This document shows positions 1 through 64,000 of a stretch of DNA of 64,000 bases, piece after piece. Source of the DNA: an uncultured Alphaproteobacteria bacterium (GTDB taxonomy: Bacteria; Pseudomonadota; Alphaproteobacteria; HIMB59; GCA-002718135); contig CACLXJ010000003.1 of the NCBI GenBank assembly GCA_902610845.1, positions 36,069 through 100,068 on the forward strand, read 5' to 3'. The notes below the pieces were generated by a model. It saw only the letters and a program-made list of their open reading frames with translations, did not search any database and was not told the origin of the DNA. The translations under genes and the position numbers were made by a program. Positions within the stretch are counted from its first letter, which is position 1. Each line of letters begins with the position of its first letter.

Positions 1-149
1 TTTTGATAATTTTTATCAAATTTATATGATTTTTCACTTTTAATTTTTACAAAGTCAGTCCCATTTGTATTAATCAAACTGATATCAACGCCATCCATTG
101 ATGTGCCTGTCATAACTCCTAAGACATTAAGTTTTGAATTTTTACTCAT
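1..149 (-). CDS. anmK: anhydro-N-acetylmuramic acid kinase, N-terminal part (runs off window)
   Basis: Manual translation MSKNSKLNVLGVMTGTSMDGVDISLINTNG matches the AnmK GxMSGTSxDGxD motif; not in the ORF track. Confidence 0.85.
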   Translation of the reverse strand, partial: MSKNSKLNVLGVMTGTSMDGVDISLINTNGTDFVKIKSEKSYKFDKNYQ

Positions 150-270
150 TTTTAATCAAATTTAATTTTGCACATTTTATTAACAAACATATCAACAAAA
201 AAAGATTATTTACTTTTAAAAATACATTTTTTTATTGATTGATAAATAACAAATAGATAAATTATTTTTA

Positions 271-385
271 ATTATTACACGCAAAGGTAATAATCAATTT
301 AATAAAAGGAAACGATTATTAAATTGTATCGGGAGGAAATGCACGATACACAAAAGGGGCCTAGCTTGCTGGGTCCTTTTTTTTT
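271..385 (+). ncRNA. candidate small RNA: three stem-loops plus intrinsic terminator
   Basis: Consecutive hairpins at 271-294, 296-325 and 325-350, then a GC-rich terminator and T-run; no convincing ORF. Confidence 0.55.
356..385 (+). terminator. Rho-independent terminator
   Basis: GGGCCTAGC-TT-GCTGGGTCC stem (G-U pairs valid only on +) followed by T9. Confidence 0.8.
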
Positions 386-429
386 GTTTTATGGACAAAT
401 CTAATAAATAAAGTATCAGACATTTCATA

Positions 430-1002
430 ATGATAACAAATTATGAAAGAATTTTAGATATTATTTTAGATGATCTTATCCCATTAACAAAAATTTCAAT
501 TAATGAGGGAAATAAAATATTTGGCGGATTTATTGTTAAAAAATCTGACCTAAGTCTTGTTAGTCTAGGTATAAACCAGGAAATCAAAAATCCTTTATTT
601 CATGGAGAAATTTCAACTCTTTTTAATTTATTTGAAAAAAAAGTGTTTAATACAAAAGATTATTACTTCATAAGTACACATCAGCCTTGTTCTATGTGTT
701 TATCAGCTATAACCTGGGCCGGATTTGACAATTTTTACTATTTTTTTTCCTATATCGACACAAAAGAAGGTTTTCATATTCCGCACGATCTTAAAATTTT
801 GAAGGAGGTATTTAAGATCAAAGATGGTAAATACAATATTAATAATGATTATTGGGAGAGTTACTCAATTTTATCGGAAATTAAAAGATTGGGCATTGAG
901 GACTCATTATTAGATAAAATTTATCAGATCAAAGAAGAGTACCAAAAAATGTCAGAAATTTATCAAAAATCAAAAATTGATAATAAAATTCCTCTAAATT
1001 AA
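430..1002 (+). CDS. Zn-dependent nucleoside/nucleobase deaminase (cytidine deaminase superfamily)
   Basis: HGE and PCSMC zinc-binding motifs. Confidence 0.85.
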   Translation: MITNYERILDIILDDLIPLTKISINEGNKIFGGFIVKKSDLSLVSLGINQEIKNPLFHGEISTLFNLFEKKVFNTKDYYFISTHQPCSMCLSAITWAGFDNFYYFFSYIDTKEGFHIPHDLKILKEVFKIKDGKYNINNDYWESYSILSEIKRLGIEDSLLDKIYQIKEEYQKMSEIYQKSKIDNKIPLN

Positions 1003-1034
1003 TTGTTAAATTATAAAAATAAGTATACAAATAA

Positions 1035-1176
1035 TTAACGGGAGATACTGAAATTCAGAGCCGAAGGAGCAACGACCCGGAAACTCTCAGGCACAATGGA
1101 CCGTTAAAAAAAACTCTGGAAAAGAGCATTTAGCTCTACCGAAGGTGAAAAGCTCTCAGGTAAAAAGACAGAGGGG
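1035..1176 (+). promoter_or_regulatory. tandem glycine riboswitch
   Basis: Two aptamers with GGAGA/GGAAA...CCGAAGG...CTCTCAGG cores directly upstream of gcvT. Confidence 0.95.
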
Positions 1177-1193
1177 TAGCTTGGAGAATTTAT

Positions 1194-2315
1194 TTGAACC
1201 AGTTACCAATAGACATCCCACTGAAAAATTTTCATCAAAATAATGGTGCAAAGATATTGCCATTTGCAGGTTTTAATATGCCTATTAATTATAAAACTGG
1301 AATAATTAATGAACACAAAAACGTTAGAAATCATTCAGGTATTTTTGATGTTAGTCATATGGGGCAAATTTTAATTGAAAATAATGAATCTTATTTACAT
1401 AAATTAGAAAAATATATTCCATTACAATTAAAAAAATTAATTAAAAATAGATCACATTATTCATTTTTGCTCAATAAAGATGGTGGTGTTATCGATGATC
1501 TAATTATTTCTAATATTGATATAAAAGATAAGTCATATTTGTATATTGTTTATAATGCATCTCGAAAAAAAGAAGACGAAGAAATATTTATTTCTTGCGC
1601 TCCTAATACAGAAAAAATTTATAAAAAAAATTGTTTATTTGCAATCCAAGGGCCTGATTCTATTAATGTTTTAAAAAATATTATTGATATTCCAAATAAT
1701 ATGAATTTTTTTGATATTTTAATAAGTAAATACAATAACAATGAAATAATAGTATGTAGATCAGGTTATACTGGTGAAGATGGTTTTGAACTTTCTATTC
1801 CAAATGAAATTGCAGAAAATTTAATTACTCATTTACTTAAAAATGAAAATACAATGCTTTGTGGGTTAGGTTCTAGAGATTCATTAAGACTTGAGGCTGG
1901 ATTAAGTTTATATGGTCATGAATTAAATGAAAAAATTACACCAATTGAAGCTGGTTTATCATGGGCTTTAGATAAAAAAAGATTAGAAGATGAAAATTTA
2001 AATGGAAATAAAGTTTTATCTGATCAATTAAAAAATAAACTATCTAATAAAAAAATAGGTTTAATTTCTACCAGTAAATCAATGCTAAGAGATGGAATGA
2101 TATTATTCGATAATAATAATGAAATTGGCAAAATTACAAGTGGATGTTTTTCTCCTAATCTAAACAAATCTATAGCTATTGGTTATATAATATCTGAATT
2201 CAATACTGATAATCCAATTTTTTGTGAAATTAGAAAAAAATTAGAAGTAGTAAAAATTAATAATCTACCTTTTATAAAAAAAAAATATAAAAAAAATGGG
2301 AGCATATATGAGTGA
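1194..2315 (+). CDS. gcvT: glycine cleavage system aminomethyltransferase T
   Basis: FDVSHMG, RSGYTGEDGFE and RDSLRLEAG motifs; TTG start after GGAG. Confidence 0.95.
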   Translation: MNQLPIDIPLKNFHQNNGAKILPFAGFNMPINYKTGIINEHKNVRNHSGIFDVSHMGQILIENNESYLHKLEKYIPLQLKKLIKNRSHYSFLLNKDGGVIDDLIISNIDIKDKSYLYIVYNASRKKEDEEIFISCAPNTEKIYKKNCLFAIQGPDSINVLKNIIDIPNNMNFFDILISKYNNNEIIVCRSGYTGEDGFELSIPNEIAENLITHLLKNENTMLCGLGSRDSLRLEAGLSLYGHELNEKITPIEAGLSWALDKKRLEDENLNGNKVLSDQLKNKLSNKKIGLISTSKSMLRDGMILFDNNNEIGKITSGCFSPNLNKSIAIGYIISEFNTDNPIFCEIRKKLEVVKINNLPFIKKKYKKNGSIYE

Positions 2316-2679
2316 AAAAAAATACACAAAAGATCATGAATGGGTTTCAATTGAAAATGAAATTGCTACAATTGGTATTAGTAATCATGCCCAAGAATCT
2401 CTTGGCGATATTGTATTTATTGAATTACCATCAGTTGGAAATTCGGTAAAAGCAAAAGATGAAATATGCGTCGTTGAATCTGTAAAAGCAGCTTCTGATA
2501 TTTATGCTCCAATAGATGGTGAAATAATTGAAGTTAACAATAATCTAGAAAATGATGCTGCTATTATTAATCAAGATGCAGAAAATGAGGGATGGATTTT
2601 TAAAATGAAAATTTCTGATTCAAATCAATATTCTCAACTTATGTCAGAAGATGAGTATCGACAATTTTTGGAACAATAG
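2308..2679 (+). CDS. gcvH: glycine cleavage system H protein
   Basis: HEW and VESVKAASD lipoyl-lysine motif; start moved to ATG after GGGAG. Confidence 0.95.
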   Translation: MSEKKYTKDHEWVSIENEIATIGISNHAQESLGDIVFIELPSVGNSVKAKDEICVVESVKAASDIYAPIDGEIIEVNNNLENDAAIINQDAENEGWIFKMKISDSNQYSQLMSEDEYRQFLEQ

Positions 2680-5532
2680 ATGATTGAAATAGATAAATTT
2701 GTTAGCAGACATATAGGACCTAGAAATGAAGATATTGGAGAAATGCTTAAATTAATAAATTGCTCTTCATTAGATGAATTAATTGAAAAAACTGTACCTA
2801 ATCATATCATTTTTAAAGATAAACTTAAATTTAGACCTGGTATGTCTGAGGAGTTTAATAAAATTAATACTCAACTTTTATCTTTAAAAAATAATTTCAA
2901 AAAAACTTATATTGGAATGGGTTATTATAATACTATTACCCCTAGCGTTATTTTAAGAAATGTTCTTGAAAATCCAGGATGGTATACTGCTTACACACCT
3001 TATCAACCAGAAGTAAGTCAGGGCAGGTTGGAAATGTTAATGAATTTTCAACAAATGATAATTGATTTGACTGGAATGGATATTGCAAATGCATCTTTAC
3101 TTGATGAAAGTACTGCGGCAGCTGAGGCTATGATGATGGCTTTTAAAATTAAAAAAAGTGCAAAGTTTACTTTTTGTGTTCAAAATAAATGCCATCCACA
3201 AACACTATCCGTATTAAAAACTAGAGCTAAGCCTCTAGGTATAAAAATTATATTTGATAATCCAGATAATGATACATTTGGCTGTTTAATTCAAAATCCA
3301 GACACATACGGAGAAATTGCAAATCTCAACGATTTAATAAATATAAATAAATCTTACGATGCGTTATCAATCATAGCAGCTGATATAATGAGTTTGGTGG
3401 TTATGAAGTCACCAAAAGATTTTGGAGCTGATATAGTTGTTGGGAGTACACAAAGGTTCGGTGTTCCAATGGGTCTAGGAGGTCCTCACGCAGCATATTT
3501 TGCAACATTAGATGAATACAAAAGAATGATACCTGGAAGACTAATTGGCGTGTCAGTTGATCGTACTAATAAAAGATCTTACAGAATGGCTCTTCAAACC
3601 CGCGAGCAACATATTAGAAGGGAAAAAGCTACAAGTAATATATGTACTGCACAGGCCTTATTAGCAATTATATCTGCTTCATATGCAATATATCATGGTC
3701 CAACTAGATTAAAAAATATTACTAATGACATTCACTATAAGTCTAGATATCTAAAAAAATCATTAGAGATATTAAATTTTGAAGTAAAATCTAAAAATTA
3801 TTTTGATACTTTATTAGTAAAAGACTCAAAATCTAAATACTGGGTAAATAAATCTATAGAAAATGGAATAAATTTTAGATTTGTAAATGACGATCATTTT
3901 TCAATTTCCTTAGATGAAACTACATCACTACAAGATGTAGATAATTTAATTAAATTTTTTAATGAAAATGATATTGAAATATATGCTGAAGAGATCGAGG
4001 GTAAAATTGAAAATTCAATTTTCAAAAGTGATTTAGAAAGAAAAGACAATATCTTAACTCATCCAGTATTTAATATCTATCATTCTGAAACAGAAATGAT
4101 GAGATATTTAAAAAAACTAGAAAACAAAGACGTTGCTTTAAATAGATCAATGATACCTCTTGGATCTTGTACTATGAAATTAAATGCTGCATCTGAAATG
4201 CTTCCAATTACTTTACCAGGTTTTTCAAATGCGCATCCATTCTTAGAGCCCCATCAACGTGAGGGATATAATGAAATGATGATTGAATTAATATCGATGT
4301 TAAAAGATATTACTGGTTTTGATGCAGTTTCACTTCAACCTAATGCTGGAGCACAAGGTGAGTTTGCAGGTTTATTAGCTATACAAAAATATCATGAGAA
4401 AAACTCAGATACTAAAAGAAATATTTGCATAATTCCTAAAAGTGCCCATGGAACTAATCCAGCTAGTGCACAGATGTGTGGTATGGATATTTTAATTGTA
4501 AACTGTGATGACAAAGGTAATGTAGATCTAACTCACTTAGATAAAAAAATAGAAGAGGCGGGTGATAGACTGTCTGCTTTAATGATTACATATCCATCAA
4601 CACATGGTGTATTCGAGGAAAGTATTGTTGAGATTTGTAAAAAAATTCATGATGCTGGTGGGCAAGTTTATCTAGATGGCGCTAATTATAATGCAATGGT
4701 TGGAGTAGCTAAACCAGGTAAATTTGGACCTGATGTATGCCATATGAATCTCCATAAGACATTCTGCATACCTCATGGAGGAGGTGGGCCTGGAGTTGGG
4801 GCTATAGGATTAAAAAAACATTTAGCAGATTTTGCTCCTGGGCATCCTATTTTTAAAAATGAAATAGGTTTAACCAATCAGGAGGCAGTTTCAGCTGCGC
4901 CTTGGGGCAGTGCATCTATTTTACCTATTTCGTATTCTTATATTTCTATGATGGGTGACGATGGTTTAAAATTAGCAACTCAAGTAGCAATTTTAAATGC
5001 TAATTATATTAAAGAAAGATTAAAAAATTATTACCCTATTTTATATACTGGTAAGAATAATATGGTAGCACACGAATTTATTATTGATATCAGGCCATTT
5101 AAACAAGAATTAAATATTTCAGACGAAGATATTGCTAAAAGATTAATCGATTATGGATTTCATGCACCTACAATGTCCTTTCCTGTTCCCGGTACTCTTA
5201 TGATTGAGCCTACGGAAAGTGAATCAAAAGAGGAACTAGATAGATTTTGCGAAGCAATGATTTCTATTCACAATGAAATCACTATGATTAGAGATGGTAA
5301 ATTTGATAAAGTAGACAATCCTATAAAAAATGCCCCACATACAATTGAAGAAGTATCTTCTGACAATTGGGATCACAAATATTCACGTAAAGATGCTGCC
5401 TACCCACATGCTTATTTAATAAATAATAAATACTGGAGTCCAGTCAGTAGAATTGATAATGTATATGGCGATAGAAATTTATTTTGTGTTTGTCCTCCAA
5501 TTGATGAATATGAAGAGGTTAAAGCAGGATAA
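2680..5532 (+). CDS. gcvP: glycine dehydrogenase (decarboxylating), single-chain P protein
   Basis: YTPYQPE, LQTREQHIRREKATSNICT and NLHKTF motifs. Confidence 0.97.
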   Translation: MIEIDKFVSRHIGPRNEDIGEMLKLINCSSLDELIEKTVPNHIIFKDKLKFRPGMSEEFNKINTQLLSLKNNFKKTYIGMGYYNTITPSVILRNVLENPGWYTAYTPYQPEVSQGRLEMLMNFQQMIIDLTGMDIANASLLDESTAAAEAMMMAFKIKKSAKFTFCVQNKCHPQTLSVLKTRAKPLGIKIIFDNPDNDTFGCLIQNPDTYGEIANLNDLININKSYDALSIIAADIMSLVVMKSPKDFGADIVVGSTQRFGVPMGLGGPHAAYFATLDEYKRMIPGRLIGVSVDRTNKRSYRMALQTREQHIRREKATSNICTAQALLAIISASYAIYHGPTRLKNITNDIHYKSRYLKKSLEILNFEVKSKNYFDTLLVKDSKSKYWVNKSIENGINFRFVNDDHFSISLDETTSLQDVDNLIKFFNENDIEIYAEEIEGKIENSIFKSDLERKDNILTHPVFNIYHSETEMMRYLKKLENKDVALNRSMIPLGSCTMKLNAASEMLPITLPGFSNAHPFLEPHQREGYNEMMIELISMLKDITGFDAVSLQPNAGAQGEFAGLLAIQKYHEKNSDTKRNICIIPKSAHGTNPASAQMCGMDILIVNCDDKGNVDLTHLDKKIEEAGDRLSALMITYPSTHGVFEESIVEICKKIHDAGGQVYLDGANYNAMVGVAKPGKFGPDVCHMNLHKTFCIPHGGGGPGVGAIGLKKHLADFAPGHPIFKNEIGLTNQEAVSAAPWGSASILPISYSYISMMGDDGLKLATQVAILNANYIKERLKNYYPILYTGKNNMVAHEFIIDIRPFKQELNISDEDIAKRLIDYGFHAPTMSFPVPGTLMIEPTESESKEELDRFCEAMISIHNEITMIRDGKFDKVDNPIKNAPHTIEEVSSDNWDHKYSRKDAAYPHAYLINNKYWSPVSRIDNVYGDRNLFCVCPPIDEYEEVKAG

Positions 5533-5575
5533 TTATTATTTATCAATTATTTAAAATATTAATTTAATAATAACT

Positions 5576-6604
5576 ATGATTTATATTAATCTGATTTTAG
5601 TTTTTTTAGTATTGGTCGCAATACATGAGTACGGCCATTATCTAGTTGCCAGATTGTTTAAAGCTGAAGTTACTGATTTCTCAATCGGATTTGGTAAACC
5701 AATGTTAAAATTTACAGATAGAAATGGCACTACATGGAAATTATCTCCAATTCCTTTAGGTGGATATGTAAAAATCAAAGGTCTGGATAATATATTTTCT
5801 CCAAACCCTACCGATGAACAAGGATCCTTTCAATCCCTTACACTTTTTCAAAAGATATTAGTACTTTTAGCAGGAAGTATTTTTAATATTCTTAGTGCGT
5901 GGTTTGCTCTTTTCTGCATATTTTTCTTCTTTGGAATTGTCAGTTTAATGCCAATTATTGGATCAGTTAGCGAAAATTCATCAGCATTTGAAAACGATCT
6001 TAGAGAAGGAGATAGAATACTTGAAATAAATAATATTAATATTGAAGAGTTTTCTGATATCCCAAAAGTAATTGCAAACAACCAAAGTATAAATATTTTA
6101 ATAGAAAGAAATAATCAGATAATTGAAAAAAATTTTGATCTAAAATTTAATGAAGAATTAAATAGGCACATTATTGGAATATCTTCACCTCAAAACCCTA
6201 TTATTGATAAGTATAATTTAATTGATTCAATTAAAAATTCTTCTTTATTCATACCTACATATTATGCTGCTTCTTTTGCATTTCTTCAACAATCTTACAA
6301 AGAAAATACATTAGGAGATCAGTTAGCCGGACCAATAGGGATCGTTAAAAATGCAGATCAAATGATGCTAGATCAAATAAGGGGAGTTCTATTTTTATTT
6401 ATTATTATTTCTTTGTTTGTAGGTTTATTTAATTTGCTTCCTATTCCTCTTTTAGATGGTGGTCATATAATGTATTTTATCATAAGAAGAATTTTTTCTA
6501 ATTCACTTCCTGAGTTTGTTACAAGAGTTTATTTGGCTGTGGGGATAACAATAATATCTTTTCTCTTTATAGTTGTGACTTACAACGATATTTTTTATAA
6601 ATAA
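5576..6604 (+). CDS. rseP: RIP metalloprotease RseP (M50 with PDZ)
   Basis: HEYGH and NLLPIPLLDGGH motifs, central PDZ-like region. Confidence 0.9.
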   Translation: MIYINLILVFLVLVAIHEYGHYLVARLFKAEVTDFSIGFGKPMLKFTDRNGTTWKLSPIPLGGYVKIKGLDNIFSPNPTDEQGSFQSLTLFQKILVLLAGSIFNILSAWFALFCIFFFFGIVSLMPIIGSVSENSSAFENDLREGDRILEINNINIEEFSDIPKVIANNQSINILIERNNQIIEKNFDLKFNEELNRHIIGISSPQNPIIDKYNLIDSIKNSSLFIPTYYAASFAFLQQSYKENTLGDQLAGPIGIVKNADQMMLDQIRGVLFLFIIISLFVGLFNLLPIPLLDGGHIMYFIIRRIFSNSLPEFVTRVYLAVGITIISFLFIVVTYNDIFYK

Positions 6605-6622
6605 TAATTAGAGGGAGATAAA

Positions 6623-6991
6623 ATGACAAATTTTGAAAAAGTAAAAGAATTCATGACAACTTTTGGTCAAGAGGTAAAAACGAGTGCTGAATTCCCAGAA
6701 AATAAAATTGTAGAATTAAGAAAAAAATTGATTGATGAAGAATTTAATGAATTAAAAGATGCAATCAATGATAATGATATCGTGGAAGTTGCTGATGCAT
6801 TAACTGATATTTTAGTTGTAACTTATGGTGCAGGCGCTGCTTTTGGCGTAGATCTAGATAAATGTTTTGACGAAGTTCATCGTAGTAACATGAGTAAACT
6901 TTCAGAGGAAGGTAAACCAATTTATAATGAATTTGGTAAAGTGATGAAGGGTCCTAATTATTCACCTCCAGATTTGAAAAAAATAATTTAA
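6623..6991 (+). CDS. all-alpha NTP pyrophosphohydrolase (MazG/PRA-PH-like)
   Basis: EEFNEL, EVADALTD, EVHRSNMSK and GKVMKG motifs. Confidence 0.85.
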   Translation: MTNFEKVKEFMTTFGQEVKTSAEFPENKIVELRKKLIDEEFNELKDAINDNDIVEVADALTDILVVTYGAGAAFGVDLDKCFDEVHRSNMSKLSEEGKPIYNEFGKVMKGPNYSPPDLKKII

Positions 6992-8148
6992 ATATTTTTT
7001 AAAGCATCATCTAAGGAATTCTTTAAGTCTTTAATATCTTCAATACCAATTGAAAGTCTAATTAAAGTATCAGAAATTTCTAACTCTTCTCTAATTTTTT
7101 TATCAATGGATGCATGTGTCATTATAGCTGGATGTTCTATTAAACTTTCAACTCCGCCCAAACTTTCTGCCAGTGTAAATATTTGAATTGTTTCAAGAAA
7201 TTTTTTAGCTGAATTAATGTCACCCATTAATTCAATTGATAATATACCACCAAATCCCTTCATTTGTTTTTTTGCAATTTCATAACTTGGGTTATTTTCT
7301 AATCCAGGATAAAAAACTTTATTAATTTTAGGATGTTTTAATAAATAATTAGCAATTTCGAGAGCATTATTGTTATGCCTTTCCATTCTTACAGCAAGTG
7401 TTTTAATTGATCTAATAAGTAGATAACAATCAAAGGGGCTGGGTACAGCACCAACTGCATTTTGAATATATTTAATTTTATCAGCTAAAATTTTATTATC
7501 ATTGATAATTAATGCACCTCCAATTATGTCAGAATGCCCACCAAGATATTTAGTTGACGAATGTATTACAACATCAGCTCCGGTATTTAATGGTTGTTGA
7601 TTGTAAGGTGATGCAAAAGTATTATCACAAACTACAATTATATTATCATCTTTTAAGTTTTCTCTAATTTTCATTATATCTATAATTTTTAGTAGGGGGT
7701 TAGAAGGTGTCTCAACCCAAATCATTTTCGTATTTTCTTTTAAATGACCTTGCCAATTATTTTCTTTACTAAGATCAGTATATGTCACTTCCACATCTTG
7801 ATTTACAGTTTTAATTTTATCAAATATTCTTCTGGTTCCACCGTAAACATCATCGCTACAAATAATTGAATAATTTTTACCTAAAGCATCTGATAATGCA
7901 GAAATTGCAGCCATACCTGAGCTAAATGCATAAGCAAATTTTCCATCTTCCAATTCAACTAATAACTTTTCTAAAATATCTCTTGTTGGGTTACCTGTTC
8001 TTGCATATTCATAAGTAAAGTCACCAGGAGAATTTTGTTTGAAAGTTGATGAAAGGTGAATAGGGGGCATTACTGCTCCTGTAGTTTTATCAGCACCATG
8101 ACCTGAATGAATTACTTTAGAATTAAATTTTTTATCTTTAATATTCAT
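6988..8148 (-). CDS. cystathionine gamma-lyase/synthase family PLP enzyme
   Basis: YARTGNPT, ETPSNP, HSSTKYLGGHSD and SLGGVESL motifs. Confidence 0.9.
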   Translation of the reverse strand: MNIKDKKFNSKVIHSGHGADKTTGAVMPPIHLSSTFKQNSPGDFTYEYARTGNPTRDILEKLLVELEDGKFAYAFSSGMAAISALSDALGKNYSIICSDDVYGGTRRIFDKIKTVNQDVEVTYTDLSKENNWQGHLKENTKMIWVETPSNPLLKIIDIMKIRENLKDDNIIVVCDNTFASPYNQQPLNTGADVVIHSSTKYLGGHSDIIGGALIINDNKILADKIKYIQNAVGAVPSPFDCYLLIRSIKTLAVRMERHNNNALEIANYLLKHPKINKVFYPGLENNPSYEIAKKQMKGFGGILSIELMGDINSAKKFLETIQIFTLAESLGGVESLIEHPAIMTHASIDKKIREELEISDTLIRLSIGIEDIKDLKNSLDDALKNI

Positions 8149-8150
8149 TA

Positions 8151-9152
8151 TTACACCCAATCAGCATACGGTAAATTTTTAGAAACTAAGTATTCTTTAT
8201 TAAACATTTTATCATAATATTTATTTGCATCATCACAAAGTATTGTTACAATTTTTTTACCCTTACCCATTGATTTGGCCAGTTTTACTGCACCGCATAT
8301 ATTTACTCCAGAACTTAATCCAAGAAATAATCCATCTGTTTTCATAATTTTAAATAACATTTCCATACATTCTTGATCAGAAACAAAAAATGATTTGTCT
8401 ACAACGCAATTTTCTAAATTTTTTGTTACTCTAGCTTGTCCGATACCTTCTGTAATAGATTCTTCCCCCTTTTTTTCTGGCTTACCATTAGTAAAATAAT
8501 TAAACATTGATGATCCTTGTGAATCTGTGCAAGCAATAATAATTTCTTTATTTTTTGATTTTAGCCCAACACTAACACCAGTTAATGTCCCTCCAGTTCC
8601 AATTGCACATGTGAAACCATCTATTTTACCCTCTGTTTGTTTAAAGATTTCTGCAGATGTTGATTTTTCATGAAATTTGTAGTTTGCTAAATTTTCAAAC
8701 TGACCAGCCCAAAAAGCTTTCTTACCTGTTTGTTTTTCAATATCTTTAGCTAATTGCTGTGACACTTTTTGATAGTTACCAGGATCAGAATATGGTTTTG
8801 CCTCAACTAAATGAAGTTTTGCTCCCATATTTTTTAGTATATCCCTTTTAGATTGTACTGTTATGTTGGGCATTACGATTTCTAGATTATAATTTTTTGC
8901 ATTACAGACTAACGCTAAACCTATTCCTGTGTTTCCAAAAGTCCCCTCAACAACAGTTCCACCAGGTTCCAACAATTTTTTTTGTTCAGCATCCTCGATA
9001 ATACCAAGTGCAGTTCTATCTTTGACTGAACCAGCTGGATTCATAAATTCAGCTTTACCGTATATTTCACAATCTGAAATCTCTGAGGGGTATTTTAATT
9101 TTATTAAGGGAGTGTTACCAATTAATTGAGTAACATTATTTGTTAACATCAA
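8151..9152 (-). CDS. cysteine synthase / O-acetylserine-dependent cystathionine beta-synthase family
   Basis: [15 protein letters not shown] (PLP lysine), GTGGT and EGIG motifs. Confidence 0.9.
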
Positions 9153-9711
9153 TATCTCTTACACCATATGGATTAAATGAAGTATCTTTATTAATATTAA
9201 TATTTTTAACTGGATTGCCTACCATTGTTGCATATGAAGGAACATCCTTTAATACAACTGTATTAGCTCCAACTCTCGCACAACTTCCAATATTAATTGG
9301 ACCAAGAATACTTGCCCCACATCCTATAATTACATTGTCTTCGATTGTCGGATGTCTTTTTGTATCTCTTTGATCATTGGAATTTTCTGCTGGACTAATT
9401 CCCCCAAGTGTAACACCATGGTACAAAGTAACATTATCTCCAATTACACTAGTTTCTCCAATTACAGTTCCCATACCGTGATCTATAAATAAGTTTTTAC
9501 CTATTTTAGCTGCAGGATGAATTTCAATTCCTGTTAAAAAACGACTAAATTGAGAAATTATTCTTGCTAGAGTATAAAGATTTAAATTCCAAAGATTATT
9601 TGCTATTCTATGAAAAAAAACAGATTTCACTCCTGGGTACGTAAGTAGCACACTTAGTTTACTTTTTGCAGCTGGATCTCTTTGTATTATTGAATCTAAA
9701 TAATCAGTCAT
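9136..9711 (-). CDS. cysE: serine O-acetyltransferase
   Basis: [23 protein letters not shown] motifs and hexapeptide repeats. Confidence 0.95.
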
Positions 9712-9848
9712 TTCGTAATGCTATTTAGTGATTATTGCATTTTTTTCAATGTAACGAGCATTTCTCTTTAAAAATTATGATTTTAATTATGTCAATTATT
9801 GATAGTTTATATAGATAAAAGATAATCAATATATGATTTGTTAATTTG

Positions 9849-10967
9849 ATGATTAAAATAAATAAGATCAAAATTCATTTATTTAAGTATAAGAATAAAA
9901 ATCCAGTTTTATCATCATTTGGTAGGATGACTTTTAGATCATCTTTAATAATTGAATTGATTGATCAAAATGACAATAGTGGATTTGGAGAAATATGGTG
10001 TAACTTCCCAAATTATGCTGGCAGATATAGATTTGAAATATTTAAGGATTATTTTGCAAATTTACTTAAAAATTTTGCTTTTGAAAAGCCGAGTGATCCT
10101 TATAATTTTTTTTATGAAAAATTTAATTCAATAAAAATTCAAAGTGGCGATTATGGAGCTTTTAGTAATATTATTTCAGGAATAGATTGTGCTTGTTGGG
10201 ATTTATTTTCTAAAAATAAAAAAACACCTTTAAATAAATTAATTAATAGTAATTCATCAGATAGGATTCAAGTTTATGCCAGTGGTATTAATAGAGACGA
10301 GCACAAAGAAAGAATAAATGAGGCAAGAAATTTAGGAATTAAAAAATTTAAAATTAAAATTGGATATGATTTAAAAGATGATATTTTAAGTTTAGTATCA
10401 ATTGAAAAAATTTTAAAAGATACTGAAGATTATATGATTGATGTAAATCAAGCATGGAAAATAGATAAAGTTAGCTCAAATATTAAAGCATTAAATCAGT
10501 TCAGATATTATTGGTTAGAAGAGCCAATTAGTGCTGATAATTCTTTAAAAGAAATTATTAATTTAATAAACAATCATAAAAATTTGGCTTTTGGTGAAAA
10601 TATTACTCAAATAAACAACTTTGTTAAATTAAATGATACCTCAATTAAATTTCTACAACCTGATATTGCTAGGTATGGAGGTATTTCACAGATAATAAGT
10701 TTAAAAGATAAAATAGTTACTGATAAATTATATCTACATTATTTAGGTGGTGCTGTCGGTTTGATTACTTCAGCACATTTAATGTCTGCAATTAATCAAA
10801 GTGGATGTTTAGAATATGATATTAACGAAAATGCACTCAGAACTGATATTTTGAATCCTACTATAAAAATAAAAGATGGTTATTTATTATTAAATTCATC
10901 AATAGGTATCGGATTTAACCTTTCTGAAATGTCAAAAAATTATTTAGATCAATTTTATGAATTATAA
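9849..10967 (+). CDS. mandelate racemase/muconate lactonizing enzyme family (enolase superfamily)
   Basis: KxK (FKIKIG), metal ligands DVNQ, LEEP, GEN, plus QPD and His. Confidence 0.85.
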   Translation: MIKINKIKIHLFKYKNKNPVLSSFGRMTFRSSLIIELIDQNDNSGFGEIWCNFPNYAGRYRFEIFKDYFANLLKNFAFEKPSDPYNFFYEKFNSIKIQSGDYGAFSNIISGIDCACWDLFSKNKKTPLNKLINSNSSDRIQVYASGINRDEHKERINEARNLGIKKFKIKIGYDLKDDILSLVSIEKILKDTEDYMIDVNQAWKIDKVSSNIKALNQFRYYWLEEPISADNSLKEIINLINNHKNLAFGENITQINNFVKLNDTSIKFLQPDIARYGGISQIISLKDKIVTDKLYLHYLGGAVGLITSAHLMSAINQSGCLEYDINENALRTDILNPTIKIKDGYLLLNSSIGIGFNLSEMSKNYLDQFYEL

Positions 10968-11352
10968 AATTAAAGTATACTATGAAGATACTGATGCATC
11001 AGGCAGAGTTTATCATTCAAATTATTTAAAATATTTAGAAAGAGGTAGATCAGAATTCTTATATAAATTAGGTTATAATCATCAAAACTTGCTTCAATCA
11101 CTAAATTTTTACTTTGTAGTTAAACATATCGATATAGCTTATAAATTACCTGCATATTTTGAAGATATGTTAAATGTTGAAACAAAAATTCATATAATAT
11201 CAAAAGTAAAAATAATTTTTCATCAGTCTATATTTAGAGAAAAAGATTTATTAATTGATTCGAAGATTTTAATTACTCCTGTTAATGAAAATGGTAAAAT
11301 TGTAAAAATGTCTATTGAAATGCTTGAAAAATTACAATTAGCTAAAATCTAA
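10957..11352 (+). CDS. ybgC: YbgC-family acyl-CoA thioesterase
   Basis: VYYEDTDASGRVYHSNYLKYLERGR motif. Confidence 0.85.
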   Translation: MNYKIKVYYEDTDASGRVYHSNYLKYLERGRSEFLYKLGYNHQNLLQSLNFYFVVKHIDIAYKLPAYFEDMLNVETKIHIISKVKIIFHQSIFREKDLLIDSKILITPVNENGKIVKMSIEMLEKLQLAKI

Positions 11353-11398
11353 ATAAATTTATATTTTTTTATAAGCCTACAAATGATAAATAAAAAAT

Positions 11399-12235
11399 AT
11401 GGGAATTATAACTGACGTAATATTACCTCTTTCACTAGCTTTCATTATGTTTTCATTGGGTTTGGGATTAAATCTCAGTGATTTTACTAGAGTTTTTTTT
11501 AAACCAAGAGATTTTCTTACCGGATTATTTTTTCAAATTATTGTTCTTCCAATAGTTGCATTAATAATTGTTATGTTCTGGCCCTTATCTCCCGAGCTAG
11601 CTATTGGAGTGATGATTCTTGCAGCTGCACCTGGTGGTGTAACTAGCAATGTTTTAACATCATTTGCAAAAGGAAATATTGCTCTTTCAATATCTTTAAC
11701 TGCAATAAACAGTATTTTATGCGTAGTTACGGTTCCATTAATATTAATGATATCATTAAGTGTTCTTAACATGGGTAGTATTAATGAGGGGCAGTCATTA
11801 TTTAGTGTTGCGTCACAAATGTTTTTAATTGTTACAATACCAGTTATTGTTGGTGTTCTATTAAGTGGGGTATTATCTTCAATTGAAAAAATAGCAAAAA
11901 ATATATCGATAATTTTATTTATCTTAGTTCTTATTGGAGCAATATTATCTCAAAGAGACAATGTTATTTCTTACTTTGCGCAAGCAGGTTTGGTTATGTT
12001 ATTTTTAAACATTATAATGATAATTATTGTTTATTTATTATCTAATACTTTAAAATCATCAAAAGAAACATTCAGGTGTTGGTTGATGGAAGTTGGGTTA
12101 CAAAATGGAACTTTAGCAATTGTTGTAGCCAATACTTTCTTTGCAAGTACGGTTTATTTAATACCTGCAGCAATTTATAGTTTAATAATGTACGCTACTG
12201 CTCTTCCTTTAATATATTTTTTAAGAAGAAATTAA
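11399..12235 (+). CDS. bile acid:sodium symporter family transporter
   Basis: IMFSLGL, PGGVTSN and EVGLQN motifs. Confidence 0.9.
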   Translation: MGIITDVILPLSLAFIMFSLGLGLNLSDFTRVFFKPRDFLTGLFFQIIVLPIVALIIVMFWPLSPELAIGVMILAAAPGGVTSNVLTSFAKGNIALSISLTAINSILCVVTVPLILMISLSVLNMGSINEGQSLFSVASQMFLIVTIPVIVGVLLSGVLSSIEKIAKNISIILFILVLIGAILSQRDNVISYFAQAGLVMLFLNIIMIIIVYLLSNTLKSSKETFRCWLMEVGLQNGTLAIVVANTFFASTVYLIPAAIYSLIMYATALPLIYFLRRN

Positions 12236-13015
12236 GATTGGAAAAGTTTCACTATCTAAAACTTCATCATTTTTTAGATTAATATTTGGAAATGGGGGGG
12301 ACATTTCACCTTTCCTTTTAATATATCTTGCGTCATCACCAGTAAATCTTACTGAAAAAGCTCTTCTTCTATTTTTTGAATTATTGCCATAAGCAGCATG
12401 AATTGTTGCATAATTGAATGCTATTGCATCACCTACATCACATTTATATGAAATTATTTGATAACTGTCTCTATTAATTTCAATATCTGGGATTTTTTCG
12501 AATTCTTCATCTTTATGAACGTAATCATGTCCTTTAAACTTAGTAGGTAAAAATGTTTTATTCCATTTATGTGACCCTTCTATGAATTCCATTGATGAAT
12601 TAATATCAATTTTATCAAGTGGTATCCAAATACTGACATTATCTTTACCCTGAACACAATAATAACCTTGATCCTGATGCCATGGTGTTCTTTTCTTTGA
12701 TCCTATTTCTTTTATTAAAACATGTTCGTGAAATAGATTTACTTTTTTAGATTGCATTAATAACCCAGCAATTTTAGCAATATTAGAATTAAAAATAAAA
12801 TTTTTATATTCTTTTATTCTTTGCCAATTACAATAATCATCATAGAAAATATCTTTCCCATTAATTTCTTCATATACACATTTATATTTACTAGGATTTG
12901 CAAAATTACACTCAATTCCTTTTTTAAGTTCATCAATCCATTCTAAATCTATAAATTGTTTAAGTAACACAACTCCATTTTCTTGAAATTCATTAATTAT
13001 ATTTCTATCAATCAT
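12221..13015 (-). CDS. phytanoyl-CoA dioxygenase (PhyH) family Fe(II)/2-oxoglutarate dioxygenase
   Basis: PWHQD, distal His (TIHA) and RRRA motifs. Confidence 0.88.
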   Translation of the reverse strand: MIDRNIINEFQENGVVLLKQFIDLEWIDELKKGIECNFANPSKYKCVYEEINGKDIFYDDYCNWQRIKEYKNFIFNSNIAKIAGLLMQSKKVNLFHEHVLIKEIGSKKRTPWHQDQGYYCVQGKDNVSIWIPLDKIDINSSMEFIEGSHKWNKTFLPTKFKGHDYVHKDEEFEKIPDIEINRDSYQIISYKCDVGDAIAFNYATIHAAYGNNSKNRRRAFSVRFTGDDARYIKRKGEMSPPFPNINLKNDEVLDSETFPILISS

Positions 13016-13777
13016 TTAATCTTTAATTCTATATCCTTTTGAAAATGTATATGTAACAAATATTATACAACCAATTAAAATTGTTAGGATAGTTAATGTG
13101 CTCGTAAAAAGTGAAACATCAGAGACTTCATAAAAACTATACCTAAAACCACTTATCAAATACAATACTGGATTAAGTAATGAAATTTTCTGCCAAAACT
13201 CTGGAAGCATATTTATAGAGTAAAAACTTCCTCCTAAGAAAACTAATGGTGTAATTACTAGAATTGGGATAATCTGTAATCCCTCAAAACCCTCAGCGTA
13301 CATTCCTATTATAAAACCAAATAGAGCAAAAGTTATGGATGTTAGAATTAAAAAAAATATCATAAGAAGAGGGTGATCTATTCTCACATCTACAAACAAA
13401 TTGGCCGTTAGAATTATAACACATCCTATTATTAAAGATTTGGATGCTGCAGCTCCCACAAAACCAAGCACTATCTCAAATGATGATAATGGTGCAGCAA
13501 GTATTTCATAGATGGTATTTGTAAATCTTGGAAAATAGAAGGCAAAAGATGCATTTGAAATTGATTGGGTTAAGATAGTTAACATAATCATTCCAGGTAC
13601 AATATAAGAACCATAATTTATTCCATCTATCTCTGTAATTCTTGATCCAATTGCTGAACCAAAAACTACAAAGTAAAGAGAAGTTGTAATTATTGGTGAG
13701 GCAAGACTTTGAAATAAGGTTCTTCTAAACCTTTCCATTTCATGAATATATATTGCTTTAATTCCGTACCAATTCAT
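13016..13777 (-). CDS. ABC-2 type exporter permease (YadH-like)
   Basis: Six TM segments; YIVPG, FLGGSFY and NPVLYLISGFR motifs. Confidence 0.88.
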   Translation of the reverse strand: MNWYGIKAIYIHEMERFRRTLFQSLASPIITTSLYFVVFGSAIGSRITEIDGINYGSYIVPGMIMLTILTQSISNASFAFYFPRFTNTIYEILAAPLSSFEIVLGFVGAAASKSLIIGCVIILTANLFVDVRIDHPLLMIFFLILTSITFALFGFIIGMYAEGFEGLQIIPILVITPLVFLGGSFYSINMLPEFWQKISLLNPVLYLISGFRYSFYEVSDVSLFTSTLTILTILIGCIIFVTYTFSKGYRIKD

Positions 13778-14702
13778 TATTATTTTCTTTAATTAGTTTA
13801 ATAAATATTTCTTCCAGTGAACTTTGCTCAGTATTGATATCTTTTATTTCATAACCATCTTTTTTTACATCATTTAAAAGTTCAGTAATATCAGTTGTGT
13901 TTGAATTTAAATTATAGGTATGTGAAATAATTTTATTTGTTTGATCTAAAGTAAAATTATATTTTGATAAATTACCATTTATTTTTTCAATAGGATCAAC
14001 TAATTCAATTTTAATTGTTTTTTCTCCAAGTTTTTTAATTAATTTATCTTTGTCATCCACTAAAATTATTTTTCCATCGTTAATAACTGCCACTCTATCA
14101 CTTAACTCTTCAGCTTCTTCAATATAGTGTGTTGTTAAAATAATTGTTACTCCATCTTCATTTAATTTTTTAACAACATCCCACATATCTTTTCGTAATT
14201 CCACATCTACACTAGCTGTTGGTTCGTCTAAAAATAATAATTTAGGTTGGTGAGATAATGCTTTAGCTATTAGGACTCTTCTTTTCATTCCACCTGATAG
14301 TTCTTTAATTTTACTATCTTTTTTGTCCCATAAGGATAGTTGTTTTAAAAGTTTCTCTATATAATTGTGATCAGGTTTCTTACCAAAAAGACCTCTTGAG
14401 TAATTAACATTGTTCCAGACGGTTTCAAAAGATTCAAGATTTAATTCTTGAGGAACAATACCTGTCAATTTTCTAGTAGTTCGATAATTTTTAATAATAT
14501 CCATGTTATTTATTTTTATAGTTCCTGTATTGAAATTTACTATTCCACAAATTGAATTTATCAGTGTTGATTTTCCTGCACCATTTGGTCCAAGTAAAGC
14601 AAATATTTCTCCTTCTTTAATATTGAGATTTACATTTTCTAATGCTTTAACTGAATTTTTGTAAAATTTAGTTACATTATTTATCTCAAGTATATTTTTC
14701 AT
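13758..14702 (-). CDS. ABC transporter ATP-binding protein (YadG-like)
   Basis: GPNGAGKS, LSGGMKRR and FLDEPT motifs. Confidence 0.92.
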   Translation of the reverse strand: MKNILEINNVTKFYKNSVKALENVNLNIKEGEIFALLGPNGAGKSTLINSICGIVNFNTGTIKINNMDIIKNYRTTRKLTGIVPQELNLESFETVWNNVNYSRGLFGKKPDHNYIEKLLKQLSLWDKKDSKIKELSGGMKRRVLIAKALSHQPKLLFLDEPTASVDVELRKDMWDVVKKLNEDGVTIILTTHYIEEAEELSDRVAVINDGKIILVDDKDKLIKKLGEKTIKIELVDPIEKINGNLSKYNFTLDQTNKIISHTYNLNSNTTDITELLNDVKKDGYEIKDINTEQSSLEEIFIKLIKENNNELVRN

Positions 14703-14705
14703 AAT

Positions 14706-15884
14706 TTAAATTTTTGTAATAAGGTTCGGAATATTTTGTTTAAATTTGAAATAACCTTTTTTTGAAAAAATCCAACTACTAACATCGTATTTTCTATTAA
14801 AAATTATAAAATTAATAGACGGGTATTTTGTAATTATTTTTTTATAAATTTTTTTCCAATTTCCCTTAGTAATATAGGGTAAATATATTTCTTGAATTTT
14901 AAAATTTTTTATCCATTTATCTAAATTTTCAAAATAACTTTCAAATTCAATATCAATTTTAGTATTTTTATAAAAATCATCATCATTAAAACATGAAATA
15001 CAAATACTTCTTATATGTTTTATTATTTTTTCGGAATAATTGTGATCATTATAATCTTCAAGTGGTAAACCTGTAAAGACATTCACTTTTTTATGATTTA
15101 AATCTTTTAGAATATTTAACTCATCAGTTGGTATTAAAATATATTTTATCTCTTCTAAATTATAATCAGAATTCAAATGTAGTTCCCTTACATTATAAAT
15201 TTTTTCTTCAACTAATGGATTTACATTCTCATTTAAAATTTCATTACTAGATATTTTAATATTACTATATTTCTCTATATTACTTTTTCTTGCTAAATAA
15301 TTTTTCCCTTTAGTGTGTATACCAGCAACCCATCTCCATGATAAAGTATTAGAAGCTGGATCACCATCCAATAAATGTTGCATAAAAAAATCAGCTCCAA
15401 GTTGCCAGGGTAAATTAAGAGTAAAAACCCAAATTGAGGAAAACCACATTCTTACATGGTTATGTAAGTATCCATTCTCTTTAAGATTATTTACCCAATT
15501 ATTAAAAAATGAGAGATTTGTATTTCCAGAAATTGCATTTAAATAAAATTTTTTATTACCAAATTTTTCAATTAATTTATTTCTATCTTCTAAATAATCA
15601 GAATAAACCGATGGCCTATGTTCAAGCCAACCTTTCCAATACGTTCTCCAATAAATTTCTTGGATAAATTTTTCACAATCTCTAAGTTCATATTTTTCTA
15701 AGACTTTTTTAATAACTTGTTCTTCGGAAATTAGTCTATATCTTATGAAGGGAGATAATAATGATGTAGTTTTATTATTATTTCTATCTTCGCTAAAATT
15801 TCTATTTTTTTCATAATATTTTCCTGTTTTGGGTAAATAGGATAAGAGTTGCTTCTCAGCAAAGCTGATATTTGATTCAAACAT
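14706..15884 (-). CDS. photolyase-family protein with N-terminal FAD-binding domain (inverted-domain, NewPHL-like)
   Basis: TSLLSPFIRY, FIQEIYWR, YLHNHVRMW and LLDGDPASNTLSWRWVAG motifs all lie in the N-terminal half of a 392 aa protein. Confidence 0.8.
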   Translation of the reverse strand: MFESNISFAEKQLLSYLPKTGKYYEKNRNFSEDRNNNKTTSLLSPFIRYRLISEEQVIKKVLEKYELRDCEKFIQEIYWRTYWKGWLEHRPSVYSDYLEDRNKLIEKFGNKKFYLNAISGNTNLSFFNNWVNNLKENGYLHNHVRMWFSSIWVFTLNLPWQLGADFFMQHLLDGDPASNTLSWRWVAGIHTKGKNYLARKSNIEKYSNIKISSNEILNENVNPLVEEKIYNVRELHLNSDYNLEEIKYILIPTDELNILKDLNHKKVNVFTGLPLEDYNDHNYSEKIIKHIRSICISCFNDDDFYKNTKIDIEFESYFENLDKWIKNFKIQEIYLPYITKGNWKKIYKKIITKYPSINFIIFNRKYDVSSWIFSKKGYFKFKQNIPNLITKI

Positions 15885-15895
15885 AATGGAATTAT

Positions 15896-16282
15896 TTAAT
15901 CGTCAGATAATTTCTTAGAACGTCTATTGAGTATATCCATATGACGAACTCTTAAAACCACAATTGCAATTGCTATAATCAAAATTGCTACAGACTCATA
16001 TACATAAGCTGAGGGATCAACATCTTTTCTCTGCATAATTATCATTCTTGCAAGAGCTGTCATTGCTATAAACAGTGGATAGCTCATTCTTATTACTTTT
16101 GAAATCCAATATTCTTTAATCATTCCAATTATTTCTATGTAAATAAATAATAAAAGAATATCTGCTAGTGTAACTCTATAAACGAGAAACATACCTTGTA
16201 TTTCCATTCCAATAGCAATTATTGTACAAACGATTAGAACTGAAAGGACAATTTTCTCTAATAATTCAAAATAAGTATTCAT
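15896..16282 (-). CDS. PsiE family membrane protein
   Basis: LADILLLFIYIE and PLFIAMTALAR motifs. Confidence 0.8.
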   Translation of the reverse strand: MNTYFELLEKIVLSVLIVCTIIAIGMEIQGMFLVYRVTLADILLLFIYIEIIGMIKEYWISKVIRMSYPLFIAMTALARMIIMQRKDVDPSAYVYESVAILIIAIAIVVLRVRHMDILNRRSKKLSDD

Positions 16283-16645
16283 TTATATTCTTTCTATTTT
16301 ATTTAGCTGATTCTTGTTTTTGTAAAATAGAATTAGTGCAAAAACTTCATATAAAAACCACGAAACGTGATAAATTATAGGTTTTCTTATTATTTGAGCC
16401 AAAAAACTGTATCTTGGAATTTCTGACCACATTTCAATAAATGCGTCAACACCACTATAAACTTTATTATCTTTGATAGTATGTAAGCGTCTCAGCAATT
16501 CTTTAGCATTTTTATTAGTATCTTTTTTTGATTTTTTCTCTGTACTAATATCAATCCATTCAAGACTATTTTCTTGTTTTTTGTAATGGTTTATCTCAAA
16601 TCTACAAATGCTGCATGAATTATTAAAATAAACTTTAGTTGCCAT
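16283..16645 (-). CDS. DUF393 / DCC1-like thiol-disulfide oxidoreductase
   Basis: N-terminal CSIC, plus RLH and GVDAF motifs. Confidence 0.8.
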   Translation of the reverse strand: MATKVYFNNSCSICRFEINHYKKQENSLEWIDISTEKKSKKDTNKNAKELLRRLHTIKDNKVYSGVDAFIEMWSEIPRYSFLAQIIRKPIIYHVSWFLYEVFALILFYKNKNQLNKIERI

Positions 16646-16659
16646 AAAAGAAAAATAAT

Positions 16660-17454
16660 TTAAATAAATTGAAATTCAATATCCTCTAATTGCTCAAATC
16701 GAGCTTTTATATGATTACCAGAGTAAATTTTTGATGGTTTTGTACATGAACCAGAAGAAATAAATTGACCTTTAAGTAATGTCTCACCTTTTTTTGCCAG
16801 ATTATTAATTAACCATAAAGCAGCATTTAAAGGATTATTTAAAACATTTTTAGTATTTCCTGAGTCCATTATTTTGTTATCTATATATAAAGTAACTTCA
16901 AGATCATTGAGATTGACATCGTTAATATTATATATTTTTTCATTACGTAACCAAAATTCAGATGCTCCATTTGTCGAGATAACATTTCTTGCGCCAATTT
17001 CCGGTAAAGGTTTTGCAAATCTAAAATCGTTAATTTCAATTGAGCATACTAATCCATCTAATAATAATTCTATATCGTCTATAGAGTAGGGTGCCTTTGA
17101 GATATCTATATCTTCTTTAATTCTAAAACTTATCTCTGGTTCAGCATATGGTTCAAAAAAATTTTTAGCATTTAACTTGTTTGCATTAACTAAACAGTAT
17201 CTGCTGTATAAATTTCCATAAAAAGGTTCGCTCATATTTAAAACTTGTTGTGCTGTTAGAGATGTGGCGCCAATTTTTTTTCCAATACAAATATTATTTT
17301 TCAGTTCTAAGTATCTAAGTTTTAAATTATCTTGAATTGCATAAGCTTCATCAATTGTTTTAGGTTCTAGATTTTTTAAAGAACTTAAGCCAGTTTTATT
17401 TAATCTATGTTCAAATAAAATTTTTGAAGCTTCTTGAATATCTTCTTTATTCAT
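16660..17454 (-). CDS. fumarylacetoacetate hydrolase family, 2-keto-4-pentenoate hydratase-like
   Basis: AYAIQ, GKKIGATS, EPEI, NPLNA and SSGS motifs. Confidence 0.8.
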   Translation of the reverse strand: MNKEDIQEASKILFEHRLNKTGLSSLKNLEPKTIDEAYAIQDNLKLRYLELKNNICIGKKIGATSLTAQQVLNMSEPFYGNLYSRYCLVNANKLNAKNFFEPYAEPEISFRIKEDIDISKAPYSIDDIELLLDGLVCSIEINDFRFAKPLPEIGARNVISTNGASEFWLRNEKIYNINDVNLNDLEVTLYIDNKIMDSGNTKNVLNNPLNAALWLINNLAKKGETLLKGQFISSGSCTKPSKIYSGNHIKARFEQLEDIEFQFI

Positions 17455-18164
17455 ACTTTAATTGCGTAATTATTAATTTCTTCATATATGTCTAAACATT
17501 GTTTATAAATATTTTCATAAGTTTTAGGTACAATATATTCTTTAGTATTTTTGGTGTTAAAAGTAGTAGAGGAAATTACATCTTGATACCAAACTTTAGA
17601 CCAAATGCCATCGGTATCTCTATAACCTTTTGGCCAATTAAGCATGTTTTGGTCAAAATCTAAATTTAATTTTTGACACAAAATTTTTAAATACTTTTCA
17701 GGATTTTCTAATAAATAATCAGAGTTTATTATTATAGGATCTTTTGAATTTAATTTTTTAAAAATTTCATAAAGTTTTTTAAAACCTACATCTTGAATTG
17801 ATTGTAAAGTATTTTTTTTTAAATACGAGACAATTACTTTAGCAGGATCACGGATCAAAAAGCAATTTATACCTTTATCGATCCAATCTAAACGTGTTTC
17901 ATCTAAAATATGATGAGTCATATGTTTTTGGTAAAATATTTGATAATTATCATCATCTTTAGTAATTAATTTAATTACCTCATCTTCATTGGTGTGATAG
18001 TGATTTATAATTTCATCTCTCATTGGATGATTTAAGTTAGTTCTTTTTAAATAATATGCATAAAAAGGTTCATCGTAAACTTTTGTGTCCTTTCTATTTT
18101 CAAAGGATCGCATCAATGCAGTACTAATATTTCTAGGTCCAGACCAAACAAATAAATTAATCAT
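17451..18164 (-). CDS. sulfotransferase-like P-loop protein (type associated with class IV aminotransferases)
   Basis: WSGPRNISTALMRSF, DEPFY, QKHMTHH and LIRDP motifs. Confidence 0.8.
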   Translation of the reverse strand: MINLFVWSGPRNISTALMRSFENRKDTKVYDEPFYAYYLKRTNLNHPMRDEIINHYHTNEDEVIKLITKDDDNYQIFYQKHMTHHILDETRLDWIDKGINCFLIRDPAKVIVSYLKKNTLQSIQDVGFKKLYEIFKKLNSKDPIIINSDYLLENPEKYLKILCQKLNLDFDQNMLNWPKGYRDTDGIWSKVWYQDVISSTTFNTKNTKEYIVPKTYENIYKQCLDIYEEINNYAIKV

Positions 18165-19055
18165 TTAAAATAAGTTATTATAAAAATTAGTTAATTCTTT
18201 AGTAATAGGATTTTTCTTTAATGAGTATTTTTTCTTATTTATCTGATTTACCGGAACAATTCCTGCAAAAGATCCAGTACAAAATGCTTCATCTGCATTT
18301 AATACTTCGTTTAATTTAAAATTCCTTTCTTTTACTTTTATTTTATTTTTTTTACATAGATCTATAATTTTCTGTCTTGTAATTCCTGTAACACAATATT
18401 TCCCTGTTGAGGTAAAAACAGTATTGTTTTTTACAAAGAAGAAATGCGTACTATTATTTGTTGCGACATTTCCGTTAATATCAAACATTAGTGCTTCATC
18501 AGCATTTTTTTTATTAGCTTCAATACATGCAAGTATACAATTTAATTTACTAAGAGAATTTATTTGTGGATTTTGAACATTAATTGGCCCCCTAATAGTT
18601 TTTACTGTAACCAATTTTAATCCTTTCTTATATGCTTTAATATCTGGTTTTTTATATTCAGGGATTATGATTATGGTTGGTTTGGATATTGTAACTTTAG
18701 GTGATTGATAAGGTGTAGATTTAATGCCTCTAGAAACAATTATTCTTAAATGAACATCTGTTTTCATTTTATTTATTTGGATAGTTTTTATTAGTGCTTC
18801 TGAAAGTTTTTTACGGGTTAAATGTATTTTTAAGTCAATAAGCTTTGCATCTTTGTATAGCCTATCTAGATGTTCTTTTAGAAAAATGAAATTATCATTA
18901 TGATATCTTAATGAATCCCAGATACCATCCCCAAGCATTGTTGAGGAATCAAAAACTGATATTTTGGCATCTTTTCTTTTATAAAATTTTCCGTTTATAT
19001 AAATTTTAATATTTTTATTTCTTTTATCATCTACAAAATCATGACTTGAAACCAT
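18165..19055 (-). CDS. aminotransferase class IV (BCAT/D-amino acid aminotransferase-like)
   Basis: GDGIW, HLDRL, GITRQ and ADEAF motifs. Confidence 0.88.
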   Translation of the reverse strand: MVSSHDFVDDKRNKNIKIYINGKFYKRKDAKISVFDSSTMLGDGIWDSLRYHNDNFIFLKEHLDRLYKDAKLIDLKIHLTRKKLSEALIKTIQINKMKTDVHLRIIVSRGIKSTPYQSPKVTISKPTIIIIPEYKKPDIKAYKKGLKLVTVKTIRGPINVQNPQINSLSKLNCILACIEANKKNADEALMFDINGNVATNNSTHFFFVKNNTVFTSTGKYCVTGITRQKIIDLCKKNKIKVKERNFKLNEVLNADEAFCTGSFAGIVPVNQINKKKYSLKKNPITKELTNFYNNLF

Positions 19056-19173
19056 AATTATTTTTATCTTAATAGCAAATATTGTCTACTTATTAATTTT
19101 ATTAACTTTTATTGCAAATCAAAGTGTGACATGTGATCAAATTAATATAACCAATTAGAAATTATCTTTTGTA

Positions 19174-20334
19174 ATGTTTAATAAAAATTTTATTGTTATT
19201 TGTATATCTTCTACAATTGCAGCTTTTCCACCTATGGCTGTAGTTTTATTAGGTGGAATAATTACATCCCAGATAATGATGAAAGATTCATTAGCAACAG
19301 TGCCAATGACATTAATGATTATAGGTATAGCAATAAGTGCACCTATTGCTTCAAGGTTTATGAGCATCTGGGGGAGACAGAAAGGATTTTTATTTTCATC
19401 TCTTTTAAGTTGCTTAGCTCTAATTATTTGTTCAATTGCAATTTATTTGGAAAATTTTTTTATTTTTGCATTAGGTAATTTTTTAATTGGTAGCTCACAA
19501 GCTTTTATTCATCAGTATCGATTTGCTGCATCGGAGTCAGTTGCCAAAGAACTTATTCCAAGATCTATCTCAATTATATTATTATTGGGTATAATCTCTG
19601 CATTACTTTCTTCTAATTTTGCAGAATATTTTAAAGATTTTTTTCCAAGTAATTTATTTCTTGGTAGTTATATTTTCTTATCTTTTACAGCAATCATTCC
19701 TTTCTTTGTTCTTCTTTTTTATGAGGAAACAAAAACTTCTAATAATCAAAGTAAATTTGAAATTGAAACTATTTTCAAACTTTTAAAAAATATTAAAATT
19801 ATACAATCAATTGTAAGCGCCGGTCTTGGTTATTTTACAATGGCTATAATTATGACTGCTACTCCTTTACATATGCATCTTGTTAATAAATTTACTTTAT
19901 TTGAAACGAGTATCGTAATTCAACTTCACGTTATTGGTATGTTTTTACCCTCTCTATTTTCTGGAGATTTAATTAAAAAGTTTGGAAATACCAATATTAT
20001 ATATGCAGGAGTAGTTATTTTGTTTTTAAGTATATTAACTAATACATTCTTTGATTTTTATTATTCTTATATGCTAGGTTTAATATTACTTGGTGTTGGC
20101 TGGAATTTTTTATTTGTCTCAGGCTCAAGTTTGTTGGTTGTTTCTTACGAAGAAAAGGATAAATTTACAGCACAAGGTTTAAATGATTTTATTGTTTTTT
20201 CTACTCAAGGTGTAGGATCATTATCTGCCGGTTTTCTATTATATTTTTCAAATTGGACTGTTATAAATCTTTTATGTGTTCCACTTTTAATTATTGTTTT
20301 AATAGTTTCTTTTTTTGCATCAAGAAATAATTAA
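19174..20334 (+). CDS. MFS transporter
   Basis: About 12 TM segments; YRFAA, HVIGMFLPS and GVGWNF motifs. Confidence 0.85.
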   Translation: MFNKNFIVICISSTIAAFPPMAVVLLGGIITSQIMMKDSLATVPMTLMIIGIAISAPIASRFMSIWGRQKGFLFSSLLSCLALIICSIAIYLENFFIFALGNFLIGSSQAFIHQYRFAASESVAKELIPRSISIILLLGIISALLSSNFAEYFKDFFPSNLFLGSYIFLSFTAIIPFFVLLFYEETKTSNNQSKFEIETIFKLLKNIKIIQSIVSAGLGYFTMAIIMTATPLHMHLVNKFTLFETSIVIQLHVIGMFLPSLFSGDLIKKFGNTNIIYAGVVILFLSILTNTFFDFYYSYMLGLILLGVGWNFLFVSGSSLLVVSYEEKDKFTAQGLNDFIVFSTQGVGSLSAGFLLYFSNWTVINLLCVPLLIIVLIVSFFASRNN

Positions 20335-20383
20335 ATTTGATAATTCACTTTTAAATAATAATTTTTTCACTATAGTTATTTTC

Positions 20384-21244
20384 ATGAGCAATGTGGGATT
20401 TATAGGTGTAGGCTATATGGGCTATGGTATGGCAAAAAACTTATTAAAAAAACATAATGTATTTATATTTGCTCATAAAAATAGAAAACCTATAAACAAA
20501 TTAAAAAAAATTGGGGCAAAAGAATTAAAGTCATATAATAAAATAAAAAAACAAAAACTTGATTGTTTAATGATATGTGTAACAAACACACCTGTTGCTA
20601 TAAATGTTGCAAACAAAATTAAAGAACAACTTGAAACTAAAACACTTGTAATAGATTTAACAACACATAATAAAAATGGTGCTTTTAAAATGGACAAAAT
20701 TTTTAAATCAAAAAAAATAAGTTATAATTTTTGTGGAGTTATGGGTGGCCCAGTTCAAAGTGAACAGGGTATATTAGGTGGTATTTATGGTGGTAAAAAA
20801 AATAATTTTTTAAAATGTAAAAAATACCTTAATTCTTTTTGTAAGTCAGTTTTTAATTTTGGAGATGTGTCAAAGGCATCTTCTGCAAAATTATTATCTA
20901 ACTTTTTATCATTAATGACTACCACTAGTGTCATTGAATTTTTTAAGTCTGCTAAAAAATTAGACATTAATATTAAGCTCTTATGTGACGTTGCTAGATT
21001 GGGTTCTGGAAATTCAGGAGCTTTAGATAGAATTGCAGATAAAGCTATAAAAGGTAATTACAAAGGGTATGTTTTTTCTGTAGATAATACATACAAAGAT
21101 TTGAATTATATTAATGACCTTGTTTCAGATTTACCGAATGCTAACAAACTCTCAAAAATGGCAAAATCATTTTACAAACAAGCTTCAAAAAAAGGATATG
21201 GCAATTTACTTGTTAGCGAACTTATTGATAAGGAAAAATATTAA
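20384..21244 (+). CDS. NAD(P)-dependent beta-hydroxyacid dehydrogenase (3-hydroxyisobutyrate dehydrogenase family)
   Basis: GFIGVGYMG Rossmann motif, VMGG, KLLSN and KDL; start moved to ATG at 20384. Confidence 0.85.
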   Translation: MSNVGFIGVGYMGYGMAKNLLKKHNVFIFAHKNRKPINKLKKIGAKELKSYNKIKKQKLDCLMICVTNTPVAINVANKIKEQLETKTLVIDLTTHNKNGAFKMDKIFKSKKISYNFCGVMGGPVQSEQGILGGIYGGKKNNFLKCKKYLNSFCKSVFNFGDVSKASSAKLLSNFLSLMTTTSVIEFFKSAKKLDINIKLLCDVARLGSGNSGALDRIADKAIKGNYKGYVFSVDNTYKDLNYINDLVSDLPNANKLSKMAKSFYKQASKKGYGNLLVSELIDKEKY

Positions 21245-21247
21245 TAA

Positions 21248-21418
21248 ATGGATAAGCTAGTTCCAATTATTTATATGATTGGGGTGCTCTTATTAGTTCT
21301 ACCTTCTTTCTTAAGCTCTAATAGTAATTTCAAAAGTTTTTTTACTAACTTATCTATTTGGGTAGCTATTGTATTAGTTGTTTTATCTTTCTATTTTGCT
21401 TACAATTATTTTTTCTAA
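21248..21418 (+). CDS. small two-TM membrane protein (56 aa)
   Basis: Manual translation MDKLVPIIYMIGVLLLVLPSFLSS...YNYFF; starts 3 nt after the upstream stop; shorter than any ORF in the track. Confidence 0.7.
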   Translation: MDKLVPIIYMIGVLLLVLPSFLSSNSNFKSFFTNLSIWVAIVLVVLSFYFAYNYFF

Positions 21419-21486
21419 AATATTAAAAAAATATTAATTCATTTAATTGTAGACTTAGCTCAAACAAATATTTATACGAATTTTCC

Positions 21487-22596
21487 ATGTCGATTCAAGT
21501 TGTTTCAAAATCAAGAAGATTGAGAAGTACAATATATTCTTCTCGTATTGAGAAACAGGGGGTTAAGTCGTATACAATTTATAATCATATGCTTCTACCT
21601 GCGAGTTTTGGGGATACTTTAGAAGATTCCTATAATCACCTTAAAGAACATGTACAGGTTTGGGATGTTGCTGCTGAAAGACAGATAGAAATCAAAGGTA
21701 AGGATGCATACCAACTTGTACAATTAATGACATGTAGAGACCTTAGTAAGGCTAAAGCAGGTAAATGTTATTACTCCCCTATAATCGATGAAAATGGAGG
21801 GATGATAAATGATCCTGTAATACTTAAGTTTGATGATGAAAGATGGTGGATATCAATTGCTGATTCAGATCTTATGTTATTTGCCAAAGGTCTTGCAATA
21901 GGAAAAAAATTTGATGTTTCTATTTCAGAACCTGATGTAAATATTATGGCTGTACAAGGTCCTAAGGCTTTTAATTTATTAGAGAAAATTTTTGGAAATG
22001 AAATTTTAGATTTAAAATTTTATAATTTTAAATATTTTAATTTTAAAAATTCTAAACATTTAATCGCTCGTTCTGGTTGGTCTAAACAAGGTGGCGTTGA
22101 AATTTATGTTGAAGACACAAAGTCAGGCTTAGAATTATATGATTTGTTATTTGAAGAGGGAAAAGAATTTAATGTAAAACCTGGATGCCCTCATTTAATT
22201 GAAAGAATAGAAGGTGCATTATTATCATATGGAAATGATATGGATATTAATGATAATCCTCTAGAATGTGGATTAGATAAATTTGTTAATCTTGATAATG
22301 ATTTAAATTTCTTGGGTAAAGAAAAATTAATTAAAATTAAAGAGACGGGAATAGAAAAAAAAATTATGGGAGTAAAAATTAATTTAGATAAAATAAATCT
22401 AAGATCTACTATTGATTTAAAAATAGATGGTAAGAAAATAGGTGAAGTTAGATCTGCTGTTTATTCACCAAAATTCAAAAAAGTCATTGGTATTGCTATG
22501 ATAAATAAGCCATACTTTTTATCTAATCACAAATTTGATATCGTTGTAAACGATAAAGAATGTACTGGAGAAATTTGCGATTTACCATTTATATAA
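21487..22596 (+). CDS. dmdA: dimethylsulfoniopropionate demethylase
   Basis: GcvT-family protein with DmdA-type motifs [24 protein letters not shown] and [11 protein letters not shown]. Confidence 0.88.
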
Positions 22597-22605
22597 ATAA
22601 TTTTT

Positions 22606-23493
22606 ATGACTAATAATACTAAAGCTATAATATTAGCATTAGTAGCTTCTGTTTCTGGAGTTACGATGAATGTATTGTTAAAAATTTCACTTGATGATGT
22701 AAATGTTTATACAGCAGGTTTTTTAAGATTTTTTTTTGGATTTATTTTAATTTCTCCTTTTATTTTTTATTATCAATTTCAAAACTTTAAAACTCCAAAT
22801 TTGAAAATACATTTAACAAGAGGGATTTTAAATATTCCTATGATGCTACTAGGATTTTCTGCTTTAAAATTTATCCCTTTAGAGCAGATTAAAGCGATTA
22901 CATTTGTAAGTCCAATTATCGTAGTTATACTCAGTGTAATTTTTCTAAAAGAAAAAATTTATCTAATTCGTATAGTGGCATTAATAATTGGATTAATTGG
23001 TGTGCTTGTAATTTTAAGGCCTGGTATAGTAAGCATAAATGTAGGTGCATATATGGTTTTGTGCTCTTGTTCAATATGGTCAGTAGTAGTTATAATTACA
23101 AAATTTGCCGCAAGAGTAGACAGTCCTTTTACAATTCTTTCTTATCAATACACTATTGTAACATTACTATCTTTTCCAATAGCACTTTACTTTTGGCAAT
23201 CACCATCGATAGATACTATTTATTATTTAATCTGTGCAGGTATAGCTGGAACAATTGTTCATTTATGTATTAATACAGCTTATAAACTTACAGACTTATC
23301 TGTCCTTCAGCCTGTTAACTTTTCAAGATTATTAATTGCTTCTTTATTTGGGTTTCTAATTTTTGATGAAATTCCTGATATTTGGACAATAATTGGTGGT
23401 TTAATTATTTTTTCTTCAATATTAATTATAACATACAGAGAAAATTATTTAAAAAAAGATATCGCAAAGCATTCTATTCCTATTAAGCTTTAA
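22606..23493 (+). CDS. EamA/DMT family transporter
   Basis: Ten TM segments with two EamA repeats. Confidence 0.88.
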   Translation: MTNNTKAIILALVASVSGVTMNVLLKISLDDVNVYTAGFLRFFFGFILISPFIFYYQFQNFKTPNLKIHLTRGILNIPMMLLGFSALKFIPLEQIKAITFVSPIIVVILSVIFLKEKIYLIRIVALIIGLIGVLVILRPGIVSINVGAYMVLCSCSIWSVVVIITKFAARVDSPFTILSYQYTIVTLLSFPIALYFWQSPSIDTIYYLICAGIAGTIVHLCINTAYKLTDLSVLQPVNFSRLLIASLFGFLIFDEIPDIWTIIGGLIIFSSILIITYRENYLKKDIAKHSIPIKL

Positions 23494-23501
23494 TTTGTTT
23501 A

Positions 23502-24392
23502 ATGAATAATAATATTAAAGCAATTTTGTTGACTGCTTCAGCTTCTTTCTTTGCAGTATTAATGGAAGGGTTAATTAGAGCAGCTCAATATGACTCTAAT
23601 GTTTATACTATTGGTTTCTTAAGATTTTTTTTTGGTTTTATAATTATTTTTCCATACTTACTAAAAAATAATTTTGTAAATTATAAAACTAAAAATCTAA
23701 AATTCTATCTTCTTCGTGGATTATTTAATATCCCTGTTATGATTTTAGGATTTGGTGCTCTTATTTATGTTCCACTTGAACAGTTTAAGGCAATGAATTT
23801 TCTAAGCCCTATACTTGTAGTTTTACTAAGTTTTTTAATTTTTAGAGAAAAAATTTACAACTATCGTATCTTAGCTTTAGTTATAGGATTTATAGGTACA
23901 TTGATAATTATAAGACCAGGTATTGTTCAGTTTAATGTAGGAACAGTAATGGTTTTAGTTTCTCTTGTATTCTGGTCTTTTATAATAATTTTATCAAAAT
24001 TTGTTTCAAAAGATGATTCTCCAATTACAATGGTAACTTACCAGTATACATTAATGACAATTTTTGCTTTACCACTTGCATTATTTTTTTGGGACACACC
24101 TTCTTTAACTTCAATAATTTATGTATTCATAGGTGCAATCTCTGGAACAATCTTACATTTGTGTCTTGGTCTAGCATACAAATATGCTGATTTATCAGTT
24201 ACACAGCCAATCTGGTTTACAGGTTTAATTTTTGGATCTGGTATTGGTTATTTTTCTTTTAATGAAATACCTGATTTGTGGACATGGATAGGAGGTATTG
24301 TTGTATTTTCCTCTGTTCTTTTAATCACTTACCGTGAAAGAAATAATGCCAAAATATCAAAAAATGGCGATATTAATACCATAAATAATTAA
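23502..24392 (+). CDS. EamA/DMT family transporter (tandem paralog)
   Basis: Clearly similar to the upstream gene (GFLRFFFG, AYK..DLSV.QP, ITYRE). Confidence 0.88.
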   Translation: MNNNIKAILLTASASFFAVLMEGLIRAAQYDSNVYTIGFLRFFFGFIIIFPYLLKNNFVNYKTKNLKFYLLRGLFNIPVMILGFGALIYVPLEQFKAMNFLSPILVVLLSFLIFREKIYNYRILALVIGFIGTLIIIRPGIVQFNVGTVMVLVSLVFWSFIIILSKFVSKDDSPITMVTYQYTLMTIFALPLALFFWDTPSLTSIIYVFIGAISGTILHLCLGLAYKYADLSVTQPIWFTGLIFGSGIGYFSFNEIPDLWTWIGGIVVFSSVLLITYRERNNAKISKNGDINTINN

Positions 24393-24480
24393 ATTAAAAT
24401 AATGATAGTTATTATTTCAATTTACTAGTAATTTTTTTAATTTTAGTTAATATTTACTAAATAAAATATTGGGAGGTAAT

Positions 24481-25689
24481 ATGAAATTACTTATTAAATT
24501 ATTTTTGATTTCTTTAACTATTCTTCCTTTCGCTAAAACTTCTTACGCTGAAGAATTAATTATTTGGAGTAGGGGTGGCTGGTCTGATTGGATGGTTGAG
24601 GGTTTTAATAAAAAAATGGCTGATGAAGGAAAAGATATTGTCGCTATTAATAACTTAATTGGACACGCTGACTTTCAGGTCAAATTTACTGCCGCTCTAG
24701 CCGCTGGTGAAAGAGTTGATGTTGCAAATATAGATTTAATTAATGTACCTTATTATGCTGCAATTGGAGCTTTAGAAGACATGACTGATTTTTTAAAGTC
24801 ACAACCATATTATGATCAATTAAATGGTCCAATGCTAGCACTAGGTAGTTATGATGGCACACACTTTGCTGCACCAAATGCTGCTGATGTATCAGGATAT
24901 GTTTATAATAAAAAACTTATGCCAACTCCTCCTAAGGATTGGGCAGAGATGGCAAGTATGTGCGAAGACTTTGCTGCAAAAGGACAGCTAATGATGGCAT
25001 GGCCTTCAAAAAGTTATGGTGGCATGATCTTTACAGGTATGCCAGTTGCTTGGGCAAATGGTGGTTCATGGGTTAGTAAAGATGGTAAAACAGCCGAGTT
25101 AAATCATCCAAAAACAGTTGAATGGTTTAAGCATTACCAAAATTTAATTAATATTGGTTGTGTACCAGAAAATGTCGATGTTTGGGATTGGCCAGATAAA
25201 CAAGATGGTTTCCTTGCAGGTGATATTGCAATGATTGGCACAGGAAATTTCATGATTAATGTTGTTAAAGATCATACAGAAAAAGTAGATGCCGGATTTA
25301 CAGCATTTATGGGTAGTGATGGTTCTAGTAACTCAGCATTTATTGGAGGCGACTTAATTGCAATTCCAGTTACAACTGGTGCTAAAGAAGCAGCTCTTGA
25401 ATACATTGAATATGTATTATCTGAGGCTGGTCAAATCGAAGTGTATACTAAAAATGGTGGTATACCAATTCGTGCTGATCTGTTTGAAGGTAATCCATAC
25501 CTAACAGATGATCACATGGTATTTGCTAATGCATCTACAGTTGGAGATGTTCCATATACTACTGTTTATCAAGAGTTAATGGATCCATGGCAAGTTGCAA
25601 ATCAAAGAATTTTTGCTGGTGAAGATGTACAGACAGTTCTTGATGAGCAAAATGCAATTATGCAAAAAATTATTGATGCTGGTCATTAA
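24481..25689 (+). CDS. carbohydrate ABC transporter substrate-binding protein
   Basis: Signal peptide, SBP_bac_1-like features, GGAGG RBS, leads the permease genes. Confidence 0.88.
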   Translation: MKLLIKLFLISLTILPFAKTSYAEELIIWSRGGWSDWMVEGFNKKMADEGKDIVAINNLIGHADFQVKFTAALAAGERVDVANIDLINVPYYAAIGALEDMTDFLKSQPYYDQLNGPMLALGSYDGTHFAAPNAADVSGYVYNKKLMPTPPKDWAEMASMCEDFAAKGQLMMAWPSKSYGGMIFTGMPVAWANGGSWVSKDGKTAELNHPKTVEWFKHYQNLINIGCVPENVDVWDWPDKQDGFLAGDIAMIGTGNFMINVVKDHTEKVDAGFTAFMGSDGSSNSAFIGGDLIAIPVTTGAKEAALEYIEYVLSEAGQIEVYTKNGGIPIRADLFEGNPYLTDDHMVFANASTVGDVPYTTVYQELMDPWQVANQRIFAGEDVQTVLDEQNAIMQKIIDAGH

Positions 25690-25715
25690 TATATAAAGTA
25701 TTGTAGGCGAAATTT

Positions 25716-26594
25716 ATGAACAGATTACGAAAAGAACAACTCGTTGGTCTCTTAATGGTTTCGCCTGCATTAATCTTACTTGCAGTTTTTTTTCTTTACC
25801 CACTTGTAAATTCTTTTTACATGTCTTTTCATAAGTGGCCACTTTTTGGAAAACCAAAGTGGGTAGGACTAGATAACTATATTTTTATGTTCCAAGATGA
25901 ACGTTTTTGGGAGTCATTAAAATTTACTTTTGTTTATACTTTGACTGTAACACCAATGCTATTTGTTGTTGCTCTTGGAACTGCTCTTTTATGTAATGCA
26001 AAAGCTTGGGGAACTACTTTCTTTAGAAGTATTTATTTTTTACCTGTAGTTATGTCTTTTGCCACAGCTAGTTATGTGTGGTTATGGCTTTATAGTGAAA
26101 TGTATGGAGTTATTATTTATGCATTAGAATTTTTTGGTTTTGGTGGAGAAAAGAAAAATCTTAATGTTTGGAAAACAGGCACATCATCAATGTGGGCTGT
26201 TAATGCTATGGTCACATGGAAATTTTCTGGCATCCAAATGATTATTTTGATTGCCGGATTACAAGCTATACGAGATGATTATTATGAGGCATCTAAATTA
26301 ATGGGAGCCTCACGATGGCAAACAATTTGGAATGTAACACTTCCTCTTCTAAGACCTTCTATTGCTTTAGCGTTAATTTTATCTATAGCAGGTTCAATTC
26401 AAGCCTATGAACAATTTGTCATTATGACAAGAGGCGGTCCTTCAAATTCTACTAAAACACTTGTTATGCATACGGTTGATATGGGATTTGATTATTTTAA
26501 ATTAGGTCCTGCAGCTTCTCTTGGTGTAATCATTATGATAATACTTTTTATTCTCACTGTAATTCAATTACGTTTGTTTAGAAAGAATTACTAA
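25716..26594 (+). CDS. carbohydrate ABC permease (MalF-like)
   Basis: VGLDNY, YYEASKLMGA (EAA loop) and MTRGGP motifs. Confidence 0.9.
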   Translation: MNRLRKEQLVGLLMVSPALILLAVFFLYPLVNSFYMSFHKWPLFGKPKWVGLDNYIFMFQDERFWESLKFTFVYTLTVTPMLFVVALGTALLCNAKAWGTTFFRSIYFLPVVMSFATASYVWLWLYSEMYGVIIYALEFFGFGGEKKNLNVWKTGTSSMWAVNAMVTWKFSGIQMIILIAGLQAIRDDYYEASKLMGASRWQTIWNVTLPLLRPSIALALILSIAGSIQAYEQFVIMTRGGPSNSTKTLVMHTVDMGFDYFKLGPAASLGVIIMIILFILTVIQLRLFRKNY

Positions 26595-27521
26595 GTGAGA
26601 CGTTACTCATCAGATTGGTATTGGTATTATGCAATTAACTATACATTAGTTATAATAATTATTTTTCCAATTTATTGGACACTTATTTCATCATTTAAAA
26701 AGCCTAGTGAATTAATTACTAGTGAGCCTACTTTCTATCCTCATGATTTAACTCTTCAGTATTATGATCAAATTTGGAATTTTGATAGACTCAAAAGACT
26801 TCAAGATACTGAAACAGAAGACTCAGATTCTTCTGGTGTTGAAATTGAAAGCAAATTTCGACTTGATGGTGAAGGTGTTAAAAGACCTTTTATAAATAGT
26901 GCAATAGTATCAGCTGGAACAATTATACTAACTATTATAGTTTGTACCTTTGGTGGTTACGCTCTTACTGTTTTAAAAACTCCTTTAAAAAATTTTTTTT
27001 TCTTGTTAGTAATTTTACCAATTTTAATTCCAGGTATTTCTCTAATAATACCTCTCTACAAGTTATTAAAAGATTTAGGACTTACTAATTCTCATTTAGG
27101 TTTAATCTTAATTCATACTTGTGGAATGTTACCTTTAGGAATCTTTATGATGAGAAATGCATTTAACAGTATACCTTCTTCATTAAGAGAGGTAGCAATG
27201 CTAGAAGGTTCAAGCGAATTAAAAATTATTACTTCTGTTATGTTACCGTTAGCAATTCCTGGCCTTTTAACAGTTATGGTTTTTGCAATGTATGTCTCTT
27301 GGAATGATTATATTTATGCATTTATATTTATAAATTCACCTGAAAATACAATGTTAAACATTTCATTAATGAAAATTGCATTAGGTGGATCTCAATTTGA
27401 AATGAAATGGGGAAGTTTAACAGCGGGTTCAATTGTTAGTTTTCTTCCAATAATAATTTTTTATACTTTTCTTCAGCAATATTTTGTTAGAGGAGTTACA
27501 GGAAGCGCAGTAAAAGAATAG
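26595..27521 (+). CDS. carbohydrate ABC permease (MalG-like), copy 1
   Basis: LREVAMLEG EAA-like loop, WNDY, C-terminal GSAVKE. Confidence 0.9.
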   Translation: MRRYSSDWYWYYAINYTLVIIIIFPIYWTLISSFKKPSELITSEPTFYPHDLTLQYYDQIWNFDRLKRLQDTETEDSDSSGVEIESKFRLDGEGVKRPFINSAIVSAGTIILTIIVCTFGGYALTVLKTPLKNFFFLLVILPILIPGISLIIPLYKLLKDLGLTNSHLGLILIHTCGMLPLGIFMMRNAFNSIPSSLREVAMLEGSSELKIITSVMLPLAIPGLLTVMVFAMYVSWNDYIYAFIFINSPENTMLNISLMKIALGGSQFEMKWGSLTAGSIVSFLPIIIFYTFLQQYFVRGVTGSAVKE

Positions 27522-27529
27522 GGGGTTTT

Positions 27530-28585
27530 ATGTATTCTGTAAATTTAAATAATGTAACAAAAAAATGGGGTGATGTAACTGCTGTTGATCAAGTAAATCT
27601 CCATATTAATGAAGGAGAATTCGTTGTACTTTTAGGACCATCAGGATGTGGTAAAACAACTACTATGCGTCTTGTTGCTGGATTAGAAGATATAACTGAT
27701 GGTGAGATTAAAATTGGTGATGAAATTGTAAACGATGTTGACCCAAGAAAAAGAGATGTATCAATGGTATTTCAAAATTATAGTCTTTTCCCCCACATGA
27801 CTGTTAGAAATAATATTGCTTATCCTCTAAAAATGAAAAAAATTCCAAGTTCAGAACACGATAAACTTATTAAAGAAGTTTCTTCACTTGTTGAATTGCA
27901 AGATTTATTACACCGTAAACCAGCTGAATTATCAGGTGGTCAAAGGCAACGTGTTGCTTTAGCAAGAGCAATAGTACGTCAACCACGTGTCTTTTTAATG
28001 GATGAGCCTCTTTCAAATCTTGATGCTATATTGAGAGTTACAACGAGAGCAGAATTAAAAAATCTACATCACCGACTTGGTGTAACAACAATATATGTAA
28101 CTCATGATCAGGTAGAAGCGATGACACTTGCAAATAGAATTGCTGTTATGAACCACGGTAAACTTTTGCAGTTTGATAAACCACAGGTAATATTTGATGA
28201 CCCTTCTTCTAAATTCGTTGCAGGTTTTATTGGATCACCTGCAATGAATTTAATTGATGGTCGTGTAGAAAATAAAAAATTTATTTCTGATAGTCTTACG
28301 ACATCTTTTGATATTGATTATGAAGGTGATATTACCCTTGGAGTCAGACCTGATAAAATTCAAATAGTTAATGATACTGACACAAATAATGGATCTGCTA
28401 AAGTTTATTCTGTCGAATTAACTGGTGAAGCAAATCTAGTAACATTCAAATCAAATAATCAAAATCTAATTGTTAAAACAGATAAAAACACACATTACGA
28501 TATTGATTCCGTTTTAAAATTAAACTTCAATAAAGAAGATTGTTACTTTTTTGATATTAATAGTGAGGAGAGATTGAGAATATGA
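27530..28585 (+). CDS. carbohydrate ABC ATP-binding protein (MalK/MsiK-like)
   Basis: GPSGCGKTT, LSGGQRQR and MDEPLSNLD motifs; C-terminal TOBE-like region. Confidence 0.93.
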   Translation: MYSVNLNNVTKKWGDVTAVDQVNLHINEGEFVVLLGPSGCGKTTTMRLVAGLEDITDGEIKIGDEIVNDVDPRKRDVSMVFQNYSLFPHMTVRNNIAYPLKMKKIPSSEHDKLIKEVSSLVELQDLLHRKPAELSGGQRQRVALARAIVRQPRVFLMDEPLSNLDAILRVTTRAELKNLHHRLGVTTIYVTHDQVEAMTLANRIAVMNHGKLLQFDKPQVIFDDPSSKFVAGFIGSPAMNLIDGRVENKKFISDSLTTSFDIDYEGDITLGVRPDKIQIVNDTDTNNGSAKVYSVELTGEANLVTFKSNNQNLIVKTDKNTHYDIDSVLKLNFNKEDCYFFDINSEERLRI

Positions 28586-30528
28586 ACATTTCAGATACAA
28601 AAATAAATAATGGTTTTTGGAAAGAGAGAAAAGAATTAAACAAAAGCGTATCTTTATATGCAGTTTTAAAATCATTTGAAGATACCGGAAGAATAAGAGC
28701 GTTGACTGGAGACAATGATCCTGTGAAAGAAAGACCACATATATTTTGGGAATCAGACCTTGCAAAATTAATGGAAGGTGCTTTTTATTCTATGCAGCAA
28801 GAAAAGGATGAAAAATTAGAAAAAATATGTGATTCAATTATTGATAAAATTATCGCTAACCAAGAAGAAGATGGTTATTTAAACTACTTTTTTTCAAAGC
28901 ATGAACCAGATAATAAATTTACGAATTTAAGAGATAGGCATGAATTATATTGTGCGGGACACTTACTAGAATCTGCTGTCGAACATCATAAAGCGACTGG
29001 AAATTCAAAATTTTTTGATGCTATGGAAAGATATGTTGATCATATTATTTCTAAATTTGGAAAAGAGGAAGGTAAGATGAGAGGCTATCCTGGTCATCAA
29101 GAAATAGAATTAGCACTTGTAAAAGCTTATGAACATACAAATAAGCAAAAATTTCTTGATCTTGCAACTTACTTTATAGACGAACGTGGAACTCACAATG
29201 AGCCCAAAGATCATTATTATGTAAAAGAAAAAAAGAAATTAATGGAAAAAGAAGGTGAAATTGATTTTTCATTATTGCCGTCAGCAATGAGAGATTTTGC
29301 AGCTTTTGATCAAGATTTCATGGGTAAAACATTCAGGGATTTGCATTATTGGCAGGCTCATGAGAGACCGGTTGATCAAAAGACAGCTGAAGGACATTCT
29401 GTAAGAGCTCTGTATATGTTTACTGCCATGGCGGACTTAGCAAGATTAAATAATGATGAGCAAATGTTAAAAGCTTGTAAAACTTTATGGAGAAATATTG
29501 TAGATAAAAGAATGTATGTGCATAGTGGTGTTGGAAGTGCTCATATAGGTGAGAGATTTACTTTTGATTATGATTTACCTAATGACATGGCTTATGCTGA
29601 GACATGTGCAACAATAGCACTAATTTATTTTGCTAATAGAATGTCTAAGATGGAATTAAATAGTGAGTATGGTGATATTGTTGAAAATAGTTTGTATAAT
29701 TTATTACTAGCTAGCACTTCACTTGATGGAAAAGGATTTTTCTATGACAATTATTTAGAATGTAATCCTGGTTACTTACATTCGCAACAAAGAAGACATG
29801 GAATAAGAGATGAGTATCATAAGTGTTCTTGTTGTCCTCCAAATATAACACGTTTATTTGCAAGTATGGATATGTATATTTATAATGAATTTGAAGATTC
29901 ATTAGTAGTTGATCAGTATATTTCATCAGAAACTAATTTTATGAATAAGCCTCAAGGTGTAAAATTAAATCAAACTAGTGATTTTCCTCATAAAGGATAT
30001 TCAAAAATTGAAATAATTGAATCAGCTAATAAGGAAACAACGATTTATTTTAGAATTCCTTCATGGGACAAGAATATGCAAATTAATCTTAATGGATCTA
30101 AAGTCGATTACGAAGTTGTTAATGGGTATGCAAAAATAAATAAAAGTTGGCAAAAAAATGATGTTGTTGAATTACATTTTGATTTTTCACCAAGGTATCT
30201 TCGTACCAATCCTAATGTTAGATACAATATAGGAAGAGCATGTTTATTCAGAGGTCCAGTTCTTTATTGTCTAGAAGAACATGACAATGGAAATTATTTA
30301 AATAAATTAATTTTAGATACTAATAATAATCTTGATGAAAAAAAAGAAAAAATAAATTCTGAAGATATTATTTCTTTAACAACTAAAGGTTTTAAATTTA
30401 AAGATACTGATAATTTATATATTCAAGATAAGCCTGACATGATGGAAACATCGCTTAAATTTATTCCATATTATTGTTGGTCTAATAGAGGCGAAAATGA
30501 AATGTTGGTATGGGTTAATGAAAATTAA
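28582..30528 (+). CDS. glycoside hydrolase family 127 (beta-L-arabinofuranosidase-like)
   Basis: HELYCAGH, GHQEIELAL, GHSVRA, ERFT, YAETCA and CSCCPPN motifs; no signal peptide. Confidence 0.9.
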   Translation: MNISDTKINNGFWKERKELNKSVSLYAVLKSFEDTGRIRALTGDNDPVKERPHIFWESDLAKLMEGAFYSMQQEKDEKLEKICDSIIDKIIANQEEDGYLNYFFSKHEPDNKFTNLRDRHELYCAGHLLESAVEHHKATGNSKFFDAMERYVDHIISKFGKEEGKMRGYPGHQEIELALVKAYEHTNKQKFLDLATYFIDERGTHNEPKDHYYVKEKKKLMEKEGEIDFSLLPSAMRDFAAFDQDFMGKTFRDLHYWQAHERPVDQKTAEGHSVRALYMFTAMADLARLNNDEQMLKACKTLWRNIVDKRMYVHSGVGSAHIGERFTFDYDLPNDMAYAETCATIALIYFANRMSKMELNSEYGDIVENSLYNLLLASTSLDGKGFFYDNYLECNPGYLHSQQRRHGIRDEYHKCSCCPPNITRLFASMDMYIYNEFEDSLVVDQYISSETNFMNKPQGVKLNQTSDFPHKGYSKIEIIESANKETTIYFRIPSWDKNMQINLNGSKVDYEVVNGYAKINKSWQKNDVVELHFDFSPRYLRTNPNVRYNIGRACLFRGPVLYCLEEHDNGNYLNKLILDTNNNLDEKKEKINSEDIISLTTKGFKFKDTDNLYIQDKPDMMETSLKFIPYYCWSNRGENEMLVWVNEN

Positions 30529-30546
30529 TTTCTTTTAATTTCATTA

Positions 30547-31404
30547 ATGAAAAAATATAAAACAGATTGGTATTTGTATTATCTTATAAATGTCACTTTG
30601 ATAATTCTTGTTTCTTTTCCTATTTATTGGGCGTTTGTTTCATCTATAAAACCACCTAATGAACTAATAACAAATACTCCAACACTCTTTCCAATAAATC
30701 CAACATTTGAAAGTTATGAAAGAATTTGGAATTTAGAGCCTACTAGCTCTAGGGGTAATGTAAGATCTGCATTTACAAATAGTGCAATTGTATCTATTGG
30801 TACTGTAGTTCTATCAGCTATTATTTCTACGTTAGCTGCATATGCTCTTACCATTTTAAGAACTCCATTTAGACATTTTATTTTTTTACTTATAATTATG
30901 CCAATTTTAATACCTGGAATATCACTCTTAATTCCTCTTTATAAATTAGTAAAAGAACTTGGGTTGATGAACTCATATTTAGGCTTAATCTTAATACACT
31001 CAACAGGCATGCTAACTTTAGGAGTTTTTTTAATGAGAAATGCTTTTATGAGTATACCAACATCTTTACGTGAAGTAGCTTTGTTAGAAGGTTCTAGTGA
31101 GCTACGTATTATGTTTACTGTTATGTTGCCATTAGCCATACCAGGTCTTTTAACGCTCATGGTTTTTGCTCTTTATGGGTCATGGAATGATTTTATTTTA
31201 GCTTTTCTCTTTGTAAATACTATTGATATGGAAATGCTAAATGTTTTCCTAATGAAATTAACATTTGCAGGATCTCAGTTTGACACTTTTTGGGGGCTAT
31301 TAAATGCAGGTGCAATAATAAGTTTTGTACCAATTATTGTGTTCTATATTTTTCTCCAACAGTACTTTGTTAGAGGAGTTACGGGAAGTGCTGTGAAAGA
31401 GTAG
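30547..31404 (+). CDS. carbohydrate ABC permease (MalG-like), copy 2
   Basis: LREVALLEG, WNDF and C-terminal GSAVKE. Confidence 0.9.
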   Translation: MKKYKTDWYLYYLINVTLIILVSFPIYWAFVSSIKPPNELITNTPTLFPINPTFESYERIWNLEPTSSRGNVRSAFTNSAIVSIGTVVLSAIISTLAAYALTILRTPFRHFIFLLIIMPILIPGISLLIPLYKLVKELGLMNSYLGLILIHSTGMLTLGVFLMRNAFMSIPTSLREVALLEGSSELRIMFTVMLPLAIPGLLTLMVFALYGSWNDFILAFLFVNTIDMEMLNVFLMKLTFAGSQFDTFWGLLNAGAIISFVPIIVFYIFLQQYFVRGVTGSAVKE

Positions 31405-31405
31405 T

Positions 31406-32302
31406 GTGAAAAGATATTCATCTGATTGGTATTGGTATTATGTAATTAACTACGCTTTAGTAGTAGTAATATTATTCCCTATTTACTGGACTTTCATTTC
31501 TTCAGTTAAGGTACCAGATGAATTAATTACAAGTAATCCAACTTTTTACCCTCATAATTGGACATGGGAGTATTATGATACAACATGGAACTTTGATGAT
31601 GAAATGAGGACTAAGCTTCAGAAAAAAGTATCTGGAAGTACAACAATAACAGCAGGTATTGAAAGAGCTTTTTTTAATAGTGGTATAGTCACTTTAGGAA
31701 CTATTGTTCTATCTTTAATTGTTTCAACACTAGCTGGTTATTCTTTAACTTTTTTTAGAATACCATTTAAGGAGGCAATTTTTATTGCATTAATTTTACC
31801 TATATTAATTCCTGCTGTTTCTTTAATAATTCCTATTTACAAATTATTAAAAACTCTTGGATTGACTGATACTCATATTGGTTTAATTTTTTTACATTCA
31901 ACAGGTATGCTGCCTATTGGCGTTTTTATGATGAGAAATGCTTTTAGCAGTATTCCTTCCTCATTAAGAGAAGTAGCTTTGTTGGAGGGGACTTCAGAAT
32001 TAAGAATAATGTCCACAATCATGATACCTCTTGCTGTTCCAGGGTTATTAACAGTAATGGTTTTTGCCTTATATATTTCATGGAATGATTATATTTTAGC
32101 TTTCATTTATATAAACAGCCCAGAAAATATTATGCTTAATACTACACTGGCCAAAATAGCGCTTGGAGGTGCTAAATTTGAAATGAAATGGGGTAATTTA
32201 ACAGCAGGTTCAATTATAAGTTTTATACCAATTATTATTATTTATTCAATTTTGCAAAGATACTTTATCAGAGGAATTACTGGAAGTGCTGTTAAAGAAT
32301 AA
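31406..32302 (+). CDS. carbohydrate ABC permease (MalG-like), copy 3
   Basis: N-terminus RYSSDWYWYY shared with copy 1; GSAVKE end. Confidence 0.9.
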   Translation: MKRYSSDWYWYYVINYALVVVILFPIYWTFISSVKVPDELITSNPTFYPHNWTWEYYDTTWNFDDEMRTKLQKKVSGSTTITAGIERAFFNSGIVTLGTIVLSLIVSTLAGYSLTFFRIPFKEAIFIALILPILIPAVSLIIPIYKLLKTLGLTDTHIGLIFLHSTGMLPIGVFMMRNAFSSIPSSLREVALLEGTSELRIMSTIMIPLAVPGLLTVMVFALYISWNDYILAFIYINSPENIMLNTTLAKIALGGAKFEMKWGNLTAGSIISFIPIIIIYSILQRYFIRGITGSAVKE

Positions 32303-32307
32303 TAGTA

Positions 32308-33126
32308 ATGTCTTTTATTTATAGAGATAAATTTCTGTATTATACAATAAGTATTGTTTTATCTATTTTAATATCATTTCCCATTCTAATAATATTAATT
32401 CTGTCTTTTAAAACTACAACTGAAATTAGGTTTGATAATTTCTTTAGTCAATTTACTTTAAATAACTATTTTTCTATTTGGGATTTAGAAGTAAGAACAA
32501 ATAAAAATACTTTCAAACAATCTTTGTTTAACAGTATAGTTGTAACAAGTGGAACTGTAATATTATCACTAGTTATTAATGTTTTAGCTGGTTATGCAGT
32601 ATCATTATTAAAGCTACCTTATAAAAATTTTATTTTTATTTTATTAATTTTGCCTTTTCTAATTCCAGTTTATTCAATTATTATTCCTCTATATATTTTA
32701 CTCTATACACTTAATCTAAATGATAGTTATCTAGGGTTAATTATTATTTATACTATTTATGTTTTGCCAATTGGATTTTTTTTAATGTACAACTCTTTTA
32801 ATAGTATTCCTAAATCTTTAAGAGAAGTAGCAATTTTAAATGATAGTTCAGAATTAAAAATACTTTTTTCAATTATGCTTCCATTAGCTATCCCTGGTTT
32901 AATTACTTTAATTATATTTGCTATCTATATTTCTTGGACAGATTATTTGCTCGCATTTATAATTATGAACTCGGCTGATATGCAAATGTTAAATGTTACT
33001 CTTTCTAAAATTGGGTTTAGGTCAATTTATCCATATGCTGGATATGTAATTTCTTACCTACCTTTCATGATTATTTTCATTTTGCTTCAAAAATTCTATT
33101 TTAAGAGTATAATTTCATCATCTTGA
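32308..33126 (+). CDS. carbohydrate ABC permease (MalG-like), divergent copy 4
   Basis: LREVAILND loop, MLPLAIPGL; lacks the GSAVKE tail. Confidence 0.85.
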   Translation: MSFIYRDKFLYYTISIVLSILISFPILIILILSFKTTTEIRFDNFFSQFTLNNYFSIWDLEVRTNKNTFKQSLFNSIVVTSGTVILSLVINVLAGYAVSLLKLPYKNFIFILLILPFLIPVYSIIIPLYILLYTLNLNDSYLGLIIIYTIYVLPIGFFLMYNSFNSIPKSLREVAILNDSSELKILFSIMLPLAIPGLITLIIFAIYISWTDYLLAFIIMNSADMQMLNVTLSKIGFRSIYPYAGYVISYLPFMIIFILLQKFYFKSIISSS

Positions 33127-33129
33127 AAT

Positions 33130-34164
33130 ATGAAAAATGAATTTATGAATGTGCCAATCTTTTCAGGAGATGGTAAAGTACATTTTGAAGAAAGAAAAAT
33201 TCCAACGCCTGGAGATAATCAACTCTTAATTCAGGCAAAAGCAAATTTATTGTGTGGTTCTGACAGAAATCAATTTTACAATGGAAGTCCTCAATGCATT
33301 CCAGGCCATGAAGGAGCAGGAGTTATTGTGGAAAAAGGTAAAAATGCAAAATTTGAAATCGGTATGAAAGGTGCTGTATATTTGTATGATTATTGTCATA
33401 AGTGTCGAAGTTGCCAATTAGGGCTAACTAATCAATGTTTACATAAAAACTGTGACTATGGTTTTAATGTTGACGGTGCTTTTTGTGAATATTACCTTGT
33501 AAATGATTATGTTTTTTTTCCAGTTGATGAAAGTGTAGATGTAATCAATGCAACATTGCTTTTAGATGTCATGGGTACTGGTGGTCATGCTTCAAAAAGA
33601 GCACAACTAATTCATAAAGATATTCAATCTGTGCTAATAAATGGAGCCGGGCCTATAGGTCTTGGACTTTTAGCGATGAGTAAATTAACTTTTGCAAAAG
33701 ATTTACCCGTTCTGATTAATGATGTTAAATCATCAAGATTGCCATTAGCAGAAAAGATGGGTGGCTTACCTATAGATTTATCGAAACAATCCTTAGAAGA
33801 GGGTATAGAGCAACACGGAATTAAAAACCCTGATGTTGCTATTGATGCAACTGGTAAAGCAATTGCTAGAAAAAATGCACTAAATGTCCTTGCAAAAAGG
33901 GGGGTCTTGGTAATGGTAGGTAATGGTGAAGGTTTGGAATTTGAACAATATCCAGATATGGGTGCTCCTGAAAGAAGCATTCTTGGAAGCGAGTATTTTT
34001 CATATAATGAAATGGAAGCAAATCATGAGTTGCTTAAAAACAATCAAGAATATTTATCTCAAATTATTACTCATGAATACAAAATTAAAGATGTTCAAAA
34101 ATCATATGAACATTTCTTCTCTCCTGACTCTGATGCAGGTAAAATAGCTGTTGTTCATAATTAA
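33130..34164 (+). CDS. zinc-dependent alcohol/sugar dehydrogenase (MDR)
   Basis: CGSD, GHE, CxxCxxC-x7-C and GAGPIG motifs. Confidence 0.9.
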   Translation: MKNEFMNVPIFSGDGKVHFEERKIPTPGDNQLLIQAKANLLCGSDRNQFYNGSPQCIPGHEGAGVIVEKGKNAKFEIGMKGAVYLYDYCHKCRSCQLGLTNQCLHKNCDYGFNVDGAFCEYYLVNDYVFFPVDESVDVINATLLLDVMGTGGHASKRAQLIHKDIQSVLINGAGPIGLGLLAMSKLTFAKDLPVLINDVKSSRLPLAEKMGGLPIDLSKQSLEEGIEQHGIKNPDVAIDATGKAIARKNALNVLAKRGVLVMVGNGEGLEFEQYPDMGAPERSILGSEYFSYNEMEANHELLKNNQEYLSQIITHEYKIKDVQKSYEHFFSPDSDAGKIAVVHN

Positions 34165-34167
34165 TTG

Positions 34168-35148
34168 ATGAAAAAAATAAAAGTTGCACTTATTGGAACT
34201 GGTAACTGGTCTTTACAACATTGTCGTATTCTTTCGCAAAGCCCCCAAGTAGAATTCTGCGGCATCTTAGGAAGGAATAAAGACAGAACCAAAAAAAGAG
34301 CCAAACTTTATGATGTTCCATATTATATTGATTTTAATGAACTTATAAAAAATCAGAGACCTGACTTAATAAATATAAGTCTTCCTAATGAGCATCATTT
34401 CGACATGACAAAGAAAGTGATTAAATCTAATACCCCTTTATTTGTTGAGAAGCCTCTTGTTTTTAAAATGAGTGAAGCAAATAAACTTTTATCTGAAGCA
34501 AAAAAAAGAAATCTCTTTTTTGGAATTAATTTTAATTGGCATTATTCTACTCCTGTTAAAAAAGCAATTAAAGCAATTAAAACTAATCAGCTAGGGGAAA
34601 TTAATTTTATAACATGGAGATTTGGTGGTGGTGGAGGTGGAAAAAATTTAGATCCTCATGGTAACTTAATTGAAACTCAATGCCATGGATTTGATATGCT
34701 TGAATATTTAAATGGACCAATTAAATCAGTTCATTCATTTATGACAGATAAAACAAAAAAAGGTTTTAGCACGATGGTTGTATCAATGAATTTCCAAAAT
34801 AAATCAATTGGTAGCTTGCTTGGATCATATGATACATCATATCAATATCCTAATTCTCATTATGTTGAGATTAATGGCTCAAAGGGTAGAATTCTAATAG
34901 AAGACCAGGTTCAAAAATATACATTTAATAAAAAAAATAGTGAAACAGCCGAAGTTTGGAGAGCTGGTTTTTTTAATGACTACGAGAGAGAGTTTTTACG
35001 AACTTTTGATGAACATTATAAGTTAGTAATTAAAAATTTTTTAAACGGTAAACAGCCTCCCATTCATGCTGATAAAGGAAAACGTGCATTGCAATTAGCA
35101 TTAGCATGCATTAAGTCATTTGAATTAAAAAAAAGTATTGAAGTATAA
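34168..35148 (+). CDS. Gfo/Idh/MocA family oxidoreductase
   Basis: ALIGTG, FVEKP and HGFD motifs. Confidence 0.9.
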   Translation: MKKIKVALIGTGNWSLQHCRILSQSPQVEFCGILGRNKDRTKKRAKLYDVPYYIDFNELIKNQRPDLINISLPNEHHFDMTKKVIKSNTPLFVEKPLVFKMSEANKLLSEAKKRNLFFGINFNWHYSTPVKKAIKAIKTNQLGEINFITWRFGGGGGGKNLDPHGNLIETQCHGFDMLEYLNGPIKSVHSFMTDKTKKGFSTMVVSMNFQNKSIGSLLGSYDTSYQYPNSHYVEINGSKGRILIEDQVQKYTFNKKNSETAEVWRAGFFNDYEREFLRTFDEHYKLVIKNFLNGKQPPIHADKGKRALQLALACIKSFELKKSIEV

Positions 35149-35151
35149 ATT

Positions 35152-36150
35152 TTGAAAAAAAAAATTACATTAAAAGAAATTGCTCAAAAATGTAAAGTTA
35201 GTACCGCAACTGTATCTTTTGTCATTAATAATAAAAATCGAAAAGGTATTTCTGAAGCTACATGGTTAAAGATTGAAAATATCCTCAAAAAATATGGCTA
35301 TAAAAAAAATAAATCATCAAAACAACTAAAAAGAATAGTTTTTTGTTTTGAGAGTAGCACACATTTAGCTGCATCTAGATTTCTTCAAGGAATTGATAAT
35401 GATACTTTATATAAAAATGAATTTATTTTTTTATTTAATGCTATTTCTAATAATTTGGATAATTTGAATAAAATTTATGAAAAATATAATCCTGATGGAA
35501 TAATTATATCTACTGGAAGAACAAGGAAAATTGAATTTGATATTTCAAAGTATAAATCTTCAAATATAGTTCTATTAAATTGTTGGGCGGATAAATTTAA
35601 TGGTATATCAATTCTACCATCAGATTATAATAGTACAAAAAAAGTCATTAAGTCTTTATTAGATTCCAACAAAAAAAATATTGCAATAATTCTCCCAGAA
35701 AATTATTTTTGGCAAGGTTATGAAGATAGATTGTCAGGTTGGAGAGATGCTCATTTTGAAAATAATGTTAAAATTAATTCAAAACTAATATGTCGTCCTA
35801 TCAAAAATAAAAAATATGAATCTGATTCTGAAATCGGATATGAATCTTTAAATAAATTAATAAAAAACAGAGTAAAAATAAATGCAATATTTGCAATGAA
35901 TGATTTTTTAGCAATGGGTTGTTATCAGGCAGCAAAAGAGAATAATTTAAATATACCTAGAAATTTTTCAATTATAGGTTTTGATAATAGTACAACAGCA
36001 ATTAATCTTAAACCATCACTATCTTCTATTGTGTTACCTATCCCAGAAATGACTTATAAAGCTATTCAACATATATTTGATGATAAAAATTACGATGAAA
36101 ATTTCAAAATATTTGTAGATTGTGATTTAATACAAAGGAATTCCTCATAA
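35152..36150 (+). CDS. LacI family transcriptional regulator
   Basis: TLKEIAQKCKVSTATVS helix-turn-helix; NDFLA and IIGFDN; TTG start. Confidence 0.9.
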   Translation: MKKKITLKEIAQKCKVSTATVSFVINNKNRKGISEATWLKIENILKKYGYKKNKSSKQLKRIVFCFESSTHLAASRFLQGIDNDTLYKNEFIFLFNAISNNLDNLNKIYEKYNPDGIIISTGRTRKIEFDISKYKSSNIVLLNCWADKFNGISILPSDYNSTKKVIKSLLDSNKKNIAIILPENYFWQGYEDRLSGWRDAHFENNVKINSKLICRPIKNKKYESDSEIGYESLNKLIKNRVKINAIFAMNDFLAMGCYQAAKENNLNIPRNFSIIGFDNSTTAINLKPSLSSIVLPIPEMTYKAIQHIFDDKNYDENFKIFVDCDLIQRNSS

Positions 36151-36156
36151 AAAATA

Positions 36157-36957
36157 TTATGATTTATATACAATCGTATTCATAGGATGATCTGCAATTT
36201 CACCAGCTTTTTTTCCACCAAGAAATAATTCTGCATCACCTTTTCTATCTTTTGTTTCAAGTTTACCTACACGTGAACCATCTGCATAATAAGTTACAAC
36301 CATTGCTTCACGAATTTTATCAGATATATTTAATCCAGCCCCGTGAATTGTCCATCCAAAATGAAAAGTACAATCACCGGCATTAATTGATTCTAATTCA
36401 ACAACCTCTAATTTTTTTTCATCAATTATTTTATCGTAGTGATTTTCAGATTTTTCATTTATTGATATTCCCATAAGATCTCCCATTGTGTGTGAGTTTT
36501 TAACGAAACGCATAATTCCCATGTCTTTATTACAATCAATTAATGGCATCCATAATCCAATATGAAGATTTGTATCAAGTGGCCAAAAAAACTGATCTTG
36601 ATGCCAGTATGATTTTGTATCTCCTGGATGTTTAAAAATTGCTTGCTCATGAAATATTCGAACAGCATTAACCTTCATTAAATCAGCTGCAATTTTTCCA
36701 AGACGTTTTGAGAGACAAAATTTTTCAACACCTTTTGAGTCAAAGCGAATATTAAGCGCTTGATAAAAAGCACCACCAAATTCTTTATCTTTATCTTGAT
36801 TTCTTTCTTCTGCTACTTTTTTAATTTCATCTCTATAAGCAGAAATTTCACTCTTTGATAAAACATTTTTTAAAACTACAAAGCCATTTTGCCAAAAAAA
36901 ATCAATTTTTTTATTTTCTAAGTTATAATAATCATCAATATCAGGTAAATTATTCAT
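36157..36957 (-). CDS. PhyH family Fe(II)/2-oxoglutarate dioxygenase
   Basis: WHQD, HFGWTIHGA and distal Arg. Confidence 0.88.
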   Translation of the reverse strand: MNNLPDIDDYYNLENKKIDFFWQNGFVVLKNVLSKSEISAYRDEIKKVAEERNQDKDKEFGGAFYQALNIRFDSKGVEKFCLSKRLGKIAADLMKVNAVRIFHEQAIFKHPGDTKSYWHQDQFFWPLDTNLHIGLWMPLIDCNKDMGIMRFVKNSHTMGDLMGISINEKSENHYDKIIDEKKLEVVELESINAGDCTFHFGWTIHGAGLNISDKIREAMVVTYYADGSRVGKLETKDRKGDAELFLGGKKAGEIADHPMNTIVYKS

Positions 36958-37045
36958 ATCTATTTTAATTTATATTTTAATAATTATTGTAATTAAATCT
37001 TTTTTAATTATGATTTTTTAATTCTTGTTAATATAAATTGTTTTT

Positions 37046-38593
37046 ATGAAAGTTAAAATTGTTCTACATAAAGATTATAAAATCAGTAAAATTGATAAAA
37101 GAATATACAGTTCATTCATAGAACATCTTGGAAGAGCAATATATGAGGGTATTTACGAACCTGATCATTCAGAGGCAGATGAAAATGGATTTAGAAAAGA
37201 TGTAATGAAATTAGTTTCTGAATTAAATATGCCTGCAGTTAGATATCCTGGTGGTAATTTTGTTTCAGCTTTTAATTGGGAAGATTCCATTGGTTTAAAA
37301 GAAGATAGACCAACAAGATTAGACTTAGCTTGGAAAAGTAAAGAGACTAACGAATTTGGTTTAAATGAATTTATCACATGGTGTAAAAAAATTAACACAG
37401 ACCCTATTTATGCTATTAATCTTGGAACTAGAGGTATTGATGCGGCAAGAAATATCATAGAATATTGTAACCATCTAAGTGGCTCTTATTGGAGTGACTT
37501 ACGAATAAAACATGGATTTAAAGACCCTCATAATATTAAAATGTGGTGCTTGGGTAATGAAATGGATGGTGAATGGCAGGTTGGTCATAAAACAGCTTAT
37601 GAATACGGAAGGCTTGCCAATGAAACTGCAAAAGCTATGCGTTTATTCGATAAAAATATTGAATTAGTTGTTTGTGGAAGTTCGTCAGATACAATGAAAA
37701 CATTTCCAGAATGGGAAAGAGAAGTATTAGATTTAACTTATGACTCTGTAGATTATATTTCTATGCATAAATATTGGAGTAATTCAGAAGATAGATCCGA
37801 TGAAAGAGAAATTAGCAAACATAATACAACTAATTATTTAACTAATAGTATAGGCCTTCAAAAATACATTTCTGATGTTGAAAGCACTATAAATTTTATA
37901 AAGTCAAAAAAAAGATCAAAAAAAAATATCAAAATTAGCTTTGATGAATATCAGCCTTGGTATCATAGTATTAAAAAAATGAATACGCATTTAAATTCCA
38001 ATAATAAAGATTGGCCCAAAGCATACCCAATCTTAGAAGATGAATATAATTTGTTAGACTGTTTGCTTGTTGGAACTGTGATCAATACTTTTATCAATAA
38101 CTCACATATTGTTAAAATTGCCTGTATGGCTCAACTTGTTAATGTTATTCCAGCAATTTCTACAGCAAAAAATGGAATTAGTTGGAGGCAATCAGTATAT
38201 TACCCACTTTATTTCGCATCTTTATATGGAAGAGGGGAGTCACTTCAACTTAAAATAAATTCACCTAAGTATTCAAGTGATATAGCTGATGATGTTAACT
38301 ATATAGATGCATCTGCAGTTATAAATGAAGAAAAAAAAACATTATCTTTTTTTATTATTAATAGATCAGAAGAAGAAAGAGTAGATTTAGATTTTGATAT
38401 AAATAACATACCAATTATTAAAATAATTGATCAGCAAATAATTAATCATACAAATATATATGTATCAAATACTATTAACAAACCAAACGAAATTGCTCCA
38501 AAAAAAACTAATATTGCAACTTTTCAAAATGAAAAATTAATGGCTAAAATACCTAAATTATCATACCTATTTATTCTCTTAAAAATAAAATAA
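37046..38593 (+). CDS. abfA: alpha-L-arabinofuranosidase, glycoside hydrolase family 51
   Basis: FIEHLGR, RYPGGNF, WCLGNEMDG, FDE and AQLVNVI motifs; no signal peptide. Confidence 0.92.
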   Translation: MKVKIVLHKDYKISKIDKRIYSSFIEHLGRAIYEGIYEPDHSEADENGFRKDVMKLVSELNMPAVRYPGGNFVSAFNWEDSIGLKEDRPTRLDLAWKSKETNEFGLNEFITWCKKINTDPIYAINLGTRGIDAARNIIEYCNHLSGSYWSDLRIKHGFKDPHNIKMWCLGNEMDGEWQVGHKTAYEYGRLANETAKAMRLFDKNIELVVCGSSSDTMKTFPEWEREVLDLTYDSVDYISMHKYWSNSEDRSDEREISKHNTTNYLTNSIGLQKYISDVESTINFIKSKKRSKKNIKISFDEYQPWYHSIKKMNTHLNSNNKDWPKAYPILEDEYNLLDCLLVGTVINTFINNSHIVKIACMAQLVNVIPAISTAKNGISWRQSVYYPLYFASLYGRGESLQLKINSPKYSSDIADDVNYIDASAVINEEKKTLSFFIINRSEEERVDLDFDINNIPIIKIIDQQIINHTNIYVSNTINKPNEIAPKKTNIATFQNEKLMAKIPKLSYLFILLKIK

Positions 38594-38610
38594 ATTTAAT
38601 TTTATCAATT

Positions 38611-39432
38611 TTACTTTGTTCCTAAGGCAAAACCTCTTAGTAAATATTTTTGAAAGTATACTAAAAGAAAGATAGTTGGAATCGTAGAGATAATAATTCC
38701 TGCTAGAGAAGTACCCATATACATACTCAATCTATTTCCTAACTGAAGAGACATACCAACCTGAAGTGTTCTCATATGCTGTTCTGAAGCAGAAACAAGA
38801 GGCCATATATAATCATTCCAAGCACCACCAAAGTTCACTATGGCTACTGTAAAAATCGCAGGTAGTGCTAATGGCAGCATAATTCTTACAAAAATTTGCA
38901 AACGATTAGCTCCGTCAATAACAGAAGCTTCCTCTACTTCTTTTGGAACACCCTTAAAATATTGTGTCATAATAAAAACTCCAAATGGTACTCCAAGCTT
39001 TGGAAGAAATAAACCCGTATGTGTGTTATTTAATCCTAAAGAACTAAATTGCGTAAAGAGAGGGATAAATAATAATTCACCGGGTATCATTAATCCAGCA
39101 AGAACAAGTGGATATATAAATTTACGACCAAAAAAATCAATTCTTGCAAATGCGTATCCTGCCATTGAGCAAAATACAGTAGTGAAAAAAGTTGCACATA
39201 ATGCAACTATTAAAGTGTTCATAACCCATATATCAAAGTTTGAACTCCACATTTTAATATAATTTTCAACAGTAAAAGGAATGGGAAAAAATCCAAATAG
39301 GAAATTTGTAGTTGTTTTTTGCAATAATTCATTTGGTTGAAAAGACAGAGATATTACCCATACAACTGGTGTAAACCATATTAAGCATGCTATTAAAATT
39401 ACAAAAAAATTAAGAGTTAATCTTTTACTCAT
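38611..39432 (-). CDS. carbohydrate ABC permease (MalG-like), second system
   Basis: EEASVIDGA and WNDYIWP motifs. Confidence 0.9.
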   Translation of the reverse strand: MSKRLTLNFFVILIACLIWFTPVVWVISLSFQPNELLQKTTTNFLFGFFPIPFTVENYIKMWSSNFDIWVMNTLIVALCATFFTTVFCSMAGYAFARIDFFGRKFIYPLVLAGLMIPGELLFIPLFTQFSSLGLNNTHTGLFLPKLGVPFGVFIMTQYFKGVPKEVEEASVIDGANRLQIFVRIMLPLALPAIFTVAIVNFGGAWNDYIWPLVSASEQHMRTLQVGMSLQLGNRLSMYMGTSLAGIIISTIPTIFLLVYFQKYLLRGFALGTK

Positions 39433-40507
39433 TTTCTCTAAATAACCTAAATTGTAAAAAGGTAAAAAAACCTATGATTAAAAATAGTACTACTGAAACT
39501 GCAGCACCTGAGCCCATTCTCATATCTCTAAAAGAATATTCGTAAATTAATTGAACTAAAGTTCTTGAATTATTATTTGGCCCACCTCCTGTTAGAAGTT
39601 GTGACTGAGCAAATATTTGTAAATGAGCAATAATTTGTAAAACGGACACAAGAAGGAAAATTCTACTTACCCCTGGTAAAGTTATATACCAAAACATTTG
39701 ACTATTTGATGCACCGTCTATTCTTGCAGCTTCGTATCTTTCATCAGGAATTTGTTGAAGAGCGGCAATAAATAAAATTATTGGCAAACCAATTGTCCAC
39801 CAAATAGTTGCAAAAATGATAACAAATCTACCTGCAATTGTTTTTTGTGTAAATGGATAAGGATCATAACCAAAAGCCTCTAAAGCATTATTAAATAAAC
39901 TTCCATATCCACCAAAAAGTTGAGAGAATACTAATGATAATCCTACAACGCCAACACCACCAGTTGCCCAGAACATCGTTCTAATAATGGTAAACGTTAC
40001 ACCTTTTTTATTTGTTGCAATTGCTATAATGATAGCAATGAAGGTAACACCATAGGCAGAGTAAAAAGCTAAAATAATTGTATTTCTTACAGTCTTCCAA
40101 AATAGATCATCTTCCCAATACGCATCCTCCGTTGGTTTAATTCCATTCATAAAATAAACAATTAGCGCAAATATAAAGAAAAATTTTAAACCAACATTGT
40201 GTTTTAATATTTCATTTTTATGAAAGATATAAATAGTAGCAATTATCAAAAAAAGCAGACAAATTTTTATTGGAGTTAAAAAAACAGTAAAATCATAATA
40301 AACACCTTCTCCAGCTAATAAATATATATAATTTTCAAATCCAATAAATTCTGCGTTATCTGGATTGATAGCTACGGCCATCAAATTCCAATCAAAAAAA
40401 CTCATATAAAATAATTTACCAAATGGATAGATTAGAAAAGATAAAAAAAAGACCAAAAAAGGCAATATTAATAAATAGGCATAAAAATTATCATTCTTTA
40501 TCTTCAT
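39425..40507 (-). CDS. carbohydrate ABC permease (MalF-like), second system
   Basis: IGFENY, YEAARIDGA and LTGGGP motifs; extra TM insertion; start uncertain. Confidence 0.88.
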   Translation of the reverse strand: MKIKNDNFYAYLLILPFLVFFLSFLIYPFGKLFYMSFFDWNLMAVAINPDNAEFIGFENYIYLLAGEGVYYDFTVFLTPIKICLLFLIIATIYIFHKNEILKHNVGLKFFFIFALIVYFMNGIKPTEDAYWEDDLFWKTVRNTIILAFYSAYGVTFIAIIIAIATNKKGVTFTIIRTMFWATGGVGVVGLSLVFSQLFGGYGSLFNNALEAFGYDPYPFTQKTIAGRFVIIFATIWWTIGLPIILFIAALQQIPDERYEAARIDGASNSQMFWYITLPGVSRIFLLVSVLQIIAHLQIFAQSQLLTGGGPNNNSRTLVQLIYEYSFRDMRMGSGAAVSVVLFLIIGFFTFLQFRLFRENE

Positions 40508-40607
40508 AATACTCTTATAAATTAACAAAACATAAACTAAAATTATCTTGATTTTTTTTTAAATTCAATGACTATTATTTAATATATTATTTTAAATGGG
40601 AGAAAAA

Positions 40608-41852
40608 ATGAAAAAAATTAAACTAATATTCTTTGCTTCATTCCTTTCATTAATAAGTTTTAGCGTATCGGCAGTAGATATTACGATAGCTAGATTTTTT
40701 GGTGATTGTGAAGATGCTGGAAGTGATACAACTACGACTTCCGGGGAGGCGTGTATTATTCAATCAATAATTAATGCTTTTAATGAACAAAATCCTGATA
40801 TCAATGTAACTACTGAAGTTCTTGATTGGGGTCAAACATACAATATTCTACAAACAAGATATGCTGACAATAGTGCACCTGATATCCATATCATGCACAG
40901 ACACCGTATTCCTCAATTCTCATCAATTGGCGCTATAGCTGATTTAAGTGGTGAATTAGAAAAATATGGAATGGACTCTAGTGATATAGTTCCAATGATG
41001 ATGGATGCCTTGACGTTTGATGGTGGTATGTGGGGTTTACCACTTGATATTCATGCTGGATTGTTCCATACCAATTTGGATCTTATGGCAAAAGCTGGCT
41101 TAGTCAAAGATGGAAAACCAATTTATCCTACTAGTCCTGCAGAAATGTTAGAGCATGCAAATGCATGTAAAGCTGTCGGAGCTGATTATTTAGCAAGTGG
41201 ACAAACAAGAGCTATCTATGGTCTAACATGGCAGCAAAATGCTAATTTCTTTGAAGGAAAAAAAGCAACTCTTAACACTGATGAAGTGAGAAATGCAGTT
41301 CAGCTTTATCTGGATCTTAAAGCTGCAGGTGCTTACCAACCTGAACTTGATTATGGTAGTGCTGAAAAATTCTGGATGGATGGTAAAGCATGTATTTTAT
41401 ATAATGGTACATGGGTTGTAGATTATTATTCTCAGAATGTTGACTTCAATTACTATGTTGGACCTATGCCAACAATTTATGATAAGGGAGCAACATGGGC
41501 TGATTCACATATGTGGTCAATTCCAGCAGCATTAAAATCTTCAAGTCCTGAAAAATATGATGCTGTTATGAAGTTAGCAAAGTTTATGTGGGATCACAGT
41601 ATTGATTGGTCAAGAACTGGCCACATGTCTTATAGATCATCTGTTATTAACAGTGATGCATATATGAATTTACCGCATAGAACTGAGTATGCATCTACAG
41701 CTGAGATAATGACTGATACTCCGCATTCCATAAATTATGGAGCTATTGTTCAGTTATTAGACACAGAAATTGGAGCAATAATGCTTGGTGAGAAAGACAT
41801 GGATTCAGGTCTTAAGGATGCAAATAATAAATTAAAGAAATTAATTCGTTAA
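40608..41852 (+). CDS. carbohydrate ABC substrate-binding protein, second system
   Basis: Signal peptide, RFFGDC...GEACII N-terminus, WADSH motif; divergent from its permeases. Confidence 0.88.
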   Translation: MKKIKLIFFASFLSLISFSVSAVDITIARFFGDCEDAGSDTTTTSGEACIIQSIINAFNEQNPDINVTTEVLDWGQTYNILQTRYADNSAPDIHIMHRHRIPQFSSIGAIADLSGELEKYGMDSSDIVPMMMDALTFDGGMWGLPLDIHAGLFHTNLDLMAKAGLVKDGKPIYPTSPAEMLEHANACKAVGADYLASGQTRAIYGLTWQQNANFFEGKKATLNTDEVRNAVQLYLDLKAAGAYQPELDYGSAEKFWMDGKACILYNGTWVVDYYSQNVDFNYYVGPMPTIYDKGATWADSHMWSIPAALKSSSPEKYDAVMKLAKFMWDHSIDWSRTGHMSYRSSVINSDAYMNLPHRTEYASTAEIMTDTPHSINYGAIVQLLDTEIGAIMLGEKDMDSGLKDANNKLKKLIR

Positions 41853-41866
41853 TTTCCCTTATATAT

Positions 41867-41893
41867 AATGGAGGTGTTTTTTACACCTCCATT
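41867..41893 (+). terminator. stem-loop after the binding-protein gene (terminator or mRNA stabiliser)
   Basis: AATGGAGGTGT-N5-ACACCTCCATT perfect 11-bp inverted repeat with only a weak U-tail. Confidence 0.6.
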
Positions 41894-41918
41894 CATTCGA
41901 TAAAGAAAGATAGGAAGT

Positions 41919-43751
41919 ATGAGAAAAGAACATCCAAGACCACAGTTTGTAAGAAAAGATTGGTTAAATTTAAATGGAGTTTGGACTTGTGAATATTCTA
42001 AAAATATTAAAGGTTTTAAAAAATCTAAATTAAATTCAAAAAAATTTTCAAAAAAAATAAATGTACCTTTTTGTCCTGAAAGTAAATTATCAGGAATTGG
42101 AAATACTGATTTTATGCAAGAAGTTTGGTACCATAAAAGTTTTAAATTAAATAATAATTGGAAAGACAAAAAAATATTCATTCATTTTGGCGGAGTTGAT
42201 TATAAGTGCGATGTTTTTGTAAACAAAATTAAAGTTGGTTCAAATATAGGTGGTCAAGCACCATTTAGTATCGATATTTCAAAAGCAGTAAATTTAACTA
42301 AAAATAACGATTTAATTGTTTATGTAATAGATGAAAGATGTCCTGGAAGTATGAACCCTTCTCCTTGGTATAAAGGAAGGTTTACACCAAAAAAAATAGC
42401 AATAGCAAAAAAATGGGCTTTAGATAAACGAAGAACTCAGCCTAGAGGAAAACAATCATCTTTTTTACATTCTTATCAATGTGTTTATACAAGAACAACT
42501 GGCATTTGGCAGACAGTTTGGCTAGAAGCTACTGATGAGAAACATATCAAGAGTGTTTCAATTGTTCCTAATTTAAAATCTTCATGTTTTGAATTCACAC
42601 CTAATTTTTCTGCAAATGTAAATGATAATTTTAAGGTTGATATTACATTTAAAAATAAAAAAATATCTTCTTCTATTTTCAATACAAAAATAAAAAAAAT
42701 TAAAATTAGAATTCCAAAACCAAAGTTGTGGTCTATTGAACAGCCAAACCTTTATGATTTTGTTTTTACTTTAATAAGTAAAAAAAATAATAAGACTTTA
42801 GATAAAGTTAAAAGTTATGGAGGAATGCGTTCTATAGAAGTAAAGAAAAATAAAGTATATCTTAATAACAAACCTCTTTATCAAAGACTTGTTTTAGATC
42901 AGGGCTTTTACCCAGATGGAATTTGGACTGCACCAACAGATAAAGCTCTAAAAAATGATATTATTTTATCAATGAAAGCTGGTTTTAATGGCGCAAGGTT
43001 ACATGAAAAGGTATTTGAAGATCGTTTTCATTATTGGGCTGATAAATTAGGCTACATTACTTGGGCTGAATGGGGGAATTGGGGAGCAAACGAAAATGCT
43101 AAAGGAACTGAGACTGCTTTTATGCATGAATGGCCGAAAATAGTAGAACATTTAAAAAACCATCCTTCAATTATAACATGGACTCCTTTTAATGAAACTA
43201 ATACTTTGGAATGTAATGCTCAACATAAAAAACTAATGCGTTTAGCATATGATGTAACAAAGAAAATAGATCCAACAAGACCAGTAAATGAAACAAGTGG
43301 TTATCAACATCAAAAAACAGATATTTGGACAGTACATCATTATGAACCAAAACCTGATAAATTAATGAAAGCTTTAAATCCTAAAAAAGGTGTTTATAGA
43401 AATTTTCCTAAGTTCGAAACATCCTATAAAAATCAACCTTATATAATTGATGAATATGGAGGGGCCTGGTGGCTTCCTTTAAACCTAAGAGATAAATTTT
43501 TTTCTTGGGGTCATGGAGATCATGTAAGACCTAAGTCAATTCAAGAAGTTTATGATCGTATGGATAGTTTAACTGAAGTAGTTTTAAAAACAAAACACAT
43601 TCAAGGATTTTGTTACACTCAACTAACTGATGTGGAGCAAGAAACTAATGGAGTATATCTTTACGATAGAAAAACAAAATTTAATATGAATAAGATTAAG
43701 AAAATATTTAAAAATAAATCTCTAAAACTAAAAAAAGGCTATATTCAGTAA
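41919..43751 (+). CDS. glycoside hydrolase family 2
   Basis: HFGGVDY, TGIWQTVWLE, LDQG, PFNE, DEYGG and YTQLTDVEQE motifs. Confidence 0.9.
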   Translation: MRKEHPRPQFVRKDWLNLNGVWTCEYSKNIKGFKKSKLNSKKFSKKINVPFCPESKLSGIGNTDFMQEVWYHKSFKLNNNWKDKKIFIHFGGVDYKCDVFVNKIKVGSNIGGQAPFSIDISKAVNLTKNNDLIVYVIDERCPGSMNPSPWYKGRFTPKKIAIAKKWALDKRRTQPRGKQSSFLHSYQCVYTRTTGIWQTVWLEATDEKHIKSVSIVPNLKSSCFEFTPNFSANVNDNFKVDITFKNKKISSSIFNTKIKKIKIRIPKPKLWSIEQPNLYDFVFTLISKKNNKTLDKVKSYGGMRSIEVKKNKVYLNNKPLYQRLVLDQGFYPDGIWTAPTDKALKNDIILSMKAGFNGARLHEKVFEDRFHYWADKLGYITWAEWGNWGANENAKGTETAFMHEWPKIVEHLKNHPSIITWTPFNETNTLECNAQHKKLMRLAYDVTKKIDPTRPVNETSGYQHQKTDIWTVHHYEPKPDKLMKALNPKKGVYRNFPKFETSYKNQPYIIDEYGGAWWLPLNLRDKFFSWGHGDHVRPKSIQEVYDRMDSLTEVVLKTKHIQGFCYTQLTDVEQETNGVYLYDRKTKFNMNKIKKIFKNKSLKLKKGYIQ

Positions 43752-43835
43752 AAATTAAATAAATCTTTGTGTGAAAAAAAATAAATAATTAAAGCTTTTA
43801 AAATTGAATCAAAGTTTCTATAAGATCTTAAAGAA

Positions 43836-44756
43836 ATGAATAACAAATATAAATACCAAGGTATGTGGCCAGTTGCACCAACGCCATTTCATGAGAATGG
43901 TGAAGTTGATTACGAAGGAATGGATAGAGTAATTGATTGTATGGTTGATCAAAAAGTTGAAGGTATTTGTATTTTAGCTAATTATTCTGAGCAATTTTTA
44001 ATTTCAGACGAAGAAAGAGAAAAATTAACAAAGCTTTGTATGAAAAAAATTGATGGTAGAGTTAAAACAATTGTTACAGTTTCTCATTTTGCTACTGACA
44101 TTGTGCGACCTCGAGCAGAATTAGCAAAATCACTGGGCGCAGATATTATAATGATGATGCCTCCATATCATGGCGCATTGTTAAAGGGTAATCCAGATCA
44201 AATATTTGAACAGTTTAATGAAATTTCTAAAGTTGGTATACCAATTATGATACAAGATGCGCCTTTATCTGGAATTGAACTTTCAGTACCTCTTCTTACA
44301 AAAATGATCAATGAAATTGAATACTTGACATGTTTTAAAATTGAAAGTGCTAATGCAGCATCAAAAATAAGAGCACTTATTCAAAACTGCAGTTCTAGAT
44401 TAGATGCACCTTTTGATGGAGAAGAAAGTATTACTTTATATGCTGACTTAGAGGCAGGAATTTCAGGTAGTATGAGTTCAGCATTACTTCCTGAAAAAAT
44501 TGCTCCTGTTATTGATCATTTTAGGAATAATGAAAAAGAAAAAGCTGAAGAAGTATATAATAATATTCTTCCTTTAATAAATTTTGAAAATAGACAATGT
44601 GGTTTTAGAGCTACAAAAACAGTAATGAAAGAGGGTGGAGTAATAAAATCAGACTTTTGTAGAGATCCTATTAAACCTCTAGATAAAGATACAAAAAATT
44701 TACTACTCAATTTTGCAAAAAGATATGATTTACTTACCTATAAATGGGGTAAATAA
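43836..44756 (+). CDS. araD: L-2-keto-3-deoxyarabonate dehydratase-like (DHDPS family)
   Basis: CILANYSEQF, MMMPPYHG, IQDAP, FKIE, DGEE and ENRQCG motifs typical of the Azospirillum-type L-KDA dehydratase; arabinofuranosidase context. Confidence 0.8.
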   Translation: MNNKYKYQGMWPVAPTPFHENGEVDYEGMDRVIDCMVDQKVEGICILANYSEQFLISDEEREKLTKLCMKKIDGRVKTIVTVSHFATDIVRPRAELAKSLGADIIMMMPPYHGALLKGNPDQIFEQFNEISKVGIPIMIQDAPLSGIELSVPLLTKMINEIEYLTCFKIESANAASKIRALIQNCSSRLDAPFDGEESITLYADLEAGISGSMSSALLPEKIAPVIDHFRNNEKEKAEEVYNNILPLINFENRQCGFRATKTVMKEGGVIKSDFCRDPIKPLDKDTKNLLLNFAKRYDLLTYKWGK

Positions 44757-44800
44757 AAAAATTTAATTGACAAACATTATTTAAAAATTAGTTATGATTT

Positions 44801-45319
44801 ATGCGTAATTTTTTAGAAGGTCTTCTTGAAAGAGCAATGTTTTCAAGCAGATGGGCATTAGCTCCTGTTTATGTTGCCCTATGTCTTACTTTACTAGTTA
44901 TTACATATAAAGTTATCACGTTATTCATTTATGAAATCACACACTTAGGTGACTTAACACTAAATGAACTTCTTGTATTTGTTCTACATATTGTTGATTT
45001 AGCTCTTGTCGGAAATTTAGTGTTAATGGTTATATTTGCTGGATATGAAAATTTTGTATCAAAAATTGATATTGCAAATCAGTCTGAAGATAAGCCTGAG
45101 TGGATGGGTAAACTAGATTTTTCAGGTTTGAAATTAAAACTTATTGCCTCAATAGTAGCTATTTCAAGTATCGGTTTGCTAGAAGCTTTTATTGATGTTG
45201 GTTCGAAAACATCAGAAGAAATCTACTTAATGATATTTATTCATGCTGTATTTATTTTATCAGGCTTAGTCATAGCAATAATGGATTATATTAGCGGAAT
45301 TACTAAACATCACCCATAA
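44801..45319 (+). CDS. UPF0114/TIGR00645 (YqhA-like) membrane protein
   Basis: SRWALAP, GYENFVSKID and LKLKLIASIVAISSI motifs. Confidence 0.88.
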   Translation: MRNFLEGLLERAMFSSRWALAPVYVALCLTLLVITYKVITLFIYEITHLGDLTLNELLVFVLHIVDLALVGNLVLMVIFAGYENFVSKIDIANQSEDKPEWMGKLDFSGLKLKLIASIVAISSIGLLEAFIDVGSKTSEEIYLMIFIHAVFILSGLVIAIMDYISGITKHHP

Positions 45320-45330
45320 TTAAATAAAAA

Positions 45331-46617
45331 ATGAAACTTGATAAGTTTTTCGATGAAAAAACTGTCATAGATATAAGTTTTTTTAATTTTTCGAATGCTG
45401 TAACTGCTGCATATTTTGCTAATCGAAATTTAGAGGTTCTAAGAGTTAATAAAAATTTTAAAAAATTCTTTCCTATTCTTAAAACAGTAAATAATATTCC
45501 TTTCACAAGTATTTTAGAACAGCTTGGAGTTGCAGATGAATATATTAAAAATTTTCAACAAAATTTAGAAAAAAATGGTTTTGTTATTATTCCAAAAATA
45601 GAAATCAAAATTGGTGATGAAATTAAAGTATATTCTTTACTTTCTACTTATACTGAAAACAAAGATTTCACTTTTTTAAATGGTATTCAAGGACAATTTG
45701 TGGATCGAACAGATGAATATAACCTTCGAAGGGAGAAGGAAGAATTACTTGATCAAAAATTAAGAGATAGAGAATTGATTGAAGAAAAAACTAAAAGATT
45801 AGAAAATATTGCTAATAGATTATCAAAATATCTTTCACCTCAAGTATATAAATCTATTTTTGATGAAGAAGAGTCAGGTAAAAAAACAAAAGAAAGCTAT
45901 GTCAGAAAAAATTTAACAATATTTTTCTCTGATATTGTGAATTTTACTGATTTATCTGATTCATTAGAAGCAGAAAAACTTGCTCTAATTTTAAATAATT
46001 ATCTAAGTGAAATGAGTTTAATTGCGATAAATTCAAATGCTACGATTGATAAATTTATAGGTGATGCAATTCTTTCCTTTCATGGTGCTCCTGAAACACT
46101 AGGTGATGAAAATGATGCTGTAAATTGCATAAGTATGGCATTAGAAATGAAAGAACGAGTTGCTGAGCTTCAGTCATTTTGGACTAGACAAGGTGTCAAA
46201 GATGGATTGAAGGTAAGATATGGTATTTCTTCTGGTTTTGTAAATGTTGGAGATTTTGGATCTAGTATAATGAGTGATTATACAGCTATAGGATCTTCTG
46301 TAAATTTAGCCTCTAGATTACAATCTATTGCTCCAGAAAATGAAATTATAATCTCTGATACGACATATAATTTAGTCAAAAATCAAATAAATTGCAAAGA
46401 GTATGAAGAAATAATCCCTAAAGGTTTTGTAAGACCCGTTAAAACTTACAAAGTAATTAGTTTTAAAAATAAAACTAATATTAAAACAAAAAAATCATAT
46501 TCAAAAAAAGGAAACCACGTGGATATTCAAATATTTGATAGTTCCGACATGAAAGCTGCAATTAAAGAATTAAAAAAACTTCAAGAAGATTTTAGTATAG
46601 AAATTGATGAAGAGTAG
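45331..46617 (+). CDS. class III adenylate cyclase with N-terminal PAS-like region and coiled coil
   Basis: FSDIVNFT, IDKFIGD and YTAIGSSVNLASRL motifs (ATP-specifying Lys and Thr). Confidence 0.9.
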   Translation: MKLDKFFDEKTVIDISFFNFSNAVTAAYFANRNLEVLRVNKNFKKFFPILKTVNNIPFTSILEQLGVADEYIKNFQQNLEKNGFVIIPKIEIKIGDEIKVYSLLSTYTENKDFTFLNGIQGQFVDRTDEYNLRREKEELLDQKLRDRELIEEKTKRLENIANRLSKYLSPQVYKSIFDEEESGKKTKESYVRKNLTIFFSDIVNFTDLSDSLEAEKLALILNNYLSEMSLIAINSNATIDKFIGDAILSFHGAPETLGDENDAVNCISMALEMKERVAELQSFWTRQGVKDGLKVRYGISSGFVNVGDFGSSIMSDYTAIGSSVNLASRLQSIAPENEIIISDTTYNLVKNQINCKEYEEIIPKGFVRPVKTYKVISFKNKTNIKTKKSYSKKGNHVDIQIFDSSDMKAAIKELKKLQEDFSIEIDEE

Positions 46618-46626
46618 GGGATTATT

Positions 46627-48297
46627 CTATTTTAAAAAATTAATTATTGCATTCTTAATATCATTAACAAGATTTTTATTTTCATCTTTAGATGCCTTAC
46701 TTTCACTTTTTTTCTTATTAAGTTTTAATTTTCTTTGAGCTAAAATATTTGCCACATAGTCATACACATTAGGATTTTTCGAAAAGATATCTTTAATAAT
46801 ATCTTTGCTTACTTTTATAACGATACAAGGAGTTTCAGCTATTACATTGGCAGATCTTGGTTCACCAGTAAGAAGACTACCTTCACCAACAAAATCTCCA
46901 ACACCAAGTTTGGCTAAAAATACTTTCTCTTTGTTTTCATTATCTAAATAAACAGATACTACACCGTCATTTATAACGTAAAGAGAATCTCCAGAGTCAT
47001 TTTGATTAATAATGTAATCATCTTTTTCAAAATGGAGCCTTACTGCATTTTCAGCAATTTCATCTAAATCTTCAGAATTTAAAGACATAAAAATAGGAAT
47101 TTTTTGAAGTAGAACTCTATTTTTTATTGACTCATTATAAGGATTAAATTCGCTAACTTGCCTTTTTTCAAAATCTTCTCGACTTCTATGTGTATCAAGA
47201 GCATGCAGTCCTGTATCTTCTTCAAGTTTTCCATAAAGTTTTCCAGCAGACATTTGAACACCTGCATGTCTTAAGGTTTTATGTATTTCCATCATAACAC
47301 TATCTTGCATCGAATTTTTTAAAATCCTTTTTGTGCAATCAAAAGCAACAACAAATTCTAATCCAAATTCATTAGCGCCTATAAAACGGACCCACTGTAA
47401 ATTTAATTGTTCTCTTCCATCAACTGGTTTAGCTTTTTTAAGAGCATTATAAAGTAACTTAGAGATATTTTCTGGATCATGAGAGGGGTGAAAATATAGT
47501 TTATTAAAAATATGGAACCCTTCACTCATTTTCTCTTTATCTTGCTTGCTCCAATTTGTTAAAATGGAATCTGCAACTATTTCATTCGGAATTATTACTT
47601 CAGTATTCTGAAATGTTCTTATTCTTGTACTTCTCCAGGTAATATTTTCTACATAACCTGTTTTATCATCAACAGTAATCCAATCATTTATAGAAAATGG
47701 TCTTTCAATATTTACAAAAATTCCTTTAATTAAATCTGATAAGCTTGATTGTAAAGAAAGAGCAATAGCAGCAAAAACTATACCACCTGCAGCAAGTATA
47801 CTTGTAAGCTCTAAATTAAAAACAAAAGATAAAACTAAAAATGAAGGTATGGCAAATAATAAAAACTGAAAAAGAAATGTTATTATCTCAGGTATTGTTG
47901 TTCCTGATTTTTCATTTAGTGATAATACTTCGTATTTATAAAACATCATTATGAATATTGATGGAATAAAATATAAAGTTATCAGTAAAATTTTATTTAT
48001 AAAGTTGCTTATAGATTGATTAATTAAAAAAAATTCCTTTTGAATAACTATATCATAAGAAAAATTTACCATTAGATATGATAAAATAGGAAGTATAATT
48101 ATAGTAATAAATACTCGTGTAAATTTCTTTAATTTATTTAGTTGTATTACAGATCCAATAATGAATAGAGAAATGAGTATATATAAAGAATTTAAAGTAA
48201 CAGCATTATTATAAAATAACAGAATAGATAAAATACATAATAAGCTTATTAAAATTATGCTAATCTTAGACAGTAGGTAAAAAATGTTAATTTTCAT
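46627..48297 (-). CDS. MscS-family channel with C-terminal cyclic nucleotide-binding domain
   Basis: ERPFSINDWI and ITWRST (MscS); GDSLYVI, GEGSLL and PRSANV (cNMP-binding). Confidence 0.9.
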   Translation of the reverse strand: MKINIFYLLSKISIILISLLCILSILLFYNNAVTLNSLYILISLFIIGSVIQLNKLKKFTRVFITIIILPILSYLMVNFSYDIVIQKEFFLINQSISNFINKILLITLYFIPSIFIMMFYKYEVLSLNEKSGTTIPEIITFLFQFLLFAIPSFLVLSFVFNLELTSILAAGGIVFAAIALSLQSSLSDLIKGIFVNIERPFSINDWITVDDKTGYVENITWRSTRIRTFQNTEVIIPNEIVADSILTNWSKQDKEKMSEGFHIFNKLYFHPSHDPENISKLLYNALKKAKPVDGREQLNLQWVRFIGANEFGLEFVVAFDCTKRILKNSMQDSVMMEIHKTLRHAGVQMSAGKLYGKLEEDTGLHALDTHRSREDFEKRQVSEFNPYNESIKNRVLLQKIPIFMSLNSEDLDEIAENAVRLHFEKDDYIINQNDSGDSLYVINDGVVSVYLDNENKEKVFLAKLGVGDFVGEGSLLTGEPRSANVIAETPCIVIKVSKDIIKDIFSKNPNVYDYVANILAQRKLKLNKKKSESKASKDENKNLVNDIKNAIINFLK

Positions 48298-48331
48298 TTT
48301 GTAATTTTTGCTATAAAGAATTTATATATAA

Positions 48332-49075
48332 ATGAATTCATTTTCAAAGTATTTATTCGAACACTTACATTTTGGTCTAGAAGAAAAGGATTTTACATTA
48401 ATTGAAAAAATCATATTCTTTCTAATCATATTGAACTGCGTTTTTGTTGTTATTGAGTCAGAAAAATTGATTTATGAACAATATTCTGAGCTCTTTAACT
48501 CAGCAAAACTGTTTTTTGGTATAATATTTTTAATTGAATATATTTGTAGATTAATTGCTGTTGATCAAATAGATAAATTTAAAGGATTCAATGGAAAGGT
48601 AAAATATATTTTTACATTACCGGCTTTAATTGATGCAATAGCACTTATTCCATTATTTTTGATTGGTATCAATGAGGGTTTCTTAGTAAGATTATTAAGA
48701 GCCATAAGAATATTTAGTATTCTTCGTTTTGGACGTTTTAGTGAGTCAGTAGATTTTATACTTCATGCAATATATGACAGAAGGCATGAATTATTTTTTT
48801 CACTACTTCTTACTTTAAGTTTGATGTTATTGTCGGCAACATTACTTTATGTCGTTGAAGGTGATTTACAGCCTGAAGCTTTCGGATCAATTCCAAGAGC
48901 TTTATGGGTTAGTTCTGCGGCTTTATTATCCACTGGTTATGGTGATTATACACCTATTACATTTTTAGGTAGATTTGCAGCAGTATGCACTGCATTATTT
49001 GGAATAGGGGCTGTTGCATTACCTGCAGGTATATTAGCAAGTGCCTTTACAGAAAGAAAAAGAAAAAAATATTAA
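48332..49075 (+). CDS. 6-TM voltage-gated-type potassium channel protein
   Basis: S4-like RLLRAIRIFSILR, pore GYGD, PAGILAS motif. Confidence 0.85.
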   Translation: MNSFSKYLFEHLHFGLEEKDFTLIEKIIFFLIILNCVFVVIESEKLIYEQYSELFNSAKLFFGIIFLIEYICRLIAVDQIDKFKGFNGKVKYIFTLPALIDAIALIPLFLIGINEGFLVRLLRAIRIFSILRFGRFSESVDFILHAIYDRRHELFFSLLLTLSLMLLSATLLYVVEGDLQPEAFGSIPRALWVSSAALLSTGYGDYTPITFLGRFAAVCTALFGIGAVALPAGILASAFTERKRKKY

Positions 49076-50901
49076 GCTGATTTTTCAACAATTTTAATAT
49101 TTGGAAACATTTTATTTGAAAATTCTAATAAATTATTATGTTTTTCATCCCCAGGTCTAAAATGTATATTGTTAACAGTCTTTTCCCAATTTATTTCTTT
49201 AAAATCATTTTCATACTTTTGATAGATAGGGTGATCTTTTACTTTACTTATATCTTCATTTTTAGAAATAGAAAATAAAATCATTAACCATGTAGAAGCT
49301 CCCAAATATTGAATTTTTTCACCCCATGAAATACACTTTTCAAAATCTTCTTTACAAAAGTAACCTATGGTTAATGCGTCATAACGAGAGCATGAAGTTG
49401 CAGCACCTTGAGGAATTGGATCAAGTTCTAATGCTTTATGAAGATGTTTTAATCCTTCATCAACATTATCAAGTTTTACTAAACAAGTTCCATATCTATC
49501 AAGAATTCTTGGATCATTAGGATTAATTGAATGACCCTTTTTGGCATGCTCAATAGATTTGTTAAAATCTTTATTACTATGCGCTATAGCAGAAGAAATT
49601 CTCAGTACTTCAAAGTCATTTTCATCTGCCTCAAGACTTTTTTTGACGTGTTCAAGACCCATATTCATCATTTTATCAGGATCTTCATAATAACCTTTTC
49701 CATAACCTCCGCCTATAGTGCAAGCCTTTAGAGCATGTGCTCGAGCATTAGTTTCATCAGTATTAATTGCTTTATCAAGCGCTTCTATGGCTTTTAAATT
49801 ATTATCTTTTCCAGATCTCACGTGATGATAGGTTCCTTTTATTAACCATTCATAAGAATTTAAATTTTCTGAAGGCTTTCTTTTAATTCTTTGCAAACTG
49901 CTTATTTCAATATTACCTAACAACTGTCGAGACATTTTCATCACAATTTCATCTTGTAAATCAAAAATATCTTCTATTACTCGATCGTATTTTTCACCCC
50001 ATAGATTTGAACCGTCACTAGCATCTGTTAAGTCAACACTTACTCGTATTCTTTTACCTGCAGATCTTATGTTACCTCCAATTAAATAATCAACAGAATG
50101 TTTTTTTGCAAATCCAAGTGCGTCTTCATCACTCTTTTTAAAATCCATAGATGTTTGATGTGAAAGTATTTCAAATTCTTGCATTCGAGAAAATTCTTGT
50201 ATTAAATCTCTGAAAACTCCTTCTACCAAAAATTCCGAATCTTCATCTTTACTCAAATTTTCAAAGGGTAGAATTGCTAGTTTAATTTTTTTAGCTTTAT
50301 TTATTTTAACTTGAGCTAATGGTTCACCAGATTTATTATTTGTTAACTTTTCCTCTTCTTTAAAGATGTCATCTTCATCTTTCAGTAAATTAGAAATTTT
50401 ATAAACGTCAAAATTTTCACTTATATTTTTTAAGTTCCGTGTGCCATCATTTTCAATCTTAGCATCCAATCTTTTATTGACTTGATCTTTAACAATAGTA
50501 GAAATTAAAATTCCTCCAGGTTCACATTCACTTTCAAGTCTAGCTGATACATTAACTCCTGAACCCATTATATTATCACCTTCAACGATGACATCATCTA
50601 CATGTATTCCAACTCGCCATTCTAATTTTAATTCTGTAATAGAATGATCATTTCTTTTATATATTTCATTTTGAAATTCTATTGCTGCTTTTAAGCAATT
50701 TACTGGTGAAGCAAATTCGCACACAACACTATCACCCTCAGTTTTAAATATCCGTCCACCAAATTCTATGATTTTAGCATCAATTATCTTACGACATTCA
50801 TTAAGATTGCGAAGAGTTTTTTCTTCACTTTCCTCCATATGTTTACTAAAATTCACACAATCAGTTGCAAGAATAGTAGCTAATTTACGATCAGAGTTCA
50901 T
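49072..50901 (-). CDS. adenylate/guanylate cyclase-TolB-like-TPR protein
   Basis: RKLATILATD, GDS, VNVSARLE; LAILPFEN; DIFDLQDEI; TPR-like repeats. Confidence 0.88.
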   Translation of the reverse strand: MNSDRKLATILATDCVNFSKHMEESEEKTLRNLNECRKIIDAKIIEFGGRIFKTEGDSVVCEFASPVNCLKAAIEFQNEIYKRNDHSITELKLEWRVGIHVDDVIVEGDNIMGSGVNVSARLESECEPGGILISTIVKDQVNKRLDAKIENDGTRNLKNISENFDVYKISNLLKDEDDIFKEEEKLTNNKSGEPLAQVKINKAKKIKLAILPFENLSKDEDSEFLVEGVFRDLIQEFSRMQEFEILSHQTSMDFKKSDEDALGFAKKHSVDYLIGGNIRSAGKRIRVSVDLTDASDGSNLWGEKYDRVIEDIFDLQDEIVMKMSRQLLGNIEISSLQRIKRKPSENLNSYEWLIKGTYHHVRSGKDNNLKAIEALDKAINTDETNARAHALKACTIGGGYGKGYYEDPDKMMNMGLEHVKKSLEADENDFEVLRISSAIAHSNKDFNKSIEHAKKGHSINPNDPRILDRYGTCLVKLDNVDEGLKHLHKALELDPIPQGAATSCSRYDALTIGYFCKEDFEKCISWGEKIQYLGASTWLMILFSISKNEDISKVKDHPIYQKYENDFKEINWEKTVNNIHFRPGDEKHNNLLEFSNKMFPNIKIVEKSA

Positions 50902-51004
50902 ATATTTTTTTTTTAACTAATTTTAGATATTATTTCTACTAAAATGTGTCAACTTACTCAAGAGAATCTAATTAAAATATTATAATATTAGTTAAGGAGC
51001 TTAT

Positions 51005-51421
51005 ATGGTTGAAGATTTTAATGGTATTTTTTACTTGATTTTATACATAATTAACATTGCATTAGCTGGTTATTATTCATTTACATTTTTATTTAATAAA
51101 GAAAAAGAATTCGCAAAATATAACACAGATTCAAGTGCTGCACCTGCAACGAATTTTGGAATTTTTTGGGTTACTGCTTTTTTCTTTGTTGGTCTTTATA
51201 TTTTATTTACTGGACCTGAAGGTACTTGGCCTTTCTTTATAATTAATGTTATTGTCTTTGCAATGGCAACTGTCTACAATTTTTGTTTTCATTTTAAAAT
51301 AGCTTTCCTTTTTGGAAGGGATAAGGTTAATTCGACAATAGAACAGCCAATTGTATCAGCAGTAGTTCTAGCGCTAAACTTAATTATAATTTATGGTTTA
51401 ACAGATAAAATTTATCTATAA
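51005..51421 (+). CDS. hypothetical 4-TM membrane protein
   Basis: AAGGAG RBS, hydrophobic helices, similar to the downstream gene. Confidence 0.75.
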   Translation: MVEDFNGIFYLILYIINIALAGYYSFTFLFNKEKEFAKYNTDSSAAPATNFGIFWVTAFFFVGLYILFTGPEGTWPFFIINVIVFAMATVYNFCFHFKIAFLFGRDKVNSTIEQPIVSAVVLALNLIIIYGLTDKIYL

Positions 51422-51441
51422 TAATTTAAAAAGGAGTAATT

Positions 51442-51852
51442 ATGGTTGAAAATTTTGGAGGTACTTTAAATCTAATTTTATTTTTAATTAATTTATTAGG
51501 CATATCTTACTATGGTTTCCTAACTGTATTTTCACCAAATTCACTTGTTACAAGATATGATTTAGGAGAAAAGGCTCTGCCAATTGTAAGAATCATAGGA
51601 ACATTTATTGTGCCAATTGTAATAATTGGAATTTGGATATTATTTAGAGAAAACGGACCTCAATCTTGCTGGATATTTTTTGTAAACGGATTTTTACTTT
51701 CTTTTGCTCAAGTTATTTTAAGTTGGGCTCAAAGATTTAAATTTATAGACCCGGATGCAAAAAGTGATGTTGCTGATGAAGTAATAGGGCATGTATTTTT
51801 ATTTATAGCAATATATCTTATATATAATATGTCAGATATAATTTATATGTAA
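51442..51852 (+). CDS. hypothetical 4-TM membrane protein (tandem paralog)
   Basis: AAGGAG RBS; shares MVExFxG, GP...W.FF and D.IY motifs with the upstream gene. Confidence 0.75.
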   Translation: MVENFGGTLNLILFLINLLGISYYGFLTVFSPNSLVTRYDLGEKALPIVRIIGTFIVPIVIIGIWILFRENGPQSCWIFFVNGFLLSFAQVILSWAQRFKFIDPDAKSDVADEVIGHVFLFIAIYLIYNMSDIIYM

Positions 51853-51854
51853 CT

Positions 51855-51882
51855 AAAGGCTGGGATTCAATTCCCAGCTTTT
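51855..51882. terminator. bidirectional intrinsic terminator
   Basis: AAAGGCTGGGA-N6-TCCCAGCTTTT between convergent genes. Confidence 0.8.
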
Positions 51883-51883
51883 A

Positions 51884-52423
51884 TCAACTTAAAGAAAATT
51901 CCTTTACTTTATTAAATGCAAAATGATCCGCGGCATGTTTTTTTGCATACAAAACTTCTTCTACGATACCTTCTTCATTAATCATTATATCTGTTACTGC
52001 AGTATTAAAATATCCTCCAAGAGGAATAGGCATAAATCCTCTTATTAAGGCTGGAAAGATTGCAAATGTTTTATAAATTCCTGCTAAAAATAACTTAAAC
52101 CAACTACGCTCTATTGAATATTTTTGAAAATATTTAAATTCTTCATCAGCTAAAACTGTAAATGGAATGGGGCCATGCTTCTTCATATTTGATTTCAAAA
52201 GATTAACATTTGAATGAAAAATTCCTACGTGGGTGAAATTTGGACCAAATTCATTAAATCTTTTATTAAACTCAAGTAGTCTTAAATTACAAAAAGTGCA
52301 TCCAGCAACTCTATAAAAGGTCAATAAAACTTTTTTACCTTTAGTATCTGATAAATTAAATTGATTACCATCATGTCGAGGTAGGGTAATTTCTTCTAAT
52401 TTATCTCCTTTTTTTATTTTCAT
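51884..52423 (-). CDS. AhpC/TSA redoxin-like protein
   Basis: FYRVAGCTFCNL CxxC motif in a thioredoxin-fold context. Confidence 0.82.
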   Translation of the reverse strand: MKIKKGDKLEEITLPRHDGNQFNLSDTKGKKVLLTFYRVAGCTFCNLRLLEFNKRFNEFGPNFTHVGIFHSNVNLLKSNMKKHGPIPFTVLADEEFKYFQKYSIERSWFKLFLAGIYKTFAIFPALIRGFMPIPLGGYFNTAVTDIMINEEGIVEEVLYAKKHAADHFAFNKVKEFSLS

Positions 52424-52469
52424 ACATAATCATAATACTATAAAAATATTAAATTAATATTAAATTTTA

Positions 52470-52895
52470 ATGACAATTATAATTATACTTAAATTTATCC
52501 ATTATCTTGCAATTGTCTTTTCTAGTGGTGTTTTAGTTGGTGGTGGCGTAATACAATCTGTTTATACAAAGGCAAATCAAATTCCTGATTTAACAATAGC
52601 AAAGATATTAAAGTTACTTGGTTATATAGGTCTTATATCTTTAATTGTATTATGGATATCAGGTATTATTCTTTCAATTAATTTATATGGAGGTTTTACT
52701 ATTAATAGTGCATTTACAATAAAGTTAATTGCAGCAGGTTTTCTTTTAGGGTTATCTGCTTTTGTAAATTTTCATGTTTTTAATTCTTCTAGAAATAATT
52801 TACTACCAAATAAAACTATAATGAAAATTGCAACAATGAGTGGAAGAGGGCTTTTAATTATAGTTCTAATATCTGCTGCTATAGCATTTTATTAA
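52470..52895 (+). CDS. hypothetical 4-TM membrane protein (CopD/DUF2269-like)
   Basis: LKFIHY, LWISG and IKL motifs. Confidence 0.6.
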   Translation: MTIIIILKFIHYLAIVFSSGVLVGGGVIQSVYTKANQIPDLTIAKILKLLGYIGLISLIVLWISGIILSINLYGGFTINSAFTIKLIAAGFLLGLSAFVNFHVFNSSRNNLLPNKTIMKIATMSGRGLLIIVLISAAIAFY

Positions 52896-52915
52896 TCTAT
52901 ATTTATTATTATTTT

Positions 52916-53434
52916 TTATTTTAAAAATTCCTCTAATTTATTCAAAGACTCTTCACTATTTAGAATTTCATTATACATCTCATCAACTAAATACTTACCA
53001 TCTTGAAACTCAGATATAAGAGTTAAAGTATAAGGTTTTATTTCTCCACATATTTCTTGCCTATTATTAGGATCTTTAACTATTCCAGTAGTACAAGATA
53101 CTAGCCACTGCATTCGCATATCACTAATATCGACATCATATGTAGGAGTAATTTCAAGTTCATTTGTATGGTTTGTTATAAAAGTAGTAAAAGTTTCGCT
53201 ATTTTTTTTTGCATCGTTAAGAATATTAACAATTCTTTTACATTTAGATTTATCTCCATCTAATACATGAACTACTGCGTTAATTCTAATATCTCTTACA
53301 ATCGGTATTTCTCCAAAACCAAAATATTGAACTCCACACATGCAAACTCTTTTTTCAACATCACAAGTTCCAGCATTTGATATGTTAAAAAAACTCAAGG
53401 ATAGTAAAAAAATAAAACTGTATAAAATTTTCAT
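52916..53434 (-). CDS. hypothetical secreted Cys-containing protein
   Basis: Signal peptide ending SNA; CDVEKRVCMC. Confidence 0.6.
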   Translation of the reverse strand: MKILYSFIFLLSLSFFNISNAGTCDVEKRVCMCGVQYFGFGEIPIVRDIRINAVVHVLDGDKSKCKRIVNILNDAKKNSETFTTFITNHTNELEITPTYDVDISDMRMQWLVSCTTGIVKDPNNRQEICGEIKPYTLTLISEFQDGKYLVDEMYNEILNSEESLNKLEEFLK

Positions 53435-53485
53435 ACTTTTATTATAAATTTAATTAATATTGATAAAAATATTAGAATTTAATAA

Positions 53486-54553
53486 TTATATTTTTTTAGC
53501 TATACTGATTTCTTTTATATCTGTAATTTTTGTATATCTGTCTATCATTTGAGTAGTTTTATGTCCGCTCATTTTCATAATTTCATGAGTTGGAACACCA
53601 TTCATTCTTGCTTGAGTTATTGATCCAATTCTTAAACTATGGCCTGATATTTTATCACATTCACTTAATCCAGCATCTTGAGCTCTTTTTTTTAAAATTA
53701 AAACAAAGCTTGTGTCAGTTAAACTAATTTTTTTATTATTCTCATTAAGTTCATATTTTCGAATAGAATTAGCTTTATCAATTCGATAGAAAAGGGGGCC
53801 TGAGTTAACCATTGATACTTCTAACCAATGATTTAGCGATCTGACTGGACAATATAAAGCTTCCTCATCATTTTTTTTCTGTAAATAAATTATCCTGCCT
53901 TCACCTTTTTGATCAGTTTTAGAAAAGGGTATAATTATTTCAATACCTTCTTTGTCATATTTTAGATGTTCATATTTCATTCCAAGTAACTCTGATCTTC
54001 TACAAAAGCTAAAATAACCTACTAAAATTAATGCTCTATCTCTAATATTTTTATAATCATCTGTATTATAAGGTATTGAGTCTATTATCTGCTCAATATC
54101 TTTTCTAAGCAGTTCTTTTGCCTGTCCTGTTTTACTATTTTTCTCATCTCTTACAATAGCGCTTATAGTTTCTGAAATAGTTGGATTTTTTCTATCAAAC
54201 TGAAATCCACCTAATCTATATTTATAGGTTATTGAGGCTAATATTCTTTGTATTGTAGAAGCTTTATAAGCTGATGCAGAGTAGGGATTATTATTTATAT
54301 TTTCTCTTCCAGGTATATTGCTAAATCCTTTTAAAATTTTAGCTTCCGGATCTTCATGCAACCAATGCATGTAATTTGCAACAAGTGAATAAGCGCTATC
54401 TAAATCATCAACGTCTAGAGGTTTACATTTGTAATTATTTGTACAGTAATCTTCAAATTTTAACCAATCGCCATTGTATTTATCTCTAGTATTTTTCGCC
54501 TTAGATTTTTCTCTTAGTTTGCTTACATTATCATTAAGTGATATTTTAACCAT
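53486..54553 (-). CDS. Cre-like tyrosine recombinase / site-specific integrase
   Basis: RDRALIL...RRSEL, SKTDQ, CPV, GHSLRIG, SGH and RY give a complete R-K-H-R-H-Y set. Confidence 0.92.
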   Translation of the reverse strand: MVKISLNDNVSKLREKSKAKNTRDKYNGDWLKFEDYCTNNYKCKPLDVDDLDSAYSLVANYMHWLHEDPEAKILKGFSNIPGRENINNNPYSASAYKASTIQRILASITYKYRLGGFQFDRKNPTISETISAIVRDEKNSKTGQAKELLRKDIEQIIDSIPYNTDDYKNIRDRALILVGYFSFCRRSELLGMKYEHLKYDKEGIEIIIPFSKTDQKGEGRIIYLQKKNDEEALYCPVRSLNHWLEVSMVNSGPLFYRIDKANSIRKYELNENNKKISLTDTSFVLILKKRAQDAGLSECDKISGHSLRIGSITQARMNGVPTHEIMKMSGHKTTQMIDRYTKITDIKEISIAKKI

Positions 54554-54559
54554 ATTATA

Positions 54560-54587
54560 TATTACGATAATTACAGTTATCGTAAAT
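54560..54587. promoter_or_regulatory. putative recombinase binding/crossover site (dif/lox-like 11-6-11)
   Basis: TATTACGATAA-TTACAG-TTATCGTAAAT with a perfect 9-bp inverted repeat, separated by 6 nt from the recombinase ATG. Confidence 0.7.
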
Positions 54588-54714
54588 AATAGTCAAGCAT
54601 AAAAATTAATATATATATATCAGTATTATATATATAATATTTTATATCATTTATAATATCATAAACTAGATATAGATTTTCACGTGTAATAAAATACTGT
54701 ATATAGTGTATAGA

Positions 54715-55440
54715 ATGGAACAATTACCGCAGATTTCAGCTGATTCCCAGATCTTTGTATTAACGGGTGCTGGTATAAGTAAAGAGTCTGGGATTGAAAC
54801 TTTTAGAGACTCTGATGGACTTTGGAATAACCATAGGATTGAGGATGTTGCCAGTCCCGAAGGTTTCTATAGAAACCCTACTCTTGTCTATGATTTTTAT
54901 AATAAACGTCGAAAAGAACTAAATTCAGGAATTAAGCCAAATAGGGCCCATATTCTTCTTCATGAATTAGAAAAAACATATAAAATTCATATAGTTACTC
55001 AAAATATCGATAATTTGCATGAGATTGGAGGATCATCATCAATAATTCACATGCACGGTGAGCTAAATAAAGCGAGATGTATAATAAATGATAATCATTT
55101 GTTTGAGTGGACAGAGGACCTAAATGAGATGCATAAATGCCCTAAATGCGGTTCTCAAATGAGACCTCACATAGTGTGGTTTGGTGAAATGCCTATGCAA
55201 ATGGATGAAATTTATGATTTGGTCGAACAATCTAGTCTATTTGTTTCTATAGGCACATCAGGACAAGTCTACCCTGCTGCCGGTTTCGTTTCAATGTTTA
55301 AAGATATGGACAAACCAACAGTTGAATTAAATTTAGAGCCATCAAGTAATCAAAATCAATTTGATTATGCTATTCATAAACCTGCAACAGTTGCCGTTGA
55401 AGAATTTAAAAACTTACTTTTAAGTAATAAAAAAAACTAA
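54715..55440 (+). CDS. cobB: NAD-dependent protein deacylase (sirtuin)
   Basis: LTGAGIS, TFR, FYNKRR, TQNID, HG, RPHIVWFGE and GTSGQVYPAA motifs. Confidence 0.93.
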   Translation: MEQLPQISADSQIFVLTGAGISKESGIETFRDSDGLWNNHRIEDVASPEGFYRNPTLVYDFYNKRRKELNSGIKPNRAHILLHELEKTYKIHIVTQNIDNLHEIGGSSSIIHMHGELNKARCIINDNHLFEWTEDLNEMHKCPKCGSQMRPHIVWFGEMPMQMDEIYDLVEQSSLFVSIGTSGQVYPAAGFVSMFKDMDKPTVELNLEPSSNQNQFDYAIHKPATVAVEEFKNLLLSNKKN

Positions 55441-55523
55441 TTTATTCACATTATTAAATTTTTTTGAACAAATAATTTTTTCTAGAACTTTCATTATAAA
55501 GAATCATTCGCATTAATGTTTTT

Positions 55524-55979
55524 ATGACAAGAAAACGTCCTGATTACACTGAAGCGCGTAATTATTACATAAAAGGAGAGAGAAATGAGTACCCTACTCT
55601 TCAAGACATTGCTACAGAATTCAATTATTCTTTGTCAACCTTAAGAAAACAAGCAGCAAACGAAGGATGGCTTGCAAAAAGAAAAGAAAGGATTGGTCTT
55701 AAAGAAACAATAAAAATGAGAAAGGAATTTATGGGAAAAGCATCTAAGCTTACTAATGTTTCCTTTAATGCGATAAGTGCAGCAGAATATATAATCAAAA
55801 AAATTCAAGAAGATCAAAAGCAAATTGAATTAGGAAATAAAATCTTTGATGTACACATAGCGACAAAGCAAATTTGGGCCTTAAATAATGCTATGAAACT
55901 TGTGGAAAGAGGTCAGCAAACACTTGATGAAATTGAAAATGGACACATGTCCCCTCTTGATGATTTTTCGTTTTTATAA
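55524..55979 (+). CDS. HTH DNA-binding protein resembling the N-terminus of phage terminase small subunits
   Basis: Y..G...TLQDIATEFNYSLSTLRKQAANEGW..R pattern followed by helical segments. Confidence 0.55.
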   Translation: MTRKRPDYTEARNYYIKGERNEYPTLQDIATEFNYSLSTLRKQAANEGWLAKRKERIGLKETIKMRKEFMGKASKLTNVSFNAISAAEYIIKKIQEDQKQIELGNKIFDVHIATKQIWALNNAMKLVERGQQTLDEIENGHMSPLDDFSFL

Positions 55980-56032
55980 TTTTATACGAATAAAAAACAT
56001 TCTTCTAAGAAATACAATTAATTTGTGTGGAC

Positions 56033-56569
56033 CTATTTTTTTAAAATATGTAATATTGCATATTTTCCAGATAAGACTGAAGAACTGATTATTGCATCAT
56101 TATATTTTTTTTCAAATTCATTTTGTGGTAATTCTCCAAAGCTTTCTTTCATTTCTATATTCAGAGCATAAGCTTTAATATTATATATATGCATTCCGTG
56201 TGGAGGACATGGCCCATCATAATTTTCTTTGTAATTACTGTTTTGGCCACTCCTGCCAATACCAATTTTTCCATCTTTCATTGCTGGCAATTCGTTTACG
56301 TCAGTTGGGATATTATATAATATCCAATGAACCCAAATTTTACCTGCCAGGCTCATTGCATCTGGATCATCCATTATTAATACAATTGATTTAGCATTTT
56401 CAGGGACATTAGAGATATTTATTGGAATAGATATATTCTCACCACCTCTTTTCTCACAGGCATACTTTTTTGGTATACTTTCTCCATCATTAAATGCTGA
56501 AGACGTTATTTCTATAGCATTACAACTAAAAGATAATAATAAAAGTGCTGATAAAAAATATTTAATCAT
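56033..56569 (-). CDS. YbhB/YbcL (PEBP/RKIP-like) periplasmic protein
   Basis: DPDA, WVHW and YDGPCPP..H.Y motifs; signal peptide. Confidence 0.9.
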   Translation of the reverse strand: MIKYFLSALLLLSFSCNAIEITSSAFNDGESIPKKYACEKRGGENISIPINISNVPENAKSIVLIMDDPDAMSLAGKIWVHWILYNIPTDVNELPAMKDGKIGIGRSGQNSNYKENYDGPCPPHGMHIYNIKAYALNIEMKESFGELPQNEFEKKYNDAIISSSVLSGKYAILHILKK

Positions 56570-56672
56570 AGTTTTACAATAAAACATTTTATAAAATTAA
56601 TATTAAACAAATATTAATAATAATTTTTAATAAAATAAGGACTCTTCCATATAATTAGCTTATATATCAACT

Positions 56673-56706
56673 GGGTGAGTGGTAAGGCCTATCACTTACC
56701 CTTTTT
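56673..56706 (+). terminator. intrinsic terminator-like hairpin oriented on the + strand
   Basis: GGGTGAGTGGTA-AGGCC-TATCACTTACCC followed by TTTTT; two G-U pairs valid only on +. Confidence 0.6.
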
Positions 56707-57123
56707 CTAATTAATTTGAGGCTCAACTGTTATGAATTTTTTATTAATCCATGAGTTGATTCCACTTTGTGCATTGTAAATAATAGTATTAAATTTCTCA
56801 TCTATCATATTAGCGACTACCTTAGATCTTTTTCCTGATCTACAAATTAAGATTATTGGATCGGTTACATTTATTTCTAGTTGTAATTTTTCGAACCATT
56901 CATCAAAATTATAATTCCCCTCTTCATCGAAAAAAGTTAGTAAAATACTATTTGGAATAACGCCGGTTTGATCCCACTCTGAACTTCTTCTTACATCTAC
57001 AATTGGAATATTATCGTTTGATAATTTTATCATTTCTTGATCATCGACATCTATAACTTCTGCAAATGCAAATTTAACAATCAATAAAGAAACTATGATC
57101 TTTATATAAAATCTAATATTCAT
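56707..57123 (-). CDS. rhodanese-like domain protein (exported)
   Basis: VDVR...EW..TGVI and ICRSGKRS motifs. Confidence 0.88.
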   Translation of the reverse strand: MNIRFYIKIIVSLLIVKFAFAEVIDVDDQEMIKLSNDNIPIVDVRRSSEWDQTGVIPNSILLTFFDEEGNYNFDEWFEKLQLEINVTDPIILICRSGKRSKVVANMIDEKFNTIIYNAQSGINSWINKKFITVEPQIN

Positions 57124-57163
57124 TAATTTTCTTCACAATTAGTTTTGTAGTTATTTAAAAGAA

Positions 57164-57532
57164 TTAATCGTGTTCTCCACCTGGATCATTTTTTGGCAAA
57201 GCAACTTTATAAGGATTGCCATATTTATCTCTGTAGATAACGCTACCTCGTGCTCTATTCGCTGAATGGTAACCTTCTCTAAATTTATAGACATTCTCAG
57301 ATATTTTAAAAGTAGCAATAGTGATAGCAATGGCTGCGATTAAAAGAAAATGTGTAGCAAAAGTTACTCCCATTACATACCAGGATCCAACATAAAGACT
57401 GAATGCGATACACCACATCCAAGCTAATATTTGCAATACCATGTGTCTTACTTGTAGGTCGGGAATGTGCTTTAATGGGTTAAAGTCATGATTCATAACA
57501 CTATCCCAACATTCAACTATAAATTGTCGCAT
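57164..57532 (-). CDS. hypothetical two-TM membrane protein
   Basis: Coherent ORF with W..VM....NPL.HIPD...RH...Q.LAWMWC and C-terminal GGEHD. Confidence 0.7.
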   Translation of the reverse strand: MRQFIVECWDSVMNHDFNPLKHIPDLQVRHMVLQILAWMWCIAFSLYVGSWYVMGVTFATHFLLIAAIAITIATFKISENVYKFREGYHSANRARGSVIYRDKYGNPYKVALPKNDPGGEHD

Positions 57533-57846
57533 GTTTATCAAATAGGTCTTTATTTTAAATAGTAAATACCTTTTTAAATATCATTAATATTTAAAAATAA
57601 ATTTTATTTAAAATTATTTTTTATATTATTCGACCTCCTTAGCTTATCAACCCTTCATTTTTTCTTATTCGTAAGTGTTCACGACATATACGCCACACTA
57701 TTGATACTTATAAAAGTCAAATTTATAAAAATTAATTTTATAAAAAAAAAATTAAAAAAATTTTAAAAAAATTTTATTTTGTACAGGTTGTCACATTTTT
57801 TTATTTTTTTTCAAACTATTTCAAAAATATTAGAAAAGGAAATAAT

Positions 57847-58329
57847 ATGAAAAAAATATTTATTACATTAATTATTCCATTCGTATTTTTTGCTAATGTT
57901 TTAAAAGCAGACGGACACAAACATGATATTGTTGACACTGCTGTTAAAGCTGGCGCGTTTAATACATTGGTTGCTGCAGTACAAGCAGCTGACTTAGTTG
58001 ATACACTTAAAGGCATGGGTCCTTTTACAGTATTTGCACCAACAGACGATGCATTTGCTCTAATTGACGAAGCAACTTTAAATGATCTTCTTAAACCAGA
58101 AAATAAAAGTACTCTAGCTGGAATTTTAACATACCATGTTCTTTCAGGTAAAGTAATGTCAGGAGACATATCTGGAACGATCGAAGCAGTAACAGTTAAT
58201 GGTCAAAAATTAATTGTAAAAGCAGAAAACGGTAAAGTTTTTGTAAATGATGCAGAAGTAATTACTGCAGATATTGAAACTACAAATGGCGTTATTCATG
58301 TCATTAATAAAGTAGTATTACCACAATAA
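57847..58329 (+). CDS. fasciclin (FAS1) domain protein
   Basis: [16 protein letters not shown] and NGVIHVI motifs; signal peptide. Confidence 0.95.
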
Positions 58330-58333
58330 TTAA

Positions 58334-58356
58334 TTAGCCCTTATTTTAAGGGCTAA
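58334..58356. terminator. hairpin between convergent genes
   Basis: TTAGCCCTTA-TTT-TAAGGGCTAA perfect 10-bp inverted repeat. Confidence 0.7.
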
Positions 58357-58391
58357 CCCACTTTAATTATTACCAAACTCTTCTTTAAAAT

Positions 58392-58874
58392 TTAGTTTGG
58401 CATTTCTATTGACGTAACAAAATTTAAGGTATCACCACCCATAAATTGAACACCATTTAAATAGCTACCTCCACCAGTCACTCCTTCAAACTTACCTGTT
58501 CCTGAAATAAATGTCCAATCTCCTCCACCTGTAGCAGGCTCCCAATTTCCACTTGTTAGAAAAAGATCTCCATCAGTATCATGAACTGTACACATAAAAA
58601 ATCCCGCTAGAGGTATGCCATCTTTATTTGCAATACCTTTACCCTTACAGTCTGCCATAACTTCTTTAGGCCATCCTTCTGGAGCATCATCATAAATCCA
58701 AAAAGAATCATTGCTCCAGTTCCAAATTTGAGCTTCACTAGCTGTTACTATCGGTGCTTCAAAACCACTTGTATTATATGCGGTTCCAGTAAATTCATAT
58801 TTTTCACCAGCAAATGCTGAACCAAATATTAAAAAAATGGAAGATGTAAAGATTACTAATAATTTATTTTTCAT
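58392..58874 (-). CDS. hypothetical secreted beta-barrel protein (dirigent/allene oxide cyclase-like)
   Basis: Signal peptide; D.DGD and ISGTGKFEGVTGGG motifs. Confidence 0.6.
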   Translation of the reverse strand: MKNKLLVIFTSSIFLIFGSAFAGEKYEFTGTAYNTSGFEAPIVTASEAQIWNWSNDSFWIYDDAPEGWPKEVMADCKGKGIANKDGIPLAGFFMCTVHDTDGDLFLTSGNWEPATGGGDWTFISGTGKFEGVTGGGSYLNGVQFMGGDTLNFVTSIEMPN

Positions 58875-58951
58875 ATTATTCCTCTTTTGTTTTTATAGTT
58901 TGATGAAATTTTATTTAGGTATTAGAAATTCATAATTCAATAATAATATCA

Positions 58952-59230
58952 TTACAGAACTTTTAATAAATCCCCATCATCAATCATTGCTTCAACTTGA
59001 GGAAAAGTACACATTGGTGCCCAACTCATCATGAAGCTGTGAAGTTTTTCATGACTTTCTGCATCTACAATTACATAACCATAGCCACTAGCTGAATTAT
59101 GAACTCTAGCAATTTTAGTCACTCCTTCAGGAAATTCAGCATCTCTTTCTTCTTGAGTCATATTTTTAAATAACTCTTGTGCAGCTAATTTCTTATCTTC
59201 ATATACAACATACTTTAAGTGATATAACAT
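58952..59230 (-). CDS. DUF3303-like dimeric alpha-beta barrel protein
   Basis: PEGVTKIARVH...G.GYVIVDAES...W pattern; start moved to ATG after AGGA. Confidence 0.7.
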   Translation of the reverse strand: MLYHLKYVVYEDKKLAAQELFKNMTQEERDAEFPEGVTKIARVHNSASGYGYVIVDAESHEKLHSFMMSWAPMCTFPQVEAMIDDGDLLKVL

Positions 59231-59408
59231 TTTGTATCCTTTCAATTAAATTATTATGGATTAACTTAACACCAACTAAGAAGATTGTTAATGAACTCTG
59301 CTATATAATTATATCATGTCTATATTGCTTCTAAAGCATTTATCTAACAGTAAAAAATATGTAACAAATTGGATATATTAGATATAAAATTTTTAATGAT
59401 AAAAAGAT

Positions 59409-59753
59409 ATGAGTGATCAAATTGTAGGTGTTTTTATTAAGTTGAAAATCAAAGACATGGATAGTGGATGGAGTGAATTTATTAAATCAACAGTAAGTAA
59501 AGTAAAGGATTTAGGATACCCTTCTCAATACGAATATTATGTTAAAGAAGATATTATTGATCTTCACGAAAGATTTCCAAATAATGAAACTTGGATAAAA
59601 CATATTGATTTCTTTGGAGCAAATGTTGCAGATGATTTTCTCAGTCATTTTAATATAGAATATTTTAATGTTTATGGACCAGTAAATGATCAAGTGAAGG
59701 AATTACTTGATGATTTCAATCCGGTTTTTTACAATATTGTAGGGAAATTATAA
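59409..59753 (+). CDS. antibiotic biosynthesis monooxygenase-like protein
   Basis: YEYY...HERF......H...VYG pattern. Confidence 0.6.
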   Translation: MSDQIVGVFIKLKIKDMDSGWSEFIKSTVSKVKDLGYPSQYEYYVKEDIIDLHERFPNNETWIKHIDFFGANVADDFLSHFNIEYFNVYGPVNDQVKELLDDFNPVFYNIVGKL

Positions 59754-59783
59754 TTTTTGATTTTACTAAACAAAAGGAGATTT

Positions 59784-60104
59784 ATGTTATTTGAAAAATT
59801 ACAAAAAGCACGTTCAGATAAAGATGCTAAAGCTCATAGAGCACTCTTTCATGATGATCATGAATTTATCAGTCATAAACAAAATAAAGTTTTTAAAAAA
59901 AATGAAGGCAGTGAAGAACAAGTATTAGAAATGTTTAATAATATTACTGAAGCAAAAGTTCGTTGTATCTATGAAAACGAAGAAATTTTAGTTACTCATC
60001 GTTTCAATACCTATGCATCTGGAGACAAGGAAGCTCTGATGATAGTAGCATTAAAAAAAGATGGATTAATATGGAGAACAGAGACTGGCGCTACAGAAAT
60101 GTAA
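59784..60104 (+). CDS. NTF2/SnoaL-like protein
   Basis: RCIYENEEILV.H and KDGLIWRTETGAT motifs; AAGGAG RBS. Confidence 0.7.
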   Translation: MLFEKLQKARSDKDAKAHRALFHDDHEFISHKQNKVFKKNEGSEEQVLEMFNNITEAKVRCIYENEEILVTHRFNTYASGDKEALMIVALKKDGLIWRTETGATEM

Positions 60105-60129
60105 ATAAACTTATTTTTAAGGAGGAATT

Positions 60130-60453
60130 ATGAAAAAAGGATATTGGGTTGGACAAGTAAAAGAAATTAAAAATGAAGAAAAATGGGGACAATATTTAGA
60201 GAAATTTATGAATATTGTTGCTGAGGAAGCAGAAAAGAAATCAGGAAATTTTGTACCTACTGCTAGCAGTGAACCAAAATTCTATGTTCAAAAGAATTTT
60301 GATTTATTATATTCAGCAGTCGTTGAATTTAATAGCGTGCAGGACGCAATAGATGGTTACAATGATCCTCGTTATCAAGAAGCTTTGGCACATTTAGGTG
60401 AAAATAAAGAAGATGTTGTTGTAAGAAATTTAGTAATTATAGAAGCAAATTAA
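60130..60453 (+). CDS. DUF1330 family protein
   Basis: KGYW, VVEFNS...A...Y.DP.YQEA and R...IE motifs. Confidence 0.8.
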   Translation: MKKGYWVGQVKEIKNEEKWGQYLEKFMNIVAEEAEKKSGNFVPTASSEPKFYVQKNFDLLYSAVVEFNSVQDAIDGYNDPRYQEALAHLGENKEDVVVRNLVIIEAN

Positions 60454-60519
60454 ATAGCTAAATTAATTAACTATAGACTAATATATTCAACTAAAAGAAA
60501 TAAAAAAAAAGGACGTATT

Positions 60520-60789
60520 ATGAAAATTATTATGAATGTTAAATTAAAAGAAGGTTATGAAAAATGGAAAAATCTTTTTCTCAGTGTTGATATTCATAGA
60601 GAAAAATATGGAATAAAAGTTTTAGCATATGGACATCCTAAAGATGATGAAACTAAAATTTATCAAGTTTTAGAAATTGAATCGATGGAAAAAATGCAAC
60701 AAGCTATGCAAGATCCAGAATTAGCAAAACTTAGAACTGATGCTGGTGTTGATTTAGATAGTCAAGAACTAGTATTTTTAGTTGAGTAG
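60520..60789 (+). CDS. small dimeric alpha-beta barrel protein (DUF3764-like)
   Basis: YEKWK..F......R...GI and R..AGV pattern. Confidence 0.6.
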   Translation: MKIIMNVKLKEGYEKWKNLFLSVDIHREKYGIKVLAYGHPKDDETKIYQVLEIESMEKMQQAMQDPELAKLRTDAGVDLDSQELVFLVE

Positions 60790-60896
60790 ATTTTAACAAA
60801 AAACTAAACTATAAACTTATGGGGTATAAAGCCCTCTCCACTAAGGGAGTTTTGCCTTATTAATATTAAATGATTAGTATTTTCTTTAATAAATTA

Positions 60897-62501
60897 CTAA
60901 TTTGATCTTAATAATAAGTCTGTAGCTTTATCTGCTATTGCCATAGCTGGAGCATTAGTATTCGCTCCAACAATTGTTGGCATCATCGAGACATCAAAAA
61001 CTCTTAAATTTTTTATTCCCTTAACTTCAAGTTTTGTATTTAAAACAGCCATTTCATCATTATCTTTACCCATTTTACATGTTCCAACAGGGTGCCAATT
61101 TGTTTTAATCATTTTTTTTGAATAATTAATAAGATCTTCATCAGAATTTATGGATTGACCAGGAACTGTTTCCTCCAATACAATATCGGATAAAGGTTTT
61201 GTTTGAATAACCTTTCTTGCAAGTTTTACGGCATTTAACATAACATTCATATCATCTCCATGACTTAAGAAATTTGGATCAATAAGAGGTAAATCTAATG
61301 GATTGGCAGATTGAATTCTAACCTCTCCTCTTGATTTTGGATTCATCAGACAAGATGTAAGAGTTAAACCGTGATCAGGTTCTATACCTTTTGTATCTCT
61401 ATCAGTATACATTATGGGCACACAATACAGTTTGATTTTTGGATCAATTTTATCTTCTAAATTTTCTGGGTTAAAAAAAGAACAACTATCAACACCTTGG
61501 GATCGAACAGGGCCTGAATTAAATAATAAATACTGAATTCCATTTTTTATCATTCGCCATCCTTCATCTTGTTTATAATAACTATAACCAGGTTTAACTC
61601 TGGAGATGACAGGCACTTCATGATGATCCTGCAAATTTTTACCTACACCTTTTAAATTTTCAATTACTGGAATATTAAATTTTTGTAATTGCTCTTCTTC
61701 CCCTATTCCTGAATGCATTAAAATTTTAGGTGTTACGTACGCTCCTGCAGTTAAAATAATATCATTCGCAAAATATTTAGTTGGTTTACCATTTGATACA
61801 CATTCCACACCAATAGCTTTTTTTTGATCAAGGATAATTTTTGTTACTACTGAATTAGTTTTAATTTCTAAATTTTTATTATTAGTTTTTGATTGTAAAA
61901 AAGCACTGTACACATCACACCTTTTGCCATTTCCAATAGTGTATTGCATAGTTCCTACACCGTATTGATCACCATCATTGAAATCATCATTATACGGCAA
62001 ACCCATAGCTTGCATTGTTTTGATATATAAATTTGTTCCTTCTACAATATAACCAGGATCAGAAACTTTTAAGTTACCTTTGTTTCCATGATATTCATTT
62101 TGAATACGTTGATTATTTTCAAGTTTAACAAAATGATTGAGTAAAGAGTTCCAGTTCCAATTACTATCTTCAGTCTCCTCTTCCCATTTATTATAATCTG
62201 ATGGTTTCCCTCGCATATATACCATACCGTTAACCTTTGAACCTCCACCAAGTGTTTTGGCTTGTGCTATAAAATGCTGACGGTTATTTAATTGTTTTTG
62301 TGGTATAGATTCATAAAATTTTAAGAATGGACTATTTTCTAAACCTTTAATCCAACCAGCTGGCATCGATAAAAGTAAATTATTGGATTTAATTCCTTCC
62401 TCTAAAATTAAAACAGATGCACCATGTTCAATTAATTTTGTTGCTGTAATAATTCCTGATGTTCCTCCACCGGCTATTATAAAATCATATTTTTTTGTCA
62501 T
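60897..62501 (-). CDS. GMC family oxidoreductase (choline dehydrogenase-like)
   Basis: YDFIIAGGG, LGGGSKVNGM, NLQDH, HPVGTCKMG and NTNAP motifs. Confidence 0.93.
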   Translation of the reverse strand: MTKKYDFIIAGGGTSGIITATKLIEHGASVLILEEGIKSNNLLLSMPAGWIKGLENSPFLKFYESIPQKQLNNRQHFIAQAKTLGGGSKVNGMVYMRGKPSDYNKWEEETEDSNWNWNSLLNHFVKLENNQRIQNEYHGNKGNLKVSDPGYIVEGTNLYIKTMQAMGLPYNDDFNDGDQYGVGTMQYTIGNGKRCDVYSAFLQSKTNNKNLEIKTNSVVTKIILDQKKAIGVECVSNGKPTKYFANDIILTAGAYVTPKILMHSGIGEEEQLQKFNIPVIENLKGVGKNLQDHHEVPVISRVKPGYSYYKQDEGWRMIKNGIQYLLFNSGPVRSQGVDSCSFFNPENLEDKIDPKIKLYCVPIMYTDRDTKGIEPDHGLTLTSCLMNPKSRGEVRIQSANPLDLPLIDPNFLSHGDDMNVMLNAVKLARKVIQTKPLSDIVLEETVPGQSINSDEDLINYSKKMIKTNWHPVGTCKMGKDNDEMAVLNTKLEVKGIKNLRVFDVSMMPTIVGANTNAPAMAIADKATDLLLRSN

Positions 62502-62505
62502 GAGT

Positions 62506-63732
62506 TTATTCGTATCTTAAGGCATCAATAGGATTTAAATTTGCAGCTTTTCTTGCTGGATAGAAACCAAATATAATTCCAATTGATGAAGAGAAAATAA
62601 AAGAGAGTACTATTGACATATAATCAAGACTCATTTTCCATTTAAAATATTCACTGACACCGAATATTACTCCTAATCCTAAAGCAATTCCTATAAGGCC
62701 TCCTATAAGTGATATCATTAATGATTCAATCAAGAACTGAAGAAGTATATCTCGTTTTTTTGCACCAACAGACATACAAACGCCAATTTCTTTTGTTCTC
62801 TCTGTAACAGTAACAAGCATAATGTTCATAATACCTATGCCCCCTACTATTAACGAAATACCTGCAACAGTTGCAAGAAGTATAGACATTACCCTTGATG
62901 ACTCTTGTCTAGCATTTAAAAATTGTGCGTAGTTTCTAATTACAAAATCAGGATTACCATTAGCAGAAATTTTATGAAGCTTTCGCATAACTGTATCAAC
63001 ATCTTTTTCTGTTTTAAAAAGTAAATCAGACGACCTTACATTAATAGTCATGCTACGAATTTGATCACCTGGAAATTTTTTTGCTACTAATCGTTGTTTA
63101 GCAGTTTTTAAGGGAACAATTATTGTATCATCTAAATCTGCCCAAGCTGTTCCACCTTTTGCATCTAGTAAGCCTATAACTGTAAATGGAACTTTATTAA
63201 TTCGAATGACTTCATCAATGGGACTATCAGTATCAAATAAATTTTTTTGAACAGTTTTACCTATAATGGCAACTCTTGAGCCTGAATCTAATTCTTCTTC
63301 TTCAAAACTTCTTCCATTTTCGAATTTCCAGTTTCCTAGATCAAAATAATCATTTGTTGTACCAGTAACTGTAGCAAGCCAATTATTTCCATTGGCAACA
63401 ATTTGTGTACTTAAGCTTACTCTTGGTGCGATAGCTTTTATTGCTGGTAATTCTTCTTTAAGAGCTTCCATATCTTTTAAAGTTAACGTGTTAACCGAAT
63501 TAGCACCCATCGATACACCTCTATTGGAAGAACTCTGAGACCTAACGATTAAGTTATTTGATCCAAATCGTTCTATTTGTTGTTCAACTTCAATCCTAGC
63601 ACCTGAGCCAATTGAAATCATAGTAATAACTGAACTAACACCAATGATGATACCAAGAGATGTTAAGATACTTCTTAAGATGTTGGAGCGTAAACTTTTT
63701 TGTGAGAGATATATAAGATCAGTTATTGACAT
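62506..63732 (-). CDS. MacB/FtsX-family ABC transporter permease
   Basis: [27 protein letters not shown] and PIDALRYE motifs. Confidence 0.92.
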
Positions 63733-64000
63733 TTTTTCTATCCTCTAAAATTCTACCATCTTTCATCTTTATTATTCTTGATCCATAATTAGCAATATCA
63801 TCTTCATGCGTTACGAGAACTATTGTTATCCCTTTTGCATTAAGATCATTCAGAATTTTCATTATTTCTAAACCTGTTTTACTATCCAAAGCACCTGTTG
63901 GTTCATCTGCTAAGATTAATTTAGGTGAACCAGCAATTGCTCTTGCTATAGATACTCTTTGTTGTTGACCGCCTGATAACTGATTAGGTCTGTGATGTAC
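63719..64000 (-). CDS. MacB/LolD-type ABC ATP-binding protein, C-terminal part (runs off window)
   Basis: Manual translation [19 protein letters not shown]...[10 protein letters not shown]. Confidence 0.9.

Follow-up and report, generated by a model that had tools for sequence, protein, structure and literature searches.

The locus described here raises the question of what separates chromosome dimers in a lineage in which neither xerC nor xerD is found, and whether one recombinase acting on one adjacent site could do so. It lies in a stretch of 64,000 nucleotides (the window) and comprises a tyrosine recombinase gene with a palindrome directly upstream, which a first-pass annotation had read as a domesticated Cre-type enzyme with an adjacent site for dimer resolution. 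Comparative genomics supports that reading through the lack of Xer-grade matches, the position at the predicted terminus, and the core distribution of the gene. We consider it likely that a plasmid-type resolvase of the Cre/TnpS family has been domesticated here for single-enzyme chromosome dimer resolution, probably with autorepression.

The recombinase and its upstream palindrome

The recombinase gene (53486..54553, minus strand, with its ATG at 54553) encodes 355 amino acids and is the sole tyrosine recombinase gene found in the window's assembly (G000; 1.08 Mb, 59% complete). Its product matches Pfam Phage_integrase and passes neither the XerD model (51.8 bits against a cutoff of 329.6) nor the XerC model (38.3 bits against 335.15). 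All 17 solved structures matched by the sequence are Cre or Cre derivatives, and an AlphaFold model (pLDDT 89) superposes on Cre/Tre structures with Z scores of 25 to 26 and an rmsd of ~3 Å over ~295 aligned residues, compared to Z scores of 19.3 for XerA, 18.6 for XerH, and 12.8 for XerD. A profile of 79 sequences from the protein's family matched P1 Cre at 99.7% probability. The catalytic set (R185, K212, H305, R308, H331, Y340) aligns with R173, K201, H289, R292, W315, and Y324 of Cre, with a histidine (H331) replacing the Cre tryptophan. R185, H305, R308, and Y340 do not vary among the 79 relatives, and the conservation of K212 and H331 is at least 90%. The Cre fold across both domains and the catalytic R-K-H-R-(W/H)-Y are both present, and the original description of a catalytically complete enzyme holds.

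Among annotated proteins, the closest relatives are site-specific recombinases of plasmids (1,997 plasmid records), with ~30% identity at best. Phage records gave seven weak matches, no close relative was found in viral contigs, and the protein atlas gave generic integrase clusters only. In a FastTree tree of 104 rows, plasmid-type enzymes enclose the recombinases of the window's family and of SAR11 (see below), apart from Xer. These two groups join at a support of only 87 and with long-branch warnings, and domestication may have happened once or several times. RNA contigs (from four read runs, as contigs) overlap parts of the gene, which is not proof of transcription.

Six bases from the ATG lies the palindrome TATTACGATAA-TTACAG-TTATCGTAAAT (54560..54587, no strand assigned), a lox/dif-like site of 28 bp whose 9-bp perfect inverted arms enclose an asymmetric 6-bp spacer, reading CTGTAA on the gene strand, just as first described. 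No second copy had been seen in the window, and the 28-mer proves to be single-copy across the assembly at up to 7 mismatches. Its 11-6-11 geometry, which had been likened to Xer dif sites, carries less weight: the outline is correct, but the AT-rich assembly contains 56 perfect palindromes of at least 9 bp around a 6-bp spacer, which is within chance, and we rejected geometry alone as evidence. Likewise, inspection bears out that the right arm differs from the XerD arm at 2 of 11 positions, but the outer arm bases vary among relatives while the CGATAA core stays constant. We therefore do not read this likeness, which is probably incidental, as descent from dif.

What lifts the predicted site above chance is conservation, not geometry. 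With the spacer left free and at most two mismatches allowed, the arm pattern matches 76 of the 116 draft genomes of the window's family (f1; eight genera). The matches listed sit at the recombinase start with the spacer CTGTAA, a reversed-pattern control matches rarely, and the intergenic DNA flanking the site diverges among relatives. Extra matches in some relatives have two mismatches, lie elsewhere in the genome, and have different spacers. Both arms change together in divergent family members, and three other genera of the family have sites with 7-bp spacers. Among metagenome contigs with the site, the gene adjoins it in 80 of 83, the other three being too short.

The central 18 bp of the site are identical to the core of SloxP, which the accessible text of PMC3082901 gives as the tested target of SCre, a Cre-type recombinase of a Shewanella plasmid. 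Read in this way, with an 8-bp spacer, the site has perfect arms of 8 bp in the window and of up to 14 bp in one relative. A CGA(T/G/C)AA-N6/7-TT(A/G)TCG palindrome lies 50 to 100 bp upstream of three of five plasmid homologues, and across the sequences compared the conserved core CGATAA-N6/7-TTATCG is a signature of predicted Cre/TnpS-type plasmid resolvase sites. Given the identity to SloxP and the presence of the same core upstream of the plasmid homologues and of a TnpS-like gene, the site is most plausibly a predicted lox-type target belonging to the family itself, not a derived dif. About half of such predicted enzyme-site pairs recombine on testing, according to the portion of PMC10250229 that is accessible.

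Some loci depart from this arrangement. L121 (G139:C21) and L441 carry the site flipped with respect to the gene, while the promoter hexamer remains on the gene strand. At the end of G093:C16 (L132:1500-1522), the locus ends on the first spacer base, apparently where the contig itself ends, and the gene starts another contig; either the assembly is broken at the site or DNA has been inserted into it. Among the rows listed for four read runs, in contigs, neither a joint nor a loose end was found at the site.

The minus-strand TTGACT at 54591..54596, noted in the first-pass annotation, is confirmed and conserved, matches the consensus, and is the predicted -35 element of the recombinase promoter; a candidate -10 hexamer would lie inside the site (54567..54572, minus strand). 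Promoter-like matches were not above shuffles (4 found against 3.4), so the support for the -35 element is its conservation. In SAR11 as in the window's family, site and predicted promoter overlap, and the recombinase is probably autorepressing, a suggestion based on the candidate -10 hexamer.

The divergent neighbor is a sirtuin (CobB-like) gene (54706..55440, plus strand), a conserved marker of the locus that is probably not part of the mechanism. Of 49 stretches compared, some of them from the same genome, 39 have it immediately upstream, and in most loci the site keeps its linkage to cobB and the downstream genes. The recombinase's neighbors are cobB and small membrane or redox genes, and no transposase or phage genes were found beside it in the window or the compared loci. 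A 151-amino-acid protein at 55524-55979 (plus strand) has a weak match to a terminase small-subunit HTH (Pfam E value of 0.007, below the cutoff) and no PHROG match; it occurs near the locus in 17 of the 49 stretches and may be a relic of a phage or a DNA-binding protein that was domesticated. Also near the terminus, at 45331-50901, a cluster judged by eye appears to comprise a potassium channel, two class III nucleotide cyclases, and a mechanosensitive channel bearing a cyclic-nucleotide-binding domain.

Some relatives carry altered cassettes. In G101:C2 (L124:6760-8090), cobB and the normal gene are separated by a paralogous recombinase of 39% identity that has an imperfect palindrome of its own with a 6-bp spacer. 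The left arm of the normal gene's site is altered there and its -35 element is lost, which looks like one cassette inserted at another's site. In G035:C6 (L123:6420-7600), the normal gene is swapped in place for a 40%-identical paralogue, and the site is changed on both arms. This in-place swap and the tandem insertion in G101 suggest that recombinase gene and site travel as a unit. The three genera with 7-bp-spacer sites (L115, L116, and L117 in G130, G132, and G131) have shorter, 31 to 34%-identical recombinases on a separate branch, and two of their sites resemble SAR11 sites. The window's family may have swapped cassettes more than once.

Distribution and position at the predicted terminus

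The recombinase gene was found in 86 of the 116 f1 genomes and in all eight genera, a few of the matches being partial or distant. A single-copy core gene would be expected in 86.8 of them from their summed completeness, nearly all matches have intact frames, and one gene per genome is the rule. No recombinase gene was found in nine genomes of 80 to 90% completeness. No gene of XerC or XerD grade was found in the 116 genomes, where the best score on TIGR02225 (the XerD model) was 69 bits; the XerC model was run on one f1 genome, and for the others the lack of xerC follows from searches with the XerD and Pfam models. Genuine XerC and XerD proteins exceed 200 bits whichever of the two Xer models is used: true Xer pairs in the sister family reach 206 to 260 bits on TIGR02224, and true Xer proteins of two other alphaproteobacteria reach 216 to 358 bits on TIGR02225. 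The ftsK gene is present in 92 of 116 f1 genomes (with the gamma domain in 34 of 41) and recA in all five relatives tested, while ftsK was not found in G000 itself, which is 59% complete. The family has a sole conserved tyrosine recombinase and both recA and ftsK, with no xerCD found. As a control, the sister family (f2) has Xer-grade matches in all 24 genomes, and its member G037 has an XerC/XerD-like pair with a dif-like 11-6-11 site. The search for xerC, xerD, and ftsK and the comparison across relatives, both proposed together with the original reading, came out in its favor.

Gene and site are located at the predicted replication terminus. The cumulative GC skew in G000:C3 reaches its maximum 8 kb from the site, and the corresponding distances are 8.5 kb in G086:C1 (400 kb), ~1 kb in G130:C7, and 3 kb in G132:C14, which places the site near the skew inflection, where it had been suggested to look for it. 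In G029:C1, the maximum is 21 kb from the site, and the contig ends 6 kb past the site. Gene orientation in G086:C1 also converges, switching at ~163 kb; most of the skew in this genome reflects gene orientation, and the third-position residual has no peak at the site. Skew at 4-fold sites was rejected as a terminus marker in G000:C3, being too noisy to use. All of these positions come from contigs of draft genomes. For the KOPS motif (GGGNAGGG), 34 of 34 occurrences on the site-bearing contigs of 11 f1 genomes with listed positions point toward the site, with both sides of the site represented only in G086 and G072 and the genomes being kin and thus not independent. In the control G037, the dif-like site (1,059,880) and the skew maximum (1,060,351) are ~0.5 kb apart in the 120 kb examined. 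Like the dif of XerCD systems, the window site is a single intergenic site of ~28 bp at the predicted terminus.

A homologous cassette in SAR11 and site copies in phages

A profile search of 301 alphaproteobacterial genomes found the recombinase family in 24, and two small complete genomes among the matches led to family f105, identified as Pelagibacter, Pelagibacteraceae, or Pelagibacterales (SAR11) by the source names of 5 of 10 proteins looked up. Pelagibacter ubique is listed as being without dif/Xer in the accessible text of Carnoy and Roten (PMC2731167). A tyrosine recombinase is present in 51 of 61 f105 genomes, none of Xer grade, and 28 of 30 fetched loci encode a match to the window protein, with 28 to 38% identity. 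A site of the form GATAA-TT(A/T)AT(T/G)G-TTATC, with a 7-bp spacer, lies just upstream of the gene and below a TTGACA hexamer, and it was likewise found in 51 of 61 genomes; ftsK is present in all 32 near-complete ones. In the complete genomes G242 and G370, the skew maximum is ~2 kb from the site (200 kb examined), while in three other complete genomes the terminus was placed by KOPS alone. Across the five, 67 of 81 KOPS point toward the site (45 of 46 within 300 kb), and the site is at the best-scoring KOPS position in four, the exception being G471 (7 of 13). As expected of a single-recombinase system, the site coincides with the convergence of GC skew and KOPS, with one of the five complete genomes weak. 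We rejected dnaA as an origin marker: it lies 39 to 45% of the genome away from the site in the five genomes, and no clear skew minimum was found at 60 to 340 kb of G113:C1, so it does not mark a sharp antipode. By these comparisons, SAR11 would appear to use a homologous cassette in the same way as the window's family.

Homologues also occur elsewhere. G369 and G289 carry them alongside xerCD. In G313, a 100%-complete alphaproteobacterial genome of 60% GC without XerD, the only match is a Cre-like gene (L180; G313:C1:283564-284475), which is not at a skew switch and near which no palindrome was found, and G313 was therefore rejected as a third lineage. This case indicates that family membership together with the loss of xerD does not force a role in dimer resolution.

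Copies of the SAR11 site also occur in phages. Viral contigs contained 80 loci with the SAR11 site core, and 19 of these were picked for near-complete arms (L292-L363). All 19 have a terminase small- or large-subunit gene within 3 kb (the large subunit in 15), and no Cre-like gene was found within 3 kb of the site at the 81 viral loci tested. A looser pattern gave 80 further loci with varying spacers, of which 18 have a terminase, 3 a Cre-like gene, and 59 neither. Terminases beside the viral site copies are closest to those of pelagiphages, and the pelagiphage HTVC106P itself has a near-copy of the SAR11 site, one base short, between gp67 and gp68 (L368:35403-35436), with no tyrosine recombinase match genome-wide. 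In HTVC106P and the 19 picked loci, the copy lies between terminase genes or next to them. HTVC035P has a looser copy, and no SAR11 site was found in HTVC010P. One viral contig (L358/L359) has two SAR11-core matches 1,064 bp apart in the same orientation. For the window family's site, the viral contigs gave one 18-bp match whose outer arms do not match and none with full arms.

The 19 viral contigs (within their 3-kb flanks) and HTVC106P carry a copy of a site without a recombinase of their own, in the manner of an IMEX, an element that relies on its host's dimer-resolution enzyme. By analogy with phage P1, and as a lead, a site close to the packaging genes could allow the host enzyme to circularize, monomerize, or integrate the phage genome. 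No host-phage junction was found among the loci and read contigs examined. Integrase-less members of the pelagiphages are called lytic in the accessible part of PMC8477408, which does not mention Xer.

Mechanism, known relatives, and rival explanations

We propose that RecA crossovers would generate chromosome dimers and that FtsK, guided by KOPS, would bring the sites of both sisters together at the septum. A homotetramer of the enzyme could then occupy the symmetric arms and carry out strand exchange at the edges of the asymmetric spacer, which would set the direction of recombination, to yield monomers. FtsK may either activate the enzyme or only position the DNA, and the bound enzyme would cover its own promoter and so repress itself. 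A plasmid or transposon resolvase cassette, consisting of a gene with its own site, may have settled at the terminus and made xerCD dispensable; loxP/Cre placed at the terminus can replace dif in E. coli, as the accessible text of PMC2731167 states. The lack of Xer-grade matches, the core status of gene and site, their position at the predicted terminus, and the presence of recA and ftsK in relatives together make dimer resolution the likely role.

XerS/difSL of streptococci and lactococci consists of one recombinase linked to its site at the terminus and replaces XerCD, with ftsK present. The window's family likewise has one site-linked recombinase at the terminus, with ftsK present and xerCD not found. 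However, XerS belongs to the Xer subgroup (PMC8138268, accessible text), whereas the window protein is far below the Xer cutoffs and groups with plasmid Cre-like enzymes, and the window site is probably unrelated in sequence to difSL. XerL/dif of Legionellales fills the same gap in a lineage listed as lacking dif/Xer: from the accessible part of PMC9765430, it is a single enzyme with perfect dyad arms whose site is used by a mobile element without its own integrase, features that all have counterparts here. In contrast to this likeness, the profile of our family gave an hhalign probability of 0.9% (E value of 0.06) against the Coxiella plasmid integrase, which we infer to be XerL and which sits on a long separate branch. 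XerH/difH and archaeal XerA share single-recombinase dimer resolution but are weaker structural matches (Z scores of 18 to 19 compared to 25 to 26 for Cre). With XerC/XerD-dif, the window shares the 28-bp 11-6-11 outline, the terminus position, and KOPS convergence, but it has one gene, symmetric arms, low Xer-model scores, and a Z score of 12.8 to XerD; the two paralogous recombinases and differing arms of that system were not found.

The closest likenesses lie among mobile elements. Cre/loxP and SCre/SloxP share the fold, symmetric arms for one enzyme, a site near the gene, and the 18-bp SloxP core, and Cre resolves replicon dimers. Yet the window protein is only 21 to 23% identical to Cre and the probable SCre, its site has perfect arms shorter than the 13 bp of loxP-type sites and lies in the gene's own predicted promoter, and its gene is a chromosomal core gene at the terminus rather than one of a phage or plasmid. 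Lox-type sites follow a 13-8-13 plan, and SAR11 sites have an odd spacer of 7 bp. The nearest system-level relative found is TnpS/TnpT-rst, described in the accessible text of PMC7157771 as the resolution system of Tn4651-type transposons. A Shewanella plasmid protein that we infer from gene layout to be TnpS-like matches the window protein better than Cre does (E value of 2e-25, 27% identity), and the region upstream of its gene has the CGATAA-N6-TTATCG core; the window locus, however, has neither a TnpT helper gene nor a Tn3 transposase, and its divergent neighbor is a sirtuin gene. The Shewanella plasmid in question also has SloxP, which lies 3.5 kb from the TnpS/TnpT-like pair and its same-core palindrome (L367:5707-7975 and 10255-10275). 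The system would work like XerS/difSL, is built like Cre/lox, and falls outside the Xer families. Single-enzyme dimer resolution as such is already known for XerS, XerH, XerA, and XerL (PMC9765430 and PMC8138268, accessible parts).

The enzyme might instead be an integrase kept by the host, with the site serving mainly for the attachment of islands and phages near the terminus and dimer resolution a side effect or absent. Variable genes do surround the locus in relatives, G101 has its second, 39%-identical recombinase in tandem with an altered left arm, and 19 viral contigs have a near-full SAR11 site beside terminase with no recombinase within 3 kb. An optional landing pad would not be expected to be retained as core in two streamlined families that have lost xerCD, nor to occur once per genome and never as a flanking pair, with cobB and the downstream genes still joined to it in most loci; no viral contig carries a full-armed site of the window's family, and the patchy occurrence, att pair or tRNA target, and mobile cargo of a prophage or island integrase were not found. 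We regard this explanation as unlikely. Slightly less probable still is that the pair does another job at the terminus, for example decatenating sister chromosomes or tethering the terminus for FtsK, with the palindrome chiefly an autoregulatory operator. The overlap of site and predicted promoter in both families fits an operator, and that role alone would conserve the arms, but it leaves the near-invariant asymmetric spacer, the intact catalytic residues, and the terminus position unexplained, and recombinational decatenation would be the same chemistry and a variant of dimer resolution.

The cassette might also be a selfish or relic plasmid or transposon resolvase fixed by drift, in cells that manage without dimer resolution, and both the plasmid-borne nearest annotated relatives (~30% identity at best among 1,997 records) and the in-place swap in G035, where the paralogue of 40% identity has a site variant of its own, can be cited for this view. 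That same in-place replacement by a working equivalent argues for need rather than drift, as do the core frequency, the intact frames in nearly all matches, the presence of recA, the lack of transposase or phage genes beside the cassette, and the same position in a second family, SAR11. We judge drift to be very improbable. Beyond domestication for dimer resolution in the window's family, we lean, with limited confidence, toward a broader proposal: that a natural plasmid-derived Cre/lox system replaced XerCD-dif as dimer resolver in two dominant streamlined families of ocean alphaproteobacteria, including SAR11, that the cassette can be swapped in place, and that integrase-less pelagiphages carry terminase-adjacent copies of the site so that the host enzyme circularizes, monomerizes, or integrates their genomes.

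No paper in the open-access literature searched assigns a dimer-resolution role to this recombinase gene, and the accessible parts of PMC3025954, PMC7858055, and PMC9865509 contain nothing on its role. Carnoy and Roten ask what replaces dif/Xer and, in the text accessible, state that there is no evidence for natural loxP/Cre-like substitutes (PMC2731167). The locus names a candidate enzyme and a 28- to 30-bp target for that question and makes it testable. If the proposal is true, a mobile-element resolvase has been domesticated for a core cell-cycle job, a direction treated as doubtful for Xer genes in the accessible part of PMC8138268, and the two families would be a source of numerous natural enzyme-site pairs of the Cre type, with spacers of 6 and 7 bp. 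It would also provide a fixed terminus marker for SAR11 and the window's family, and it would suggest a hidden lysogenic or circularization route for pelagiphages that are classed as lytic for want of an integrase.
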